64,000 nucleotides of DNA, taken from positions 32,001 to 96,000 of IMG/VR virus record IMGVR_UViG_3300033074_001674; one strand, given 5' to 3'. Below are positions 1 through 64,000 of the stretch, piece by piece. Position 1 is the stretch's first letter. Each line of letters opens with the position of its first letter. The DNA is from a virus. Its lineage: Duplodnaviria; Caudoviricetes. The position numbers and the translations under genes are program-made. Under the pieces are notes generated by a model. That model worked only from the letters and a program-made list of their open reading frames with translations. It ran no database searches and had not been told where the DNA came from.

Positions 1-252
1 GATTTTTGCTTAGTGGCGTGCGGTCCAAACGCTAGGCTTTTAAGCGTACTATCACTGGCACATGCTAGTCTATCCGATGATAGAAGCATCAAATCTTCTA
101 TCTATAAAAGAATAAATTATAATGGTGGATTAAATAGCATGACAATATGTGAAATGCGCGAAATGGTCAGACCAAAAATTAAGCTGCCAACTACCAGAGA
201 AATCCTTATAATGGAAATTTCAGAAGTAGCCGATGTACCATCTAATATTTAA
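1..252 (+). CDS. CGPNA-family small protein (paralog 1, 5'-truncated by the window edge)
   Basis: Frame is open from base 1: DFCLVACGPNARLLSVLSLAHASL, matching the family motif. Confidence 0.7.
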   Translation, partial: DFCLVACGPNARLLSVLSLAHASLSDDRSIKSSIYKRINYNGGLNSMTICEMREMVRPKIKLPTTREILIMEISEVADVPSNI

Positions 253-526
253 ATTAGAGCCAGGCGAAGAATCTTGTGCGCTAGCACTAGCCAATCCAAG
301 AAAAGTGACTTTAAAATCTGTGCTAAATGAGGCCATAGAAGGTCTAAAGGCTTTTGGCGACAGAGAAGCTCTATTAAATAGTATAACTGAGACACAAAAA
401 TTATTTGATGCATGGAGATATCTATCTATCAATGAAATTATATACAGATTTGGGAGTAGTGACAAAATTGGTTTTAAATTGGAAAATGCTACTACATTAA
501 GAATTATATTAAAATGTATAAAATAA
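233..526 (+). CDS. CGPNA-family small protein (paralog 2, divergent)
   Basis: EESCALALANPRKVTLKSVLNEAIEGL; closest to 4945..5220. Confidence 0.65.
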   Translation: MYHLIFKLEPGEESCALALANPRKVTLKSVLNEAIEGLKAFGDREALLNSITETQKLFDAWRYLSINEIIYRFGSSDKIGFKLENATTLRIILKCIK

Positions 527-774
527 CACTAGAATGTAGATGTGACAAAAAGTGCGGCACATGCACACTTTATTGTGGCCCAAATGCCAAACTGAAAGAT
601 GTACTACAGGTTGCCGCAAATAACCTTGAGGCAGATATTAAACGCGAACATCTAACATTTAGAATCAAAGATAGGATACTGTTCGGAGGGCATTGGAACA
701 AAAGTACAATAAGTAGCCTTGTTGCAGACATGCTTCCCGTTAATGGAATTTATATTTATAGGGAGAAACTATAA
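514..774 (+). CDS. CGPNA-family small protein (paralog 3)
   Basis: CTLYCGPNAKLKDVLQVAANNL. Confidence 0.75.
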   Translation: MYKITLECRCDKKCGTCTLYCGPNAKLKDVLQVAANNLEADIKREHLTFRIKDRILFGGHWNKSTISSLVADMLPVNGIYIYREKL

Positions 775-1262
775 TGCCGCTTTTTATTAAGTGCTCTCTT
801 TGTGAGCAGTTTCATCAAAAACACAATGAGCCGCTTAGAAGGTGCGGCAAATTGGTATTTATTCCTGCCTACGGATGGATTGAATGGAGCGCGGATGCTG
901 CGGTCAATATTAATTTTGGGAGAGCCATGAATACAAGAGCACTTTGTAGATATTGTAGAAGGTATCACACGGCATTTGAGGATTGTGTGCCGGGATATCA
1001 AGTAGCTGGCGTGCCTAAAACAATAGGAAATAAAGAAACAGAAAAATTATTGCCTGTGCGCACAGATAAAGATTCCAGCAATACGACCACGACCGGCGCG
1101 GAAAATCCAATTAGAGTAGAGCGGGTATATATCGGTGGCGCTAAGCAAGAGCAGCCTGAGCCCACTCCGATTAAACAAATAGAGCCACGCCAAACAACGA
1201 AGGATGTTGTTAAGGAAATATTAAAGAGGATTGAGGCGGCCAAATGTCTAGAAGCAACTTAG
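774..1262 (+). CDS. hypothetical protein with putative Zn-binding N-terminus
   Basis: CSLC and CRYC pairs, low-complexity C-terminus; TAATG coupling to the upstream gene. Confidence 0.6.
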   Translation: MPLFIKCSLCEQFHQKHNEPLRRCGKLVFIPAYGWIEWSADAAVNINFGRAMNTRALCRYCRRYHTAFEDCVPGYQVAGVPKTIGNKETEKLLPVRTDKDSSNTTTTGAENPIRVERVYIGGAKQEQPEPTPIKQIEPRQTTKDVVKEILKRIEAAKCLEAT

Positions 1263-1441
1263 ACATCTATAGAGAATCCAAAGATAGAATGAGGAGAGCT
1301 AAAAATCTATTCATGACCACGCACGAATGGAAGATAGCTAGGGGATTGGCAGAGCCTAAAGACCATTCTTGGATTTGGAAGATATTACTATGCGCCGCCG
1401 CATTTATATTGGCGGCGAACATGTGGAGATTATCACCTTAA
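1244..1441 (+). CDS. small membrane protein
   Basis: C-terminal hydrophobic segment IWKILLCAAAFILAA. Confidence 0.55.
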   Translation: MSRSNLDIYRESKDRMRRAKNLFMTTHEWKIARGLAEPKDHSWIWKILLCAAAFILAANMWRLSP

Positions 1442-1657
1442 ATGAGCCACTTAAAAGTACTATTATGGTTAGCAGATAGTGAGTGCGAGCTCGCTTGTGG
1501 AGAAAATACGAGGGTTAGAGATGTTTTAAGAACTGCGGCTAATAATACGTCAGGAGATATTAGAGCTGCGCTTTATGATGTTGCTGAGGTTTTGCCGAAC
1601 ATGTTCATTAAAGAATGGATTGATGTTTCAAAGGACATGATTCTTATGGCGATGTAG
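1442..1657 (+). CDS. CGPNA-family small protein (paralog 4, short)
   Basis: SECELACGENTRVRDVLRTAANNT. Confidence 0.7.
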   Translation: MSHLKVLLWLADSECELACGENTRVRDVLRTAANNTSGDIRAALYDVAEVLPNMFIKEWIDVSKDMILMAM

Positions 1658-1874
1658 AGTTTTCCGTAATCGTAACTACTCAGAATCCGGATGACGGCTC
1701 ATTTGAAATTGAAATGGGAAAATACAAAAAGAAACTAAAAGAATGGAACGATTGGAACAAAGAACACGCAGAGGAAATAGCTGCGCTTAAAAAAGAACGG
1801 GCTGCGAAGAAAAAAGAAAATAAAGCACTAATACGTGAACTTCAAAAAGAAATAGAGAAATTAAAACGAGAACA

Positions 1875-2330
1875 ATGACACGACTATTATTATTGTTGTT
1901 CATGCTAATCGTCCCCGGCTGCTCCTGGATTCAGCCATCATTTATTAGCGAAAACAGTTATAGTGTAGCATCAGTAGATTCAGGAGAGAATCTCGGTGGA
2001 CATTTTGATGAAGATGACAATTGGGTTCCTGATAATCCAGATATATCTCTGACATATAAAATACCCGATATATCTAGCGGCATTATATTCGATGCAAGCG
2101 ATTTCAAAGTCACTCCAACTCTCCAGGTGGAGTTATTTGAATTTGACACACATATCCCATACGTTAATAGGCTCGTGGTAGATTTTGGCGTAGGGTATCA
2201 ACGGACATTTATTTATGTTGGCAAACTGTGGACTTCAATATTTGAGATAACAACTGGTGGTTTCGTTGGATGGGACTGGGAAGAAAAAGACCTGTCCTAT
2301 GGCATAGGGGCAACAATAATAAGGTTCTAA
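1875..2330 (+). CDS. putative lipoprotein with beta-strand-rich C-terminus
   Basis: Signal peptide with VPGC lipobox; amphipathic strands ending LSYGIGATIIRF. Confidence 0.65.
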   Translation: MTRLLLLLFMLIVPGCSWIQPSFISENSYSVASVDSGENLGGHFDEDDNWVPDNPDISLTYKIPDISSGIIFDASDFKVTPTLQVELFEFDTHIPYVNRLVVDFGVGYQRTFIYVGKLWTSIFEITTGGFVGWDWEEKDLSYGIGATIIRF

Positions 2331-2331
2331 T

Positions 2332-3201
2332 ATGAGCTATATCCTTAACAAAAATGGTCTTCAAAAAGCAAAGACTGCAAATGGCTTAAATGGCGCTCAT
2401 GCCGACGCATATCGCATCAAATATGATTTTCTTGGCGATGATATGGTAAAGTTGGAATCTTTTGAAAACCAAGCTTGTTTTTCGCAAATGCCATCACAAA
2501 TATTAAAGCACAGAGATAAAGTCAAATATATTAGGCTTTATCATAGAATGCCATTGCCAACGCCAAATTGGCCAGACATGGAACAGGATGTTATATGGTG
2601 GCTCAGCAAGGCCCTTGAGGAAGGAGGACTAATCCTATCAACAAAAGACACAACTGGATGGGATATATATACGGATGGACTCACAATCCCATTAAGCCAT
2701 CCGCTTGCCACAATAGATAAAGTGTATATCGCCGGCACAATACTGCGGATGCCAAATGAATTTAGCGCCATGGTAAGGACCACTATACATTTAGTCAAAA
2801 ATTGCTCGGTCCCGTTCTGGCCTGCTTTTTATTACACGCATGGACAATTTAATGTGGGGACTGGCCATTCATTCTTAAGCTTGGGCACATCTCCTTACTA
2901 TAAAGGCTATAGATTATCTTTGGATGGAGTAAAAGAATTCCATTCATACATGAAGGATAGAAAAGTAAAGATGTCCCGCATAGAAGATATGATTAATAAA
3001 GCAGCGCCTAAACAATACAATGCATGGGACTGGCATGGCACTGCCAATATTGTCACGCCAACAACCAAAAGTGCGGCAGTTAGCGATGCCATCAAAACAA
3101 TTTACCCGCCAATACGAGACTATTTGAACGAAATTGACCCAGGCAAGTTAGACTCTATCTATAAAGAAATTCAATCTCTAGACCATACAAAAGAGGCGTA
3201 A
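2332..3201 (+). CDS. hypothetical protein (289 aa)
   Basis: Long ORF packed directly against its neighbours; no motif recognised. Confidence 0.7.
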   Translation: MSYILNKNGLQKAKTANGLNGAHADAYRIKYDFLGDDMVKLESFENQACFSQMPSQILKHRDKVKYIRLYHRMPLPTPNWPDMEQDVIWWLSKALEEGGLILSTKDTTGWDIYTDGLTIPLSHPLATIDKVYIAGTILRMPNEFSAMVRTTIHLVKNCSVPFWPAFYYTHGQFNVGTGHSFLSLGTSPYYKGYRLSLDGVKEFHSYMKDRKVKMSRIEDMINKAAPKQYNAWDWHGTANIVTPTTKSAAVSDAIKTIYPPIRDYLNEIDPGKLDSIYKEIQSLDHTKEA

Positions 3202-3888
3202 ATGTACTGTTTAGTTGTAGGTGGTGCAATGGGATATTTTATTCCAGCCAACCATTTGGGATTAATCCCGACTGATGACCTATCTATTCTTAACACGCCA
3301 GAAAAAGTGAAGTTAGCCATTTTTACAGGCGGTGAGGATGTTGACCCATCTCTGTACGGCCACGTCATGGATAGAACAACAGGCTCTAATATAAGAAGAG
3401 ACAAGTATGAAGTTGGTGCATTCCACGCATTAAAGGAATTTAATATACCAAAGGTGGGAATATGTAGGGGCGCACAGTTTTTGTGCGTGATGGCTGGCGG
3501 GTCATTAATCCAAGATGTAACAGGTCATGGGTCGAACCATTACCTTGTATTTAGGGATAAAGATGGCGCGATGAAAAAGTCGCCAGAGAAGGTTACATCC
3601 ACACATCACCAAATGCAATATCCATGGGATTTGCCGGAGGATAATTTTAAGGTTTTGGCCGGCTCTCCTAGCCCAATCTCTAATCATTATGTGTGGAATA
3701 ATCGCAAGTATTATTCAAATCAATTGGAGATTCCTCAGCAGTTCTGGGTAGAACCGGATGTTGTGCATTATCCGAAAATTAATGCGCTGGGCATACAATA
3801 TCATCCAGAGTGGATGCCCGAGAATTCGTGGGGGATGATATACGCAAGAGGCTTAATAAGTAGTCTTGTGAATGGCGATGACATATAG
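3202..3888 (+). CDS. class I glutamine amidotransferase, peptidase C26 (gamma-glutamyl hydrolase-like)
   Basis: TGGEDVDP, GICRGAQ (catalytic Cys), STHHQ, GIQYHPE (His-Glu). Confidence 0.9.
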   Translation: MYCLVVGGAMGYFIPANHLGLIPTDDLSILNTPEKVKLAIFTGGEDVDPSLYGHVMDRTTGSNIRRDKYEVGAFHALKEFNIPKVGICRGAQFLCVMAGGSLIQDVTGHGSNHYLVFRDKDGAMKKSPEKVTSTHHQMQYPWDLPEDNFKVLAGSPSPISNHYVWNNRKYYSNQLEIPQQFWVEPDVVHYPKINALGIQYHPEWMPENSWGMIYARGLISSLVNGDDI

Positions 3889-4171
3889 AGTTAATATAAC
3901 CTATGCGATGCAATCATGCGAGTTGCTTTGTGGAGAAAATGCAAAACTACTAAAAATATTTAGTGTTGCATATCGAAACTTAACATCCATAGCTATGGAT
4001 AGAAATAGGAGCTCCCTAGCAAGCAAAATTTATACTCTAATATTAGCGTTTGAAAGGTCAGCTGAAACTATTTCTTATATAGATAAGGAATGGACAAAAA
4101 AATACGACATGGTGATTCTTAGAGAAGGATACCTGGGACAAGGAGTTTACTTGACATGGGAATACGCATGA
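3872..4171 (+). CDS. CGPNA-family small protein (paralog 5)
   Basis: QSCELLCGENAKLLKIFSVAYRNL. Confidence 0.7.
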   Translation: MAMTYRVNITYAMQSCELLCGENAKLLKIFSVAYRNLTSIAMDRNRSSLASKIYTLILAFERSAETISYIDKEWTKKYDMVILREGYLGQGVYLTWEYA

Positions 4172-4653
4172 AATATGCTCCTATTAATATTGTGAGAGTT
4201 AATAGAGATAGTACGCTAGGAAAACTGGCTTTAAATGTGATGGACTCTCATAATAATGGTAGAATAACGCAAGAATCACTAGACATGTTCCGCGAAGATT
4301 ATTCTCTCCTGGAAGACTTTCAATATCACACAGTGATTATGGCCGCAATCTTTAAGGGTGAGGTCATAGGAATATCTGCTGGAGTTGTTGATGGGTTCGA
4401 AATGCTTAATGGCATTACAGTGGTACATCAAAAATACAGGAGATTAGGTGTTGGTTTCAAGCTTATGATGGCAAAAGCTAAAGAAATAAGTAACTATTTC
4501 CCAAATGTAAAAATCGCGACAAAGGTCGCAGCCAACAATATCCCATCGATGAGGTCACTAATTAAGGCTAACTTTAAGGCGACAGAAATCACAACACACA
4601 GAAAAAACAACGGGTCGCTGGTAGACTGTTTTACATTTACGTGGCCCAAATGA
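4168..4653 (+). CDS. GNAT-family N-acetyltransferase
   Basis: Motif A VHQKYRRLGVG and motif B NIPS; ATG at 4168 overlaps the upstream TGA. Confidence 0.8.
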   Translation: MKYAPINIVRVNRDSTLGKLALNVMDSHNNGRITQESLDMFREDYSLLEDFQYHTVIMAAIFKGEVIGISAGVVDGFEMLNGITVVHQKYRRLGVGFKLMMAKAKEISNYFPNVKIATKVAANNIPSMRSLIKANFKATEITTHRKNNGSLVDCFTFTWPK

Positions 4654-4967
4654 TTTGTAGACTATATGTAGATGGCTCTAACACACAGAAGTGTTACTTG
4701 CGTATCAGAGATGATAAAATCGAATATGTGACATACAATGATATTTTAAAGGTCGCTTACGACAATTTAAGATGCGACCCACTAAGGTGGAATTTTGCTT
4801 GCGCAATAAATGATGAGATTGGTAAAAGATGGACAAAAGGAATACCTTTTAAGTTTGGATATAAAACGGCGCCTATCGCACTTTTCGACGCGTACATTAA
4901 CCCAGATTCCCCACATATGAATAGAATAGTATTGGCTCAATATAATGGTGAAATTAATCATCGCTAA
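4650..4967 (+). CDS. CGPNA-family small protein (paralog 6, divergent)
   Basis: QKCYLRIRDD...VTYNDILKVAYDNL; ATGA overlap with the upstream gene. Confidence 0.6.
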   Translation: MICRLYVDGSNTQKCYLRIRDDKIEYVTYNDILKVAYDNLRCDPLRWNFACAINDEIGKRWTKGIPFKFGYKTAPIALFDAYINPDSPHMNRIVLAQYNGEINHR

Positions 4968-5220
4968 TGAGGAGTGTGAACTTGCGCTTAAAGATGACGC
5001 GCTAAACAAAATAACATATCTAATGATATTAGATGAGGCAGAGAGAGGATTAATACATACAGGAGATAGACAGAGCTTATTGAAAGCGATTAAATATTGC
5101 AAATCAAGGCCTTGGGCAAATGACAGAACGCTTATGGCAATAAAAGAAACGGAAGATTTAGTTCTTTATGGTGGATATGTGTTGACGTTACAACGAGGGC
5201 CGGAAATAGTATCGAACTGA
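4945..5220 (+). CDS. CGPNA-family small protein (paralog 7, divergent)
   Basis: EECELALKDD...ITYLMILDEAERGL...GDRQSLL. Confidence 0.6.
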   Translation: MVKLIIANEECELALKDDALNKITYLMILDEAERGLIHTGDRQSLLKAIKYCKSRPWANDRTLMAIKETEDLVLYGGYVLTLQRGPEIVSN

Positions 5221-5567
5221 TAAGTAAGAGCAAAACTAGCAGGCCGTGGTTGAGCGCTGGCCACGTTAAAAAGCGTTCAAACTTAAAGTGCCAAGACCAC
5301 TTCAAAGTCTTATCGGGGTGGACGGACTCGTGCCGCTCGCCTCAGCGCTCTAAGCGCCGCTGCCTAATTAGCGTTATTTATTAGGGTGGCTCCTCAGCGC
5401 ACAATCTGAGGAGTTACAGCACATCGAGTCGAGAAGCTGTGACTATTTAGACTTGCGTTGCGCATTAAGAGGTAAATGCGATATTTCGTCAACTAGAAAA
5501 GTTGTCTAAGCCTGTAGAAAGTTTGCAATTTTTATCAGTGACCCGGGGGCAGTACCCGGCCGGTCCA
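5197..5567 (+). ncRNA. ssrA: tmRNA, one-piece; tag AKTTSKSYRGGRTRAARLSALSAAA* at 5290-5367
   Basis: Acceptor stem GGGCCGG (5197-5203) / CCGGTCC (5560-5566) with G3.U wobble and discriminator A; T-arm CCGGG-GGCAGTA-CCCGG; P2 helix ACTGATAA/TTATCAGT; pseudoknot CGTGG/CCACG plus TGAGCGCT/AGCGTTCA before a GCC resume codon; tag ends AAA-stop. Confidence 0.93.
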
Positions 5568-5588
5568 TTTAATTATTGGAAGAATATT

Positions 5589-5867
5589 ATGGAATTCCTA
5601 GAGTTTAAATTGTGGACTAGCACCATACCACAAGAGACGTGCATAATTAGGTGTGGGCACAAAGCATCTTTCGATAAAGTGATTTTAACCGCGCTTGAGA
5701 ATACCCCTCACGAAAAACTAAAAAAAGAATTAAAGATTGTGTGCGAAAATTATTGCAACAGAGGATATTCAGTTAAAGGATATTGGGATGTGTCACAAAG
5801 ACAGGGGAGAGAATACCGAAGCATACTAAGGGAAATAGAGATACTGTGCAGAATAGTTAGGGATTAA
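5589..5867 (+). CDS. CGPNA-family small protein (paralog 8)
   Basis: ETCIIRCGHKASFDKVILTALENT; start moved to ATG 5589, downstream of the tmRNA. Confidence 0.65.
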   Translation: MEFLEFKLWTSTIPQETCIIRCGHKASFDKVILTALENTPHEKLKKELKIVCENYCNRGYSVKGYWDVSQRQGREYRSILREIEILCRIVRD

Positions 5868-5868
5868 C

Positions 5869-6162
5869 GTGGGTAAATATTTTAAAATTACTCTTAGTTG
5901 TAGGGACCTAAATGAAGAATGCTTAATTCATGCAGGGCCTAATGCCACTATGGCAAAAGCCGTGAATTCTACTTTAGATTTTATAAAAGATAAATGTCCT
6001 CGTCTTGCAATTATCCTTAAATCATATAAGTTACAAGGCAAGAGATTTTATAATCATAAATTATGCGATGCCTATGGTATAGTGTGTAGATACGGCCCAT
6101 ATGAATCACATTTTGACTATAACCAACCACAAGTTAGCTACACTATAGAAATGCGAAGCTAA
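5869..6162 (+). CDS. CGPNA-family small protein (paralog 9)
   Basis: EECLIHAGPNATMAKAVNSTL. Confidence 0.7.
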   Translation: MGKYFKITLSCRDLNEECLIHAGPNATMAKAVNSTLDFIKDKCPRLAIILKSYKLQGKRFYNHKLCDAYGIVCRYGPYESHFDYNQPQVSYTIEMRS

Positions 6163-6258
6163 CTTAATTACATTACAATTACTAGCGCCCGCGCAGCGGC
6201 AACGAAATAACATTAGAGCACAATGACGTGCGGTCTGCAAGCTAAAAGGAGCTGCGCT

Positions 6259-6624
6259 ATGAATAGAGGAGATATTTTTGAGTTTAACGGCGATAGATTT
6301 GTTGCTCGCGACACTAGCGGGACCACAGTTGTGGCGTCAAAGCTAGGTCTCGACAAGAATGGAGTTGAGCATCCACGAGTTGGAAAGCCTCGCACATTCA
6401 AGAATCTTGACGCGAAGGTTGTTGGTTTTATGAAGTTAGTTGATAGGAGAAAGCCCGGCACTGGACACACTTCATTTGTGGAGTCACCAACAGATGAGGA
6501 TGAAGCATCTGGCGAATCTCCTGAGGAGGCACCTGCAGAGGATTCATGGGAAGAGATACAGCGCAAGAAGAAGGTTGTAGAAAATCTTATGAAGCTGACA
6601 GGCGATGGGCCAAGCGAGTGGTAG
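6259..6624 (+). CDS. hypothetical protein with acidic linker
   Basis: AAGGAG RBS before ATG 6259. Confidence 0.65.
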   Translation: MNRGDIFEFNGDRFVARDTSGTTVVASKLGLDKNGVEHPRVGKPRTFKNLDAKVVGFMKLVDRRKPGTGHTSFVESPTDEDEASGESPEEAPAEDSWEEIQRKKKVVENLMKLTGDGPSEW

Positions 6625-6686
6625 TGTAGGGCTGCATGGGACGGGTCCGGCATACCCTTATCAGGTGTCGGGAATAATGGAGATTT

Positions 6687-7007
6687 ATGAATTATTTTGT
6701 TGTAAAAATCTCAGATATAAACGGAGATTCCTGCGAGATTAAATGCGGACCATCTGCCACTTTGCGAAGCATACTTAAAAACGCTGCTGACAATCTAGAT
6801 GCGGACAGGAGTTTAAGTAAGGCGATTATAAGCGTGTGTGGATGCGATTTTGATTCCTGGAACCGACAAATTCGTAATATTGGAAAACATTTCATTATGG
6901 CTAGCGGCGACAATTTAATTATGTTCAAAATAACAGAGATGGTAGAATTTACATCAATGAAGTGGGATAATCATTTTAACATGACATGGAGCAGTGTTCG
7001 TCAATGA
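6687..7007 (+). CDS. CGPNA-family small protein (paralog 10)
   Basis: MNYFVVKISDINGDSCEIKCGPSATLRSILKNAADNL; GGAG RBS. Confidence 0.75.
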   Translation: MNYFVVKISDINGDSCEIKCGPSATLRSILKNAADNLDADRSLSKAIISVCGCDFDSWNRQIRNIGKHFIMASGDNLIMFKITEMVEFTSMKWDNHFNMTWSSVRQ

Positions 7008-7672
7008 AAAAACTACTCCTAATATTAATGTTTGTGATTTCTGGCTGCTCAACAACTAGAAAAACAGACGCGCTAGTAAGCAAGTTTTTATTACCAGTCA
7101 ATGTTGTTGCTGCATATTTTTCCAGCGTAGCTATACATGAGGCTGGCCATGCATGTGGCGGATGTTTGACAGGAGCATACAAATCAGACATTGATGTTGT
7201 TCCAGTCAAAAAGCAAGGCAAGTGGCACCTTGGCTATACTACTAATTATTACAGGCCAGGCACATTATCAAGGTCTGATGAATATATAACGAATTCGTTT
7301 GGGCCCGCTGCCCAGTATCTAGGACACCTTGGATGTAGAGCACTTCTTGAAACAGATAGTGTGCCAAGATTACTCCAACCATTTCTAGGCTGGTTAGACT
7401 TGTTTAATGTGATAGGATATTACTCTCACGTTTTTCAAGGTCTAATTAGAATAGACGAACAATCAGACCTTGTTAAATTAGACCCGTGGGTCTCGTGGGT
7501 AATGCTCGGAGGAGGTCTAGCAATAGATATTCTTGATATAATCTTCATTGATGATGACTTTTCAAAGCGCTTTAAGGTTCTGTTCGGCGAGGATTTTTAT
7601 GAGGCAAAAGAGGACAGACAAATAAGTCTTATCACTACGCCAGGCTTCTTCGGAATAAGATTGGAGTGGTAA
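7004..7672 (+). CDS. membrane/lipoprotein zinc metallopeptidase (M50-like HExxH)
   Basis: MKKLLLILMFVISGC lipobox; AIHEAGH; FGP motif; hydrophobic segments. Confidence 0.65.
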   Translation: MKKLLLILMFVISGCSTTRKTDALVSKFLLPVNVVAAYFSSVAIHEAGHACGGCLTGAYKSDIDVVPVKKQGKWHLGYTTNYYRPGTLSRSDEYITNSFGPAAQYLGHLGCRALLETDSVPRLLQPFLGWLDLFNVIGYYSHVFQGLIRIDEQSDLVKLDPWVSWVMLGGGLAIDILDIIFIDDDFSKRFKVLFGEDFYEAKEDRQISLITTPGFFGIRLEW

Positions 7673-8074
7673 ATGAATTTGAATCATATAGTTCAAATTG
7701 AGGTTGGAGATAGTGGCGGGGATGGACATGGCAAACATGAAACATTCACATATAGCTGCACTCACGATTCATTTGAAGTAAAACAGGCCTTTAAAAAAGG
7801 GACTGATATATTAGGCTTTGATATTACCAAATATTGTGATGCTTATGAAGATAATAGTATACCGCAAGATGTGTACGAAAAGCTAGTAGAGCTTAATGCT
7901 GTTCCAGAATGGCTAATTAGCGATGTTGATGAATTTGAAGAAGAGCCATACGTGGACGCTGAGACATACGCTAACATTTACATGCTTACGGCACAAAAGG
8001 GGCTGCCAGAACTTCGTTATACTATGAGAAGAAACCCGGCAATCAAGGCCGGAGGATACGGATTATTTAGTTAA
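7673..8074 (+). CDS. conserved phage hypothetical protein
   Basis: GDSGGDGHGKHE near N-terminus and GGYGLF at C-terminus, a pattern typical of large-phage hypotheticals. Confidence 0.65.
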   Translation: MNLNHIVQIEVGDSGGDGHGKHETFTYSCTHDSFEVKQAFKKGTDILGFDITKYCDAYEDNSIPQDVYEKLVELNAVPEWLISDVDEFEEEPYVDAETYANIYMLTAQKGLPELRYTMRRNPAIKAGGYGLFS

Positions 8075-8196
8075 AATAGAAACACTTGAGACAGAAACAA
8101 TACTAAGAACTTATATGGTTGCATCAGAAAAGCCGCTACATGTAGAAGAATTGAAAATCTTGGCCGTCAAAGAAATAGAAGTGCAGAGCAAGCAAA

Positions 8197-8433
8197 ATGA
8201 GAGAGCTTAAAAAAATTGCAACGTTCGGCCTTTCATTAAATTTATATTTTATACAAGATGGCGAATATTTATATCCAGAAATTCATGTTGAAGGCCATGC
8301 AGGTACTGGTGGAAAATTTGATGGTCAGTGCATGTCAAAAGAAGATATAAAAGATTTAGGTTTGGCATTAGTTGAGTTTGCCGCATCATTGCCAGATGAT
8401 AAGTATCAATCATTTCAGAAAACAAACAGGTGA
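8197..8433 (+). CDS. hypothetical protein
   Basis: ORF in the co-directional run. Confidence 0.55.
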   Translation: MRELKKIATFGLSLNLYFIQDGEYLYPEIHVEGHAGTGGKFDGQCMSKEDIKDLGLALVEFAASLPDDKYQSFQKTNR

Positions 8434-8678
8434 AAATCACAATGAATGTCTACACAATGACCACAGAAGATATGACTAGAAATGCAAATCAAATTAAAGA
8501 GATTGTGATTTGCTCCCTAGAAAGAGAAGGATTGCTAAATAGACCATCAAAAGAAATATGTGATAATTACATTATTTCACTTGGCAAACCTAGCATTTTT
8601 GGCAATGCAATGAAACTTGTGCTTGGCGGTAAAGATGATTCTCCGCGTTTTATATTTTCAAAGGTAGTCAATAAATGA
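8430..8678 (+). CDS. hypothetical protein
   Basis: GTGA overlap with the upstream gene. Confidence 0.55.
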   Translation: MKITMNVYTMTTEDMTRNANQIKEIVICSLEREGLLNRPSKEICDNYIISLGKPSIFGNAMKLVLGGKDDSPRFIFSKVVNK

Positions 8679-9013
8679 GGGATATCCTAATATCTTTAAT
8701 CCTGTTGATAACAATTGCTACTACAGGATGTCCTCCAACCAGTTTAAATGTGCATGGCACGATTACGAGAATGACCAGAGTGATAAATATTCCAGATGGT
8801 AGTCAATCTGTATTGGTTGAGGTGACATGTAATCAGAATAAGTTTATTGGGAGATTCGACGGCGGAGCGGCTGCTGCAATAAATAGCAGTGGCATTAACA
8901 TAGGAGACGCGGTAATCTTTAGCGCGATAGATAGTAATATTACCAATATGGAGACTGTCTTGTCGGATGACAAATTAATTGTTGTGGAGGGACAAGATTG
9001 GTTCAAAGATTAA
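8675..9013 (+). CDS. putative lipoprotein
   Basis: MRDILISLILLITIATTGC. Confidence 0.6.
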   Translation: MRDILISLILLITIATTGCPPTSLNVHGTITRMTRVINIPDGSQSVLVEVTCNQNKFIGRFDGGAAAAINSSGINIGDAVIFSAIDSNITNMETVLSDDKLIVVEGQDWFKD

Positions 9014-9165
9014 TAAGAAGATTAAAAGAAAAATTATGTCTATTTTTTGGATTGCCTGCGCCACCAGGCAAAATGTCCGGAGGACTATGTGTAGAGCCAT
9101 ATTGTAAATGGCCGTATCATAGTCACGAGTTGTTCAGCAGCAAAAATAAGAATTAGGCAAATATC

Positions 9166-9528
9166 ATGAAAAAATTTCTATTTTTCGTCGCACTAATTTT
9201 AATCGCAGGATGCACTGTTGATAGACAGCATGAATTGCCATGGTACAATGACCGATATTGGTACATCAGAGTATTCGTGCCAGATGGTGGACACATCGAG
9301 GCGGATGTGGCATGTCCTTGTTCTGGAAGTAGAATGGTTGGTTCAGCATACATAGGGATGTATAAAAATAAAAGCATTCGCATCGAGCATTTCAATACTA
9401 GAACAGACATTACTATTTCAGAAATCAGTAAACAAGATGCCCTAAGAATTGTTGAGACTTTTTATCCATACAAAAAAGATATTTATATATACGATTTACA
9501 TCCAATGTTTAATACTGGAAGAAGATAG
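9166..9528 (+). CDS. putative lipoprotein
   Basis: MKKFLFFVALILIAGC lipobox. Confidence 0.65.
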   Translation: MKKFLFFVALILIAGCTVDRQHELPWYNDRYWYIRVFVPDGGHIEADVACPCSGSRMVGSAYIGMYKNKSIRIEHFNTRTDITISEISKQDALRIVETFYPYKKDIYIYDLHPMFNTGRR

Positions 9529-9531
9529 TAA

Positions 9532-10143
9532 ATGAAATCATATACATTTATTATTGATACAAATCAATACGCAGGAAATTTTGAAAGACAAATGTGCGCG
9601 TATATGACAGGCATGATTGGAGATTGTGGGGTTGGAGAAGAATATGCTGAAATGTATAAAAATTGTGGCCTTTCGCCAATGAAAGAACTGTTGACATATA
9701 AATCAGACGAACATGGCACTTATAGGCCCTGCGGGATATTTCCAACTCCTGGGTGGATAAATAATGGATATTCTCACTACAGAATAGATAATTTAGATGA
9801 GGAGAAAGCATTAGCCGAATACAATGAAAATGTAGAAAAAGAAGCAAAGAAAATTGAATCCCAAATATATCAAGGAGAAGATGCCGAGTACAGCAAGAAA
9901 CAAGCTGACCAATATAGGAAGAACTATAAAAGAGATAAATTACAGAAATGGCCAGCATACAATAGCGTGGGAATATATATGGTCGCAAGACCTACAGACA
10001 AAGAAATTGCTCTATTAAAGGAGCGGGCACACGCTTTTACATTGCTAAAAAGCAAACATCCATGGGAAGATTTTTCTAGCATTTCAATAGAAGGCTTTAG
10101 ATTACTTGTCGAAACTACATCAAGCCATTTAGAGGCAATATAA
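9532..10143 (+). CDS. conserved phage hypothetical protein
   Basis: IDTNQYAGNFERQMCAYMTG N-terminal motif. Confidence 0.7.
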   Translation: MKSYTFIIDTNQYAGNFERQMCAYMTGMIGDCGVGEEYAEMYKNCGLSPMKELLTYKSDEHGTYRPCGIFPTPGWINNGYSHYRIDNLDEEKALAEYNENVEKEAKKIESQIYQGEDAEYSKKQADQYRKNYKRDKLQKWPAYNSVGIYMVARPTDKEIALLKERAHAFTLLKSKHPWEDFSSISIEGFRLLVETTSSHLEAI

Positions 10144-10754
10144 TGAAATTGCCGCTAATTGACCAATTTAAGGCGCGCTGGAAGGATTGTAGCGGCTGTC
10201 GTCTTTCCAGAACACGCACTCAGGTTGTTTTCGGAGAAGGCAATCTAAATTCCCCTATTATGCTAGTTGGTGAAGCGCCAGGAGAACAAGAAGATAGAGA
10301 AGGCAAACCATTCTTTTCAGATGCTCCGGCCGGCTCTTATCTGAATAAGATATTAGCCGCACCTGGCGTGGAGATTAAACGAGATGACGTTTATATTACA
10401 AACACATGCCTGTGTCGTCCCTATGAAGGGGCAAAGAACAGGGCGCCACTAGTAGACGAAATCCAAGCATGTCAGGCTAGATTCTTTGAGGAAATTGAAA
10501 TTGTTCAGCCACAAATTTTGGTTTTGTGCGGCAACACGCCTCTGTTTATGGCGACCGGCAAGAAGGGCATTAGCAAATTGCATGGTAAATTGCCATTCGA
10601 GTTTAATACTCCCAACTGGACAGTATTTAATGTATTCGCTACATTCCATCCAGCGGCATTTATTTACGGCTCTCCGGCACAAATTGAATTTAAGAAGTCT
10701 TTAGCATATCAGGATTGGCAAGAAATAGCCCAAGTGTATCATAAGTTGGCGTAA
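10143..10754 (+). CDS. uracil-DNA glycosylase, family 4 (Fe-S)
   Basis: CSGCRL..TRTQVVFGEG, GEAPGEQED, TNTCLCRP, HPA. Confidence 0.92.
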   Translation: MKLPLIDQFKARWKDCSGCRLSRTRTQVVFGEGNLNSPIMLVGEAPGEQEDREGKPFFSDAPAGSYLNKILAAPGVEIKRDDVYITNTCLCRPYEGAKNRAPLVDEIQACQARFFEEIEIVQPQILVLCGNTPLFMATGKKGISKLHGKLPFEFNTPNWTVFNVFATFHPAAFIYGSPAQIEFKKSLAYQDWQEIAQVYHKLA

Positions 10755-10781
10755 GTTATTAAACGCCTAGATAGCAGGAAA

Positions 10782-11462
10782 ATGGGTCGCGACAGACATC
10801 AAAGGCCGCGTCAGAATATTAAGCGTGATATTGTAGTAACCCCAAAAACAGAAGGACAAAGAGAATACTTAGAAGCAATTGAAGAAGATGATTTAATCAT
10901 ATGCAGCGGCCCAGCAGGTACGGGCAAAACGATAGTTGCTATAGGCGCTGCTCTTTTATTAATGAGGAATAATCCACACAAGTACAAGAAGCTTATATTG
11001 GCGCGCCCGTATGTCGTTTTAGATGGAGAAGATATGGGCTTCTTGCCAGGAGATGCCAACGATAAGCTTCGGCCATTTATGATGCCACTTGTTGACAGTA
11101 TGAGTAAATTTGTAGACCAGGGCACAATCCAAACTATGTTCGGACATGGGGTTGTAGAATTCTTGCCAGTTGCCCATATGAGAGGCCGCACGTTTTCTGA
11201 CTGTATAGTCATTTTCGACGAAGCTCAGAACTCAAAAATCTCCCATATGAAAATGTTTCTCACTAGATTGGGAGATAATTGCAAAGCCATTATAGAGGGA
11301 GATGTTAAGCAAAGCGACCTAATTGGCCAAGATGCAGAAGATAATGGTCTTGCCTGGGCCCTATCTCGCCTTGATGGATTAGACGGCGTGAGTATTGTAC
11401 AAATGTTGGACGAAGATATAGTCAGGTCTTCAATAGTAAGAAGAATAATAAGTAGGCTATAA
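10782..11462 (+). CDS. phoH: PhoH-like ATPase
   Basis: GPAGTGKT, GFLPGD, MRGRTF, DEAQN, LTRLG, GDxxQSD, DIVRS. Confidence 0.95.
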   Translation: MGRDRHQRPRQNIKRDIVVTPKTEGQREYLEAIEEDDLIICSGPAGTGKTIVAIGAALLLMRNNPHKYKKLILARPYVVLDGEDMGFLPGDANDKLRPFMMPLVDSMSKFVDQGTIQTMFGHGVVEFLPVAHMRGRTFSDCIVIFDEAQNSKISHMKMFLTRLGDNCKAIIEGDVKQSDLIGQDAEDNGLAWALSRLDGLDGVSIVQMLDEDIVRSSIVRRIISRL

Positions 11463-11887
11463 TGGACAAATATGACACTTGTGTACTGTGCGGACACGTA
11501 AGATGCTGTCACCCAAGATATACTACAGATAAAAATTGTCTTGTGCCACAATGCAAGTGTACTCATGGAGTATACTCGCTTTTGGAATATTTCTGGGACA
11601 TTTATATGCCAGTGCATACAAAACCGCTAACAAAACTAATGCATTTTGCAGGATTAATGTCCACATTACTATATGTAATATTGATTTCTATATATGCTCC
11701 ATTATTCTTATTGCTAGCTACACCATTTGTTGTTTATCCATTTGCTTGGTCGGCTCATTTCTTTGTAGAGAAAAACAAGCCATTAGCGTTTAAAAATCCA
11801 CTATATGCCAAAGCATGCGATATAATGATGTGCGCAGGCATACTAACCGGCTTTATTAAGCTAGATTGTAAAGGACGTGGACGATAA
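11462..11887 (+). CDS. DUF962/Mpo1-like membrane protein
   Basis: H..P..KLMHFAG, YPFAWSAHFFVEKNKPLAFKNP. Confidence 0.75.
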   Translation: MDKYDTCVLCGHVRCCHPRYTTDKNCLVPQCKCTHGVYSLLEYFWDIYMPVHTKPLTKLMHFAGLMSTLLYVILISIYAPLFLLLATPFVVYPFAWSAHFFVEKNKPLAFKNPLYAKACDIMMCAGILTGFIKLDCKGRGR

Positions 11888-12098
11888 CATATATCACATC
11901 AATATAACGACTTATCAGGAATATCAAAGATTCCGTGAGTGGTTATTAAATAGAAATTTCGCAGAGAAGGCGTCTATCTACTTAAACGGTATAACTGTTG
12001 AATTTGCAGACCAATTACAACGCCTAATGTTTATAGCTGGGATGCAAGAGGGATTCCGAATCTCTCGCGAGGAAGGATTCTTCGAAGATGCCACTTAA
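11877..12098 (+). CDS. hypothetical protein
   Basis: ORF overlapping both neighbours. Confidence 0.5.
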   Translation: MDDNIYHINITTYQEYQRFREWLLNRNFAEKASIYLNGITVEFADQLQRLMFIAGMQEGFRISREEGFFEDAT

Positions 12099-12477
12099 AG
12101 GATGGAATCTAAACCTTAAACCAAAAGAAGTCAAGAAAAGGGCGCCGGCATTTTACGGCGTTCTCAAGCCAAAAGCAGATGAACAAACCAATTGGGACAA
12201 TTCAGCAGATAGATGGATAGGCAAGATAGTTTCTGCTAGCCAAGTTTATCCAGACCAAGATTGGCAAGATTGGATGGTTATTTCTCTGTGGGGAGAGCCA
12301 TCAAATTCAGACACAGAGCTATCTGTGATGGATACCTCATTCGTTCACAAGGATTATCTGGTGGAAATTCCACCATGCATATGTGATTCTAAACATTTAG
12401 CTAGTTATGGCTGTACGTGTGGCTGTATGGCTGCCGAAAAAATGTTTCATAAGCTAATAAAACTTGCACAAAAGTAA
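12088..12477 (+). CDS. hypothetical protein with Cys-rich C-terminus
   Basis: CICD...GCTCGC. Confidence 0.55.
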   Translation: MPLKGWNLNLKPKEVKKRAPAFYGVLKPKADEQTNWDNSADRWIGKIVSASQVYPDQDWQDWMVISLWGEPSNSDTELSVMDTSFVHKDYLVEIPPCICDSKHLASYGCTCGCMAAEKMFHKLIKLAQK

Positions 12478-12636
12478 AATACCGATGAACGTAATTATCG
12501 TAATTAACAAAAACACTCTATTAGTAGAGGAGGTTGTCGGTATATTCTTTACAGATTCTAGCGCAAAAGATTGGGCTAAAGACCATTACGATGGCAAGGA
12601 TAATTTATCATATAGCATAGAAAGAATACAACAGCC

Positions 12637-13179
12637 ATGACATGTAAGTCGATTTTAACCAATTTAGGAATGATGTATGCGGTTGGCATTGATGAGGATG
12701 ACCTAATTAAAATAGAGAATGTAAAAGAGGCCGGATGTTTAGTTAGAAGCACGTCAGCATACATGGACCCAGGTGGAATGCTTTATTTAAAATCTCCAAT
12801 AATGACGTTCCAGGTACATGGAGTTAATTTCGAGGTGCGGGCCGACAAGGCAGAGGGGATGCTTAGACTGCTAGATATGGCGCTAGATTTCGGCCCATAC
12901 AAAGCGTTCCCGTGTCATATTGGCTGGATGGTTGTGCCTCCGCACATGATTGATGGAATTAGGGAAGGACTGAAGAAAATCTCCTCAAGCGACGAAGCTT
13001 TGCATGCCCAATTAGACATTGAAGAAATTTTGTCAAATTGCCCATCAATTGTAAGAATGATTCCTACGGAAATAAATATAGAGAATGAAAAGAATTGTCC
13101 AGAATGTGGTGGAGAAATGTTCTCCGCATTAGAATTGATTTGTAATAAATGCTTTGAAAAGCGACAGGGCTCGTCTTAA
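12637..13179 (+). CDS. hypothetical protein with C-terminal Zn ribbon
   Basis: CPECGG...CNKC. Confidence 0.6.
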   Translation: MTCKSILTNLGMMYAVGIDEDDLIKIENVKEAGCLVRSTSAYMDPGGMLYLKSPIMTFQVHGVNFEVRADKAEGMLRLLDMALDFGPYKAFPCHIGWMVVPPHMIDGIREGLKKISSSDEALHAQLDIEEILSNCPSIVRMIPTEINIENEKNCPECGGEMFSALELICNKCFEKRQGSS

Positions 13180-13376
13180 TGGCCTCAAATGCTATTAGAA
13201 TAATAGAGTTAACACAACGTTTAGCAAAAGCCTCTAATGAGGCGGATGAACTTTATATAGCATGGCTTAGCAAGCTAACACAAGTGAAGGAGCATGCAGA
13301 AGAACTTAAATCTTTAATAGATAAGCAATTACGCCTGCCTAATATAACGCTGGAAGGGCTGGAAATAGATGGCTGA
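13179..13376 (+). CDS. small coiled-coil protein
   Basis: Heptad pattern; translational coupling. Confidence 0.55.
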   Translation: MASNAIRIIELTQRLAKASNEADELYIAWLSKLTQVKEHAEELKSLIDKQLRLPNITLEGLEIDG

Positions 13377-13701
13377 TACAATTGACCCATCAGATGAAAT
13401 ACCTGAAAATCAAAAAATTGAACTTATTAAAGCAATTGAAAGAATAGAAGCAATTCTAGATAGATTAGAGCAATGTCCCGCTATTGATGCTAGAGCTAAA
13501 GATATATTAGAAATAGCCCTATCTCTAATGGTTCAGCAAGTAACAGAGAATATAGCGTGGAAACCTCTCGATATTAATTCTCTTACAGAATTAGAAGATG
13601 ATGAGGATGAGGATGTTGATGAAGATATGGATGCGCCTTCTGCAAAAGAACTAAATGACTGGCTAAAGGAGTCGTGGCCAAATGGCGAAAATGACAATTG
13701 A
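13369..13701 (+). CDS. acidic hypothetical protein
   Basis: D/E-rich tract. Confidence 0.6.
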   Translation: MADTIDPSDEIPENQKIELIKAIERIEAILDRLEQCPAIDARAKDILEIALSLMVQQVTENIAWKPLDINSLTELEDDEDEDVDEDMDAPSAKELNDWLKESWPNGENDN

Positions 13702-13814
13702 GATTAACGATGGTGGGGATGTTGATGTAAATGTAGATGGTAAATTTGACCAAATAGCAATTCTAGGTGTTCTTAGACTTATAGAGCATCGCATTTTAAC
13801 TACAGGAGACGCAG

Positions 13815-14042
13815 ATGTCAGCAGCGCCGGACAAAATAGCAATAGCTAGAATGGCCGTATTGAACGTATTGAAGGCCAGAACAAAAATGAAGCCAGAGAG
13901 AATGGCCGAGCTAGCTGACGAGATATTGGGCTCAATCTCTCATTTGATTTCCTTAAATGAATCAAGCGGCAAAAAGCTTGGTGCAGTTGTTATGACGGAA
14001 TCCGCCGCTATAGATAGTCGCATTAAGCCAAGGCAAATCTAA
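13815..14042 (+). CDS. hypothetical protein
   Basis: AGGAG RBS. Confidence 0.55.
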   Translation: MSAAPDKIAIARMAVLNVLKARTKMKPERMAELADEILGSISHLISLNESSGKKLGAVVMTESAAIDSRIKPRQI

Positions 14043-14275
14043 TGGTTAGAACAGAACAAATGGACGCAGGCCTTGCCAATTTCGCAGAAATGATAAGCGC
14101 GAAGGAAAAGGCTGCCACCAGAGCCATAGAAATGGGGCACGCAGAAATAGAGTTGTGCAAAGAGCTTCATATTAAGCTGTCCAATATAATTGCGGGCAGA
14201 TTTGGCATCGACCCATCTAAACAGAAGTTCTCTATATCTTACAAGGACAAACTGATTCAAATTGAGGATATCTAA
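14042..14275 (+). CDS. hypothetical protein
   Basis: TAATG coupling. Confidence 0.55.
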   Translation: MVRTEQMDAGLANFAEMISAKEKAATRAIEMGHAEIELCKELHIKLSNIIAGRFGIDPSKQKFSISYKDKLIQIEDI

Positions 14276-14276
14276 A

Positions 14277-14606
14277 ATGGATAGTTTGATTGAGAAAATT
14301 AATATGTTCCAAAAGAATTGGGGACACAAGAACGACGGCTACTATTTGGCCAAATTAGTAGAGGAGGTCGGAGAGGTAGCAGAAGCATTTATAGCGGATA
14401 TGTACGACAGTAAGTCTAAGCAAAAGAAAATAGAGGGTGCTGGCCAAACTGTAAGAGAGCGCCAAATAGAGGAGTCTGGAGATGTATTGCGAATGCTAAT
14501 CACGATGAACTTAAGAAGAGGAATCTCCTGGGATGAGATAATCGCTGCCTGTGAATCTAAGCTAGACAAATCGATTATTAAGAAACAGTCCGAGAAGCAA
14601 TCTTAG
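14277..14606 (+). CDS. MazG-like NTP pyrophosphohydrolase
   Basis: KLVEEVGEVAEA ... EESGDVL. Confidence 0.8.
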   Translation: MDSLIEKINMFQKNWGHKNDGYYLAKLVEEVGEVAEAFIADMYDSKSKQKKIEGAGQTVRERQIEESGDVLRMLITMNLRRGISWDEIIAACESKLDKSIIKKQSEKQS

Positions 14607-15180
14607 AATACTCCGAATGAGTTATTGGAGCATAGACCTCCTCAAAAGTTAGAGGTCTTCTTTTTGTGTTTAACAGGACATATGTCCCCCACGTCCTTGT
14701 TAGGAACGCATATTTAATGTAGCCAATATATGAGTGGGCAATGTTCCAGTAAAACGCCCCGGCGCACGGATAGATTCTTAGTATTTTTGTGACATCCCAA
14801 CCTCTAACATACGCATCATATTCTAGTGAGAGAATTGCATTTAATGCATCTTCTAATGTTTTGGCTGGGAATTTTTTGCCTTCCAGCCACTCTTGAAATA
14901 CTGTCCATCCATCTATTATAGAGTCTATCTTGGCCATAAACCCTTCCTTCCACTGCAGGAAGTGGCCAAATTCATGTAGAAGAACGACAGATATTTCTCT
15001 CTGGTGCCAACCATCCAGCGCTATACTAATTAGCCCACCCATCTGGGTGGGGTGGAACGTACCAGCGGCTTGGCCGTTATCAATCAAGTGTTTGTTATAA
15101 CACCTTACACGGCAGCCAGATTGTTTTATGTGGGCAATTATTACTTGATTAGTCTTGCCTAGAAAGCTTCTGCCACTCAT
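14578..15180 (-). CDS. putative zinc metallopeptidase
   Basis: LLHEFGH with downstream EYDA. Confidence 0.6.
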   Translation of the reverse strand: MSGRSFLGKTNQVIIAHIKQSGCRVRCYNKHLIDNGQAAGTFHPTQMGGLISIALDGWHQREISVVLLHEFGHFLQWKEGFMAKIDSIIDGWTVFQEWLEGKKFPAKTLEDALNAILSLEYDAYVRGWDVTKILRIYPCAGAFYWNIAHSYIGYIKYAFLTRTWGTYVLLNTKRRPLTFEEVYAPITHSEYSKIASRTVS

Positions 15181-15610
15181 TTACTAATTGCGCTCTCCTT
15201 GTATTCCATAAGGCCCATTCTTTATTGCTATGGTCAGATGCCGCATTAGAAAGAAAATGACAGAATTCATGATATGTGGACCACATTGTCATATCGTGAC
15301 TAGCCACATAAACTGTTCCATCTATATGGACACACCCATATAAGTTAGCTCCAGAACAGTCATATACATAATCATTTATCACGACAATTTCATTTGTAGG
15401 AACTTCTTTAGAATGGTCTCTTTCCCACGAATCTATATAGAACGGAATAGCACTATTAATTGCAGCTATTTCGGCGCATGAGAACGACGATTCTGCACGA
15501 ATCACAACGCCCTTATAAGAGCCTACTGTGCTTAAATAATCTCCATGCGCATATTCGCAACCGCAAAGAGATACTAGAAGAATTAATAAACTATTGATTA
15601 CCAAACGCAT
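15149..15610 (-). CDS. putative lipoprotein with zincin-like HExxH
   Basis: LLVSLCGC lipobox; YHEFCH. Confidence 0.55.
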   Translation of the reverse strand: MRLVINSLLILLVSLCGCEYAHGDYLSTVGSYKGVVIRAESSFSCAEIAAINSAIPFYIDSWERDHSKEVPTNEIVVINDYVYDCSGANLYGCVHIDGTVYVASHDMTMWSTYHEFCHFLSNAASDHSNKEWALWNTRRAQLVNEWQKLSRQD

Positions 15611-16001
15611 TAGGAGCCCTTGTAGTCATTGCTGCCTGCGAATATGACCTTGCTTGCAACTTGCTAACCGGCGTTCTCCTATCCACTTCAATATAGTGGG
15701 CTGTGACAGTAAAACTGCCGGCATTGCCTAATGCGGCACCAACTCCGCTGCCTATTGGGGTTGACATATAGCCAGCGGCAGGCGTGTCCCAAATAAATGT
15801 TCCAGAACCGCCAATCCACATATCTGGAGTTATATTCTCGTCGCCCCTGAATATCTTAATTGAATTTGTATCTGCGTCGTTGTTTGTCGCAAAAAGACCA
15901 ACAAGTCTAAGTTGAAAACCAGATTGCGCGGGGACCACATCAGCAAGAGAAGTGGTTGTAACCGTTGCAGTTGTTGATTTTACGCCGCGCATACTAAACA
16001 T
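15591..16001 (-). CDS. putative virion structural protein
   Basis: G/S/T/A-rich beta protein with AGGAG RBS, in the structural block. Confidence 0.5.
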   Translation of the reverse strand: MFSMRGVKSTTATVTTTSLADVVPAQSGFQLRLVGLFATNNDADTNSIKIFRGDENITPDMWIGGSGTFIWDTPAAGYMSTPIGSGVGAALGNAGSFTVTAHYIEVDRRTPVSKLQARSYSQAAMTTRAPNAFGNQ

Positions 16002-16010
16002 ATATTGCTC

Positions 16011-16027
16011 CTACTAGGTAGATACAC
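16011..16027 (-). promoter_or_regulatory. candidate late-promoter motif GTGTAT-N4-CTAGTAG
   Basis: Intergenic, just upstream of the RBS of 15591..16001; similar motifs at 19151, 21173 and 42473. Confidence 0.4.
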
Positions 16028-16486
16028 TTAGTCGGAAATCCTAATTAAAGATATGCCAGTAAGACATTGGTCAGTTCCTAGAATGTCTGGCAGTGACGAA
16101 TCATTCTGTTGAACATAAAGTTCAACGTACTGTCCATCCCAAATTGGCATAACAGGAGATATAACTGATAATTGTGCCTGAATAGTGTTATTAGGAGTCA
16201 ACTTTCCGCAAGTTGGCCTAATTTCATCAGAAGGACCTTTTCTAATTTGAACTAAAAATCCATTATTAATTACAGACAAAGTTGCATGTGCCTGAACAAT
16301 GTATTTCCCTCCAAAACCAGGAGGAATGGTCAATCTGGATTGACTAATATCTGGGTTAAAAAATCCCCAGGGGTCATCTATAACATCTGTGCCGCTAAAT
16401 GAAACAGCTACTGCATTTGCGTTAGCTGAACCTTGATTCTCCCTTTTTAAAAGCGTTGCAGCAATCCGCTTGTTCCTAATAATCAT
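16028..16486 (-). CDS. C1q/TNF-like domain protein (putative receptor-binding/appendage)
   Basis: VSF...DPWGFF...SRLTIP...GKYIV...GQYVELYVQQN. Confidence 0.6.
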   Translation of the reverse strand: MIIRNKRIAATLLKRENQGSANANAVAVSFSGTDVIDDPWGFFNPDISQSRLTIPPGFGGKYIVQAHATLSVINNGFLVQIRKGPSDEIRPTCGKLTPNNTIQAQLSVISPVMPIWDGQYVELYVQQNDSSLPDILGTDQCLTGISLIRISD

Positions 16487-16956
16487 TAATCGTCCATCCT
16501 GAATATCCCCAAAAATGTTGTTTCTTCATTAAGTTGCTTGGGAATTCCGCCATTTTGATAGACTGTCAAAACAGCATAATCTCCGCCGCTCATTGGAACA
16601 TTTGGTAATGTGGCTATGACAGCATCCTCCATTCCTGTTATTTCGTGTGCAGTCATCATCTCATTGTGTTGAGATTGATATATAATAGTGCCTGAATTGT
16701 TGCAAACTCTAACGACTGAATGCATAACTCCTGCAAGCCCGTTTTGCATACCTATACCTCCACAAATATAGAAATCTCCAACAATTCCCGTAGGAACTGT
16801 AAGCCTTTCTGGATTTGCAGAAGAGTTCCAGAATTGATTGGTATCAAACACAGCATCATCCCAAATAATATCGTAAACATCGTTATGTGAGACACTAACA
16901 GATGTCGCTCTTCTTGCTAATGCGCCTACTCCACTTCTAAACACATGAGTAATCAC
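16486..16956 (-). CDS. C1q/TNF-like domain protein
   Basis: IIWDDAVFDTNQFW..ANPERLTVP..GDFYI..GDYAVLTVYQN. Confidence 0.65.
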   Translation of the reverse strand: MITHVFRSGVGALARRATSVSVSHNDVYDIIWDDAVFDTNQFWNSSANPERLTVPTGIVGDFYICGGIGMQNGLAGVMHSVVRVCNNSGTIIYQSQHNEMMTAHEITGMEDAVIATLPNVPMSGGDYAVLTVYQNGGIPKQLNEETTFLGIFRMDD

Positions 16957-17459
16957 TGAGCTATTTTCCTAACTAAAAAGTGCGTGATTGGCAATGTTGT
17001 ACTGAAAAAATTGGCCCCTCCGGGATAATTTCCTTCTCCAATACATCCGGTTGCGCCAGTCGTGCTGTGCCAAATTGTTGGATAAACTGTATCTCCGGGA
17101 GATAATTTGACTAACGCAAAAACATTCGCGGCCCAAGGGCCGGAGTTGTCGCTGCTAATTCTCATGCAATCAGAGCTTAATATTCTGTAATAATTACCTG
17201 CTGAGTTTGCATGCACCAATTTAACTTCCATTTTATCATCAGATGTAAAAGGCGCACCAAACCCCAACTGTGTGCAAAAATTTATTAGATAGTATCCTTC
17301 TCCATCATCTGGGATTAAACATCCAGTTACAGATGCAGAGTATAGCCCGCCATCATCTCTAATTAGGTCCCTTGACGTATTCCAATGTACAAGCCCAGAT
17401 TGATTAGCGGCAAAGCTTTGCCATTCGTGTTTTTGCATATAAAGACAATGTTTAGCCAT
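16953..17459 (-). CDS. C1q/TNF-like domain protein
   Basis: VHWN..DDGGLY..IPDDGEGYYLI..VKLSPGDTVYPTIWH. Confidence 0.6.
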   Translation of the reverse strand: MAKHCLYMQKHEWQSFAANQSGLVHWNTSRDLIRDDGGLYSASVTGCLIPDDGEGYYLINFCTQLGFGAPFTSDDKMEVKLVHANSAGNYYRILSSDCMRISSDNSGPWAANVFALVKLSPGDTVYPTIWHSTTGATGCIGEGNYPGGANFFSTTLPITHFLVRKIAQ

Positions 17460-19137
17460 CGCTTAATGCCTCATATGAAGCAACAATTTGCGTAGGGCTA
17501 TAATTCATTAGACTAAACATATATGTAACACCAGACCCGAGTGTGGCTGGCCTACTGCCCAACCATTTGATTGACGAATCAAAGGTGACGCCAACGGTGC
17601 CAACCGCTGTAACGAATAGCTGCTTCTCGCTTGATAGGTAGCTTAAGTTATAAGGAGTAAACAATCCAGTTGTCGAAACTGAGAAAGTTTGCACCTTCGC
17701 ACCTTGCATATCTATGCGTAGGTCGCCAGAAATTGAGCCAGAAGAGGCTATCTGGCAAGCAGTATTGCTAAGCAGTAGCTGTGCTGGAGATTTTGTCTCT
17801 GGGTTAAACAAAGCAAGCTTTGTGTACGAGCCAGAAGGCAAAATACCGATACTAGCTACTGAGAAAGCCGCTGGATGGGTCGCAGAATCTGCAGACCAAC
17901 AAATGCCGGCATCTCCATTTAATTTTATTGATTCATAATTAATGTTGTTTGTAATTGAGAAATCATTGCTGTAATATGTGATTCCTCCAGCCTTGGCCAG
18001 GACGCTAGCAGCCCTAACAACTGAAGTATTAACATCTCGTATATATATATCTCTGCAAGAAATATCTGCTCCTCCATTAATACCGCTAACTGCAAGGGCA
18101 TTTCCATTTCCAGATGGGCCAATTATTAATTCTGGACCAAGACGAATTAGGCTAGGACCTATACCTCCGCCATCTCTAAGAATAAGAGCGCCATTAAGGT
18201 CTGAAGCCAACATAGTTCCACTAGCAGTTTCGGCTCCAATAACCAATCCTGTAGGATAAATTGTAGAAGACGAGCCGCCGCCACCTGTTATATTATGCGT
18301 TCCAAGAACTGTTAGGTCTCCAACAGTCAGACTAGCTGGACCACTTGTTGATGGATTTGTTAGGGCCAGCGAGCCAACCCCAGAGCGGACAATCGCAGAA
18401 TCCAAGTCTGTCGGCGCAAAACTAGACATATCCTCGACAGATGACCACATTAGGCTCAATCCGGAGCCAAACAGCAGCCCTCCTCTACCTGCTTCCTCTC
18501 CCCAATATCTATTGGGAGTAAGGACATATCTATATGTAGAATCAATTAGCGCGACATTTCTAGATGAGCTGCCAATACTCACTTCCCCTGAGGTAACTGC
18601 CATAGCGAGCTGATTATTAATTGAAATATCAACTTCATTTCCATCAAATGGCGCCCTAATATATCTTACTTTGATGCTGCTATCTGATGCTGACGCGCTT
18701 CCATGACCAACAATTATCAATGAGCCATTCTCATCAGAGCGCAACTCTACTCCGCTAAGCACTGGAGACGTTGGGCCAAGCAAAATTCCAGTAGAGGATA
18801 CAGACGTAGATGCTCCGCCAGTAATATTGTGGCTACCAAGAACAGTTAGGTCACCGACAGTTAGGTTGGCTGGACCACTTGTAATTGGATTAGTTAATGC
18901 TAGAGAGCTAACGCCAGACCGACCAATAATGATATCTGGCAATCCACCTGGATTACTATTGGAGGAGAAGCGAATAAAGGCCCCAGAAGCCATAGCTAAA
19001 ACATCGCCGTCATCAACCAGAATGCCAGATGCAGAGCCAGTCCTGTCTCCAGCGCCCAAAGTTGATTGCAACGTATCAATTACGTTGCCGCCTCCGCCGC
19101 CTGCGCTTGGTGATACTGGTCCAACTATACTACTCAT
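17452..19137 (-). CDS. tail-fibre-like protein with internal repeats
   Basis: 561 aa, G/S-rich; repeated RSGVxSLALTNPxTSGPAxLTVGDLTVLGxHNITGG; C-terminal VTFDSSIKWLG-type domain. Confidence 0.65.
   Translation of the reverse strand: MSSIVGPVSPSAGGGGGNVIDTLQSTLGAGDRTGSASGILVDDGDVLAMASGAFIRFSSNSNPGGLPDIIIGRSGVSSLALTNPITSGPANLTVGDLTVLGSHNITGGASTSVSSTGILLGPTSPVLSGVELRSDENGSLIIVGHGSASASDSSIKVRYIRAPFDGNEVDISINNQLAMAVTSGEVSIGSSSRNVALIDSTYRYVLTPNRYWGEEAGRGGLLFGSGLSLMWSSVEDMSSFAPTDLDSAIVRSGVGSLALTNPSTSGPASLTVGDLTVLGTHNITGGGGSSSTIYPTGLVIGAETASGTMLASDLNGALILRDGGGIGPSLIRLGPELIIGPSGNGNALAVSGINGGADISCRDIYIRDVNTSVVRAASVLAKAGGITYYSNDFSITNNINYESIKLNGDAGICWSADSATHPAAFSVASIGILPSGSYTKLALFNPETKSPAQLLLSNTACQIASSGSISGDLRIDMQGAKVQTFSVSTTGLFTPYNLSYLSSEKQLFVTAVGTVGVTFDSSIKWLGSRPATLGSGVTYMFSLMNYSPTQIVASYEALSDG
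18281..18921 (-). repeat. intragenic duplicated module of ~107 bp (copies at ~18815-18921 and ~18281-18388)
   Basis: Near-identical 36-aa segments within the tail-fibre-like ORF. Confidence 0.8.
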
Positions 19138-19150
19138 TCGCGCCCCTTAT

Positions 19151-19168
19151 CTATAGGGATTAATACAC
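19151..19168 (-). promoter_or_regulatory. candidate late-promoter motif GTGTAT-N6-CTATAG
   Basis: Intergenic, upstream of the tail-fibre-like gene. Confidence 0.4.
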
Positions 19169-19201
19169 GCGCAATGGACCGTGACACTAATATGACTGGA
19201 A

Positions 19202-19564
19202 TTACGCTGTTCCGACACCGCTCGGGGTAACGTCGGTATCTGTCGTGCCATCGGTGGCTCCAACAGCCTCTCCAGCGACGCTATAAATTGTCCATGCGTC
19301 TGGATGGAATAGCTTGCGCTCTGTAGAAGTCAAATTAGCTCCAAGAGAGCCAGTTGCAACCATATGGGAAGCTGAAACGTGACGGCCCTCATTGCGAACA
19401 ACATTAAGCTCTAGCTGTCCCCATTCGTTATCCGTCACGGTAAATTTCGCACGTTCTACGCTATTGTCTGCTGTTTGCTGGGATAGAGAAAGGCCACTTG
19501 TAAAAGTGTTTCCTCCGTGCCTGCCAAATGTTAGTCCAAAAACTGGATATGTGTAGCTACTCAT
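19202..19564 (-). CDS. putative virion protein
   Basis: T/G/S-rich, in the structural block. Confidence 0.5.
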   Translation of the reverse strand: MSSYTYPVFGLTFGRHGGNTFTSGLSLSQQTADNSVERAKFTVTDNEWGQLELNVVRNEGRHVSASHMVATGSLGANLTSTERKLFHPDAWTIYSVAGEAVGATDGTTDTDVTPSGVGTA

Positions 19565-19941
19565 TAGCTGCCGAATATCCTTTCAATGACTGTGTCATCT
19601 AGGCTTTCTGTCACTTTGACAGTCGGCTGCTGAGAAACTACAGATAAATCTAATTTATCGTTTGATACAGTTGGGGCGGGGATAGTTTCCCCTGGCACAA
19701 CAAACACGCGCTCGATAAGTGAGCCATCCTCAGAGCTAGTTAATTTGGTTGAATTACTGCCCTTGACAAGGGTGACTTCCTCCTCTTCATAGGCTGCAAT
19801 TACTGGCGCTGGACGGACATATACTGTAGTTTCAATGTCTGCTTGGGTCCCAGCCTCGTTTACAGTAATCGCCTGTCCTAAATTTCTATAGGAGTGGTTA
19901 ATTGGAGTAATTTTGCTGCCATCAGAATTGCGGCTACCCAT
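19564..19941 (-). CDS. putative virion protein
   Basis: V/T/E/S-rich; translationally coupled. Confidence 0.5.
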   Translation of the reverse strand: MGSRNSDGSKITPINHSYRNLGQAITVNEAGTQADIETTVYVRPAPVIAAYEEEEVTLVKGSNSTKLTSSEDGSLIERVFVVPGETIPAPTVSNDKLDLSVVSQQPTVKVTESLDDTVIERIFGS

Positions 19942-20447
19942 TACTCGCTATTGGCCTTTCTCTCGACAACTTCATCAGTCACAGACTGACCCTCTACAAC
20001 CTTATTGCCTGTATGGCGTATGGCCAATTGTGGCACGTTCGGAACTAGATAGTCAGGGACCACAGCATCGGTCTGATTATCGCCGAGGTCCACAATCACA
20101 GCCCGAGAAGCGGCGGCATTATCAGCATCGCTTGGCACGCGGTCCACTATATTGGTGCGGGCCATCATTGTGACGCCCCAAACCAAATTCTCATGATATT
20201 CTACAGTATTGTCATCCTTGACAATCGAGCCAGACCCTATGGCGCGGTCATCCTCTCGAACAACCTTGCCGCCAACAGTGTCATTTGTGGCGTATGTTTC
20301 TGTAATTAAAACAGGCCGCTTCCTAAATGTTATGGAAGTCTTTGGTACTACAGGTGTTAATGTTCCAGATAAAGAACCCATTAGGCAGGCCATCCTTTCG
20401 CCACCAGGTAAAGAACTGGTATTATTCCAGAACCTATAATTACCCAC
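19941..20447 (-). CDS. putative virion protein
   Basis: V/T/D-rich; translationally coupled. Confidence 0.5.
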   Translation of the reverse strand: MGNYRFWNNTSSLPGGERMACLMGSLSGTLTPVVPKTSITFRKRPVLITETYATNDTVGGKVVREDDRAIGSGSIVKDDNTVEYHENLVWGVTMMARTNIVDRVPSDADNAAASRAVIVDLGDNQTDAVVPDYLVPNVPQLAIRHTGNKVVEGQSVTDEVVERKANSE

Positions 20448-20674
20448 TGGACGCGTATTGATGTTATAAGTTCAGACAACTTAGATGTTATCTTAGATTC
20501 GGACTCGGCAACCCTCTTGTCCGCTCCACCAATTTTAGACACCATATCTTTCATAAGGTGAGTCTGTGCAGCCATTTCTAAGCGGACGCCCTGTAATTGA
20601 TGCGTGTTTTCCCTAAGAGCGTCTATATGCGCTTGGGCTAGAAGCTCTTGGGTATTGCTAGTTGCTGGAGGCAT
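20381..20674 (-). CDS. coiled-coil protein with C-terminal TM (holin-like architecture)
   Basis: Heptads followed by VQWVIIGSGIIPVLYLV. Confidence 0.45.
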   Translation of the reverse strand: MPPATSNTQELLAQAHIDALRENTHQLQGVRLEMAAQTHLMKDMVSKIGGADKRVAESESKITSKLSELITSIRVQWVIIGSGIIPVLYLVAKGWPA

Positions 20675-20678
20675 TTAA

Positions 20679-21122
20679 CTAGCTCTTGCGATATCTCAGG
20701 CCAACCCGTGCATTAACTTCATAATCAGTAACGCCAGGGCTTAGCGCAGAGCTTACCGAATAATGAACCTGTAGAACATCTCCACTAGCAAGTGCAACCT
20801 CGCTATTATCTTCGGTATGCCAGAACTTGCTAGCTACAGCGGGCACGGCACTGTTAAGTACGCCGCTATGGACTAGCGCACCATTCTGGTGAAGTGCAAC
20901 GGAGAGCGTTCCGGCAGTTAGCGCAGGGCTAACATTTACCACCATAAAATCCAGGAGCCCATTTTCAGGAGTCACGAATCTATTGGTGCCAGCAGCAGTC
21001 GCGGCAGTAGAGTGCCCAACTACGCCAGAAAGTGAGCCGACGCCTACACTCAGGACATCATAGCCTCTAACGGCTGGCTTGCCAAGTAGTTCTTTATTAC
21101 GACGCTTATACTCTTTGCCCAT
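20679..21122 (-). CDS. putative virion beta-sandwich protein
   Basis: GGAGG RBS before ATG 21122; ...LASGDVLQVHY. Confidence 0.55.
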   Translation of the reverse strand: MGKEYKRRNKELLGKPAVRGYDVLSVGVGSLSGVVGHSTAATAAGTNRFVTPENGLLDFMVVNVSPALTAGTLSVALHQNGALVHSGVLNSAVPAVASKFWHTEDNSEVALASGDVLQVHYSVSSALSPGVTDYEVNARVGLRYRKS

Positions 21123-21172
21123 TGATTCCTCCAGCAACGATTTCTGCAAAAGCAGAACTGCAATGTTTTACG

Positions 21173-21189
21173 CTGCTAGAATAATACAC
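21173..21189 (-). promoter_or_regulatory. candidate late-promoter motif GTGTAT-N4-CTAGCAG
   Basis: Intergenic, at the head of the structural block. Confidence 0.4.
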
Positions 21190-21205
21190 CAGAGGAGTCA
21201 ATTAG

Positions 21206-21634
21206 CTACCAGCCAAGCATCACCTTAAACGCACGTTCAAGGGCCAACTTTAGCAAAACCGCTTCATCCCACGATATAGGGAGAGAAACGGCTACGGGCT
21301 GACCACCACCCTCCTGGGCCGAGGCTCTAAGATAATATCCATTATCTTGCGCAGCAACCTTTACAATTTTATTACCTTTCTCATTCTTATGGAAAAGCTC
21401 TAGAGCAGGGCCGCCAGCTAGCAGCAAAAGGAACTTGCCAATATCTGCCTGGCCTAATTTTACAATTATCTTAGAATCCCAATCATAAGGGCGAACATCA
21501 TCTTTAGGCCTAATCTGATTGGCTAATTCTAGGAAAACACAGTCCTTTTTAGACCCGAGCTGAAATTGTGCGGCTGAGCCGGTGCCCTTTGAATTGGCCT
21601 TATAAATACAAAATGCTTCATGATACTTCGCCAT
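21206..21634 (-). CDS. Whirly-like single-stranded DNA-binding protein
   Basis: FCIYK, VFLELA, VRPYDWDSKIIVKLGQADIG, LELFH, VSLPISWDEAVLL are collinear with plant Whirly domain motifs (recalled, not searched). Confidence 0.65.
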   Translation of the reverse strand: MAKYHEAFCIYKANSKGTGSAAQFQLGSKKDCVFLELANQIRPKDDVRPYDWDSKIIVKLGQADIGKFLLLLAGGPALELFHKNEKGNKIVKVAAQDNGYYLRASAQEGGGQPVAVSLPISWDEAVLLKLALERAFKVMLGW

Positions 21635-21816
21635 TACTTAAACTTCGCTTTCACACAAGGACAAATTACTTTCTTTCCATATGCAAAGATTCCATCACTA
21701 ATTGATGGTTGCCAATAGAAAGTTCCAGTGCCATTGCACTGTTTGCAGTTCTTTTTAGGCTTAGCTACCGCCTTTTTGGATTCTTGTAGCTTTTCCTGAC
21801 CTTTAAAAATCTTCAC
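21634..21816 (-). CDS. small Zn-finger protein
   Basis: CKQCNGTG...CPC. Confidence 0.55.
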   Translation of the reverse strand: MKIFKGQEKLQESKKAVAKPKKNCKQCNGTGTFYWQPSISDGIFAYGKKVICPCVKAKFK

Positions 21817-22406
21817 TACTTCTTCCCCTTGGCCGCAGCCCCGGCCTTCTTGTTTAGATGTGTAATAAGTGCGATTCCGTCATCCATTGACAGTGACTTA
21901 ATTGGCACTTCCTTACCTATTACATCTCTAATTAGGTCTGCCTCAGAAATGCCAAGCTTTTCACGCAAATGACATATTAGCATTTCCTGGTGTGCTCCGA
22001 TTTTAGATACAGGGGCACTCACAAAATCCTCCAGGGCCGCACCCTTTTCTTCAACAGAGCACAGGCTTATATTAAATGCCGCTCTTAATGCGCGAGCCTT
22101 TGCTCTACTCTCTGCTATAGCAGTTAAAAACTTGCCGAAATCTCCCTTGCAAGATTCAATTGTGGCGTCTGCGCTGCCCTCATATGTGCCATCCTCGAAA
22201 TGATATGTATAAGTGCACATTACTCCATAAAAGTTGTTTCCAGCAGACATTGGGACAGGCCTGGACGCAGTCCCTTTTAATCCTCTATCTCTGGCAAGCT
22301 TCTCTAGTCCACGCAGGTAAATAAACTTTTTATCACCCTCGACCTTAATATCTTCCTCTGCAACATCCTGAATATAATCATATGTTGGGTCAAATTTCTT
22401 GGACAT
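21816..22406 (-). CDS. putative single-strand annealing protein (Rad52/RecT-like)
   Basis: IYLRGLEKLA...YEGSADA...AIAESRAKARALRAAFNI. Confidence 0.6.
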   Translation of the reverse strand: MSKKFDPTYDYIQDVAEEDIKVEGDKKFIYLRGLEKLARDRGLKGTASRPVPMSAGNNFYGVMCTYTYHFEDGTYEGSADATIESCKGDFGKFLTAIAESRAKARALRAAFNISLCSVEEKGAALEDFVSAPVSKIGAHQEMLICHLREKLGISEADLIRDVIGKEVPIKSLSMDDGIALITHLNKKAGAAAKGKK

Positions 22407-23013
22407 TCTTAACTCCTATTAAATCCCTTATATCTCCGTAATAACACATCTGATTTTCCGGTCGATTTAACGACTCATCATTGCCTAATGCATACCAGCC
22501 AGGCCATTGTTGGCGCGCAAACATTTCTAATTTCTTAACTGGAGAACCTTCCTCTTCGACTATTCTCTCTATATATTTATAGAGTTCGTCAGGTTTTCTA
22601 GAATGACCTCTGACCAACGCATCGAATTCCTGCTCCACATTTTGTGCATATCTCTTAGGGTTGCCAATTTTCCCCGCCAACACCGGCTCAACTGAGCCCT
22701 GCGAGCAGCATCGACCATAAGATTTGGCCTTTTTGCCATTCTTTGTTCTCTTAGTCCAGTAAAATGCCACAGTCTTATATGTGAAACCCCATGCCTCCAT
22801 CAGTTCTATGGCATTCTTAATTTCGGCATTGGCGGCCCACATAAATAGCCAGCAATTCTTGTTGCAAATAGATTTAACATCTAGCCTTTTCATATCAGAT
22901 AGTTTTAGTGTTGGATATTGATATTGAACGGCTAATGAATATTTGCCGAAGTATGCTGCCTCGAACCCCCAAGGAGGGTCGGCAAGCAATACATCAAATT
23001 TCTCTTTAATCAT
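22390..23013 (-). CDS. MT-A70 family N6-adenine methyltransferase
   Basis: ADPPW, LFMW, AWGFTYKT, HSRKPDE, LEMFAR, GW..LGN. Confidence 0.9.
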   Translation of the reverse strand: MIKEKFDVLLADPPWGFEAAYFGKYSLAVQYQYPTLKLSDMKRLDVKSICNKNCWLFMWAANAEIKNAIELMEAWGFTYKTVAFYWTKRTKNGKKAKSYGRCCSQGSVEPVLAGKIGNPKRYAQNVEQEFDALVRGHSRKPDELYKYIERIVEEEGSPVKKLEMFARQQWPGWYALGNDESLNRPENQMCYYGDIRDLIGVKNVQEI

Positions 23014-23399
23014 TAACGCCGCCTCTTAAAGAATAGAACTAAGTTATCTTCTTCATGTTCCAGTTGAGATGTGTATATTTTCCCTCTAAATCTTACTGAG
23101 GCGCCATCATTTGTAACATCTTCCAATTTAAATACATACATATCCAAATTGGAGACTTGCTCAAAAGTCGCTGTTTCGAAATCTATAATCGCGCCACTAT
23201 TCTTATCTATTAGATAAAGCTTATCTGACCAGATTATCTTATCATTAAGGATTATGCTTTCACGATTTTTGTCATCATTTGACTGTACAAAACCAGTTGC
23301 CTTTAAATTATCATACCACTGTTTTGGCTCTTCTTCTTGGCCATAGGCCGCCATACAAAACATTGATATGGCTAAAAGACTAGAATAAAAAAATCTCAT
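23013..23399 (-). CDS. exported hypothetical protein
   Basis: Signal peptide MRFFYSSLLAISMFCMAAYG. Confidence 0.5.
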   Translation of the reverse strand: MRFFYSSLLAISMFCMAAYGQEEEPKQWYDNLKATGFVQSNDDKNRESIILNDKIIWSDKLYLIDKNSGAIIDFETATFEQVSNLDMYVFKLEDVTNDGASVRFRGKIYTSQLEHEEDNLVLFFKRRR

Positions 23400-23400
23400 A

Positions 23401-23973
23401 TTAATCATCCCCATGTAATTTCCCACGCTCATAAAATGATGTTAAATAAGCGTCCTGCATATCTGATGCATGAACTATAAGGGCCTCAGGCGTAGCGGGC
23501 TCTACTGGAGAATGCCATTCGAGCCTGCCATGATGGGCTAAAATACAATGTCCAAAGTTAAGCTTTTGCTCATCGCTTATATCATAATTTTCTATATATG
23601 ACATAAGTAGATGATAACCAATAGGAATATGATGATGTAGCATATTAGCACGATTCTTAACAAATTTGTCCCCATTTGGCTCATAACACAGCATTTTGCC
23701 TACATCATGCAACAATGCAGCAGCAACAGTAACATTCATATCCACATTAGGATAAAGTAAACAAGTTTGTCCAGCCAATCTGGCGGTGAGCACACTGTGG
23801 TCGAACAGTCCGCCCTTATATGAGTGATGCTTATTGCATGAGGCAGGCCATGTTGTAAACTTTTCGTAATGCTCGTTCAAGAAATCTATTGCAAAATCAG
23901 CCCACTTATTCGAGAGCCACATCTTGGCCCATTGTTCGAATTCTTCTGGTTTAATTATATTCGGATTCTTCAA
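23401..23973 (-). CDS. HD-domain protein, YhaM/Cbf1-like 3'-5' exonuclease
   Basis: PAS..HHSYKGGLFDHS, LLHDVGK, HCILAHHG..EW.SP..P.TPEA..VH..D. Confidence 0.85.
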   Translation of the reverse strand: MKNPNIIKPEEFEQWAKMWLSNKWADFAIDFLNEHYEKFTTWPASCNKHHSYKGGLFDHSVLTARLAGQTCLLYPNVDMNVTVAAALLHDVGKMLCYEPNGDKFVKNRANMLHHHIPIGYHLLMSYIENYDISDEQKLNFGHCILAHHGRLEWHSPVEPATPEALIVHASDMQDAYLTSFYERGKLHGDD

Positions 23974-24157
23974 CTTCGGCTATCCTTTCAATGGTCCCTG
24001 CAAGCCCCTTGCCTATTTTCTCGCAGAATTTGCCAAATTCATTAACAGTCATAACTATATCGCCATCTATAGATAGTTCGCTCTTTTTAATGCCTTTAAA
24101 CACTTCGCGCCTAAAAACTCTTAATAGAGTGCCCAAATTAATACGCACTTTTGTCAC
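23951..24157 (-). CDS. hypothetical protein
   Basis: GTGA overlap with the upstream gene. Confidence 0.5.
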   Translation of the reverse strand: MTKVRINLGTLLRVFRREVFKGIKKSELSIDGDIVMTVNEFGKFCEKIGKGLAGTIERIAEVEESEYN

Positions 24158-24945
24158 TTTGCCTCTACAATATGTAACGTGTTATGCGGCCCATTCTTTA
24201 AAATCATCAGTATAGCATCAACTGTTCTAGTACAAAAAGCCCTAGAATATCCACTGCTCATATCCCTACATCTAATTACAGTCCATCCTGCGCTAATTAA
24301 AAGGTCATCTTTCCGCGCATCCTTTTCTTGAACAACGGCCAATCTTTCCTCTCCATAAATAGGAAGGAAGTGCGTTGCTCCATCCCACTCTATTGCCATT
24401 TTGTGGTCTGGCAGCGCGATGTCAATTTCAAATTGACCACCTGGAGTATATTCTTTGGAGCGCTGAACCACATTGAATCCTTGCTCTTCAAGTAAAGCGG
24501 CCACGGCATTTTCACTTTTGCTGCCCTTACCAGATGAGTTTGCGCTAGCGAGATGCATTCGCTTAATTATTTCATTACGTTCCTTTTCAGAAAGTCCATC
24601 CCATTGGTCTTTGGCGAGTTTGGCCAATTTCTTCCGCAAGTTCTCTGCGCGCTTATTCTTCTTATCTGAATCTGCATGCCAGAAGTGGTGCAGGCCCAAA
24701 GAAATTTTCTCCTTTTCCTCCTCGGTCCTAGACCTCCCCTCCATTGGGTGGCCATTCCTATTCAGGTTAATCTTTTGCGCATCGCTCTTTGAGCGGGGCT
24801 GGATTCCCTGTCGTATTAGTTCTCTTCTTATGGTATTAGGGAATACCCCGTGTTCATCCGCGATATCTGATGTGGAACGCTTTTTAACTACGAATTCCCG
24901 ATAAAGATACTCAGGGTCTTTCCAGGCTCCAAAACTTTTCTTCAT
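24154..24945 (-). CDS. putative homing endonuclease: HTH + NUMOD3-like + DUF559/Vsr-type PD-(D/E)xK
   Basis: HPMEGRSRTEEEKEKIS; SKSE..EIDIALP..AIEWDG..H; KDARKD..L..AGWTVIR. Confidence 0.75.
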   Translation of the reverse strand: MKKSFGAWKDPEYLYREFVVKKRSTSDIADEHGVFPNTIRRELIRQGIQPRSKSDAQKINLNRNGHPMEGRSRTEEEKEKISLGLHHFWHADSDKKNKRAENLRKKLAKLAKDQWDGLSEKERNEIIKRMHLASANSSGKGSKSENAVAALLEEQGFNVVQRSKEYTPGGQFEIDIALPDHKMAIEWDGATHFLPIYGEERLAVVQEKDARKDDLLISAGWTVIRCRDMSSGYSRAFCTRTVDAILMILKNGPHNTLHIVEAK

Positions 24946-25238
24946 TGCGTGTCATCCTCACTATCTAGCCAATCAAAATCGTCATAATCGTCATAATCGT
25001 CATCTGGGGGCCGAGGCATGGCTAGTAAGCCATCTATTATTTCATCCGTTATCTCAACCGGCTCTGCTCTTGGTACAAGACCGATAAATATCGCAGATTC
25101 TACATCTTCCCTACGAAATACATCATCATATCCAACTATCACAATTGGATAGGATTTGACGGCCTCTTCGTAGAAGCCAACTGTCCATCCGTGTCGCCCT
25201 AACATTTTAAGCCAATAAAAGCCGCTTCTTTCAAACAT
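24942..25238 (-). CDS. hypothetical protein
   Basis: RSGFYW N-terminus, acidic tail. Confidence 0.55.
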   Translation of the reverse strand: MFERSGFYWLKMLGRHGWTVGFYEEAVKSYPIVIVGYDDVFRREDVESAIFIGLVPRAEPVEITDEIIDGLLAMPRPPDDDYDDYDDFDWLDSEDDTQ

Positions 25239-25572
25239 TTAACATCTTCCTAATATCTGTTGTTGGAAAACATTCTTCTGCTTCGGCCAAAAATGTATCT
25301 ATGTCTACATTATATTTTTCTAGACAATGCTTAAGACCTAATTTAATATCACCAAGGAAAATAGCATCAACCGGCCGATGGAAGCGCGACTTTTTAGTTA
25401 TTGCCTTTGGCTGCTCAGGCTCTTTAGGCGCCTCTTTTAGAAAGACATCCTCGATTATCATTGAGATTTGGTCTGGTTGAAATGCATTTCTCTTTGTAAT
25501 AAAATAAAATGAGCGGCCATCTTTTTCCACAACATCGCATCTATACTTTATTGTCCCCACGCAATTCCTCAA
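25231..25572 (-). CDS. hypothetical protein
   Basis: ORF in the co-directional run. Confidence 0.5.
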   Translation of the reverse strand: MRNCVGTIKYRCDVVEKDGRSFYFITKRNAFQPDQISMIIEDVFLKEAPKEPEQPKAITKKSRFHRPVDAIFLGDIKLGLKHCLEKYNVDIDTFLAEAEECFPTTDIRKMLNV

Positions 25573-25798
25573 TTTTCTTTTGTTGGACCTTTTTTGTCAT
25601 TCCGCTTTTTCGGATTTCACTAATTTTATCAGCAAGTTCAATTGATTTTCTATATGATGCCAAATGAACTAATTCTTTTCTAATATCTTCCAAAGATAGA
25701 CCGAGCTGTTTAGCGAATGCCTTTGGCGGCGCGCCTCTATCTACCAGCTCCACGAAGATTTTTTGTTGACTCAGACTGAGCTTTCCGCACTCTCTCAT
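25541..25798 (-). CDS. small HTH-like protein, homologous to the N-terminal repeats of 41243..42466
   Basis: FVELVDRGAPPKAFAKQLGLSLEDI..LASYR. Confidence 0.6.
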   Translation of the reverse strand: MRECGKLSLSQQKIFVELVDRGAPPKAFAKQLGLSLEDIRKELVHLASYRKSIELADKISEIRKSGMTKKVQQKKIEELRGDNKV

Positions 25799-25964
25799 TT
25801 CGCCTCACCTCATAAACTGAACTCTCCATAAAACAGTGCCCCTCTGGGCACACAAAATCTTCTGTTATTTTCCCCGTAGTATAGTTAAGTGCTCGCTCCT
25901 TAACATATACAAAACCAACTCCACACTCTGGACAACTTTTATTGTCATCTCTTACATAATACAT
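25737..25964 (-). CDS. Zn-ribbon protein
   Basis: CPECG...CPEGH. Confidence 0.55.
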   Translation of the reverse strand: MYYVRDDNKSCPECGVGFVYVKERALNYTTGKITEDFVCPEGHCFMESSVYEVRRNERVRKAQSESTKNLRGAGR

Positions 25965-26140
25965 AATTCACCTAAATGTTAAATGAAAAGGTCCCCGCCA
26001 GCTCCTGGATTAGCCGAAAAATAACCATATGAAATAATAAGCCATTACACCCAACAATAATATTGAGCAGACAATTCCAGCCTCTGCAGACGATAGTGGA
26101 GCGTCAAATGCTTCCCCATCTTCATTTTCATATAAAGCCA

Positions 26141-27103
26141 TTATGACAATCTCTTTAATTCCGCTTCCATCATATCTTCAACAAGACCTTTAAACGAATA
26201 GAGTGGCAACCAGCCTAATATTTTCCTGGCCTTTGATGAGTCTCCAAGCAATAAATCTACCTCAGCAGGCCTAATTAAGGCCGGGTCTTGAACCACGTGG
26301 TCTTTCCAATTCAATCCTACATGACCAAAGGCTAGCTCTAGAAACTCTCTAATAGAATGTGTCTCATCACTAGATAGGATGAAATCATCTGGCTCTGCGT
26401 GTTCAATAATTAACTGCATACCCCTCACAAAATCCTTGGCATGGCTCCAATCTCTTTTAGAATCAAGATTGCCAAGGGAGACCGTCCCCCCTCCAGCTTT
26501 TGCTATTTGGGCCGCCGCACTGCATATTTTGCGGGTAACGAACTCAATTCCACGTCTAGGACCTTCGTGGTTAAAACCAATCATATTACATGCAAACATC
26601 CCATATGACTCTCTATATACTCTAGTCATCCAATAGCCTGCCAATTTAGCAACTCCATATGGAGACCTTGGATAGAAGGGAGTATTTTCCGTCTGCGGAG
26701 TTTCTTGGACTCTGCCGAACATTTCGCTGGAAGAACATTGCAAGAACCGACATTCTGGCCTGGCCAATCTAAGGGCTTCTAGACAATTTGTAACGCCTAA
26801 ATCTGTGGCTAGTTGGGTATGTACTGGTTGAGACCAACTTAATCCAACATAAGATTGTGCTGCGCAGTTGTAAAAATAGTCAGGCTTATACTTCTCTATT
26901 AATCGAATTATAGAGCCAGAATCGGTAATATCTCCATAGTCCAATACAAAATTATGATTGTCCTTAAGGTGCTCTACGCGCCAGTCTCCTCCGCCAGAGC
27001 GGCGACGCGACATTCCTATTACACGTTCTCCCTGCATTAGTAGACTGTCAGCCAAATATGAGCCGGTCTGACCAGTCACGCCAGTAATTAGGCTAGTTGC
27101 CAT
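26141..27103 (-). CDS. gmd: GDP-mannose 4,6-dehydratase
   Basis: LITGVTGQTGSYLA, SSSEMFG, TPFYPRSPYGVAK, FNHE, EFVTRKI, LGNLDSKRDW, RPAEVDLLLGD. Confidence 0.95.
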   Translation of the reverse strand: MATSLITGVTGQTGSYLADSLLMQGERVIGMSRRRSGGGDWRVEHLKDNHNFVLDYGDITDSGSIIRLIEKYKPDYFYNCAAQSYVGLSWSQPVHTQLATDLGVTNCLEALRLARPECRFLQCSSSEMFGRVQETPQTENTPFYPRSPYGVAKLAGYWMTRVYRESYGMFACNMIGFNHEGPRRGIEFVTRKICSAAAQIAKAGGGTVSLGNLDSKRDWSHAKDFVRGMQLIIEHAEPDDFILSSDETHSIREFLELAFGHVGLNWKDHVVQDPALIRPAEVDLLLGDSSKARKILGWLPLYSFKGLVEDMMEAELKRLS

Positions 27104-27326
27104 AAGACTTAACCTCTTCTCCACCAAATCCGGTCAATTTATTGATTTCGGATTTTAATGCTGCTCGTTCCTTGCACAACGCGATATCTTTAGATATCAC
27201 GGCAGCCATCTCTTCTTTTGTATATTTAAGAGGGTCGGCAGCCATATCTGCCTTTTTATCGCATATTGCAAAAAGCTTACAATTACAGATTGATAATCTA
27301 TCTATCAAGTCGCCCAAATTAACCAT
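27093..27326 (-). CDS. small helical protein (DUF4254/DUF6165-like)
   Basis: LGDLIDRLSI..KL...ERAALKSEIN; this pattern is often found beside glycan genes. Confidence 0.55.
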   Translation of the reverse strand: MVNLGDLIDRLSICNCKLFAICDKKADMAADPLKYTKEEMAAVISKDIALCKERAALKSEINKLTGFGGEEVKSYGN

Positions 27327-27756
27327 TGTAATGCAATCCTAAACTATTTATATTGATTAGTTGAACATCTTTGTATTCATGTATAGAAGCATATTCCAGC
27401 CCCAACTTAATTGCTTCTTCTATTGTTGGAACCATAAATGATGCCTTATCGTTTCTTCTATCCTTTTTAATCGGATGTGTTCCAGAAAACTCAACTCTAT
27501 ATGCACTTGAGATAAGAGTCTCATTTGGAACTAACACCATACTTCTTCTATTTACAAAATCTGCCTTAAAGTTGATTTCATTTTTGCCTTTTGAATAACT
27601 CTCTGCTTTCTTTATGGCGCTAACTATATCTGGTGCGACACAAATAATTTGCTTATGATAATAGAATGGATGATGTTTCTTGGTGTGTTCTGACCATTCC
27701 CATGCCCTATATGAAATATAGTAGGTTTGCTTTTCAGTAAAATCTTTTAAATTCAT
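27319..27756 (-). CDS. hypothetical protein
   Basis: ORF in the co-directional run. Confidence 0.55.
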   Translation of the reverse strand: MNLKDFTEKQTYYISYRAWEWSEHTKKHHPFYYHKQIICVAPDIVSAIKKAESYSKGKNEINFKADFVNRRSMVLVPNETLISSAYRVEFSGTHPIKKDRRNDKASFMVPTIEEAIKLGLEYASIHEYKDVQLININSLGLHYNG

Positions 27757-28076
27757 TGCAATTTCCACTTTAATTCATTTGCTCTACGAGCTAGATTTTC
27801 TAATGTATTCCAAGACACTTCGTATTTTCTAATAATTTCAGGAACTTCTTCTTTGTCTCCCAAACAACCAACAACATGTAATATATCTCTAATCTCATCC
27901 ATCTCTTCTTTTTCTAATTGATATTTCATTTCTTCCTATTCCTTTTCTTTGTGCGGCCTAACTCTAGTTCTTCCTTGATAATTCTAATGTCGCGAGCTCG
28001 GCGTCTTTTTGCGTTTACTTTCTTTCCGCCTTTATGGGCATGCTTGCCCCACTCGCCTTCTAGATAGCAATTGTCT

Positions 28077-28442
28077 TTATTGCCTATTTGGGCCATACTT
28101 TAAACTATCCAAATAATTTCTACATTTTGTTAAGAGTACATTCGCTCCATAAGAAGATATTTCTGCAGGCATATTTATATTTCTAAATTCAGCAAGACAT
28201 TTCTTGCTCCATAAATTGAAAAGATTCCTTTTGAGTTTGATTTCTTTTCTGTTAGTTGCATCCCATTTTTTAAATATAGCTATAGTTTCACATACAGAAC
28301 TATGCGCAGAACTAAATTTATGTGCCCAATGTTGATTGTTGTGCTTTTTAAGTAAATTAATAAGGACTATCTCTGCTTTACTATGTCCAATAGTTGGAAT
28401 GCGTAGTTTGGCTCTAGTAGATGAATGTCTAGCTTTGCCCAT
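28077..28442 (-). CDS. hypothetical basic protein
   Basis: ORF in the co-directional run. Confidence 0.5.
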   Translation of the reverse strand: MGKARHSSTRAKLRIPTIGHSKAEIVLINLLKKHNNQHWAHKFSSAHSSVCETIAIFKKWDATNRKEIKLKRNLFNLWSKKCLAEFRNINMPAEISSYGANVLLTKCRNYLDSLKYGPNRQ

Positions 28443-28613
28443 TAGTTAAAAACTCTTCCCTAAATTTTCTAGCAACTGACTGTGGCCCACACTTAAAATG
28501 CTCATCGCATAAGTAGCCTACAATCCACCTGCCATCATCAGATAGTAGATTATATGAACCTATTTTAAGGCAAACGGCGCATGGGCCCATTCGTTCATTA
28601 TTATAGCAGACCA

Positions 28614-28862
28614 TTAAACTTCTCCATCCTTAAACTCGACATCTACATCAGTTGGACCAATTATATTGCACCACGTTCCTACGTAATCTGACTGCCCGCC
28701 ATAGTATAATTCATAAGCTGACCCTGGTCCTGCATCCCATTTATGAACTATAAATCCACATTCATTACAATAAATAATCGCATCTGTCTTATTAGTAAAG
28801 AGGGCTAACTTGCCAAATTCTATAGCGTCCCAACAGCCAATAAGAACTGTCCAAATTTTCAT
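28614..28862 (-). CDS. small protein, distant paralog of 29584..29766
   Basis: MKIW..IGCWD...F..KTDA..Y...WC.I.GP..VD. Confidence 0.55.
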   Translation of the reverse strand: MKIWTVLIGCWDAIEFGKLALFTNKTDAIIYCNECGFIVHKWDAGPGSAYELYYGGQSDYVGTWCNIIGPTDVDVEFKDGEV

Positions 28863-29045
28863 TATTCCACCTCAAATGGCCCTTCAACATCGCTCCATAA
28901 AGAATGTTCATAGCGCTTAGGGTCTTTATCTCTTATTTCTTTTTCCTTGGCAGCAACATAATATTGTGCTTCTTTTTCGTTCTTCCAAACACGCATTTCA
29001 AACACATCTTCCCACTCGCCAATTTTGACTAATATAAACCTTCAT
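28862..29045 (-). pseudogene. frameshifted paralog of 29584..29766
   Basis: 184 nt against 183 nt; MKVY, then a +1 shift to IGEWEDVFEMRVWKNEKEAQYY...SLWSDVEGPFEVE*. Confidence 0.7.
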
Positions 29046-29587
29046 GATACCGTCCTAAAAGTAATTGATATGCGACGCCCTCTCTTGATGGGCTTGCCAC
29101 TTTCTTCATCATATTGAACACGCTTTATTTCGTGCATCCAATTCCACCTAGCATCATCTGTTAAAACAAGCAAGGAGCGCGGTTCGAGCCCAACTGAATA
29201 TCTATCTCTGCCATTGGACAATTCCATAGTAGTGTAAGAATTCAAGGACACGCTGGCTACGGTTGGGCCGAACAATTTATTATCGACATGTGCAGAAATT
29301 CCTTGTCCCGGCACATATTCATTTATGATTGCCTGGTCTGGTATTCGATGAAAATAACCTTCCTGCCATAACAGTTTTGCAATTGGATATAGCCATAGAG
29401 GAATTTCTTGTACGCTGTGAGAATATAAATTTTTGCCCTTAACATTATATGGATAGCCATACTGTTGGCGTCTTCTTCTTAATTCATTATCCCATGGCAT
29501 AGAATCTATTTTGGCCAGCAATTCAGATTCTTCCACTTTTAGTAACCACTCTGGATAATAAAATAGACCTTCTGGAATTTTACTCAT
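29042..29587 (-). CDS. AlkB-family 2OG-Fe(II) dioxygenase
   Basis: RRRQQYG, INEYVPGQGISAHVD, SVSL, LEPRSLLVL, WMHEI, RRISITFR. Confidence 0.9.
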   Translation of the reverse strand: MSKIPEGLFYYPEWLLKVEESELLAKIDSMPWDNELRRRRQQYGYPYNVKGKNLYSHSVQEIPLWLYPIAKLLWQEGYFHRIPDQAIINEYVPGQGISAHVDNKLFGPTVASVSLNSYTTMELSNGRDRYSVGLEPRSLLVLTDDARWNWMHEIKRVQYDEESGKPIKRGRRISITFRTVS

Positions 29588-29766
29588 TCTACCTCAAATG
29601 GCCCTTCTACATCACACCACAAAGAATATTTATAGTTCTCGGGATTTTTTTGTTTCATATCTGAAACTTTATTATTAGCATATTTCCATGCATCATTTTC
29701 TTTTTCAAAAACACGCATTTCTAATACATCATCCCATTCGCCGATTTGAGCTATATAAACTTTCAT
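29584..29766 (-). CDS. small phage protein
   Basis: MKVYIAQIGEWDDVLEMRVF...VEGPFEVE. Confidence 0.65.
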   Translation of the reverse strand: MKVYIAQIGEWDDVLEMRVFEKENDAWKYANNKVSDMKQKNPENYKYSLWCDVEGPFEVE

Positions 29767-29923
29767 GTAGCACTATACTTAATATTAGATGGTGGTGGAT
29801 TTAATTTTACATAGTCCCAACAAGACTTGCACCAATTATAGCCATTAGTATAATATGTTGAAGGTATACTGTAACACATTTCAAGCCAACCGCAATGATT
29901 ACATCTTGCGTATTTATCAAAAC

Positions 29924-30979
29924 TTATTCTGACCGCATCCATTTTACAACTTCCTTAATAGATTCAGAGAGGGGTATTTCAGCCTGGAATCCTAATAGCT
30001 CAGCAGCCTTGCTTACATCTGGAATACGACGTTGCACGTCAAATTGGAATGGTTTATCGCTCACATGACGAAATGGCTTATCTCCATTGATTTCCTTCCA
30101 AACCATTTCTGCCAATTCTAGCACAGATGTAGGCAGCGGTGTGCTAATATTAAAATCCTCATTAAAACCCTTCTCGGATTCCATTGCTATTACAATACCG
30201 CGCGCAATATCCTTGCCGTTCGTGTAACACCGTACCTGAGAACCATCTCCTAATATATGGAGTGGGTCTTGACCCTTCAAGCATTTATTAACGAGGTCTG
30301 GAAGCACATGACTCATCTGTAGTTTGACGTTGCCACTCATTACCTCGGCCTCCCCCAGAGCCTCATTCTCATATGCACCCACGGCGTTGAAGGGACGAAC
30401 TATTGTATAAGGAACTTCAAACTCCTCCCATGCAGCTCTCGCCCATACCTCAGCAAATGCCTTTTGTGCTCCATAGCAAGATAAAGGAGGAGGCAATACA
30501 TTAATCGCACCTTCGTATGTAGGCCATGTGTTTAATTCTGCATCAAATGTATCCGAATTAAAATCTCTCATATTTACATAGTACTGGTCGGCACCTTCGT
30601 ATACCATAGATGAAGAAATTACTACAATTCTTTTTAATCTTCCTCCACCTCTCACCAAATCAATAGCAGTATCAAATGTATTAGCTAAAATCTTTTCATT
30701 GTTTCTAACAATCTTATATGGATACTTTGAGAAATATGAAATTCCTCCTATCGCCGCAGCTCCGGCGATAATATAATCTACATCTATAAGTGGTAATCTA
30801 TTTTCTGTAAGGTCTAATTCAATTAGTTTAAAATTATCTCTAGAATCTTGTGGTCGAATAACTCTTCCATATTTTGAATAATTGTCTATAGAATATACTA
30901 TATATCCTTTGTCTAGTAGATAATTAGCTAAATAAGAACCAATAAATCCCTGTCCACCTGTTAATATTACACTTTTCAT
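29924..30979 (-). CDS. NAD-dependent nucleotide-sugar epimerase/dehydratase
   Basis: TGGQGFIG, SSSMVY, YGAQK, RPFNAVG, GDGSQVR. Confidence 0.9.
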   Translation of the reverse strand: MKSVILTGGQGFIGSYLANYLLDKGYIVYSIDNYSKYGRVIRPQDSRDNFKLIELDLTENRLPLIDVDYIIAGAAAIGGISYFSKYPYKIVRNNEKILANTFDTAIDLVRGGGRLKRIVVISSSMVYEGADQYYVNMRDFNSDTFDAELNTWPTYEGAINVLPPPLSCYGAQKAFAEVWARAAWEEFEVPYTIVRPFNAVGAYENEALGEAEVMSGNVKLQMSHVLPDLVNKCLKGQDPLHILGDGSQVRCYTNGKDIARGIVIAMESEKGFNEDFNISTPLPTSVLELAEMVWKEINGDKPFRHVSDKPFQFDVQRRIPDVSKAAELLGFQAEIPLSESIKEVVKWMRSE

Positions 30980-31779
30980 TTTATGTGCTTCCAAGTCCTA
31001 TTTGTCAAAATGTAACCAATTACACTTCTAGATACATTAAATTTAGATGCCAAATCTTTATTGCGCCAGCCATCCCTATAAAGTTTTTTAATTTCAGAAA
31101 CTTCCGAATCTTTCAGAGTCGCGCATTTATGTTTTTCACCAGCATTTTTGCCTTTACAAGCAGCAGATAGTTTTGCTCGTTCTTCTAAAGTTTTAGCTCT
31201 ACCAGAATTTGCCTTGCTTATTAATTGTTTTGTTTTTTCTGAATGTTTCTTTCCATAGAAATGATTTAATTCGCCAGAAAATTTTTCTCCTTGACCAAAC
31301 GCTGGATTTTGTTCTCCATATAGCCCAGGGCCACGACTTGGCTCGATTTGTATATTAAAACCAAAATTTGAATTAGTAGATTTATATAAGGAGAAAAACT
31401 GATTCTCAAACTCGTATAGCTTCTCTTCTTTATCAACTATATCAATAATTTCAAACAAAAATTTATCTTGACCGTAAATATTAAAAGTATTTTGCAAATG
31501 TTTATTTTCATGTCTATTTTTAAGTAATTTATTCTTATGGTCAGATAACCTTTTCTTTACATCGCTAGAACTTCCTATATATACTTTATTATTTCCCAGA
31601 CAAGTTATTTTATAAATACCACAAATGGAAATTCTTATTTGTCTAATATATTTAGCTGTTATATTTAATACGTAACTAATTTGCAATGGAGATGCTAATC
31701 TGCATGCAATCTTAATAACTCTTTTTAAAGATGGAGTAATTTTAGCTCCACTTTTAATTCTATTATTCCTATTGCCCAT
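30976..31779 (-). CDS. GIY-YIG homing endonuclease with NUMOD3 repeats
   Basis: GIYKITC..NKVYIGSS..R, FYGKKHSEKTKQLIS, C-terminal HTH. Confidence 0.9.
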   Translation of the reverse strand: MGNRNNRIKSGAKITPSLKRVIKIACRLASPLQISYVLNITAKYIRQIRISICGIYKITCLGNNKVYIGSSSDVKKRLSDHKNKLLKNRHENKHLQNTFNIYGQDKFLFEIIDIVDKEEKLYEFENQFFSLYKSTNSNFGFNIQIEPSRGPGLYGEQNPAFGQGEKFSGELNHFYGKKHSEKTKQLISKANSGRAKTLEERAKLSAACKGKNAGEKHKCATLKDSEVSEIKKLYRDGWRNKDLASKFNVSRSVIGYILTNRTWKHIK

Positions 31780-31799
31780 TACACAAATATGACATAAGG

Positions 31800-31831
31800 A
31801 AGCCTTGACTTCCAGTTACTAAGGCTTTTTT
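31800..31831. terminator. hairpin with T-run (intrinsic terminator-like)
   Basis: AAGCCTT...AAGGCTT followed by a T-run on the + strand; intergenic. Confidence 0.45.
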
Positions 31832-32011
31832 CATTACCAAGTCCATCCTCTATCTAGGTCAGATTTGGTTATTTCATATACAGAATCGAATGGGTCATCT
31901 TCCTGCTCGGCTTTGTGGTCTCTAAGTGCAAATTGCCTTGCCTTCTTATATGTTGAGAAATATGCTTCGGCAGCAGTATAGTTATTGTAAACTTTCCAAA
32001 TACATGTCATT

Positions 32012-32353
32012 TTAATCAACCTCAATTGGAAATGAAGCAAACTTCTTAAAATCTGCATCAGCTATTCGCGCCAACACATCTCCATGACAAATTTGTGGCT
32101 TACACCAACAGCCAAGCACCTTGCCCTTTAACTCAGTATGTATTCGCGCAAACAACTTCTTGCCTTCTTCTGAAGAAACTAGCCAGTAAAAATACCTATC
32201 AACAGCCTCATCTCTGCTGCCAACTACAAATTCAGCTTTAGTACCTTTTTTATGAGAGAAAGGATTGCCCCACTTGGATGGACGGCCGATGTATACATCA
32301 TATGGTTCTTTTTTACAATGAACTACGCGAGTTTTCAAGTGGTCGCCCCACAT
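32012..32353 (-). CDS. DUF4326 family protein
   Basis: VVHCKK..YDVYIGRPSKWGNPF...LKGKVLGCWCKP..CHGDVL. Confidence 0.85.
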   Translation of the reverse strand: MWGDHLKTRVVHCKKEPYDVYIGRPSKWGNPFSHKKGTKAEFVVGSRDEAVDRYFYWLVSSEEGKKLFARIHTELKGKVLGCWCKPQICHGDVLARIADADFKKFASFPIEVD

Positions 32354-32604
32354 TTACAGCCGGGATATGTGCAATCGCCACCGTTCTTTAATTTGCAACA
32401 CTCGCCATCTAGCTGAACATAGAAATATTCTAAAAATTTCTCTTCTGACCAATCAAATGTAAGCCAATTTACTGTGCAACCTCGTATACCTCCAACCCAA
32501 ATAGCTATTTTTTCTTCAAATGGAAGCCAAGCAGTAATTTGGAATACATCATTCTTTTTAAATATATCCCAATCTTCTTTTATAATCGCTAGCCCATGAT
32601 TCAT
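32335..32604 (-). CDS. hypothetical protein
   Basis: Translationally coupled ORF. Confidence 0.5.
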   Translation of the reverse strand: MNHGLAIIKEDWDIFKKNDVFQITAWLPFEEKIAIWVGGIRGCTVNWLTFDWSEEKFLEYFYVQLDGECCKLKNGGDCTYPGCKCGATT

Positions 32605-33081
32605 TAATCACACTCCCTATGTGGGACGCCTTTATCACACAAATCACATGAATTAGCCTTCTTTCTCTTCTTAAGAGATTGATTTTTATTATTATAGAGA
32701 ATAGTCTTGCTTAATACCATTTTTACTATATTTTCTATTGTTTCTTGACATGCATTACAAGTACATGCTGAATGACGGTCGATGTTATGAAACATATTTC
32801 CTCTTAGCCTCTTCTAATTTGAATAACTTCCACTGATGATGTAGCTCCAAGTATTCTTTCATTTCCCTATCATATTGTTCATCTAGAAGATTTCCGCCAA
32901 TTATTTTAAGCGCCATTAATATTCAACCCTAACTACTATATCTGGAAACTCAGTATTCATATCTAAAGGTCCGAAAAATATAGCTTCTTGATTATTTGAT
33001 AGAATATATCCGTATCCATCGCCGCATTCATTAGCATGCGCGGCAAATTATCTTTAATGATTTCGCTCATGACTATCTATA

Positions 33082-33393
33082 TCATCTCCTATCAATCTGT
33101 CTGTGCAAATCTTCATTTTCTAGTTGCAGAAATTCTATATGCTCATCAAGTTGTGCAATAGTTTTTTCTGATTGTTCTAGTTCTTGCTCTAAAGTTTCAA
33201 TTTGCGACTTGAGAGATTTGTTCTGTCTTTCTAACTCATCAATTCTTAAATCTTCTGGCAGCTTGACTGGAGGACCAATCGTCATAATTAATTCTCCAGA
33301 GGCACTTTTAACTCTAAAGGTTTTGCCAGACCCAATTAGGTCGGTGGGATTTTTACTGAATTCCTCACTAGTAACTTCCACTACATCATTCAT
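33082..33393 (-). CDS. coiled-coil protein
   Basis: Long heptad-repeat C-terminus. Confidence 0.55.
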   Translation of the reverse strand: MNDVVEVTSEEFSKNPTDLIGSGKTFRVKSASGELIMTIGPPVKLPEDLRIDELERQNKSLKSQIETLEQELEQSEKTIAQLDEHIEFLQLENEDLHRQIDRR

Positions 33394-33419
33394 TATCTTT
33401 TGCCCCTATAAATTATAAC

Positions 33420-33863
33420 TCATTCGTATTTAGCCTTCAACTTCTTTAGTTGAGCCTTTTCTAGTCTCTCAGCATTGGCCTTTTCTTCATCATCCCATTG
33501 TTTCTTTAGCTCATGCCATTCCTTAAGTCGAATCTCATGCTCTTGTTTTTCCTTAAGCCATTTATCCATATCCTTTAGATATGCATTCATTTCGCGCTTT
33601 AAGGTTAGTGGCTTCTTTTGTTTAACTTCTGTTTTGTACAAAACTATGTCTGAAGATGAAAAAGAATCATATGGGTCATACTGTTTTTCAATTTCAAGAA
33701 AATCAAAATCCACATCCATTAGGCTAGCTTTAGTTCTCCTATCAAAATCTGGAATTATGTCAACCTTATGATAAACTTCAAAAGTCGGAAGTGGTTTTTG
33801 GGGCTCTGGTCTTAAATATGGTTGGCTGTAATATGAAAACCACTTTGGATACTTTTTCTTCAT
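33420..33863 (-). CDS. hypothetical protein with charged helical C-terminus
   Basis: GGAG RBS before ATG 33863; ends LKKLKAKYE. Confidence 0.6.
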   Translation of the reverse strand: MKKKYPKWFSYYSQPYLRPEPQKPLPTFEVYHKVDIIPDFDRRTKASLMDVDFDFLEIEKQYDPYDSFSSSDIVLYKTEVKQKKPLTLKREMNAYLKDMDKWLKEKQEHEIRLKEWHELKKQWDDEEKANAERLEKAQLKKLKAKYE

Positions 33864-34042
33864 ATTTATATCATCTCTCCAAATTCCAATTTGTCTTATG
33901 CCATCCATCTCCAAATAACACATACTTGGTTTGTTTTGCACAAAATCTACAATATGAATAACAATATTGATAATCGTGCTCTCTTCTATATTCCTTCTTG
34001 TAAAGATGGAGGCCGATATAACAGAGGGGACTTATCATACCA

Positions 34043-35947
34043 TTACATCCTCATTCCTGGAAACACAGTTCTTTTATAGAGGTAATTATCCTTAACTATT
34101 GTATCAAATATCTTGCAGTCAAGACCTAAATCTTCCGCCAATTTCATAAGCGCTTTAGAATCCTTTGGAAGACAATTATGAACTGTAAATCCAACAGTAA
34201 CATAACTGTTATCCTCTTCTATTTCTAGGTTAAAGACTTTTCCAGTATATTGAAAAACTTGAACTGATTTAACTGGCGCGATAATACCTTCTCCAAAATT
34301 GAAGGAGGGCGAACGTTCTAGCTTAAGCTCTATATCCTTTTTAGGATAACCAGTTATCTCGCACAGTTTGTAATAGGTTGCCTTATCTCCTAGTTTAATA
34401 TAATAAGCTTTTCGATGATATACATCATCTCTGCCTCTTCTTGGTTGTGATATTTTGGTTGTGTGAGGAAGTCCTAACACATAAAACATTTGCTTAACAG
34501 CATAAAATAAATCTTCAGAAACAGTCGCCAATGTCATTGACCTGGGACCGAAATGACCATCTCCCATTAAATAACCTAAAAGGAATTTTGCAATAATATT
34601 TTTAGGAGATTGTAGTAATGTTGAACTTAATTTTTTAGCCCAAGAATATTTACCACAATGCTCAAACATAATTTTTTTAGCATCTGCGCTAGAAAATCTA
34701 ACTTGACAACCTAAGCCATCTTTGGCAGATAAGTGTGTTGTAACTCCAAATTGTTCTTTTGCAATTCTCTTAATTTCGTTCTGTAAGAATTCTTCCTTTA
34801 TATGCAATGCGAAAGATATTCTATTGCTTATCGCATTATCATCGTTTTCAATACTTCCTTCGGCGGCATACAACCCCAAAAGAAAAGCTATATCTTCATT
34901 AATTTCAGAATCAATATTCAAAGTTTTAAATGTTGGAACAAATACATAATCTCCCTTGTTGATATTTGAAGCATTTGTCCAATTTAAAGCTATTTTATCT
35001 ATTTTAGCATTCTGAAATTTAAGTTTACCATTTGTCGTGCTATAAAATCTATTTGTAGATTGCGAATAAACTGGATGCTCGCCAGTTAAATAAATTTCAT
35101 CCCCACCTTGGGGTTTAATACCATAAACCCGCTCATTTTTAACTGTTCTTACTAAAACATCAGTTACTTTTCGTAGTGCTCCGGTATGGCTGTAAACCTC
35201 ATCTCCAATATTAATTTGGTCAATTCTCTTAACCCCATCTTTAGTATAAATTAGAGTCTCTGGAACCAAACAGTACCCGGCATATCCTCTAAATGATTCA
35301 TTGACATCCAAATAACAATCCACATGAGCTGGCTGTTTAACTACAGCATTCTTTATCTTTGTATAGTTGGCTCCTAACTTCTTACATATTTCATAGAATC
35401 CATTGGCGTAAACAACTCTCATGGCATTGAATACATTATGAAAATATTTTGCCAATTCTGATTCTGTTGGAGTCAACCTGATTATATTCTTTGGATAATT
35501 GCCGTGCGCTTTTACTATTAGGTCAAAAGCGACATCCGAGTGTGTCCCTATTACAAGAATATGGTGCCCTTCGACAAAGTCGTGAAACGAGTGTCTCTCT
35601 CTAAGCCATTCTGGACAATGTGAAATTGACGCAAAAGGATTAACGCTTTCATCTATTAGAGATTGCGTAAAACCAGGGGTCGTAGTACTTTTTATTACTA
35701 TATGACCTTTATAACCCAACTTTTCTAAATCTTTAACGCATTGACAAACAATTGACGTGTCACATTCTCCATCATTTTTTGATGGGGTAGGAACACATAT
35801 AAAAATTAACGAAGCTGGCAACAGGTTATCTATTCTTGACCCTTCAATGACTATATCGTGCTCGAGAATTTCATGGCCCAATTTTGAGAAGCCGTATTTA
35901 AGAGCCTCACCTAATATACCTCGACTTCCACAGATGCCTATTTTCAT
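34043..35947 (-). CDS. UDP-glucose/GDP-mannose dehydrogenase family protein interrupted by an intein
   Basis: GSRGILG, FICVPTP, IKST, PEWLRE, SELAKYFHN, GYAGY|intein|CLPKD. Confidence 0.9.
   Translation of the reverse strand: MKIGICGSRGILGEALKYGFSKLGHEILEHDIVIEGSRIDNLLPASLIFICVPTPSKNDGECDTSIVCQCVKDLEKLGYKGHIVIKSTTTPGFTQSLIDESVNPFASISHCPEWLRERHSFHDFVEGHHILVIGTHSDVAFDLIVKAHGNYPKNIIRLTPTESELAKYFHNVFNAMRVVYANGFYEICKKLGANYTKIKNAVVKQPAHVDCYLDVNESFRGYAGYCLVPETLIYTKDGVKRIDQINIGDEVYSHTGALRKVTDVLVRTVKNERVYGIKPQGGDEIYLTGEHPVYSQSTNRFYSTTNGKLKFQNAKIDKIALNWTNASNINKGDYVFVPTFKTLNIDSEINEDIAFLLGLYAAEGSIENDDNAISNRISFALHIKEEFLQNEIKRIAKEQFGVTTHLSAKDGLGCQVRFSSADAKKIMFEHCGKYSWAKKLSSTLLQSPKNIIAKFLLGYLMGDGHFGPRSMTLATVSEDLFYAVKQMFYVLGLPHTTKISQPRRGRDDVYHRKAYYIKLGDKATYYKLCEITGYPKKDIELKLERSPSFNFGEGIIAPVKSVQVFQYTGKVFNLEIEEDNSYVTVGFTVHNCLPKDSKALMKLAEDLGLDCKIFDTIVKDNYLYKRTVFPGMRM
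34175..35272 (-). mobile_element. intein with LAGLIDADG endonuclease (366 aa)
   Basis: Begins CLVPETLI; block B LTGEHP; LLGLYAAEG and FLLGYLMGDG; ends VFNLEIEEDNSYV..TVHN before +1 Cys. Confidence 0.92.
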
Positions 35948-36462
35948 TGCAGAACTCCCTTAATGATGCTCAAAAGATTGCCAGCGGCATATTCATCACC
36001 ACTAATGTTGAAATAATAAACACCGAATACTTCCAACACATGTTTCATTCCAGAATCAACCTCTAGAGCCTCTTTTTCTGTTTGAAGCCTGCCAACTTCT
36101 TGATATTTCTTGGTTCTATTTATCCATACATTTAAGTTATTCATTTCGTTGTGAACATCCACAACCAGTCTCTTGAAAGAATCCGGCATATGAGAGCCGT
36201 AATAAACGCCCAGCAAAATCGGCGCGTCTGTCACTATAACATCCACTTTATTTAGCAATCTATGCATTCTATGGTATTGTTTACCAAAAATATAAATTTG
36301 GTCAGATAAACAATCTAGGTGATTATCCCAAACGCGGTCTTTTGCATATTCTCCGACAAGCTCGCAATTTATTCCTTCCTGTTTTAGAAGGGCGAAGGTG
36401 TGTGCGGCAGTCGTGCTTTTCCCCGCACCTGGTCCGGCAAATAGATTAACTACTAATGTCAT
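35944..36462 (-). CDS. P-loop NTPase/kinase (AAA_28-like)
   Basis: NLFAGPGAGKST, EYAKD, TDAP, GRLQ. Confidence 0.8.
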   Translation of the reverse strand: MTLVVNLFAGPGAGKSTTAAHTFALLKQEGINCELVGEYAKDRVWDNHLDCLSDQIYIFGKQYHRMHRLLNKVDVIVTDAPILLGVYYGSHMPDSFKRLVVDVHNEMNNLNVWINRTKKYQEVGRLQTEKEALEVDSGMKHVLEVFGVYYFNISGDEYAAGNLLSIIKGVLQ

Positions 36463-36977
36463 ATCATGTCCTTCATATATTTATCTGTTACATCTTTACA
36501 GAGAGAAGTTCTACAGTGACAGGACATAGGACATTCACATATGTCTACATTACGGAGGAGATGACCACAAATTCTAATTTGTCCTGCTCCAAAATCTACA
36601 GGGATGCTACAATACCATTCGAGAGGTTTATGTCCTATCGTGCATGGACACTTGCTTACAAATGGAGAGACTCCGCCGCCACAGGCGGGACACAGCCAGC
36701 CATAAAGAACTGGTTTAACGTATAAGTGGCATTCTGGAAAATGGTCTCCACAATATGCAGAACTTTCTTGGCATTTACATTTCATTTTTGGCCATCCAGT
36801 TCTTGGATTTCTCTTCTTAGCAATTCCATCTTTTTCTGATTTTCAACCCATTCAACATTATCTACAAGTGCATTTGTCCAAAAATTATTTACATATTTCT
36901 CAGTAATACTTCCAACAAGTACCGCGCCGATTATAGCTCCTGCCATAAATACGCATATGTCTAAAAACATACTATCG

Positions 36978-37472
36978 CTACGCATATTGATTCTTCCATT
37001 CTTCTTTCCAAATATTGTATACTTGGATACCTTTTTCGTGCGCGTATTCAACACACGATGCAGTTCCTCCTTCTTTATCCCCGTTCCAGCAACATACAAG
37101 GGCTACCGAATTATTTACCATATATTTATTGCGGTAATGAAATTTCCAATTTGCGAATCCTCCCTCCGTCATAATATTTACTTTGACTAGAGGATTATTG
37201 AGCATGTCTATATATCTAGCCTGTGCCTTTTGGCTCCACTTAGATTCTTGACCTTCATAGGGAATACATGCCTCTATTGGGATTCCGCGAAGCAACGCGA
37301 CTTTTGCTGCAATCTGGTCAAATCCTAATGCCATCCCGTTCAAGATTTTAGTGGGCTTTAGCTCATCAAACGCATCTGCAACCTCTGTCATAATTTCCCA
37401 TGACATCGGGCCATCCATATCCCATTCCTTATTGAGACGATTTGGGCGATGGCCAGTTAGTGCCAATATCAT
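36978..37472 (-). CDS. SLOG-superfamily protein (YspA/DUF1273-like)
   Basis: ALTGHRP, GMALGFDQ, RNKYMV, WNG..GGTA.CV.YA. Confidence 0.8.
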   Translation of the reverse strand: MILALTGHRPNRLNKEWDMDGPMSWEIMTEVADAFDELKPTKILNGMALGFDQIAAKVALLRGIPIEACIPYEGQESKWSQKAQARYIDMLNNPLVKVNIMTEGGFANWKFHYRNKYMVNNSVALVCCWNGDKEGGTASCVEYAHEKGIQVYNIWKEEWKNQYA

Positions 37473-37690
37473 TAGCTGCCGCTCCCTGGCTCAACATAAT
37501 CCTGAGCATCTCTAATATGGATTAGAGCACTATCAATTGCATTGACTATATCATTGTAGTCGGGGTCCGCTAAATCATTATCAATATCCACCAATTCTGA
37601 TGAATATAGAATGTCCCAGGCATCTGTTAATTTAGAACGAACCTCTTTAAGCAACTTGGATACTTTTTTGTACTTATTTTTCTTTGTCAT
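37472..37690 (-). CDS. hypothetical protein
   Basis: Translationally coupled ORF. Confidence 0.5.
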   Translation of the reverse strand: MTKKNKYKKVSKLLKEVRSKLTDAWDILYSSELVDIDNDLADPDYNDIVNAIDSALIHIRDAQDYVEPGSGS

Positions 37691-38077
37691 TTAGATTCTC
37701 CCTTCTACTAATATCTTTCCAGGAACTCCCATATCAAAGCCATGTGAATAATAGCCATTATGGCTGTTGTAGAGAGTTAGGAATAGTTCCTTGTCGCCAT
37801 TTGTCAATCTAAATACAGCCGCGCCACCCCCGTCGAATAGGCTTGTATCTTCCAATTCCTTAAAGTATTCCTTATCAAATACGTAGGATTCTAAATCTTC
37901 TGGAGCATTTATATTTGGATGCTCTCCACCGCAAAATTCATAATTGCTGAAATTTGGAAATGTCTGACTATAAAAGTATCCAAAATTCTCACAACAACTT
38001 CCTTGATTGTCGAATCCGACCAATACATCATTATTATCAATGAAATTGATTTTATAACCAGATGTAAATTCTCTCAT
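37691..38077 (-). CDS. conserved phage hypothetical protein
   Basis: SCCE ... NSHNGYYSHG. Confidence 0.65.
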   Translation of the reverse strand: MREFTSGYKINFIDNNDVLVGFDNQGSCCENFGYFYSQTFPNFSNYEFCGGEHPNINAPEDLESYVFDKEYFKELEDTSLFDGGGAAVFRLTNGDKELFLTLYNSHNGYYSHGFDMGVPGKILVEGRI

Positions 38078-38080
38078 ATG

Positions 38081-38299
38081 TCAACTCACACACGCTATAG
38101 TAATTAGGGATGTTTGAATTATACAGTAGAGAATAAAGAGTATCCAAGTAAAAACTACGCAGACATCTCTTGTTTCCCTATCTACACTTTCTGCACTGCA
38201 ATACAATAACCATCCCCAAAACGCCATTACAAGCGCGCCAAAGAAAAATGCCGCGCTTAATGCTCCGGCACTAAAACCTTTAATTGCTTCTACTTCCAT
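38081..38299 (-). CDS. two-TM membrane protein
   Basis: Two hydrophobic segments. Confidence 0.5.
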   Translation of the reverse strand: MEVEAIKGFSAGALSAAFFFGALVMAFWGWLLYCSAESVDRETRDVCVVFTWILFILYCIIQTSLITIACVS

Positions 38300-38306
38300 T
38301 CGTTAC

Positions 38307-38705
38307 CTACTTTGGCCAATAATAAGGTATTAAAGAGCATACATCCCAATTATATTTCCCGTAGTATATTGGGTCTTTTCTTAAAAGATTTCCTCTATGA
38401 GATTCATGAATTGCACCACCAATCCAATCCGGCATCACAATTTCTTCATCTATAAATGCCAGCTTCATATTGTTTTTATATCCTCGCTTCATCCATTCTA
38501 ATATGCATACATTCATATAGTGTGAAAGAGCCGCTCTGTGGCCTCTCCACATTCGAGCCGCAGGATGATTTCTCCATCCCCTTTTATAGTCTGGCTGGAT
38601 TGCATTTAAAAGCTGTTTTGCCTCTAAGCGCTGCTTGCCCAACCTTCTATAATCAAGGCATGCCGCTGATTCTTCAGAAGAAATATATGGTAAGAAAGTT
38701 TGCAT
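38307..38705 (-). CDS. pyrimidine dimer DNA glycosylase / endonuclease V-like (MSMEG_6728 type)
   Basis: MQTFLPY..LDYRRLGKQRLEA, NHPA..MW.G, HESHR.NLLRKD. Confidence 0.85.
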   Translation of the reverse strand: MQTFLPYISSEESAACLDYRRLGKQRLEAKQLLNAIQPDYKRGWRNHPAARMWRGHRAALSHYMNVCILEWMKRGYKNNMKLAFIDEEIVMPDWIGGAIHESHRGNLLRKDPIYYGKYNWDVCSLIPYYWPK

Positions 38706-39577
38706 TAGTCTAATCCGTATTTAGCTAATCTTTCATGAGCAACATTAATCCAGGGGATTCCATCTTCTCTATCAAATAAATCCCCACCTACAAATTTACG
38801 CCCATTCTTAATTGCTGCCACAAGACTTGTTCCACTTCCCAGAAATGGGTCAACAACCAATCCGCCATGCGGAGCGAAACATTTTACAGCATCTTCTGCC
38901 AATCTGAGCGCAAACACAGCTCCATGTTTGGTAGCGCTCGCATGAGGACAATCATGACCAAAACCAACAGTTCCATAATCCCAAACAGTTCCTCTGTGTC
39001 TTAAATTTTTCTCTGTCATAGGACCAGATGCAGGTCTATTGAAGAATGTTCCATCAGTTTTTCGGACAGCTACATTCTTTCCTATTTTAGTGTATTTGGC
39101 TGGCTCGGCCAATTCTTCCTTATTAAAATAGGGATAAATTCCTTTTTGTGGTGGTTTTTGCGCCCAAATTACAATTTCTGTGTCACACCGCCAGCGACCG
39201 CCGTATGCCCCAGGCGCCCCCCTTCTTTTATAGTAAAGAATATCTGGAATGCGCAATTCAACTCTTTTTGCCCAATCTAAAATAACTTCTTGAATATAAA
39301 GCCCGCGCTCTGTCCCAAATCCCTTTCTCCAATTTCTAACTGGCGCCCCTATTACGACAAAAGCGTTGCCATCTGGAGCTAGCGCCAGTTTGATATAATC
39401 GCCAAGTTCTTGATAGTCTTTAAAAGTCCAAGATACTTCATTCCCATATGTTCTAGCATCTGCGTATGGCGGGCTAGTAAGAACTAGCTGTGCTAGCCCT
39501 TCGACTCTAGCTAAATTATCTTGATAAGATTCTTTAAATAAAGAATATCTATAATCACCAGATATGATTTCTGTCAT
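38705..39577 (-). CDS. beta-class amino (N4-C/N6-A) DNA methyltransferase
   Basis: TSPPY near N-terminus; H.AVF and VVDPFLGSGT near C-terminus. Confidence 0.88.
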   Translation of the reverse strand: MTEIISGDYRYSLFKESYQDNLARVEGLAQLVLTSPPYADARTYGNEVSWTFKDYQELGDYIKLALAPDGNAFVVIGAPVRNWRKGFGTERGLYIQEVILDWAKRVELRIPDILYYKRRGAPGAYGGRWRCDTEIVIWAQKPPQKGIYPYFNKEELAEPAKYTKIGKNVAVRKTDGTFFNRPASGPMTEKNLRHRGTVWDYGTVGFGHDCPHASATKHGAVFALRLAEDAVKCFAPHGGLVVDPFLGSGTSLVAAIKNGRKFVGGDLFDREDGIPWINVAHERLAKYGLD

Positions 39578-40296
39578 ATTAAACCTTTATTGAAATTGAA
39601 ATTATAAACTCTTTTAATCCAAGTTAAAAACTTGGACTTAGTCATGCGTCTTTTTGCATAATTACAATCGCCACAACATGAAACACAATTATTTATTTCA
39701 TAGCCAATATTATTATCAACTCTATCTATGCCGTTGGCAATAAGATAAACACCCGATGGTTTGCGCGATTTTTTAATCGTAGGCTCAATGCCACAATAAG
39801 CACAATTATTCATTATTAGTAATTCAAATTGTTCCATACTTAGGGAGAACATCAATTTTCGTTTTTCTGCACCTTTAATATAACTATCGTAGTGTTGTCT
39901 AAGCAAAGATTCATGTGAAGTTTTCTCATAATTAGTACATCCACAACTTTTAATATTGCCTCTTTGTAAGGCGCTAACTGGATGATAAACAATATTCCCA
40001 CAATCACATTTGAACTCATATACAGTTCTATTATTAGAGCCTTCTTTTCTCATTAAAGTTTGATTGCCTGTATATCTTAATTTACCAAAACTAACATTGT
40101 TTTCTATTGAATGTTTAATTCTTCTACAACCACAATTAGTTGATAACTTATTATTCAAATTCTTCCCTGAAACAAGTTTTGTTGTTCCACATTCACAAGT
40201 ACATTCCCAATAAATCCTATTATTTTTAATCTGATATTTATCGCTTACCATCCATGCTTCAATTTTTTTATTACTTAAATCTATAAATCTTGGCAT
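39574..40296 (-). CDS. HNH-type homing endonuclease
   Basis: CECG/CDCG repeats, CAYCG, NGIDRVDNNIGY..NCVSCC..CN..K. Confidence 0.85.
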   Translation of the reverse strand: MPRFIDLSNKKIEAWMVSDKYQIKNNRIYWECTCECGTTKLVSGKNLNNKLSTNCGCRRIKHSIENNVSFGKLRYTGNQTLMRKEGSNNRTVYEFKCDCGNIVYHPVSALQRGNIKSCGCTNYEKTSHESLLRQHYDSYIKGAEKRKLMFSLSMEQFELLIMNNCAYCGIEPTIKKSRKPSGVYLIANGIDRVDNNIGYEINNCVSCCGDCNYAKRRMTKSKFLTWIKRVYNFNFNKGLI

Positions 40297-40300
40297 TTGC

Positions 40301-41086
40301 CTAAGCCCCGCTCCTGCTTAAATGATAAGTTGTACTGCTGCCACAAATTCTGATTGGTATGCCGGCATTTCTATATCTCATCATTAAAGTTATATCGCCG
40401 GTCCCATACTCCATACGCGGAAGCATTGGGCCAAACTTCCTGTACAATTCTTTACTTTGAAGCCATGAGCAACCATCGGCCGAACCATTCATTGGACATC
40501 CGGGGATATCTTTAGGCGCACTCCAATATTTATTAGCCTTTTCGAAATCACAAATATCCGCCACTTCATTTTTGTTGCACCACGCCTGAAATTCATCCTC
40601 CTTAAACGTATCCCACGAATGTCCAAATGGCTCTAATATATGCCTAGATAGAGGCACGTTCTCTTTTGATTCTATGCAATTGTGAAATAATACCAAATCT
40701 TTCGTTGCCCAATGAACATCATCCCAACATTCTAGCATATTCTTGAATGCGCCTTGACCAAAGGCTTGGTCAGAGCCTGCCCTCATATTAAGCGGCGAAC
40801 TTCCTATTGTTTGGCACCTGTCCCAGCAACGATAAAGATTATGAAGGAATGTTTCATAATCATCGCCTTCTACTTCATAATACATCTCTGTTTTAATTTG
40901 ATTATCGGCAGCTATCTTGAGTATTGCATTAGTTATCTCATCTGAGATTTTACTATTCTTATAGATAATCGTATAAAACTCCCACATTGAGCGGTCTAAA
41001 CCGGCATTTCTTAGAACATTATCAACATGCGCGGCATATCTATCTGGATGCTTACCAGCAACTGTACAGTAATCAAATCTAATCAT
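40301..41086 (-). CDS. putative GT-A fold glycosyltransferase
   Basis: GSDQAF (DxD equivalent), GDITL, TYH; resembles 42489..43226. Confidence 0.55.
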   Translation of the reverse strand: MIRFDYCTVAGKHPDRYAAHVDNVLRNAGLDRSMWEFYTIIYKNSKISDEITNAILKIAADNQIKTEMYYEVEGDDYETFLHNLYRCWDRCQTIGSSPLNMRAGSDQAFGQGAFKNMLECWDDVHWATKDLVLFHNCIESKENVPLSRHILEPFGHSWDTFKEDEFQAWCNKNEVADICDFEKANKYWSAPKDIPGCPMNGSADGCSWLQSKELYRKFGPMLPRMEYGTGDITLMMRYRNAGIPIRICGSSTTYHLSRSGA

Positions 41087-41283
41087 AACATCACCGCATC
41101 AAGCGATACAACAATCTTATCATCCCTAATAAATAATCTATCTTCTTTCATAGCATCATCATATAATTTAGCAACCCCAAGAGCTTCAATGGCAGGCAGT
41201 TCTACCACCTCTCTAGTTCCATCCGAATAATCAAATATCACATCAATGGTCATTGAATTTTTCTCCCCAATTATGTCCACCAT
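41083..41283 (-). CDS. hypothetical protein
   Basis: ORF in the co-directional run. Confidence 0.45.
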   Translation of the reverse strand: MVDIIGEKNSMTIDVIFDYSDGTREVVELPAIEALGVAKLYDDAMKEDRLFIRDDKIVVSLDAVML

Positions 41284-42466
41284 GTATTGTTGAACTATTC
41301 AACAATCTCATATGAATTAACGGCCTACCTATATAGGTAGAACTTATATCTTTGTGAGAGTATTCGAGTAAAGGCTTGATATGTTCTGGATTTCTCATAT
41401 ATGTTGTTTTGAAGTAGCCGCGCGATATTCCAAGCTCAAACCATGCCACAGTAAACCCATGCTCTATTTGGAGCGTGAGCGCCCTGCCAGAAATATAGTC
41501 AGAGCATTGCTTCATTAGCTCAGTTCTCATCATTGAGATTGGAAACTCCACAAACCAGTTATTTCTAAAACTATCATTCCTAATCCATAGGACATCTTCA
41601 TTATTAATAGGCACAAATGATTCTTGTTTCCTAACTTCCCAATCTATTCTTTCTCTATGTGCCTCTATATTATATCCTCCGGCCATGAATGATAAAATGC
41701 CAATATACCTTCCACAATGCTCTAATTCGTTTATTTTTTGCATGTCTTGCAATGTTGGTAATTTGTCAACCGTAGCATCATCTTCTGAATAAAGCACCCA
41801 TGGGGTTTTTACTAGACTTAACGCATCTCGCTGATTTTTTACCATTCCTCTACGTTTGGCAGCTATAATTACCCAATTATTACTCAATGCATATGTCACG
41901 AGGGACGCCGGAACACCTTCTCCAAAGTCATCTAAAGATAATATCTTATCACCAAAAACATCGGTTAGTGCAGCATCTATATTTGTCAAGACCTTGTTGA
42001 GATTATCCAGTCTGTTCGGTAAAGTCGTACCAATTACAACTATGCTGGCCATTTTAGCCTGGTTTTGAGATTCTCTACCAACGATATATTGAAATTCCGG
42101 CGAATACACATGAAATACTAGGGATTGCGGAACATATTTGCCAGCAGCAATCTCCCTATATTTAGAGAGGTTAGCCATATGTTTTGAAAGGTCATCTTTA
42201 GAGCGGATTCCTATTTTTGCATAGGCTCTAAGGCCAGCCCCTTTATCTACGAAATACACAAAAGATTTTGCAAATTGCACATCTTCTGATGTGGCAGGCT
42301 GATAATCTGCTATGTCAATACCTATTAAATTGCGGTACTCCCATATGCGCTTAGATTCTAGGCATAGTTCGTCAAAAGAAAGCCCAAGTTCTCTTTGATA
42401 ATCTGACGGCGGCGCCCCTGTGTCATATAAATGTACGAAGAGCCTAGCCCAATCTTTGCTATCCAT
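41243..42466 (-). CDS. GT-A glycosyltransferase with tandem N-terminal HTH-like repeats
   Basis: SIVVIGT..R, LSLDD, VKTPWVLYSEDD. Confidence 0.7.
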   Translation of the reverse strand: MDSKDWARLFVHLYDTGAPPSDYQRELGLSFDELCLESKRIWEYRNLIGIDIADYQPATSEDVQFAKSFVYFVDKGAGLRAYAKIGIRSKDDLSKHMANLSKYREIAAGKYVPQSLVFHVYSPEFQYIVGRESQNQAKMASIVVIGTTLPNRLDNLNKVLTNIDAALTDVFGDKILSLDDFGEGVPASLVTYALSNNWVIIAAKRRGMVKNQRDALSLVKTPWVLYSEDDATVDKLPTLQDMQKINELEHCGRYIGILSFMAGGYNIEAHRERIDWEVRKQESFVPINNEDVLWIRNDSFRNNWFVEFPISMMRTELMKQCSDYISGRALTLQIEHGFTVAWFELGISRGYFKTTYMRNPEHIKPLLEYSHKDISSTYIGRPLIHMRLLNSSTIHGGHNWGEKFNDH

Positions 42467-42488
42467 TTCTCCCTACTAGGGAGTAGAT

Positions 42489-43226
42489 TCACTTGAGGTC
42501 ATCTGACTCGGCAGATTCTCCTCTTTGGAGATGATATACAATTGAATCGTTGACCATTATATGTTTAAGTCCAAATTTTTCCCACAACTTATAAAAAGTT
42601 ATCCTATCTCCTGGTATGCCATTAGTATTCTTGGTCCATCCCCCAACAGACTTAAGAATATCTGTCTGGAACAAACTAGGCATGTATGCTCCAACGCCAA
42701 TAGAGTAGCTCTCCTCAGAGATGCCAGCAGCAAATTCCTCGAAATCATCTTTTCTGAAAGACTTGATTGTTTGACCAAAATTTTTGCCTATTAGCCCTGG
42801 TAAAGATGGCATTCTTTCGCTCTCAACTAGCCTGCTGGTTGGTATTACTAAATCTAATGGATACTTATTTAAGTTGTCAAGCCATGAATGAGTAAACGCC
42901 ATATCGCTGTTAACAAAGCAGATACGCTCTGTTTTACATTCATTTAAGGCTCTGTTCCATGCGTTATATACATTTTGTATCCACCAATCATTAGGGTTCT
43001 CATTCCTATGTACTACAACACGGATGTTGGCTCGTGCAGCTATCGCATTATTCCACGCATCGCTATTTAAGTAATCAACAACACAATCCCATGGGTCATT
43101 TGCTACAACAAGATATTCTACTTTTTTATCCTCAGCAACACGATTCCATACTCCTAACAATGAATTGAATACAAATTCTAAATATTTAGGATTAGCATAA
43201 ATTAGAGTAGCGACAGTAATTTTCAT
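42489..43226 (-). CDS. GT2-like glycosyltransferase
   Basis: LVVAND, AWNRAL, FVNSDM, VGGW, GD, VYH. Confidence 0.75.
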   Translation of the reverse strand: MKITVATLIYANPKYLEFVFNSLLGVWNRVAEDKKVEYLVVANDPWDCVVDYLNSDAWNNAIAARANIRVVVHRNENPNDWWIQNVYNAWNRALNECKTERICFVNSDMAFTHSWLDNLNKYPLDLVIPTSRLVESERMPSLPGLIGKNFGQTIKSFRKDDFEEFAAGISEESYSIGVGAYMPSLFQTDILKSVGGWTKNTNGIPGDRITFYKLWEKFGLKHIMVNDSIVYHLQRGESAESDDLK

Positions 43227-43410
43227 AGGTTATCCCAATCTCTACTTACAACTTCAGCATGGGCTTTATCCATATATAGGATAGCTGCTTGAATACACAA
43301 GAAACATCTCTTCCAATATTTTCTTTCCTCTTCAGAATCCACGCAAATAGACATGGAGCGGGCTCTTACAAAAGAATCCAGCAGTTTGTCTTCAAGAACA
43401 GTCGTATATC

Positions 43411-44550
43411 TCACGCCCAATTACTCCTAATAAATCGATTATGCCAAGGCTCTAAATCTCTATCGAAATCTCTATCAAGTCTTGCCAATAGGTCATCTAT
43501 GATTCTTTCAGATGCCCTGCCATCTCCTAGAGAATAACCCTTCACAGGATATTTGCCCCAAACCTTATCTGCTGCGCTTTCAATATCTAAGTCTTGCATC
43601 GCTACAATGCCGCTCTTAAATGTCTCAGGTCGCTCGGTGCACGGCCTAATCACAACGCAAGGAACGCTTAGTAGTGTGGAAGTCTCTTGATTAGTGCCGG
43701 AATCTGTGAATTCGATTGCCGCACCGGCTTCCAATGAAATAAATTCAAAAAATGGCAGCGGCTCTGTAAAAATAAACACGTCATCAAATCTGTGAAATTG
43801 CCCTTCCATTATTTGTTTAAGTCTTGGCATTACAGGCAAAACACACTTCATATTGTGCATTCTGCACCAATCTCGAACTCTTCCTATTGCGATTGGAGCC
43901 ACATCTCCTCTCATATTGGAATCTCTGTGTAATGTCATGAGGGCATATTTCTTGTATGGCAGGTGATATTTGCCACAGGCCATTAGTGGCTTAATTTTCT
44001 GTCCGTAGTGTTGTATCACATCAACTATTGTATTGCCAACCACGACTATCTTGGTGGGGCAAATACCCTCTTGAACAAGTCTACATTTGTGGTCATTATG
44101 ATATACATAGTAAACAGAGCTTATCCTATCTATGATAATTCTATTTTGCTCCTCTGGCATATCTAAATCATAAGACCTCATTCCTCCCTCTATATGACAA
44201 ATTGGTATTCTCATTTTCCATGGGACTAATGCTCCAATTACCGCATTAGTATCTCCTAAAAACAAACATGCATCCGGCCTGTCTTTAATAAAGACGTCTT
44301 CTAATTGAGAGATAATGCGTGAATGCTGGCTACAATGAGTGTTGCCACCGCAATCCAAAATAATATCAGGTCTTGTAACTCCCATTTCTTCAAAGAAGAT
44401 ATCCTTTAAATTATTATCATAATGCTGATTTGTATAAATGAACTGTAAGTCAATAAACTTATTATTTCTTAATTTATTAAGGATTAAAGAACATCTAACA
44501 ATATCTGGACGAGTACCTATAATCATGGCTAATCTAAACTTTTTAGACAT
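43411..44550 (-). CDS. wecB: UDP-N-acetylglucosamine 2-epimerase (non-hydrolysing)
   Basis: GTRPD, QHYD, GDTN, HIEGGMRS, MPEE.NR, VGNT..D, TLHR, TDSG..QE, TERPE, GDGRA. Confidence 0.92.
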   Translation of the reverse strand: MSKKFRLAMIIGTRPDIVRCSLILNKLRNNKFIDLQFIYTNQHYDNNLKDIFFEEMGVTRPDIILDCGGNTHCSQHSRIISQLEDVFIKDRPDACLFLGDTNAVIGALVPWKMRIPICHIEGGMRSYDLDMPEEQNRIIIDRISSVYYVYHNDHKCRLVQEGICPTKIVVVGNTIVDVIQHYGQKIKPLMACGKYHLPYKKYALMTLHRDSNMRGDVAPIAIGRVRDWCRMHNMKCVLPVMPRLKQIMEGQFHRFDDVFIFTEPLPFFEFISLEAGAAIEFTDSGTNQETSTLLSVPCVVIRPCTERPETFKSGIVAMQDLDIESAADKVWGKYPVKGYSLGDGRASERIIDDLLARLDRDFDRDLEPWHNRFIRSNWA

Positions 44551-45209
44551 TCCCATTTTCTCCTTAAGTATAAATCTGTATCACTAATTAGGTAGTATCC
44601 TAATTCTTTAGATTTCTTTGCAATTCTCAAAGAATAACATCCAGATGGCTTAGTTATTTTACATCTAAAATTAGTATTCATCACCTTTGATATGAATAAT
44701 AAAAACATACTTAATGTTTCTTTTGTTCCTAAGATTTCTATTACTGGAACATGCGGAACATTTCTATCTTTTCTTATCTTGCTATAAACATGGACACATC
44801 CATCTCCATCTATATAGCCCCTTAAGAAATGTCTCATATTTTCATCATCTAAATTTGGGGCCACATATGTAAATGTCTTTCTTGGCGTTATATTAAAATT
44901 ATCGAAAAGGTCATTTATCAATCTATTAGAAAAAAGAACAATTTGACAACTCTCTGTAAATTTTACTATCCCTTTTTTAATGGATGAATAACTTTTTTGT
45001 TTTCTAATTTTAATTGGATGATTAGCTTCTATCTGCTTCTTAAATAATTCTAAGTGTTCAATGTCTTTTGTTGAAATCTTAAGTTTAAGAGCCTTCCTAT
45101 CAGACAGGATACATCCATCAGCCGCTATAAAACCTGCCCAATATGAAGAAATTGGATTTACATTTAAAAAAAATAATTCGTTAAATTTATATTTTCTTTT
45201 ATCTTTCAC
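44529..45209 (-). CDS. free-standing LAGLIDADG homing endonuclease
   Basis: YWAGFIAADG and FLRGYIDGDG. Confidence 0.88.
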   Translation of the reverse strand: MKDKRKYKFNELFFLNVNPISSYWAGFIAADGCILSDRKALKLKISTKDIEHLELFKKQIEANHPIKIRKQKSYSSIKKGIVKFTESCQIVLFSNRLINDLFDNFNITPRKTFTYVAPNLDDENMRHFLRGYIDGDGCVHVYSKIRKDRNVPHVPVIEILGTKETLSMFLLFISKVMNTNFRCKITKPSGCYSLRIAKKSKELGYYLISDTDLYLRRKWECLKSLD

Positions 45210-46030
45210 AGAGTGCTCGCATATGGCGCTACTTCAGATAACATTTTATCTATATCTGATGGCTTCAGCCATTCTTGCCACTTTTTAATCGTTCTTAGAG
45301 TTCTATCACATGCTTCGGCAGCCATTGTAGGATGAACTTCTACATTCAAGTCAAATGCTGTTGCCATTTTAACCAATAAGTTATACTTATCGACATCTGT
45401 TGAATAAAGATTAAAATTATCAAATTGATACAGGTCTTGCTCGATAATCTTATCTATGCACTTTGCAAGCTCTAAGGTGGTAAGCCCGTTCCATTTGTGG
45501 TTCATAAAACCATCGACCTTGTTGCCGGCTTTACCAATGAGCCACTCCATTAATGAGCGCTTATTGCCATGCCATTCTGGTCCAATGATGCTTGTGCGAA
45601 TTACTAGGGAATTTTCTGGCTCTCCCAGACTTTTGCTCTTGCCGTATTCGTCTGTAGCGTTGTGCGGAATATTTTCCGTATACTTGCCGCGTAATCCGTC
45701 ATAAACACAGTCAGTCGTGATATGAATCAACTTTAGCTTTTGCTGTTCGCATTGGTCCGCTAATTTGCGAGGAAAAACCGCATTTGTATAGATGCTTAGT
45801 AGCATTTGGTCAAGACTTTTGAACTTCGGCTTGATTGCGCCAATACAGTTAAGAACATAATCTCCGGCAGACAATCCATATATCGCCACTCCAGCATCAT
45901 TTGGACTGTTGTAGTGCGCTCTAAAATTGTTCCCATTAAACCCTTGTACATCATATTTATCAAGGCTACGGAAGTAGCGCTCTGCCATTCCACCTAGCAT
46001 GCCTCCTGTGCCTATAATTCTGACTTTCAC
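45206..46030 (-). CDS. dTDP-4-dehydrorhamnose reductase-like SDR (RmlD-like)
   Basis: GTGGMLG, NCIG, HITTDCVYDG, YGKSKSLGE, RTSIIG. Confidence 0.85.
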   Translation of the reverse strand: MKVRIIGTGGMLGGMAERYFRSLDKYDVQGFNGNNFRAHYNSPNDAGVAIYGLSAGDYVLNCIGAIKPKFKSLDQMLLSIYTNAVFPRKLADQCEQQKLKLIHITTDCVYDGLRGKYTENIPHNATDEYGKSKSLGEPENSLVIRTSIIGPEWHGNKRSLMEWLIGKAGNKVDGFMNHKWNGLTTLELAKCIDKIIEQDLYQFDNFNLYSTDVDKYNLLVKMATAFDLNVEVHPTMAAEACDRTLRTIKKWQEWLKPSDIDKMLSEVAPYASTL

Positions 46031-46461
46031 CTAAGCCTCACTATGCTATCATTTGATAATTTAATTCGTCCAGCCCTATTTGAAAATGTCCACCACCCCA
46101 TCACCGTTCCATGAATCATGTGTGGAATGGTCTTTTTAAATTCCTTGCCCCACATCTTGTATTTAATGCCATCTAAAATAGATATAAATGTAGCCTCTAT
46201 ACCTCCTCTTAGTTGGGAATATGAGACAAATTTTAAACAATCAAAAAATATACTATTACTTACATACTTAACTGTTCTTTTATCTCCCCACCAGGTTGAT
46301 GTAACATATGAATTATTTACTTCATCGAAGACAATGTTTAATTCCTTTTTTGGTGGCTTTTGACCAAAAGTTCTTCTAATCGCATGACCTAAATTGGCGA
46401 TATCAGCTTCCGACAATGAAGACCTTGCGATTCTCTCTAGTTCTTGTAGCTTTAAATCCAC
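46027..46461 (-). CDS. hypothetical protein, paralog of 46461..46955
   Basis: MDLKLQELER..; F.D; SILDG..Y; G...G.WTF. Confidence 0.6.
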   Translation of the reverse strand: MDLKLQELERIARSSLSEADIANLGHAIRRTFGQKPPKKELNIVFDEVNNSYVTSTWWGDKRTVKYVSNSIFFDCLKFVSYSQLRGGIEATFISILDGIKYKMWGKEFKKTIPHMIHGTVMGWWTFSNRAGRIKLSNDSIVRLR

Positions 46462-46955
46462 TACTTCTCCATTACTAGCGATTGTACCCCGCCAGATTTT
46501 GTGATTGTAAATTTGCCAATAAGTATGCCGCTTCTAAAATAGCTTAGTAGTTTAAAAATATAAGCAGGAGTCAAAGCGTACATATCACCATCTACTATTG
46601 ATGTAGCGACTGCGAATGGGCTCCCTCCCCTACACCTCTCTAATTTTGGAGCTATCTCCACAGCATCGTAAAACGAAAAATTTTCTACCTCTCTAGCATT
46701 TTGAAATTCAAGACTGTTTCTTTTTAGAAAGGTCTTCTTTCTTCTGTACAGTGAGAATTCCCATTGTAGCTGGTTTAAATTTATTTGTCTTGGCACAAAA
46801 TTACCAACAACACATATACGTGGATATTTCTCGTGAAGAGAAGATGGCATTTGTTTACCATAATTTCTTCTTAGAAGATTAATATAAACTACAGCATCTT
46901 CTCTATTGCCTGAAAGCATAAATTGTCGCTCAGCCAATCGCACCTTTTCATCCAT
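46461..46955 (-). CDS. hypothetical protein, paralog of 46027..46461
   Basis: MDEKVRLAER..; F.D; SIVDG..Y; G...GKFTI. Confidence 0.6.
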   Translation of the reverse strand: MDEKVRLAERQFMLSGNREDAVVYINLLRRNYGKQMPSSLHEKYPRICVVGNFVPRQINLNQLQWEFSLYRRKKTFLKRNSLEFQNAREVENFSFYDAVEIAPKLERCRGGSPFAVATSIVDGDMYALTPAYIFKLLSYFRSGILIGKFTITKSGGVQSLVMEK

Positions 46956-47383
46956 TATCTATTCCTGACTCCCCAAATTCCACTTGTAATATCCCACGGC
47001 AGCCGACCGTCATCCTGCTTGGCCTCTTCAAATGTTAATGTTGAAAGAACCAACAACTTTGTGTTATCCGTTAAACTTTCTGCACCATTCGCCCATCCTG
47101 CAGGAACTTTAAATAGACGCGGCCTCCTCGCACTTAAGATACCGGTAATACACTCATCAACATTAGAAAGATTAAGTCCGCCACACTTGACAGCGCCAAC
47201 AACACAATGTAGGTATGTATCTCCTCTAAGGTGTCCATGCCATGCGCGAACTTGACCACGGGAAAAATTTTCAACCATGTAGAGCCGTCTGATTCCAAAA
47301 TCCCCGATTCTATCAAGGATGCAATGTACGCTTCCCCTATCATCTTCATGTAGCGCCAATTCTATAAATTGAGGTTTATCCAC
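46955..47383 (-). CDS. RmlC/FdtA-like cupin sugar epimerase/isomerase
   Basis: HEDDRG, VRAWHGH, VPAGWANG. Confidence 0.85.
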   Translation of the reverse strand: MDKPQFIELALHEDDRGSVHCILDRIGDFGIRRLYMVENFSRGQVRAWHGHLRGDTYLHCVVGAVKCGGLNLSNVDECITGILSARRPRLFKVPAGWANGAESLTDNTKLLVLSTLTFEEAKQDDGRLPWDITSGIWGVRNR

Positions 47384-48362
47384 CTGCCATCTCCTTGGCT
47401 ATTGTAGCATTATGAAATTTACTTAACCATGGATTTTTAATCCTGCCGCTCTGCAACATATCTCTCATTGTTCGAATGCCTTCTCGCAATGTTCTATTGG
47501 CGAACAGACCAAGGGATTTCGCCTTACTATTATCTACGCGATAATTTCTCAAATCCTCAAACTTACTATCTATAAGGGCAACTTCTGAGCCAGGTATTTC
47601 TTCAAGAATAATATCCGCAACCTCTTTGATTGTATAGTTCCCATGGGAAATTAAAACTACGCCTTTAAAATCTGAGAATACAGACTTTGTCATTAATTGC
47701 GCCACATCCAGCACATGTATAAGTGGTCTCCACTGTTCTCCGCCGAACACTGTTATTGGCTGTGCCTGACATGCCTTAAATGTTAATATATTAACTACAA
47801 GGTCGGCTCTTATTCTACCATAAGAAGTTGATGAGCCAAATAGAGTCCCTAACCTAAAAATTGCCCAATTAGTTAGTGATGATGATTTAATGGCATCTTC
47901 TGCGTTTAATTTTGTGCCAGCGTATAAACTTAGAGGCCTTACAGGACTAAGCTCATTTACGGTATCTGGAGATTCCCCGTATACAGATGCAGTTGACGCA
48001 AAAACTAGCCGCACATCCGGCTTACGCTTTTCAAGAAAGGTTACTAGTTTTTTTACAAAATTCTCGTTTGTTTCAACGGTTAGCTCAGGAAGCGCTTGAC
48101 AAGCGCCATCTCCAACTATTGCAGCTAGATGCACTATCGCACAAATATTATCAATTTCCTTGTCAAGCATGTTAAAAAAAGCATCACTATTTATATCAAT
48201 AAGACGAAAATCTATATTTGGTCTTAGATATACATCTTGATATAAAAGATTATCAATTGCTATCAGCTCATTTTTTTCACAAATGTCATTAAGAAATGCA
48301 CAAACGGCGTCACCGATGTACCCAGCCGCTCCAGTAACTAATATTCTTCTACCCTTCAACAT
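47376..48362 (-). CDS. NAD-dependent nucleotide-sugar epimerase/dehydratase
   Basis: TGAAGYIG, HLAAIVGD..C, ASTASVYG, YAGTK, FRLGTLFG, R.DLVVN, QWRPLIHV.D. Confidence 0.9.
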   Translation of the reverse strand: MLKGRRILVTGAAGYIGDAVCAFLNDICEKNELIAIDNLLYQDVYLRPNIDFRLIDINSDAFFNMLDKEIDNICAIVHLAAIVGDGACQALPELTVETNENFVKKLVTFLEKRKPDVRLVFASTASVYGESPDTVNELSPVRPLSLYAGTKLNAEDAIKSSSLTNWAIFRLGTLFGSSTSYGRIRADLVVNILTFKACQAQPITVFGGEQWRPLIHVLDVAQLMTKSVFSDFKGVVLISHGNYTIKEVADIILEEIPGSEVALIDSKFEDLRNYRVDNSKAKSLGLFANRTLREGIRTMRDMLQSGRIKNPWLSKFHNATIAKEMAGG

Positions 48363-48515
48363 GGTTTGCCTCTTAAAAAATACATGGCTCGCCTCTCATA
48401 ATATAATTTAGATTGATGATATATATTCTCGTCAGCTTTTATTATTTTTACAGGCCCATCGCAATAGCAAATTTTTTCTGATAATGGCATTATTTCTTTA
48501 CATGAACCGCATTGT

Positions 48516-49313
48516 TTAACGCGAAGAGCCATTAAGCACACAGTAAATCAGCATTATAATCCCTAACATAAAGACGCTTGCGCTAAAATAAAACATTAAT
48601 GATTTTGCGGCAGCGACTTCTTCTCTCTTAGAGAGAAGATTAAGAACACCATTTTTCTCTAGCTCTTTCTTAATATCTCCCATAGAGATATATTCAGACC
48701 ATGATTGCGAAATAACCCCATCATTAACACGCGCTTCAACGACCATGCCAACTATCTCGCAATTAGCGTTAAATACTGCTGAACCACTAGCTCCAACCTC
48801 TATTGGCATAGAAGCTCTTTGTAGATTCTTTCTTTCCCCATATGACTGTAGCCCGAAATAAATATGTGGCTTATCACTTGCCAAAGGATGTCCTATAGAA
48901 TAAAGAGGGGCTCCAGCTCGCTCATTCTCAAATGACAGGCTTGAATGTATCCCTTTATAGGGCGTGTGGATAATTGCAATATCCATACTAGTGACGGATG
49001 CTGTCGTTGGCCATAACACTTGTGATGGATAGAAATAATCATTTGCGTACACCAACACGTATCGTTCAGATTCTGAAATTAGACCATCCTCATTAAGGTC
49101 TACAACGTGCTTGGCAGTCAATACATTTCCGCTCGGCAATATTATTCCAGACCCAGAGCTAATCGGCGTGTCTATTTTACACGTATTGCTTGTGGCCCTT
49201 GCAAAATCAAATATCTTATTTGAAGATAAATGTTTGTCGGCCAACATAGCCAAAATTAGGCATACTATCAAAGTTGAAAACACTGTAATTAGAAAAATCT
49301 TAACTGATTTCAT
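48516..49313 (-). CDS. membrane-anchored trypsin-like serine protease
   Basis: SGSG, LTAKHV, DIAII, GASGS; hydrophobic segments at both termini. Confidence 0.8.
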   Translation of the reverse strand: MKSVKIFLITVFSTLIVCLILAMLADKHLSSNKIFDFARATSNTCKIDTPISSGSGIILPSGNVLTAKHVVDLNEDGLISESERYVLVYANDYFYPSQVLWPTTASVTSMDIAIIHTPYKGIHSSLSFENERAGAPLYSIGHPLASDKPHIYFGLQSYGERKNLQRASMPIEVGASGSAVFNANCEIVGMVVEARVNDGVISQSWSEYISMGDIKKELEKNGVLNLLSKREEVAAAKSLMFYFSASVFMLGIIMLIYCVLNGSSR

Positions 49314-50112
49314 TTGGTATCATCTCTTCTATTGGTGTTGCAAACACAGACCAAAAATCATCATCTGGAAGTTTGTATGAAAACCATTCCTGTTTTGATT
49401 TGGCCAACTTAAGAGTACTTTCATCTATTAGACGGTTAAGAGCCCAGCCATTTTGGCCATGCTTTTTATACATAATATACTTATCTATGATAGATTGATT
49501 TGATGAAAATCCCCAATGTATTATTTCTCCAGGAGCAAAAATTTCATTATCTGTAGCTCCTACTGGATAGTTTGTTAAATGTAGTCCTGGCTGAACATTA
49601 AAATGAAGTCCAGGAGTTAATTTCCACAATCTATTGAATACGACATCATTATATCCATTATCTACACGATAATATAACGGACTGCGCCACAAATTAATTG
49701 TGTGGAATGCGAAACTATTACTTGGAGCATTTAAACACATATCGTGTATTTTAGGAACCAAACTCTCATCTAGTGTCTCATCGGCATCAATCCGTAAAAC
49801 CCAATCGACCCCGTGCTGCTTGCACTTATCCAATTGTATTTGCTTGTGCGCCAATTCGTTTTTAAAATCGTTGCGCTCGCCAGCTATATAGTAAATTTCT
49901 CGCAGCTTTGCATCTACAGGAAAATCTGCTTCTATATATCTTCCTTTTGTCCACGCATCCCAGACATCAAAGATATAATCCCTAGTGCCATCAGTACTCC
50001 CATCATCATAAATACATATACTGTCGCAGTAATTAGCAATATGTCGCATATACCGTGGAAGGTTTCCATTTTGCAACTCCTGATATGTTTGAAGCATCGC
50101 ACAAAGATTCAT
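49300..50112 (-). CDS. GT2-like glycosyltransferase
   Basis: YDDGSTDGT, WVLRIDADE, IIHWG. Confidence 0.85.
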   Translation of the reverse strand: MNLCAMLQTYQELQNGNLPRYMRHIANYCDSICIYDDGSTDGTRDYIFDVWDAWTKGRYIEADFPVDAKLREIYYIAGERNDFKNELAHKQIQLDKCKQHGVDWVLRIDADETLDESLVPKIHDMCLNAPSNSFAFHTINLWRSPLYYRVDNGYNDVVFNRLWKLTPGLHFNVQPGLHLTNYPVGATDNEIFAPGEIIHWGFSSNQSIIDKYIMYKKHGQNGWALNRLIDESTLKLAKSKQEWFSYKLPDDDFWSVFATPIEEMIPNEIS

Positions 50113-50114
50113 TA

Positions 50115-50843
50115 TTAAATCCTAGTCTTAATAGGTGCGGATGGTATTTCTCCAAGCGGATGACGACCGAACCATTCAGGCTTGCTTTTCCCTAGAGTAA
50201 GACCGTTCTCGTCTATTAGCCTATTTAACTCCCAGCCGCTCTGTCCATGGCTCTTATATGTGTGATATTTGTCAATAATACTATTGTCGCTGACAAAGCC
50301 ATAATGTAAAACCAACAAATCACTATCTTTAACCGTGTTTATGCCGTCTGGATACTGACGATGATGTAGCCCATTCTTTACGTTGTAATGAAGCTTTCCA
50401 TTGTTGCGCCATAGCCTAGTAAAGATTCCGTCACCATATTGGTTATCTAATCTAAAATAAGCTTCTGACCTCCACAAGTTAATTTGTGGGAATGTGTACG
50501 CGTCACAATCCATATTCGCAGCGAGCTCTCTAATTAAATTATTATCCTCTACTCTTTTTTCAAAAACTTCATCTGCATCCAGCCAAAGTATATGTGATGG
50601 GTCGCATTCTAAAACATGGTTAAGAAGAAATTGTTTATGCTCTATTTCCTTGCCAAACTCATTCTTAGACCCAGGAAATACAGACACGCCCTTATAAGAT
50701 GCAGCAACATCTACACTGTTATCTGTTGAGCCATCATCATATATAAATACGTGGTCAACTATCTTAGTGAATGAATCAAGGAACCTGCGCAAATTTCCTT
50801 TTGATTCCTCATTGTAGACCTGGCAAAATCCTACCGTAAACAT
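50115..50843 (-). CDS. GT2-like glycosyltransferase (tandem paralog of 49300..50112)
   Basis: YNEE, YDDGSTD, LDADE, LHYG; shares HGQxGWxLNRLIDE. Confidence 0.85.
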   Translation of the reverse strand: MFTVGFCQVYNEESKGNLRRFLDSFTKIVDHVFIYDDGSTDNSVDVAASYKGVSVFPGSKNEFGKEIEHKQFLLNHVLECDPSHILWLDADEVFEKRVEDNNLIRELAANMDCDAYTFPQINLWRSEAYFRLDNQYGDGIFTRLWRNNGKLHYNVKNGLHHRQYPDGINTVKDSDLLVLHYGFVSDNSIIDKYHTYKSHGQSGWELNRLIDENGLTLGKSKPEWFGRHPLGEIPSAPIKTRI

Positions 50844-51747
50844 CTATTACCTCATCTATATTGCGATATATTGCTTCTGGATGTTTTGTGAATGGAAATA
50901 AAATATAGTTAGGCCAAAATTTCATTCCATAACTCATTCTGGAAATGTTGCTCTCGGATATAATTGGCCATTGCTTTTCTAGACCTGAGACTCGTGGGTC
51001 TGCCATTTCATTCCCTTCGCCTGTCCAAATCCTACCTTTTTCAAGCTTCTTGGCCATAGGCCGCGCCCAGCCGTAATGAACAATATCTTCGTCATGATTA
51101 CCTATACAGACTCTTGTTTTTGTTGGATGATGTATATCTTCTCCGGGCCCTGTTCCTTTTGCCTCATCTGTCCATTTCCCTACAGACAATGCTCCATCTG
51201 TAAGATATATTCTTGCGTGCCCATATGAACCATCAAAGCGATTTGGAAAACTTCTAATAGATGGGTCGCCACCAGGCGGCATCCTCATACATAAAAATGG
51301 ATTACTATCTCTTTTTCGTAAAGACTCTAACCAATCAGTCGTAGAGTACAATTGATTCTGATAAAGCTCCCAATGATTAATTGTAAATAGGGTTACATCG
51401 TTATTCAGTTCTCTAGCTGTGTTCGCAGCCTTCCATGCTCCAGCATCATAGAACACATCATCGCCATCAAGACGGATAAATCTATCGCAGCCCAATTTTC
51501 TAAGCAAATCAATTGCGGCATTCTTTGGCTTACTTATATCATAATCTGGAAGCGGGCCATATTCTATTAGGTGTAATTTCCCATCAGTTATTTCATGACT
51601 GAAAATCTCTTTAATTAACTGAGTAGTTCCATCTGTAGAACCACTATCCACCAATACATAGTGGTCAACATGCTCTATTAAAGAATCTATAGTAAAAACT
51701 ATTGTCGCCACCTCATTAAGTGTGGCAGTTAATGCACCTATCTTCAT
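50809..51747 (-). CDS. GT2-like glycosyltransferase
   Basis: TLNE, VDSGSTDGT, LDGDD, VHYGW. Confidence 0.85.
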   Translation of the reverse strand: MKIGALTATLNEVATIVFTIDSLIEHVDHYVLVDSGSTDGTTQLIKEIFSHEITDGKLHLIEYGPLPDYDISKPKNAAIDLLRKLGCDRFIRLDGDDVFYDAGAWKAANTARELNNDVTLFTINHWELYQNQLYSTTDWLESLRKRDSNPFLCMRMPPGGDPSIRSFPNRFDGSYGHARIYLTDGALSVGKWTDEAKGTGPGEDIHHPTKTRVCIGNHDEDIVHYGWARPMAKKLEKGRIWTGEGNEMADPRVSGLEKQWPIISESNISRMSYGMKFWPNYILFPFTKHPEAIYRNIDEVIDVYGRILPGLQ

Positions 51748-51934
51748 GATATAAAAAGATATGCTCCCTCAAGTGCTCCTGAATTTTCGGTACAATCGCA
51801 ATCTTTACGCTGCTTTGCACAAGATAAACATCTGCAATACCAACACAGATGAGATGTAACTGAAAAACCAAAACGTCCAGAGCCACAATGGTTTCTTATT
51901 ATAATCAAGCCTGTATCTCGACATTGTTGGCACT

Positions 51935-52492
51935 TCATGGAGCGCCTCTAGGAAAATCACTTGTAATTGTACTTTCCATTAGACGTTTGACGTTCTTAGT
52001 ATCAAAGCCTCTGCCAGCTTTTCTTTTAATTAGCTCATAAACAACCCCCATGGTCGGATGTGGATGCGTAAAACATTGGACTAAATCATCTGATTCTATT
52101 GGTTCATCTGTAGTAAATGTGGCATATTTATTCTTTTTCCATAATTCCATAGTGGCCGCCACATCGTTGACTGCGTATGCTAAATGATGGATGTTGTTTC
52201 CGTGCTTTTCAACCCACTTATCTACAAGTGACCCAGGCGTTCCCTGTGAAACAAATATATCCGGAGCCATATGGTACTGTAAATGGTTATACTCGTGCCT
52301 GGTAATTGATGGAGCATCCATTATGCCGCAGCGCTCAATAGGAACAAGTGAGTAGCATTGTGCAAATTCCTTCTTTTCATCATCAAAGAAGATTAGAAAT
52401 GATTCATCTATTTTATAGCCAAACGCATCGCATAAAAATTTGGCCGCCGCATCTCTATCTTTAACGCGATATGCAATGTGGTCTAATCTCAT
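51935..52492 (-). CDS. VOC/glyoxalase superfamily protein
   Basis: MRLDHIAYRV, IHHLAYAVNDV, VVYELI. Confidence 0.8.
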   Translation of the reverse strand: MRLDHIAYRVKDRDAAAKFLCDAFGYKIDESFLIFFDDEKKEFAQCYSLVPIERCGIMDAPSITRHEYNHLQYHMAPDIFVSQGTPGSLVDKWVEKHGNNIHHLAYAVNDVAATMELWKKNKYATFTTDEPIESDDLVQCFTHPHPTMGVVYELIKRKAGRGFDTKNVKRLMESTITSDFPRGAP

Positions 52493-53286
52493 GGGAATAT
52501 TGCTCTCTGCTCTTGCCAAGATTGTGCAGTTTTAACTAACCAAGGGACAGCTTGATAGCTATATCTTTCCATATATTTACGAGTATAGCTTGGATGCCAA
52601 TCTACTTCTGGAAATTTTCTAAATGATGGCATAGACCAACTAGTGTCGTCCAACCTTCCCCATTTTGTCTGAATCCATGGTCCGTTATTTTTGCCATCCC
52701 ATGGCTTTGCCTTATATGAATATTTCAGATGATTAACGAAATGTCCAACTTCAATATCTCCATCTCTTTTAATAAAATCATGAGACCTGTCTATATAATC
52801 TTTTAAGCCAGCCTCACTAATTCTGAGCTGGCTGTCAACGTCCTCGAATCCGCCTCCAGTAAACCTTTCGTCAAACCATCCATGCTCAAGAATAAATTGT
52901 TTAGACAAACACATCGCACCATAATGGAACAAATGTATCATCAGATACTTCTGACTTGCAATCATATCTTCTAGATATTCTAACCAATTAGGATTAAAAG
53001 TAATATCATCATTACATATTAAAACCCATTCTGTTGGTGCGGTCATAATGCACCAATTCCAAAGTTCTGCCAAACCAGACTTATCTGGAAGCCAAACACT
53101 TCTTAAATGCAACGAAGCATTCTCATCACACAATTTCATTGAATCATCATAGGAATCTGGGCTATCATGCAAAACAGTAACAACCGGCGACTTGCTTTGA
53201 GCAGTAGACATAATGCTTTTTAAAAAAGCTTCAAGGCATTTAGGCCTATGTCTTGACGGCACAGCTATACTAATCTTATCGTGCAT
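52489..53286 (-). CDS. GT2-like glycosyltransferase
   Basis: ISIAVPS, WN, LICNDD, GWFDERF.GGGFEDVD. Confidence 0.85.
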   Translation of the reverse strand: MHDKISIAVPSRHRPKCLEAFLKSIMSTAQSKSPVVTVLHDSPDSYDDSMKLCDENASLHLRSVWLPDKSGLAELWNWCIMTAPTEWVLICNDDITFNPNWLEYLEDMIASQKYLMIHLFHYGAMCLSKQFILEHGWFDERFTGGGFEDVDSQLRISEAGLKDYIDRSHDFIKRDGDIEVGHFVNHLKYSYKAKPWDGKNNGPWIQTKWGRLDDTSWSMPSFRKFPEVDWHPSYTRKYMERYSYQAVPWLVKTAQSWQEQRAIFP

Positions 53287-54061
53287 CTTCCACCAGAATT
53301 GGATTGTACTGTTTCACAATCTTAATCTCTCCATATTTCCCAGAATTCAGGAGTTGCTTAGCCTTTGTTTTGCACGCATCAGATGCCGCCTTTTCTCTGT
53401 CCTTATTAGAACCAGTAATCTGGTTGCCATGAACGCGAAAAGCCGCCAATATTGCCCTGACTAGCCCGAAATGGGTAAACTGCGCGGCGCGCACCGCAAA
53501 ATCAAAGTCCTCACATATTTCGTTCCAATATAAACCAGTTTTTCTCCACAAGTTAGCTGTGTACATAAACGACATCCCAAGGTCGTATCCATTAACAAGG
53601 TCTTCTCTCGTCTGTGGCTTCTGATGAATAACATCGTGTATCCGACGATTGTTTTCATCTATATAGGTAAAATCGCTGTAGACAAATTCTACTGGAGCCC
53701 CTTGTTGTTCGCATTGATGTAGAGCGTTTGCAAGTTCAGCCACGAAGTTTGGAAAATAAATATTATCAGCACTACACCAAGTTATATATTTGCCTCTAGC
53801 CAGAGAATGGCCTGTATTTAAAGCGCTGCCTGTGCCACCATTTTGCTTTGAAATGTACCGCAATCTTCTATCAAAGAAGAAATTTCTAACAACAGAATCT
53901 GTATTATCTGTAGAACCATCATTAACTACTATAATCTCTATAGATGGAAATGTTTGCTTTGTAAGACTATCTAGTGTCGCAGCTATAAACCTCTGCGCAT
54001 TATATGCTGGAACAACAATTGAAACTAACGGCGCTTCATCTTTAACTATTAAGTGTTTCAT
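53276..54061 (-). CDS. GT2 glycosyltransferase
   Basis: VSIVVPAYN, VVNDGSTD, NGG..ALN, SADN, EDFDF. Confidence 0.92.
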   Translation of the reverse strand: MKHLIVKDEAPLVSIVVPAYNAQRFIAATLDSLTKQTFPSIEIIVVNDGSTDNTDSVVRNFFFDRRLRYISKQNGGTGSALNTGHSLARGKYITWCSADNIYFPNFVAELANALHQCEQQGAPVEFVYSDFTYIDENNRRIHDVIHQKPQTREDLVNGYDLGMSFMYTANLWRKTGLYWNEICEDFDFAVRAAQFTHFGLVRAILAAFRVHGNQITGSNKDREKAASDACKTKAKQLLNSGKYGEIKIVKQYNPILVEDAR

Positions 54062-54399
54062 GTGTTTGCCTGACTTCTACGTCTATTCTCGCTATCTATA
54101 TATTCAAATAATCTAGAAACATGATTATCGCATATTGGAACTAGGTCATTCCACCCGTGTTTACATTCCTGTGACGTTTGACAATCATTACAGTAAATAT
54201 CAGCTCGACTACCAGCGGGGATAGTCTGCGAAGGCCACTCGCAATTATTATTGTATACGCACTTATATTGAGAATGAATTACAGGCCAACATCTTTCACA
54301 AATTGGCAACTTGTTACTATTTTCTTCATCTGGGAAGAAATTAAGCCAGCGGACTGCAAATATCATTGGATACTGACACCAGCGACATTTAATAGACAT
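54058..54399 (-). CDS. Cys-rich hypothetical protein
   Basis: Several CxxC pairs. Confidence 0.5.
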   Translation of the reverse strand: MSIKCRWCQYPMIFAVRWLNFFPDEENSNKLPICERCWPVIHSQYKCVYNNNCEWPSQTIPAGSRADIYCNDCQTSQECKHGWNDLVPICDNHVSRLFEYIDSENRRRSQANT

Positions 54400-54776
54400 T
54401 ATCTCCTCACATTATGTGATGAAACTAGACTATCTAGTAAAATTAGTCTTTTGCGTTTTTTAGCCAACCATTTTAATGCTATCGACAGATGCGCTTCACA
54501 AGTTGAGACTTCAGGTAAATAATATGCAGCATATGCCCATGCACAATAATCACATGTGTATCTATAGCCTTTACAACCATTAAAACAATGAGCAAAAACC
54601 ATATCAAACCAATAAATCATTGCAGGATATTTACAATTTCCATCTCCAAAATAACAAGTATTTCTATTTACTTTTTCTCTATAATGTTCATGACATAGAT
54701 ATGCTGGGCTATAGCCAATCTTGCTACAGTCAACTAAATATCCTTCTTTTTTACAATCATAAAATTGGCATTCCAT
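54399..54776 (-). CDS. Cys-rich hypothetical protein
   Basis: Several Cys/His clusters. Confidence 0.5.
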   Translation of the reverse strand: MECQFYDCKKEGYLVDCSKIGYSPAYLCHEHYREKVNRNTCYFGDGNCKYPAMIYWFDMVFAHCFNGCKGYRYTCDYCAWAYAAYYLPEVSTCEAHLSIALKWLAKKRKRLILLDSLVSSHNVRR

Positions 54777-55378
54777 TATTGCCTCTCAAATATAAAAACA
54801 GCTCTAGTCCTATGATTGGTAGAACGCTGAATCCCTATTCCTCCAACCTGCTTAAACCATTCCTTTTTATATTGAGGTAATACTTCGTCTAACCACACAA
54901 GAAATCCGCCACGGTTAAGTAATAGATAGCATTGTTCCATTACCTTTTTCCTATTTATCATTGGATATCCATATTTTTCAGCATCTTTAGCAGAATATGG
55001 ACAGTCTGCCAAAATCAAATCAAATTTTCTATCAATAAGCACGCTGGCATTTTGTGCATCTCCGCAAAAATCTGGCTTTAATTTTGGATTAATATCAAAT
55101 GTTAATCCTGGAAAATCTTCCATCCAGCTTTTATTGGATTCAAAACCGGGACTTAATGAACCACTAAACAAATGTAATGTTTGTTCTTTACCAAACTCTG
55201 GAAACATTGTTCTAATTCTTTTAAGATACCCATAAGGATAAGCGCCATACCAATTTGGTCCTGTATAACAGGCTCCAATACTCCAATATCCTACTATCCA
55301 ATTATTGCTAAATTGAATTTTAGGCCATTTTGGAAATGCCAAATTGTACAAATCTACCCTATCTTCAAGGCTTAACAT
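54776..55378 (-). CDS. putative SAM-dependent amino-methyltransferase
   Basis: YGAYP, LHLFSG, DIN, FDLILADCPY (DPPY variant), GG.LV.LD. Confidence 0.65.
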   Translation of the reverse strand: MLSLEDRVDLYNLAFPKWPKIQFSNNWIVGYWSIGACYTGPNWYGAYPYGYLKRIRTMFPEFGKEQTLHLFSGSLSPGFESNKSWMEDFPGLTFDINPKLKPDFCGDAQNASVLIDRKFDLILADCPYSAKDAEKYGYPMINRKKVMEQCYLLLNRGGFLVWLDEVLPQYKKEWFKQVGGIGIQRSTNHRTRAVFIFERQ

Positions 55379-55379
55379 A

Positions 55380-56396
55380 TTAAGCTGGATTGTAGACCGG
55401 CGCCATTCTGGCTGATGCCCAGGGCCAATTTAGCATCCATTGAGGAATTGTAGGCAAATTAGGATGCAATGAGTAATACGGAGATTTCTTCCAGTGTTTA
55501 ATTTTTGCCGCTACATCCTCTTTTGTGTAAAAATCACATATATCCTTATATGCTGGATGTTCTTTTAAAGAAGATGGATGATTCCCGTCGAATTCGAGAA
55601 CGGTATTTAAATCCTCTGTAAAGCCCACAAACTCTTTAAGCTTCTCATCAAAGGCATCTGCGGCAGACTTTCCTTCGCCAGCCGGGAATCTCTTAAGTTC
55701 GCTTTCGTAAAATTCTCTCTTCATCTCGTGAAATTTTACTCCCTTTGCATGGCCATAATGATATATGAAAATAGGAGTAACATATCGAAACTGTTGAATT
55801 TGCGGATGAAAATACGTGCAGACTCCATCAGCCTGGGTAGCAACTGGATGTGTATGATATCTAAGTCCTGGGCGCCACCTCAGGATTCTCTGATGAGAGC
55901 AGACCCACTCTGGTCCAAAATCTCGCACATGCTTAAAATCTCTATAAAAGTGCAAAAATGTGACCATTAATTCGCTTGCCAACGGCCTCTTGTAAATATA
56001 CTGACGAAGCTTCTCTATATCTCCGTCCATATAAAATTCATCGCAGTCTACAATAAATATCCAATCGCCATCACGAGATGAATCAAGAAAGACCTGCTTT
56101 TGTTCCTCAAGACTCTTGAACGGCCTATCTAATTGAATAAATTCTATTTTGTTTGCGGGGTCTGGAAAGTTCTTAATAAGTTCAATTGTCTTATCAGTTG
56201 AGTGTCCATCATGTGTCGAGCCAGGCCTGCCTTCTACTGCTCCCTCTACAATGCGGATTACATCCCACTCATCGTAGCAATTACGCAAATTATACTCTAT
56301 CCAGCCTTCTTCGTTGTGCGCTGCAACGCACTTGACTAGACGGATTTTATCTTTTGGATAATTGGTCTCAGAAAGTATGTAATCTATTTGTCTCAT
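55380..56396 (-). CDS. GT2-like glycosyltransferase
   Basis: AHNEE, STDKT, WIFIVDCDEFY, YHYGH. Confidence 0.8.
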   Translation of the reverse strand: MRQIDYILSETNYPKDKIRLVKCVAAHNEEGWIEYNLRNCYDEWDVIRIVEGAVEGRPGSTHDGHSTDKTIELIKNFPDPANKIEFIQLDRPFKSLEEQKQVFLDSSRDGDWIFIVDCDEFYMDGDIEKLRQYIYKRPLASELMVTFLHFYRDFKHVRDFGPEWVCSHQRILRWRPGLRYHTHPVATQADGVCTYFHPQIQQFRYVTPIFIYHYGHAKGVKFHEMKREFYESELKRFPAGEGKSAADAFDEKLKEFVGFTEDLNTVLEFDGNHPSSLKEHPAYKDICDFYTKEDVAAKIKHWKKSPYYSLHPNLPTIPQWMLNWPWASARMAPVYNPA

Positions 56397-57481
56397 TGAT
56401 TTATTTCTTCCAATACCTTAATAATCTTTGACGCCCCATTATCCCAAGAGAATTTTTTGGCTGTCTCTACCCCGCTCTTATTGAAGAGAAGCTTTCCGCT
56501 CTGCTTCTCACTGTGTATCTTGCGCATCTCATCTACCAGTTGGTCTAGGTTAAATGTTGACCATGCACCCTGTCCATAGAACCACTTGCCATCCTTCGCG
56601 ACTTCCATTCCAGTAACATCTAGTAATCTGGCATTTCTATCATGCATATATTCTGTGTGGCCAGAATAATTAGTTGCTATTATATGTGCTCCGCAGGCCA
56701 TCATCTCTAGTGGCTCAAGATTAAATCCTTCTGCTTTTGCAGGAAAAACACCAACATCAATTTGTGCGAATATCTTTCTTATCTCAGCATGATTATCAAC
56801 TCTATCAAAAAACTTTACCTTATTGCCCATGGTAGATAGAGCATACTTCTTCCGCCACTCGAAATTTTCATGGCCGATAAATGGGTTATCGTTCATCATC
56901 CACAACTCAACATCATCTGTTGGTGAAAATGCGGCGTTAAATGCTGCGCATAGCTCTTCGTGGCCTTTTCTTACTTCCCACTTACCAACATTCATGAATA
57001 TTGTAGAATTTCTATTCCAATATTGTCTTTGATTGTGCCCGTCCGGCTCGTAGAAAAACTTATCATTATCAACGCCTAGTGGAACAACAAATGTCGGAAC
57101 CTGAATATTATTAGATTCAATAACTCGCTTCGCCCATTCAGAGCAAACAAATATATAATCTAAAGAATTTAGATGATGCTTTTCCTTATCTGAAAACTTA
57201 TCAAGTTCGAATATTGGAAATCCAATCCTAATATTGCTTGGATACATATCTAGTTCAAATTGATGCCAAATTCTAATTGAAGGGGCCTTATGATTAAAGG
57301 TCTCCTTTGACTTTAAGGCAAAATCTAAAATCCGCGTGCTTTCATCTGTCTTTGGCCACGATACATTGCCTATTGGGAATAATGCAACTTTATGTCCAGC
57401 ACCAATTAGAGATTTAAGTAAATTATATGAAGCTACTCCATATCCCAACTGACCTATTGGTCCAACCCAATTAATGTCCAT
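56393..57481 (-). CDS. GT4 (GT-B) glycosyltransferase
   Basis: LGYG, VPLGVD, VGKWEVRKG, AEGFNLEPLEMMACG, TNYSGH. Confidence 0.9.
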   Translation of the reverse strand: MDINWVGPIGQLGYGVASYNLLKSLIGAGHKVALFPIGNVSWPKTDESTRILDFALKSKETFNHKAPSIRIWHQFELDMYPSNIRIGFPIFELDKFSDKEKHHLNSLDYIFVCSEWAKRVIESNNIQVPTFVVPLGVDNDKFFYEPDGHNQRQYWNRNSTIFMNVGKWEVRKGHEELCAAFNAAFSPTDDVELWMMNDNPFIGHENFEWRKKYALSTMGNKVKFFDRVDNHAEIRKIFAQIDVGVFPAKAEGFNLEPLEMMACGAHIIATNYSGHTEYMHDRNARLLDVTGMEVAKDGKWFYGQGAWSTFNLDQLVDEMRKIHSEKQSGKLLFNKSGVETAKKFSWDNGASKIIKVLEEINQ

Positions 57482-58646
57482 TTCTGACCTTCCAAGCACA
57501 ATAATGAGATAAAATTGTTTCCTTCATTAAATTCCCTATATAATCATAGTTATATTTAGAAGGAGTAGATATGGCGGTATTTATCTTTCGTCTCCATGGA
57601 GAATCTTCGCCGCCAACCAATTTACTAATTGACCATTCGTTGTAAGCAGACCTAAGAGCCCCTCTTAGTGAGAGGATATCTGGTTCTGCCCAATTGTCTG
57701 CGGCCGTATACATAAAAGGATGTGGGTGTGGCATCGAATGACATGGTGTCATCGTGTAATCAACTAGCCATCCGGCATCGTTTGTTAAGAACTCTTTTGT
57801 CCCGCCACAATTAAGTCCAATTGCCGGCAGTCCATATCCAAGAGCATCAAAATGTGTAATTGAGAAGCCTTCGCCGCGGCTAGGGAGTGCATACAAATCG
57901 CATGTCTTGTATAGCTTTGCTATAGAATCTTCTCCTGTAACACCATGTATTAGCTTAATCTTAGGATAAGCTCCACTTTGTAATCTAAGCGCAGATTTAA
58001 TCCCGTTGATTTGATTAATCAGAGAGTTTCTCTCATTATCTCCATCATTAGGCCCAAAATAAACCTTTAAGACCAATACGACATTATCATTTGCTGTAAA
58101 TTCATTTAGATATGAAAATAGCAATGAGTCAACACCCTTTTTCTTGGATATCTGACAAATAGATAATATCTTGAAGTGCTCTTCAAAACCAGGCATATCA
58201 TATGGCTGAACAGGCTTTTTGTATTGTTCCTCGCTAAATGTGTGCGGCACCTTAACAACTGGAGGCTTGACACCAGCGACTGTGCACGCGATAACATTAT
58301 CGTCGCATGGGACCATAATGAGGTCCATCTGATTTAATTGTCTAACCCACTCTTGAGGGACTCTATCTGTCTCCCATGCAAAATAACATGCATTAAAACA
58401 GCCGTCTTTTCTGCCCATCTCATTTGGGGTTGTATGAGCAAGAATAATATCTACATTAGATGTATCCTTGTCTGCAAGGTGCTTCTCTCTATCTGATAAG
58501 ATAGCGCTACCGCCATCATATCTTAATGGCCTAGTTACTATATCACATCCTACAGAATCTAGCGCTCTAACATAATTCCTTGCGGCAGTGGCATATCCTG
58601 AGAAATCTAGCAATGGGGCTATATACAATATCTTTGGATTTTTCAT
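57471..58646 (-). CDS. GT4 (GT-B) glycosyltransferase
   Basis: SGYATAAR, AWET, KKGVD, PSRGEGFSITHFDA. Confidence 0.9.
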   Translation of the reverse strand: MKNPKILYIAPLLDFSGYATAARNYVRALDSVGCDIVTRPLRYDGGSAILSDREKHLADKDTSNVDIILAHTTPNEMGRKDGCFNACYFAWETDRVPQEWVRQLNQMDLIMVPCDDNVIACTVAGVKPPVVKVPHTFSEEQYKKPVQPYDMPGFEEHFKILSICQISKKKGVDSLLFSYLNEFTANDNVVLVLKVYFGPNDGDNERNSLINQINGIKSALRLQSGAYPKIKLIHGVTGEDSIAKLYKTCDLYALPSRGEGFSITHFDALGYGLPAIGLNCGGTKEFLTNDAGWLVDYTMTPCHSMPHPHPFMYTAADNWAEPDILSLRGALRSAYNEWSISKLVGGEDSPWRRKINTAISTPSKYNYDYIGNLMKETILSHYCAWKVRNGH

Positions 58647-60277
58647 ATAACAGGTCCAACTAACAAATTGCTTGAAATTCTAATTGGATTATTCTGATGA
58701 CCCATCATTTGCATGGCGCGTGAGAATCTTATAGATTCAAACCTGTTATGGGCATCTATTTCTCCCTTGAAATAATTCTCAACATCTTCCTTTGACATTC
58801 CTTTGGCCAGTGATGAAGTCCAGTGTTGGAATCCTGCCGGGTCTGGCTCTCGCATCAGAAGAGCTCTATAGCATGTCATTACAAATTGGTCATTTGGAAG
58901 ATTCTTATCTATTGTATAAGGAGGCATAAGCTTGAAATCAGGCAATTTTTCCCATGAGACTTTTCTGTCTAGGATTGCAATATTGTCGATTACATCTTCA
59001 AATGTCTTTCCGACACCTTGCCAGGTATGCATTTTCTCTGCACACGCTCTTGCCCTTTTAGCTAATTCTAATCTTTCTTTCTTCTCGTAAATCATGCGCT
59101 TCATAAGGCCTGCTAGACAATCAACATCAGAGAATGTTCTAACGGCCATAGTTTCTGCTTCTGTGTATCTTCTGTCTATATCTATTGGAAGTGTCCCGCC
59201 ATTCTCAACATGGTCCTCTAGCGCGGAATAATTAGAGCACAAAACTGGCAGTCCACACGCCTTAGCTTCGACAACCGGAACTCCCCACCCCTCACAAATC
59301 GCGACCTGACAGTATACATCCATTAAGTTATAAATTTCTGCCAGCTCACTTTCACTCACTGAGTTATGTGTATTTGGCATATGTGCAGCATGTTGCCCGC
59401 AGAAAATACATTGTCCCATCCCAGCCTGATTACAGGGCAGGAACCATGAAAAAAATACCTTTGTACAGGCATCACATTTGTATGTGAATATTACATGTCT
59501 ATTAAGGGAATTTCTTCTAAGAAGCTCTGGTATATCCCAACCAACGTCTGGATATGAGGTATGACATAGTAGGACGCTATGCTCTACTTCTTTAGAGCCA
59601 GCATATCTTTTCCTTAATAGTGAGAAGGCTTCAAACAGGTCTGAAAATAGCTTTCGCTTTTGATTGCGCATCACTGTTCCAAAAATAAACAGTGACTTAT
59701 TGAGTCCCCAATCATCTCTTAGTTTGATTTTATCCATTGGTCTAAATGTATCTAGGTCAACTCCTGGACTTGTGACTGCTGCAACCTTTAGTCCTTGCGC
59801 ATTTAAGGTTCTTCTTCCAAATCTACTATAAGTAGTGAGTATATCAGCCTTGCTAAAAATCTCATCTACCCATTCCTGCTTTTGGGGAGCAGAATCTACA
59901 GTAGGAGTTAGCAACACCTTATAATTGCCTCTAAATCTAGATTTTACTAGATGAGGCATCATCCATGGGTCTAAAAACGACATTACTATGTCTGGCTGAA
60001 AATCTGCTACCACAGCATCAAATTTATATGCGCCAAATTGATTTATAGGATTAGAATTATAAATTCTTCCCTCTTCGTCATTTAGAGGGAGGACGCCGTA
60101 GAACCGCCAGGGAAGTGCGGCGGCCTGCGGCGCGTCTTGTCTACCATAATTACCCATTTCAGCTATCTCATATTTGCCAGTGGCATAGAGATACTTAATG
60201 ACTTCCCGGTTAAATTTAGCAAAGCCAGTCGCCAACCAACTGGCCTCGCCACAAAATAGTAGACGCTTCTTGCCCAT
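58643..60277 (-). CDS. GT4 glycosyltransferase with Zn-finger insert and C-terminal DUF4214-like domain
   Basis: TGFA, RNQKRK, EGWGVPVVEAKACG; CDAC/CIFC; YRALLMREPDPAG..HW. Confidence 0.88.
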   Translation of the reverse strand: MGKKRLLFCGEASWLATGFAKFNREVIKYLYATGKYEIAEMGNYGRQDAPQAAALPWRFYGVLPLNDEEGRIYNSNPINQFGAYKFDAVVADFQPDIVMSFLDPWMMPHLVKSRFRGNYKVLLTPTVDSAPQKQEWVDEIFSKADILTTYSRFGRRTLNAQGLKVAAVTSPGVDLDTFRPMDKIKLRDDWGLNKSLFIFGTVMRNQKRKLFSDLFEAFSLLRKRYAGSKEVEHSVLLCHTSYPDVGWDIPELLRRNSLNRHVIFTYKCDACTKVFFSWFLPCNQAGMGQCIFCGQHAAHMPNTHNSVSESELAEIYNLMDVYCQVAICEGWGVPVVEAKACGLPVLCSNYSALEDHVENGGTLPIDIDRRYTEAETMAVRTFSDVDCLAGLMKRMIYEKKERLELAKRARACAEKMHTWQGVGKTFEDVIDNIAILDRKVSWEKLPDFKLMPPYTIDKNLPNDQFVMTCYRALLMREPDPAGFQHWTSSLAKGMSKEDVENYFKGEIDAHNRFESIRFSRAMQMMGHQNNPIRISSNLLVGPVI

Positions 60278-60711
60278 TAGAAAGGAAGACCTGCTGCTCT
60301 CTCATTTAGATTGCCGCTATTGCTTCTGCCTCTGCGCGCAGGGGGAGACTGTCGCTCGGTCTGCTCTTGCTCGTCCTTAGATGACTGCTTGCCAGTAAGA
60401 AGAAGATAATCATTTAGAGTTACCTTAATCTTGCTGCGCTTCTTGCCGTCCTGCTCCCACTCATCAGTAGTAAGTCTACCACTGACATAAATAGGAGTTC
60501 CCTTTGCAACGTTGGCCGCCAAAGACTCAGCCAATCTTCCCCAAGCCTCACAGTCAACAAACGTAGCCTGTTCCTGCCACTCGTCATTCTTATCCTTATA
60601 AGAACGAGAACTGGCTACACGAACTGTGGCCACAGTATTACTTCCAACTTGACGAGTCTCAACATCCGCACAAGCTCTGCCAGAAAGACTAACCTGATTT
60701 ATATTACTCAC
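60277..60711 (-). CDS. ssb: single-stranded DNA-binding protein
   Basis: INQVSLSGR, FVDCEAWG..AE, KG..V.GRL...W, C-terminal LPF. Confidence 0.92.
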   Translation of the reverse strand: MSNINQVSLSGRACADVETRQVGSNTVATVRVASSRSYKDKNDEWQEQATFVDCEAWGRLAESLAANVAKGTPIYVSGRLTTDEWEQDGKKRSKIKVTLNDYLLLTGKQSSKDEQEQTERQSPPARRGRSNSGNLNERAAGLPF

Positions 60712-60720
60712 AAAATACTC

Positions 60721-61224
60721 CTAAACATTAACTAAAGTTAAAAACGGTTCTAAAACATCATGTTCCTGCGCTAACAGAATCATATCTTCTGTTAGATTAT
60801 TATTATTTCCCAAATACTTAAGATATAAATGAATTAAACATTTTCTTTTATCTTCATAAATTGGAGTCTGTGCTCCAAGACTCTTTGGATGAAATGAGAT
60901 TATATCTATCATTCTTCCCAACTGGTCAACAAAGACGATATTGTCAGTATCTATCCCATTACTAGACACATAATGACCAATTTCCATTACTATAAATGCT
61001 TCTGCCGCCAATGGATGAACCGGCAATATTATATCATCTCCTATATCTATTCCTTCTGGGCTATCTGACCAACACCACTGCAACTTATCTCCATCATATG
61101 TTAGTGTAACTATACAATTGTCCTCATTAACAACCACAACGCACTTTTTAAGTGGTGCCTTCATCGCAGCCGGCTTGAGCTTACTAATGTCATCATCCAA
61201 ATATTTGCGTATTCTATTATTCAT
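60721..61224 (-). CDS. hypothetical protein
   Basis: ORF coupled to the dnaE fragment. Confidence 0.6.
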   Translation of the reverse strand: MNNRIRKYLDDDISKLKPAAMKAPLKKCVVVVNEDNCIVTLTYDGDKLQWCWSDSPEGIDIGDDIILPVHPLAAEAFIVMEIGHYVSSNGIDTDNIVFVDQLGRMIDIISFHPKSLGAQTPIYEDKRKCLIHLYLKYLGNNNNLTEDMILLAQEHDVLEPFLTLVNV

Positions 61225-62828
61225 ATTGCCTCGATATTATTTACGTGTAAGCTTCCATCTTTTTTTCTCCCGCTAATTAAGACTATGTTTCCTTCCTCCA
61301 AAAACATTGAAACTTTCTGATATGCAGACGCAAAAACTACCACGCCATCTAATAAATATGTGTCATCTCTAATTCTAAGAAACGCCATATAATTGCCATT
61401 TTTATCTTTAAATGCCTTTACTTCTTCAAGGAATGCGGCTATATCACATTTAGATTTGTCTTTAAGTCTTAGAAAATCTCTACAGGAAGTATTGGCCTTT
61501 GGACTACTATACATATCTACTTCATTTCCACTAAATGGCATTCCTAAATAGTGTTTCTCCCAAGCTATGTTGCTGGCTGACCCACTGCCTATCAATTTGC
61601 GCAAATCTTCTATTGCCAGGTTCATTTTCTCTACGCGCTTATCTAAAGGTCTTGGTATTTTTGCTTCTATAAGTGCAGGAATCCAATCATAGACAGATTT
61701 ATCTACATTGCCACTTTTAATCAGCCAGGACCTTTCTCTATCAGTAAGAGAGCATAACATTTTATATCTAGCCAACATTCTGCCGCGACGCTTGTCTATC
61801 GAATCTAATGCCCCACTTTTAATTAGCGCCTCAACAACATCCTTCTTGTATAAGATGTTATTTTCTTCATTAGTTTGCTGACAAAATGAACATTTATCTT
61901 TGGGGTGTTCGAAAATTTTCTCAAATAATTCAGATTCATTAGAAACATCAGATAAATGGTCTAGTCCATTAATCGCTGAATCTCCAATCCCTTTAATATG
62001 ACCTAATCCGAATATTATTGTTTTTTCATCTATAATCGAAAAATCCCTCTTGGAAAATCTAATATCTGGAATATTAACGTCTATATTAAAAAGACGAGCC
62101 TCATATATTAGCTCTTTAACCTCATCTGCCTTATCTATATTCGCATCTCCTCTGGCATGAGTAAGTGCAGATTTAAAAAAATGTGCTGGGAAATGCACTT
62201 TTGCATACGCTGTTTGGTATCCATTAATAGCGTATGATACTGCATGAGACAAATTAAAGCCATAACCAGAAAATTTCTCAATCCACGAAAATACCTCTTC
62301 TGCTATATATTTATCTCTGCCAAGAGCAATGGCACCATCCACAAACTTCTTACGAAGCGAATTCACAACATCTTCCTTCTTTTTGCCAACGCCCTTTCTT
62401 AGGTCATCTGCTTCCTTAAGATTAAAACCAGCAAATATCTCAGCAATTTTCATTAATTGCTCTTGATAGATTGGCACGCTATATGTGTCTTTAAAAATAG
62501 GTTCTAGACAACTGTCAATATATTCTGGCTTTAATATACCATCTCTAACTGCTACATAAGTATCTGAAATAGAGTATTTCTTGCCGCTTTCAATATCTTC
62601 TCTAAAAGTAGCTTTAAGGCAACCTGGCCTAATTAAACTAATTACATCGGCCATTTCTCTAATATTCTTTGGTTTAACGCTTTGACACCATCTCTTGCCA
62701 AGAGACTTTTCTAACTGAAAAACGCCCTTAGTCAGACCAGCAGAAAGAAGCTCATAAACTGCAGGACAATTAAGTGGGATATTATCCCAATCTAATTTAT
62801 CCATTCTACAACCACAACTAAATCTCAT
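61221..62828 (-). CDS. dnaE: DNA polymerase III alpha subunit, C-terminal portion only (fingers, HhH, OB)
   Basis: TKGVFQLE, LIRPG, IYQEQ.M, AD.LRK..GKK, YGFNLSHA..Y, IKGIG, LIKSGALD, EK.YLG, MAF. Confidence 0.9.
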   Translation of the reverse strand: MRFSCGCRMDKLDWDNIPLNCPAVYELLSAGLTKGVFQLEKSLGKRWCQSVKPKNIREMADVISLIRPGCLKATFREDIESGKKYSISDTYVAVRDGILKPEYIDSCLEPIFKDTYSVPIYQEQLMKIAEIFAGFNLKEADDLRKGVGKKKEDVVNSLRKKFVDGAIALGRDKYIAEEVFSWIEKFSGYGFNLSHAVSYAINGYQTAYAKVHFPAHFFKSALTHARGDANIDKADEVKELIYEARLFNIDVNIPDIRFSKRDFSIIDEKTIIFGLGHIKGIGDSAINGLDHLSDVSNESELFEKIFEHPKDKCSFCQQTNEENNILYKKDVVEALIKSGALDSIDKRRGRMLARYKMLCSLTDRERSWLIKSGNVDKSVYDWIPALIEAKIPRPLDKRVEKMNLAIEDLRKLIGSGSASNIAWEKHYLGMPFSGNEVDMYSSPKANTSCRDFLRLKDKSKCDIAAFLEEVKAFKDKNGNYMAFLRIRDDTYLLDGVVVFASAYQKVSMFLEEGNIVLISGRKKDGSLHVNNIEAI

Positions 62829-63046
62829 TTGACACCTGGCAATAAATCGTTTCCAGTCTCATTCTTATACCAGTCATTTAACGTGCGCTTCTTTATTTTA
62901 ACACCAGAATGACCTATTATGCGTCGCTCCATTGATGTGATTGAGCAGTGCTCGCACAAAAGAGCCTGTCTAGGGTCTGACGATATAGGCAGAACAACAA
63001 TCTCTTCATGTTTACATTCGAAACATCTATATAAGTAGGCTGGCAC
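62825..63046 (-). CDS. FmdB-like zinc ribbon protein
   Basis: (M)PAYLYRCFECKH...CEHC...MERRI; GAGG RBS before GTG. Confidence 0.7.
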   Translation of the reverse strand: MPAYLYRCFECKHEEIVVLPISSDPRQALLCEHCSITSMERRIIGHSGVKIKKRTLNDWYKNETGNDLLPGVK

Positions 63047-63518
63047 GGTCAACCTCTATAGTAAGGAATGAGAGTTTACTAATATTCGACACTGGCGAAA
63101 GCGCCATCGTAAATTTCTTTTTATCGCCACCATTAACTATTCTGACCATCGCTGAATTGCTGGAATCAACTAAATAATCTTTAAGAACATCTTTTAGAAA
63201 TAAATAAACAACAAATCCACCTTTATTATTTAGAACGTACGCGATAACATCGGCCTTAGTAGCCATAATGCCTGTAAGCTTGCCTTTTCCATTCGCAAAT
63301 TCAAAACACATATTGCCTGTATCTTCTGCCAATATATCGTATTTTACCTCTATATTAATTGGAGTTTCTCCATCAATTAGTTGGAAATCTCCATATTCTT
63401 GGGATGGAGGCTGACTATGTGATTTCTTGAATCTGTCATGAGACAACAACGCTTGATATGCTATACTTTCGCCACGCTGTCCATCTTTTAAATCTCGTAT
63501 AAATTTATAGTGAGCCAT
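63027..63518 (-). CDS. PD-(D/E)xK nuclease-like protein
   Basis: DLKDGQRGE, GDF, IEVKYD, TGN..FE, GI..TKAD. Confidence 0.7.
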   Translation of the reverse strand: MAHYKFIRDLKDGQRGESIAYQALLSHDRFKKSHSQPPSQEYGDFQLIDGETPINIEVKYDILAEDTGNMCFEFANGKGKLTGIMATKADVIAYVLNNKGGFVVYLFLKDVLKDYLVDSSNSAMVRIVNGGDKKKFTMALSPVSNISKLSFLTIEVDRASLLI

Positions 63519-63955
63519 TACTTAATGCCTGTTGAGCCGAGACCGCCAAGACCTCTATCTGTATTTTCATCTACTTTAGAGACTTGTACAAATGATACTT
63601 TTGGAACATGTCTTAGAGCCAACTGTGCTAATCTATCTCCAGTTTTAAACTCAAACGGTTTATCTCCTGCATTATGCAATATTATCTTAATTTCATTTCT
63701 ATATGCAGAATCTATTGTTCCAGGAGAATTTAACACAAATACACTGTTCTTTGCGGCCAAGCCAGACCTGGACCTTACTAATAATTCATAATCTGGAGCC
63801 ATTGCAACTTTAATTCCAGTACTAATTATTTTGGTTTCGCCAGGTCTAATTGCGCCAGATTCAACACACGATAAATCTGCACAAGCATCAGTCTCATGTG
63901 CGAACTTGGGCAATTTTGCATCTGGATGTATTAATTCAACGTGAATTTCTGGCAT
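63518..63955 (-). CDS. dut: dUTPase (trimeric)
   Basis: ACADL, RSRSGLA, NSPGTIDSAYR, GDRLAQL, RGLGGLGSTG. Confidence 0.95.
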   Translation of the reverse strand: MPEIHVELIHPDAKLPKFAHETDACADLSCVESGAIRPGETKIISTGIKVAMAPDYELLVRSRSGLAAKNSVFVLNSPGTIDSAYRNEIKIILHNAGDKPFEFKTGDRLAQLALRHVPKVSFVQVSKVDENTDRGLGGLGSTGIK

Positions 63956-64000
63956 CTTTAATCTCCTTATTAATCGCTATAGCTATATCATTTAAAATAT

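Follow-up and report, generated by a model that had tools for sequence, protein, structure and literature searches.

A tandem array of fast-evolving small proteins, possibly ubiquitin-like in shape, in an uncultured large phage

Background

Large phages and giant viruses carry lineage-specific multigene families of small, fast-evolving host-interaction paralogs, which are gathered in hyperplastic regions of their genomes. Among phages, small accessory proteins of this kind are the main source of new anti-defence and host-takeover factors. A second point of comparison for the locus described here is given by the ubiquitin-like beta-grasp domains (UFM1, ubiquitin, UBL/UBX, the PI3K adaptor-binding domain, RA/FERM-F1). 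These small stand-alone protein-interaction modules, a description that would also fit the present family, share with its model a beta hairpin, a crossing helix and closing beta strands, and the word formed in ubiquitin by strand 2, the following loop and helix 1 is similar to the h-x-h-x-x-P-x-x-T/A-h-x-x-h of the family. The ubiquitin-like proteins (Ubls) of bacterial Bil-type and other E1/E2 operons (PDB 8tyz, 8tyx) are coded for alongside E1, E2 and DUB enzymes, and their conjugation goes through a C-terminal Gly (PMC11601603).

The window analyzed here is a stretch of 64,000 nucleotides from an uncultured large phage of about 220 kb, found in marine and wastewater samples and represented by a 165,893-bp record estimated to be 74% complete. 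An initial annotation of this window had proposed an array of about ten divergent small paralogs with a possible ubiquitin-like fold. We provide here an analysis of the membership, predicted fold, distribution and evolution of this family, and of the functions that could be derived from them.

Results and discussion

Ten paralogs in an accessory block

The ten ORFs listed in Table 1 were all found on the + strand as annotated and are one protein family. When an HMM built from nine members was searched against the stop-to-stop frames of the 165,893-bp record (about 1,319-1,328 open frames), the omitted member ranked first in 10/10 cases, with E-values ranging from 3e-11 to 0.046 and members 9 and 6 giving the weakest scores. 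Pairwise BLASTP links among the ten are mostly carried by the first ~40 residues. The iterated family profile converged without drift and recovered a remote member at genome positions 13375-13707, outside the window and 18 kb upstream of the array; the adjoining ORF at 13704-14000 is perhaps a second one. The Cys described as invariant is present in 10/10 members and is at least 90% conserved among 27 members. The longer motif attributed to the family, C-x-[LI]-x-(C/A)G[PE]NA, held only in part, its complete word (in the form C-x-[LIV]-x-[CA]-G-x-x-[AT]) being present in seven of the ten, with ORFs 233, 4650 and 4945 as insertion-bearing variants.

Table 1. Family members and context features of the array (window coordinates unless stated)
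Feature	Position	Length	Strand	Remarks
Member 1	1..252 (full gene L002:1498-1782)	94 aa	+	5' end cut by window edge; leave-one-out E 1.2e-9
Member 2	233..526	97 aa	+	Variant motif C-A-L-A-L-A-N-P, 2-residue insertion; leave-one-out E 2.1e-6
Member 3	514..774	86 aa	+	Modelled member; leave-one-out E 4e-11
Member 4	1442..1657	71 aa	+	Shortest; replaceable slot; leave-one-out E 1.3e-6
Member 5	3872..4171	99 aa	+	Overlaps C26 gene end and GNAT gene start; leave-one-out E 1.3e-8
Member 6	4650..4967	105 aa	+	Divergent subtype, 4-residue insertion after beta2; leave-one-out rank 1, weak, E 0.009
Member 7	4945..5220	91 aa	+	Divergent subtype; leave-one-out E 1.1e-4
Member 8	5589..5867	92 aa	+	Starts 19 nt past tmRNA; leave-one-out E 4.4e-4
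Member 9	5869..6162	97 aa	+	GTG start; motif C-L-I-H-A-G-P-N-A; leave-one-out rank 1, weakest, E 0.046
Member 10	6687..7007	106 aa	+	Longer C-terminal beta region; leave-one-out E 3e-11
Class-I glutamine amidotransferase / peptidase C26	3202..3888		+	Context, not family; PF07722 E 8.6e-18, phrog_7218 E 1.2e-32
GNAT-like acetyltransferase	4156..4653		+	Context, weak assignment; PF00583 E 7.6e-4, 20.2 bits vs cut-off 20.7
tmRNA	5197..5570		+	Context, embedded in array; Rfam RF00023, 77.7 bits

The array belongs to a block lying entirely on the + strand, with start/stop overlaps, three predicted lipoproteins, a C26 amidotransferase, a GNAT and a tmRNA, a content typical of accessory rather than structural or replication genes. 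Pfam and Rfam confirmed the reported interleaving of the paralogs with the last three, the GNAT match being weak. The tmRNA, missed by ARAGORN and detected with Rfam, is overlapped at its 5' end (5197) by the final 8 codons of member 7, and an RNA-library contig spans its region (5151-5562). The starts at 4650 and 5589 are in accord with the orthologs of a related phage (L006 for the latter). Scans of the block for sigma-70 and sigma-54 promoters remained at chance level.

Predicted fold and the ubiquitin question

The AlphaFold2 model of member 3, obtained from 22 sequences, reached a pLDDT of 91.3 and a pTM of 0.81. It comprises beta1 (residues 2-8), beta2 (16-21), alpha1 (27-38), alpha2 (42-57), alpha3 (59-63), beta3 (73-76) and beta4 (79-85), the predicted helices agreeing with the layout claimed from the sequence. 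This modelled fold appears closest to a beta-grasp to which helices have been added. It superposes 57-74 of its 86 residues on ubiquitin-like beta-grasp domains at 2.7-3.4 A, and nearly all its structural neighbours are protein-interaction beta-grasp domains (UFM1, PI3K ABD, UBL, RA, FERM F1). The proteins of the family may have a ubiquitin-like shape. The corresponding model of member 10 had a pLDDT of 67, and Foldseek searches of PDB and BFVD with either model returned nothing at E<=0.001. For member 7, the model in the ESM Atlas is of low quality (pLDDT 0.51) and its neighbours are helical and non-Ubl. The conserved Cys is probably buried because, from the C-x-L-x-C periodicity, it would lie on the same strand face as a conserved Leu. 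The clustered Cys of member 3 were considered as a Zn-binding site and discarded as such, the ortholog lacking two of the five.

The ubiquitin-like interpretation is partly supported, but nothing ties these proteins to ubiquitin-type chemistry. The ten C-termini are unrelated to each other and 0/10 end in Gly, in line with the earlier statement that none ends in Gly-Gly. At E<=1, neither the ten members against the Ubl families in Pfam nor PF00240 against the genome gave a match; the Ubl models in PADLOC and NCBIfam did not match the members, and hhalign of the 27 members with ubiquitin gave a probability of 0.3%. ThiF and Prok-JAB were unmatched in the 165,893 bp, a result that applies to this record, ~74% complete, rather than to the whole phage. 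The family differs from the bacterial Bil-type Ubls in having no E1/E2/DUB linkage in the record, no C-terminal Gly and no PADLOC match. The candidate idea of Ubl decoys is unlikely, and we give very little credence to its specific form, in which non-conjugatable proteins would block E1/E2/JAB anti-phage systems (Bil-type, CBASS Cap2/Cap3). A wider version also seems improbable, namely an arsenal of non-conjugatable ubiquitin-fold paralogs that would each jam a different host protein (e.g. Ubl-conjugating or other defence components) or would act as acceptors for phage amidoligase/GATase/GNAT chemistry; in either form, if true, this would make the array the first bacteriophage family of diversified Ubl mimics.

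Six of the ten members are basic (pI 8.5-9.1) and a tmRNA is embedded among them, as could be expected of small nucleic-acid-binding regulators involved in transcription, translation or the handling of tmRNA/tRNA-like RNA. Such a function is quite doubtful, since the charge is not conserved, three members being acidic (pI 4.7, 5.3, 6.7) and one near neutral (pI 7.9), and no HTH, RHH or known RNA-binding family was matched in Pfam or NCBIfam. The sole sequence-profile match in PDB, bL21m (E 0.035), is isolated and borderline and was judged a chance hit.

Phyletic range and synteny

A profile search of 1.84e9 representative proteins, and also of a 5.8e9 set, retrieved only the phage of the window and a few Logan metagenome contigs. 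The ten members matched no family in Pfam, PHROG, NCBIfam or PADLOC, blastn and tblastn gave no family match among 50,697 phage records, and the neighbouring lipoprotein gene used as a query against IMG/VR and JGI metagenome contigs retrieved no related locus. No phage family of such kind was found described in the literature. From these searches, the family appears previously undescribed and restricted to one lineage, and the array is at present an undescribed ORFan family of an uncultured phage rather than a demonstrated system. The top profile match (E 3.6e-66), a protein of 3,240 aa aligned over 39 stretches, and its 865-aa relative were set aside as repeat amplification because they are long tandem-repeat proteins in which a single repeat scores 12.9 bits (E about 1e4); their repeats may be of the Bacteroidota SprB type.

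The related phage L008 has neighbouring proteins of 33-68% identity; about nine family-like ORFs are found there in the same arrangement, syntenic with the C26 amidotransferase, the GNAT and the tmRNA, and none is recognisable as a 1:1 ortholog of a member. The C26-GNAT-member-tmRNA order is kept in both L006 and L008, where the tmRNA is placed identically. In the more distant phages L009-L011, which keep the neighbouring lipoprotein gene, no family member occurs less than 10 kb away from this gene.

This preserved order could suggest that the members are substrates, carriers or regulatory subunits of the C26, the GNAT and an amidoligase/GATase cluster located ~24 kb upstream, the whole forming a protein-tagging module of the phage. 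It would agree with the overlaps linking the C26 stop to the start of member 5, the stop of member 5 to the GNAT start and the GNAT stop to the ATG of member 6 (ATGA), as well as with the amidoligase and class-II GATases found upstream in the relative L007. We nevertheless rate this association low: gene overlap is normal for the compact operons of phages, most members adjoin no enzyme, and the C26 and GNAT genes of L008 abut without an intervening member. Moreover, the members have neither a conserved C-terminus nor an exposed acceptor motif, and the conserved Cys is probably buried.

Evolutionary rate and turnover

As estimated from the coding sequences, the family is evolving much faster than the genes with which it is interleaved. 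For one genome pair, dN/dS ranges from 0.30 to 0.89 in nine members (0.89 for member 1, 0.57 for members 2 and 6, 0.76 for member 5, 0.56 for member 7, 0.66 for member 8) versus 0.05-0.19 in eight interleaved genes, among them the C26 (0.07) and the GNAT (0.06). Amino-acid identity to the close relative is 33-85% for the family (one member 100%) versus 88-99% for the same eight genes. Individual cases extend from the protein of member 9, 100% identical in L006, and that of member 1, 73% identical in L007, to the ortholog of member 3 (only 48%) and the positional counterpart of member 4 in L007 (94 aa, 33%). Divergence is higher in the C-part than in the N-part for 9/9 ortholog pairs (34% versus 24%; Fisher p 0.002), member 10 differing from its ortholog by 9% in the N-part and 45% in the C-part. 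Segments are also exchanged: in one related-strain metagenomic contig the slot 1380-1887, which holds member 4, contains 371 other bases, and in one related contig 89 other bases stand in place of positions 3982-4066, within member 5.

Such a pattern could also be produced by relaxed selection in a hyperplastic region on weakly constrained, largely dispensable paralogs devoid of specific targets. The dN/dS values of 0.3-0.9, never above 1, the replacement of slots, the loss of recognisable orthologs at moderate phage divergence and the lack of members within 10 kb of the lipoprotein gene in L009-L011 agree with this explanation, which we still regard as rather unlikely. All ten frames are intact in both the phage of the window and its relative, and about 9-10 copies, with their positions, persist between phages that share only 33-68% identity in their conserved proteins. 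Divergence is measurably lower in the scaffold half than in the C-half, and the co-evolution signal was sufficient for a pLDDT-91 model from 22 sequences only.

Proposed role and comparison with known systems

The family proteins are small (71-106 aa), soluble and single-domain, and are encoded as ten tandem copies, to which one or two remote ones are added, within an accessory block of co-oriented genes. Starting from their membership, predicted fold, restriction to one lineage, synteny and fast, C-terminally biased divergence, we infer the binding, targets, timing and anti-host role proposed hereafter. The ten copies are probably host-interaction factors, and we see about an even chance that they form a lineage-specific set of diversified binding modules, serving in host takeover or in counter-defence. 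Each copy retains a predicted scaffold made of the beta hairpin, whose second strand would carry the buried C-x-L-x-C/A face, of the G-P/E-N-A turn capping helix 1 and of the second helix, the C-terminal beta hairpin and its loops forming the variable part. Early in infection, every copy would attach to a target of its own, a host (or phage) protein that would be inhibited or redirected, leading to takeover or counter-defence. Purifying selection would hold the scaffold, while the binding half would change fast or be swapped.

The family offers about ten natural variants built on a single well-modelled scaffold whose variable half is delimited, which suits target-fishing and studies on the diversification of binding modules. 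If its ubiquitin-like fold were confirmed, it would represent a phage branch of the beta-grasp superfold, unlinked to conjugation machinery. With the accessory multigene families of phages and giant viruses, the array shares tandem paralogs of small size, homologs limited to a narrow clade, a co-directional accessory block, elevated dN/dS and cassette-like replacement. It differs from these known families by its absence from every curated library searched (Pfam, PHROG, NCBIfam, PADLOC) and by the unusual constancy of its size and position among divergent relatives, in spite of the turnover of its sequences.

Family membership and shared motif

The ten small ORFs that the initial annotation had placed at the head of the window were all recovered at their positions, the first of them crossing the window edge and being complete (94 aa) in L002. 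BLASTP similarity among the ten lies mostly within the first 40 residues. Leave-one-out searches supported their proposed status as one family. In each of ten trials, an HMM built from nine members was run on the complete record (1,328 stop-to-stop frames of 45 aa or more), and the member that had been withheld came out on top (E from 3e-11 to 0.046). The usual second-ranked frame was repeatedly the same outsider, 18 kb before the window, which joins the family at E<1e-3 after relatives are added to the HMM; its neighbour is family-like by eye only. The iterated profile converges and recruited no further frame of the genome besides this outsider, so that these searches of the whole record indicate ten clustered and one or two remote members in this phage. 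The two adjacent remote ORFs read …I-L-I-K-C-G-H-E-T-T-W… and …F-L-I-F-E-I-G-K-D-T-T-W…, respectively.

The Cys described as invariant is present in all ten members, and its conservation across a set of 27 is 90% or higher. The motif proposed around it holds in part: seven members carry the full word C-x-[LIV]-x-[CA]-G-x-x-[AT], and the remaining three do not. No signal peptide or membrane segment was detected in the members, and their charge is variable (pI 4.7-9.1); a function as nucleic-acid-binding regulators appears quite improbable.

Coordinates of the family members and associated features
Feature	Location	Strand	Remarks
Members 1-10	window <1, 233, 514, 1442, 3872, 4650, 4945, 5589, 5869, 6687	+	start positions
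Member 1, complete gene	L002:1498-1782
Remote family-like ORFs	G000:C1:13375-14000 (phage record)	+	13375-13707 and 13704-14000
C26 gene	window 3202-3888
GNAT gene	window 4156-4653
tmRNA, full-length	window 5197-5570	+	Rfam 77.7 bits
tmRNA, full-length	L006:3298-3671		Rfam 72.9 bits
tmRNA, full-length	L008:6128-6501		Rfam 84.7 bits
Predicted lipoproteins	window 1875-2330, 6986-7672, 8675-9013	+	signal peptide ending in lipobox Cys
133-aa ORF	window 6223-6624	+	acidic tail
162-aa Cys-rich protein	window 774-1262	+	C-x2-C … C-x2-C pattern
Replaced stretch, member 4's slot	window 1380-1887		371 unrelated bases in run X5
Replaced stretch, within member 5	window 3982-4066		89 unrelated bases in run X5
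Amidoligase/GATase cluster	L007:276-3907		genome ~22-26 kb, upstream of window
E1/E2-type cluster	L010:2184-5707

Fold and ubiquitin-like features

The AF2 model of member 10 from ten sequences was mediocre (pLDDT 67), and that of member 3 from 22 sequences was confident (pLDDT 91.3, pTM 0.81), with beta1 at residues 2-8, beta2 at 16-21, alpha1 at 27-38, alpha2 at 42-57, a short alpha3, beta3 at 73-76 and beta4 at 79-85. From the C-x-L-x-C periodicity, the conserved Cys would face the core together with the conserved Leu, against a near-invariant Ala of helix 1; if core-facing, its role would be in packing rather than in catalysis or metal binding.

Regarding the beta-grasp or ubiquitin-like fold suggested initially, Foldseek gave no match at E<=0.001 in PDB and BFVD. 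The ESM Atlas model of member 3 reached TM 0.69-0.72 to UBX, TUG-UBL and ubiquitin clusters, and that of member 7, itself poor, had no such neighbours. No member matched the Ubl Pfam families, and hhalign of the family against a ubiquitin sequence returned a probability of 0.3%, in an alignment that follows the register first proposed. As had been noted, Gly-Gly is absent from the ends of all members; a single terminal Gly is absent too, and their C-termini show no relationship to one another. ThiF/E1 and Prok-JAB gave no match in the 165,893-bp record (74% complete by CheckV). That the members are Ubl decoys, the original suggestion, seems very unlikely, and a diversified family of ubiquitin-fold mimics, or of acceptors for a phage tagging chemistry, is unlikely as well.

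A phage-borne E1/E2-type cluster is present in a distantly related phage (L010, from JGI 3300041081), where a 99-aa ORF ending in ...DEKG, a Prok-E2_D-like 313-aa gene, a 496-aa gene and a ThiF/E1-like gene are consecutive. This contig shares only the lipoprotein gene with the window phage and, since no family member is nearby, its cluster is irrelevant to the ubiquitin-like question.

Setting of the array and interleaved genes

Positions 1-14,000 of the window form a single co-directional plus-strand block of mostly small genes, with a GC-skew flip at about 14 kb. Three of its genes encode predicted lipoproteins, and it further contains an amidotransferase, an acetyltransferase and a tmRNA; this content is accessory, not structural or replicative. 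The Peptidase_C26/class-I GATase assignment was confirmed (PF07722, E 8.6e-18; phrog_7218), the GNAT is present at a borderline score (20.2 bits vs a 20.7 cut-off), and the tmRNA was recovered with Rfam while missed by ARAGORN. This tmRNA holds an equal position inside the array in three phages, its 5' end is overlapped by the final 8 codons of member 7, and a sludge metatranscriptome library yielded a 412-nt contig that spans window 5151-5562 with one mismatch. We regard it as improbable that the enzymes encoded next to the members use them as partners or substrates.

The lipoproteins are possible superinfection-exclusion or envelope-remodelling factors. The 228-aa one, with an AIHEAGH metalloprotease-like motif and a weak Peptidase_M50B match, is the best-conserved marker of the lineage (23 homologs, 36-99% identity).

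Other neighbouring genes were observed. The 133-aa ORF is 99% identical between close relatives (dN/dS 0.05) and 63% in L008; the opposite strand also holds a long ORF, and a 298-nt contig of the RNA library spans window 6305-6602. The 162-aa protein, possibly a zinc ribbon, weakly matches phrog_23800 and adjoins family members in L007 and L008 too, with just 33% identity in the latter. Upstream, in L007, an Amidoligase_2 gene and the two class-II GATase (GATase_6/7) genes on either side of it are predicted to form an amide-bond-forming module, followed by RuvB-like AAA, sigma70_r4-like, holin-like and PDZ genes.

Relatives and distribution

When 1.84 billion representative proteins were searched with the family profile, 14 matched, and 12 of these are the window's own proteins or metagenomic-contig orthologs. 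The other two, giant tandem-repeat proteins, were rejected as repeat-amplified noise because a single repeat scores just 12.9 bits (E ~1e4). Among related contigs, L006/L007 represent a close relative in which the gene order is kept, and a more distant one is represented by the 2.4-kb fragment L005, with three to four members. The 36.6-kb contig L008, reached via the neighbouring HExxH lipoprotein gene, has conserved proteins 33-68% identical to those of the window. Its genes are also arranged as in the window (lipoprotein, 292-aa protein, C26, GNAT, tmRNA, HExxH lipoprotein), and around them lie about nine family-like small ORFs; no one-to-one pairing of these with window members was possible, the best local identities being 20-37%. 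Three phages that are more distant again also have the lipoprotein gene, and no family member lies less than 10 kb from it. The array is therefore old, limited to one phage lineage, and stable in size and place while unstable in sequence.

The window covers bases 32001-96000 of the 165,893-bp IMG/VR virus record, whose completeness implies a large phage of about 220 kb. No GenBank phage has a counterpart with more than 30% identity to its DnaE-like polymerase. Metagenomes from 11 studies, of marine, seawater, aquatic and wastewater origin, contain near-identical or related DNA.

Evolutionary rates and possible function

Identity to the close relative is 33-85% for the family proteins (one 100%), against 88-99% for eight interleaved genes. 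Pairwise dN/dS (NG86) was 0.30-0.89 for nine members vs 0.05-0.19 for neighbours, and values below 1 are compatible with either diversifying or relaxed selection. In every one of the nine variable pairs, divergence is higher beyond residue 45 than up to it (pooled, 34% vs 24%; Fisher p 0.002). Contigs of four runs were aligned to the array stretch, and one strain (run X5, 24.5-kb contig) has two stretches replaced by unrelated bases between collinear flanks, which resemble hot spots of cassette-like replacement within the array. All these figures come from a small number of genomes and from genes that are short and overlap in part. Weakly constrained, dispensable paralogs are a rather unlikely explanation for the family.

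The descriptive part of this analysis is secure. The members may instead be diversified binding modules on host (or phage) proteins, which would serve takeover or counter-defence. We favour this mechanism, to which we give about an even chance, because the scaffold is conserved while the C-terminal half varies, dN/dS is elevated, slots are replaced and the family is restricted to one lineage. No member matched any Pfam, PHROG, NCBIfam or PADLOC model, and the protein family itself is undescribed and in no curated library; the phenomenon is a familiar one, that of a lineage-specific, fast-evolving array of small-protein paralogs in the accessory region of a large phage.

Follow-up and report, generated by a model that had tools for sequence, protein, structure and literature searches.

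The gene studied here lies in a virus contig from IMG/VR, 165,893 bp in length, which CheckV estimates to be ~74% complete, and the window, i.e. the whole stretch of DNA that was analysed, comprises the 64,000 nucleotides corresponding to bases 32001-96000 of this record (all coordinates are those of the window). A match to a large terminase is present in the record, which justifies assignment to a tailed phage and the term phage-encoded; no match to an HK97-type capsid Pfam family was detected in the ~74% complete record, and a tRNA scan of the window found none. The gene and those discussed along with it are the following:

21206..21634, minus strand: Whirly-domain protein of 142 aa (PF08536), an ATG-started open reading frame
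21634..21816, minus strand: zinc-ribbon-like protein of 60 aa with CKQCNGTG ... CPC, a weak match to the DnaJ CXXCXGXG profile
21816..22406, minus strand: candidate single-strand annealing protein of 196 aa, read from its predicted fold and without a sequence family
22390..23013, minus strand: MT-A70-type DNA adenine methyltransferase (PF05063, 95.5 bits)
23401..23973, minus strand: HD-domain phosphohydrolase, possible nuclease (PF01966, 48.3 bits)
60277..60711, minus strand: canonical OB-fold single-strand binding protein (SSB) ending ...AAGLPF (PF00436, 85.9 bits at a cut-off of 26; phrog_44, E 2.7e-35)

A preliminary description of the locus, prepared from the nucleotide sequence alone, had left the strand of the open reading frame at 21206-21634 unstated; it is the minus strand. 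The MT-A70, annealase, zinc-ribbon and Whirly genes, in this order, form a block of four minus-strand genes with overlapping ends, of which Whirly is the last. The end of the MT-A70 gene overlaps the start of the annealase gene by 17 nt, the junction from the annealase to the zinc-ribbon gene reads TAGTG, and that from the zinc-ribbon to the Whirly gene reads TAATG, with the TAA stop and the ATG sharing one base. A clear ribosome-binding site (AGGAG) is present in the block only ahead of the ATG of the 196-aa gene, which in conjunction with the overlapping stop/start junctions fits coupled translation. The DnaJ CXXCXGXG profile matches the 60-aa protein at E 0.0054, below the cut-off, and the same slot between the annealase and Whirly genes is occupied by a 77-aa counterpart in the closest relative of the locus, L002, where the order of the MT-A70 gene is kept as well. 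The HD-domain gene at 23401..23973 is conserved only in L002 and is regarded as a neighbour, not assigned to the module. Downstream of Whirly, at 14.5-21.1 kb, lies a run of genes without assigned function, possibly structural. The PHROGs collection holds no family for the Whirly, zinc-ribbon or 196-aa proteins, nor for the 156-aa protein encoded downstream.

The 142-aa protein consists of the Whirly domain alone, without a transit peptide, an acidic tail or a C-terminal extension. That an organelle transit peptide is absent is evident from residues 1-3 of the structural model, which already align to where the plant domain begins in the crystal structures; such absence is as expected for a phage protein. 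The translation holds, in this order, FCIYK, SAAQF, VFLELA, VRPYDWDSKIIVKLGQADIGKFL, LELFH, KIVKV, GYYL and VSLPISWDEAVLL, and the collinearity with plant Whirly motifs first noted for these strings, the YDW signature included, is hence retained in the minus-strand reading frame. The resemblance to plant Whirly clearly exceeds what chance would give. With 28.1 bits the protein passes the curated cut-off, 23 bits, of the PF08536 Whirly profile, the match spanning positions 28-134 of the 136 in the profile (E 2.1e-6), and a six-frame search of the whole record with the same profile recovers the open reading frame at 27.1 bits, likewise above the cut-off. With the single protein as phmmer query against PDB sequences, the top matches are plant Whirly proteins only, namely AtWHY1 (4koo) at E 0.0031, potato PBF-2 p24 (1l3a) at 0.014 and AtWHY3 at 0.024, and in the 4koo and 1l3a alignments VRpYDW is opposite VRQYDW, ELFH opposite EFFH, and mLGW opposite lIGW or lLGW. 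A family profile built from a 149-sequence alignment of the collected relatives reaches PBF-2, StWhy2 and AtWHY1-3 at E 5.3e-13 to 9.2e-11. Among these 149 relatives, 88 match PF08536 individually, and across all of them H82 is invariant and W52 nearly so.

One plant feature is not retained. The KGKAAL motif, by which higher-plant Whirly proteins are defined, is tied to ssDNA binding, and its second lysine is needed for 24-mer assembly (PMC9070903, PMC3245945). The corresponding region of the phage protein reads FCIYKANSKGTGSAAQF, or IYKANSKG, where I-Y-K alone is kept and is followed by a short insertion, an equivalence that represents our own reading, as the HMM alignments start past this region. 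KGKAAL is also missing from the green-algal and Marchantia Whirly homologs (PMC9070903, PMC3245945).

The AlphaFold2 model of the 142-aa protein, computed from the 149-sequence alignment (pLDDT 96.6, pTM 0.89), displays two tandem repeats, each of four strands and a helix (DSSP: E7-12, E20-26, E33-40, E56-60, H62-72, E78-83, E87-96, E99-108, E114-120, H122-140). Its best Foldseek matches are WHY3, WHY2, MRP1, WHY1 and PBF-2 (TM 0.70-0.78). Using VIA-align, AtWHY2 and AtWHY1 reach Z 18.4 (rmsd 2.1-2.2 Å, 129-132 residues aligned) and PBF-2 reaches Z 17.9, the structures of AtWHY1/2/3 and PBF-2 together spanning Z 17.3-18.4 at an rmsd of 2.1-2.3 Å over 129-132 residues; the next fold beyond these and the MRP structures is PUR-alpha, at Z 8.2. 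Modelled in four copies, the protein attains an ipSAE of 0.93, as compared to 0.00 for the best of three controls, with the runs sharing at least 97% of their contacts and a partner pLDDT of at least 90. In calibration, 20 of 30 proteins solved as pairs attained this ipSAE mark, as did 1 of 23 solved as single chains, counts that apply only roughly to a tetramer since the calibration was made with two copies, not four. Helices 62-75 and 122-142, the same as in the plant tetramers, make up the predicted interface. We take the predicted homotetramer to show likeness to the Whirly whirligig, not assembly, and the four-copy result may reflect model memory since plant Whirly tetramers are already solved. 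Nonetheless, with PF08536 above its cut-off and the family profile, the fold and the predicted tetramer in agreement, the open reading frame at 21206-21634 encodes a true Whirly-family protein, as the preliminary description had held in calling it phage-encoded and Whirly-like.

The structural comparison also bears on the type of nucleic acid that would be bound. T. brucei MRP1/MRP2, whose heterotetramer carries out RNA annealing during kinetoplastid editing, share the Whirly fold and the whirligig tetramer and are nearly as close as the plant proteins (Z 16.4-16.8 as compared to 17.3-18.4), and the family profile reaches MRP1 with a weak match (E 1.5e-4). Among phage proteins, ChmC of the chimalliviruses (PhiPA3 gp61, PhiKZ gp67) adopts the Whirly fold as a homotetramer; it binds single-stranded nucleic acids and prefers ssRNA (PMC11077065). 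The phage protein could accordingly be a binder of RNA from the phage or its host that operates in the annealing of RNA, in mRNA handling or in the control of translation, a reading that we consider unlikely, however, for in sequence the protein stands closer to the plant ssDNA binders (44.7-52 bits with the 149-sequence profile) than to MRP1 (24.4 bits), and its conserved neighbour has the predicted fold of a DNA annealase, as described below. ChmC, moreover, differs in lacking detectable Whirly sequence similarity, in having three strands per repeat, and in carrying a disordered, N/G-rich, condensate-forming C-terminal tail, in the context of mRNA export from the phage nucleus (PMC11077065); the 142-aa protein is without a disordered tail of this type, and known ChmC is absent among the 50 viral structure matches listed.

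Membership of the 142-aa protein in the ChmC family as such was considered and rejected, based on its four-strand repeats, a second helix that ends at residue 140 of 142, the lack of a low-confidence tail and the same absence of known ChmC among the listed matches. The PC4-like protein of phage T5 (4bg7), whose fold belongs to the wider PC4-like group, binds ssDNA and has been linked to recombination-dependent replication (PMC7549692). Its single-repeat type II domain forms a dimer, in contrast to a two-repeat Whirly tetramer, and it does not appear among the structural matches listed.

Plant reviews refer to Whirly as plant-specific (PMC9070903, PMC11712025, PMC11359715). Searched exhaustively with HMMER, 1.84 billion representatives yield 816 clusters at E ≤1e-3 and 270 at ≤1e-10, and most of the 150 clusters listed comprise 140-175 residues, i.e. 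the domain alone. The best viral structural match, UniProt A0A6J5NR37 (141 aa, TM 0.70, 28% identity), is entered as 'Whirly transcription factor' of an uncultured Caudovirales phage, and the ESM Atlas contains clusters named 'Whirly transcription factor domain-containing protein' in Verrucomicrobiota and in Uroviricota, the tailed phages (0.92-0.93 by features, TM 0.91 by structure). These named phage and bacterial entries are stand-alone proteins that comprise 127-159 aa and share the fold, known by automatic database names alone. One further relative, located in a neighbourhood of type I restriction and helicase genes, led to Micrarchaeota genomes, and PF08536 scores above its cut-off in 18 of 151 sampled genomes of the archaeal phylum to which one of them belongs. 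Hence, the rarity of a phage Whirly implied by the preliminary description is overstated, with members in phages, bacteria and archaea and one of them already bearing the Whirly name in UniProt.

Other searches delimit this distribution. A tblastn search of the 142-aa protein against 50,697 deposited phage records gives no match at E 1e-3, and a word-based search in the range of 76-349 aa returns prokaryotic, viral and metagenomic proteins only, with no plant Whirly. No fused or longer forms (350-2000 aa) were found in a search with the family profile, which according to the tool constitutes weak evidence. Among public sequencing runs, two were matched, both from one study, with no RNA run among those listed. 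In the literature searched, no publication deals with PF08536 members from phages or prokaryotes. The phage branch of the Whirly family is therefore large, already named in databases and absent from the literature searched, and the copy described here is one ordinary member of it.

The breadth of the family is also relevant to a possible function in counter-defence. Bacterial Shedu systems employ half-repeat sPC4/Whirly sensor domains, with the sPC4/Whirly-like fold being used by the type 1A sensors (bioRxiv 10.1101/2023.08.10.552793), and phage recombinases trigger several defences (PMC11846896), so that the protein might be a decoy that soaks up ssDNA or RNA signals or mimics the sensor domains of host Shedu nucleases, and in this way weakens bacterial immunity directed at recombination intermediates of the phage. 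We deem this highly improbable, the least probable of the functions considered here. No defence or anti-defence family is matched, the Shedu domain is a half-repeat dimer and not a full Whirly repeat pair, and the broad chromosomal presence of the family in archaea and bacteria fits a housekeeping DNA function better.

Two genes upstream of Whirly, the 196-aa protein matches no Pfam and no PHROG family, and its family profile finds no significant match among PDB sequences. Folded from a shallow alignment of eight sequences (itself and seven homologs from related loci), it yields an AlphaFold2 model with a pLDDT of 76.8 and the elements E20-23, E26-29, H31-41, E45-55, E59-70, E73-82 and H94-110. 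Over residues ~1-118, VIA-align places it next to human RAD52 (Z 8.0, rmsd 4.1, 113 residues aligned), Sak of 80-alpha (Z 7.6), Mgm101 (Z 6.2) and the N-terminal domain of Red-beta (Z 5.9), with dsRBD folds scoring Z 6-7 on the same region. The best 18 Foldseek matches listed are all RAD52, Sak or Mgm101, at borderline E values of 1.3e-3 to 1e-2. The helices at 131-195 match the C-terminal domain of Red-beta in 8tfu (Z 9.0, rmsd 2.6, 65 residues aligned) and 6m9k (Z 8.9, rmsd 1.8, 61 residues aligned), the two best rows among 48,161 chains for this model, at a level where the tool warns that helical matches, below Z ~13, may represent a common arrangement. The Red-beta C-terminal domain is known to bind lambda Exo and the SSB tail peptide. 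Considering these middling scores, we read the 196-aa protein as a candidate two-domain single-strand annealing protein, with a predicted RAD52/Sak/Mgm101/Red-beta-like N-terminal part and a predicted Red-beta-like C-terminal part.

The association of the two genes extends beyond the window. A homolog of the 196-aa protein is encoded upstream of Whirly in seven of the loci found through Whirly (L002, L003, L004, L005, L006, L008 and L009), in which Whirly is 34-53% identical to the window protein. The annealase gene abuts or overlaps the start of Whirly in L003, L004 and L006, and a zinc-ribbon gene is located in between in L002, as in the window. In the reverse search, 18 of 80 viral loci with the annealase family possess a Whirly gene on the same strand that starts within 574 nt downstream of the annealase end. 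The remaining 62 are without Whirly within 4 kb, indicating that the annealase does not need Whirly. In 32 other annealase loci, the Whirly slot is taken by a 113-aa zinc-ribbon protein, to which the 60-aa zinc-ribbon protein of the window shows no similarity. Conversely, Whirly is present in L007 and in the archaeal loci L010-L014 with no annealase neighbour detected. In a maximum-likelihood tree of 42 Whirly sequences, unrooted and composed of non-plant sequences, annealase-linked genes occur on all major branches, across the viral part of the tree; the window protein groups with L018 and L002 (91/86), and the archaeal clade is placed within the same starred set (95/94).

This conserved gene order, together with the surroundings of the block, has consequences for a role in gene expression. 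As for PBF-2 and the plastid-nucleoid WHY1, the phage protein might be a transcription or nucleoid factor that binds melted promoters or compacts DNA, thereby timing the changeover between genes of DNA metabolism and those of the downstream block; the Pfam name of the family, 'Whirly transcription factor', agrees with this, as does the location of the gene where the DNA-modification and recombination genes give way to the unassigned genes at 14.5-21.1 kb. The scan for promoters and terminators at 20300-24300 revealed no more sites than shuffled sequence, however, and what is conserved beside the gene is an annealase, neither a polymerase nor a sigma factor, and we consequently see very little likelihood in such a factor.

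In agreement with the preliminary description, which had pointed to a canonical SSB at 60277, the gene at 60277..60711 encodes a protein with an SSB-type hydrophobic C-terminal tip (...AAGLPF) and is situated in the replication block beside a DnaE fragment. RecA and a PD-(D/E)XK nuclease are also encoded elsewhere in the record, and since the phage already has an SSB, RecA and this nuclease, the need for a further single-strand binder is not obvious. The role of a second SSB, as initially put forward for the phage Whirly, is plausible. In its stand-alone form, Whirly would be an additional SSB for replication or repair, and its proximity to the annealase would signify a shared expression class of DNA metabolism only. 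The fold and family membership conform to this, the Whirly proteins of plants are abundant and bind ssDNA in general (PMC3245945, PMC9070903), and the 62 annealase loci without Whirly and the Whirly genes of L007 and L010-L014, beside which no annealase was detected, agree with it as well. On the other hand, the canonical SSB is already present in the replication block, 39 kb away, codon overlap ties Whirly to the annealase block, and the gene order recurs where Whirly is only 30-53% identical. Overall, we find the stand-alone function unlikely.

Instead, Whirly most likely works in phage DNA recombination, as its gene is joined by overlapping stop/start codons to the annealase block, and its fixed position just after a Rad52/Red-beta-type annealase favours this role over that of a generic second SSB for replication. 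We propose, with fair but not high confidence, that the Whirly tetramer is a sequence-independent single-strand binder that is co-produced with the annealase and serves single-strand annealing or recombination-dependent replication of the phage, according to the following mechanism. The protein would assemble into a four-bladed homotetramer through its two helices and bind single-stranded nucleic acid on its outward-facing beta-sheets without sequence preference, similar to plant WHY2. Its synthesis would be coupled to that of the annealase, whose gene lies two genes upstream, through the stop/start overlaps that run along the MT-A70, annealase, zinc-ribbon and Whirly genes. In the single-strand-annealing pathway, Whirly would then cover single strands exposed by resection or displacement, protecting them, and would either hand these over to the Rad52/Red-beta-type annealase or prevent misplaced or short-homology annealing. 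The latter parallels plants, where Whirly tetramers bind ssDNA and limit spurious annealing, as has been proposed for their role in organelles (PMC3245945). The ordinary SSB of the replication block would meanwhile serve the replisome. In this framework, family membership, fold, the coupling of the genes and their conserved synteny are shown and the tetramer is predicted, while we infer nucleic-acid binding, a preference for DNA over RNA, and a functional or physical link to the annealase.

The proposed recombination role can be related to several known systems. Plant Whirly proteins (PBF-2 p24/StWHY1, StWHY2 and AtWHY1/2/3; 1l3a, 3n1h, 4koo, 4kop and 4koq) belong to the same Pfam family, possess the same double fold and share the collinear motifs VRxYDW, (D/E)IG, (L/F)FH, PI(S/T)xxE and a C-terminal LGW with the phage protein, which differs by a sequence identity of 16-25% only and by its location in one overlapping block with an annealase. 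Phage modules such as lambda Red-beta with Exo and the host SSB, Sak of 80-alpha, and Sak4 with its cognate SSB in HK620 also have the annealase encoded beside a single-strand binder or nuclease partner. Relative to these, the binder of the present block has a Whirly rather than an OB fold, a small zinc-ribbon gene is inserted, and no nuclease of the YqaJ/lambda-Exo family was found in the ~74% complete record.

A parallel to the proposed pair exists in Arabidopsis, where WHY2 co-purifies with the RAD52-like ODB1 (RAD52-1) in mitochondrial nucleoprotein complexes, as recounted in a review (Janicka et al. 2012, via PMC9070903). There too a Whirly and a Rad52-like protein are found on the same ssDNA, in a manner resembling that proposed for the phage; the plant genes, however, are unlinked nuclear genes whose products interact through DNA, whereas those of the phage share one block. 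We regard this likeness as suggestive of a parallel, not as evidence of common descent. A more far-reaching scenario is that the annealase-Whirly pair represents an old recombination system of phages, distinct from others in that the single-strand partner of the annealase is a Whirly tetramer and not an OB-fold SSB, and that the plant Whirly-ODB1 pairing descended from such a phage or prokaryotic module. This we hold to be improbable. If true, Whirly would have arisen in phages or prokaryotes and been passed on to plants, and would not be a plant invention. Other organellar components, the T7-like RNA polymerase and the Twinkle helicase, descend from phage genes.

In conclusion, the link to the annealase gives phage Whirly a testable function, although the value of the finding is tempered by phage Whirly homologs being already auto-named in public databases. 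How Whirly steers organelle recombination is unsettled, i.e. whether it blocks spurious annealing or works along with the Rad52-like ODB1 and RecA, and the phage block offers a simple test system for this question, with few components (Whirly, the annealase and the small zinc-ribbon protein). The protein is likewise a candidate accessory factor for phage annealase toolkits. Finally, the phage homolog may, as suggested at the outset, bear on the origin of Whirly, for which the hundreds of prokaryotic and viral relatives constitute outgroup material to the plant proteins.

Whirly-domain genes are also present in archaeal genomes and on phage-like contigs filed as cellular. Micrarchaeota metagenome-assembled genomes carry such genes (loci L012-L014), and 18 of the 151 sampled genomes of the phylum containing Micrarchaeota (G001-G151) yielded a Whirly match over the Pfam cut-off. 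At one further locus, L010, the Whirly-domain gene has genes for a type I restriction subunit and for a PIF1-WYL helicase in its vicinity. In addition, some public assemblies that are deposited as cellular genomes include Whirly-carrying phage-like contigs of 160-185 kb (L008; cluster P0181), as exemplified by the 184,855 bp contig JAXOUH010049148.1 of NCBI assembly GCA_034680565.1 (L008), and one protein of these contigs bears the label 'MAG: ... Chloroflexi bacterium'. Such contigs are probably mis-binned phage contigs.

The position just downstream of the annealase homolog, held by Whirly in the phage studied here, is occupied in 32 of the 80 phage loci with the annealase family by a conserved 113-aa protein (viral contigs L021-L061 and others). 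This protein has two CxxC pairs and weak Zn-ribbon matches, and direct comparison detected no similarity to the 60-aa Zn-ribbon-like protein of the window.

Beyond the annealase block, the window encodes the following, with coordinates referring to the window.

17452-19137, minus strand: 561-aa glycine/serine-rich protein with an internal duplication
24154-24945, minus strand: 263-aa protein with a DUF559/Vsr-like endonuclease domain and matches to HNH-family and homing-endonuclease PHROGs
about 26100-60300, minus strand: long co-directional run with GDP-mannose 4,6-dehydratase, UDP-GlcNAc 2-epimerase, a GT4 glycosyltransferase and an intein-bearing dehydrogenase
34043-35947, minus strand: intein-interrupted UDP-glucose/GDP-mannose dehydrogenase gene, the intein with a LAGLIDADG homing-endonuclease domain
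61221-62828, minus strand: DNA polymerase III alpha, C-terminal part only (finger and HhH, with OB matched weakly)

The 263-aa protein is probably a mobile homing endonuclease, because of its domain and PHROG matches and because three other loci (L002, L009 and L007) have a homolog of it in the neighbourhood of the annealase or Whirly gene. In the dehydrogenase gene, the Hint/Intein_splicing and LAGLIDADG_3 matches fall within the dehydrogenase matches. The gene content of the surrounding run is drawn from the ORFs scanned, a minority of those it contains; the start of the GT4 glycosyltransferase gene overlaps the stop of the canonical SSB gene at 60277. The 561-aa protein, in which the stretch ...SLALTNPxTSGPAxLTVGDLTVLGxHNITGG... 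is present twice, matched no Pfam or PHROG family in profile searches; a structural role, for instance as a fibre protein, is possible.

Regarding replication and recombination, the polymerase ORF aligns to positions 623-1076 of the 1190 in the phrog_405 profile, and none of the ORFs scanned was recognised as the N-terminal part with the PHP and palm domains. Since the ORF holds the C-terminal part only, the phage DnaE is split or interrupted. Outside the window, the same record (G000:C1) encodes a PD-(D/E)XK (Cas4-like) nuclease at 97924-98745 and a RecA homolog (139 bits) at 104973-105734, and hence the phage has recombination proteins of both the RecA and the annealase type.
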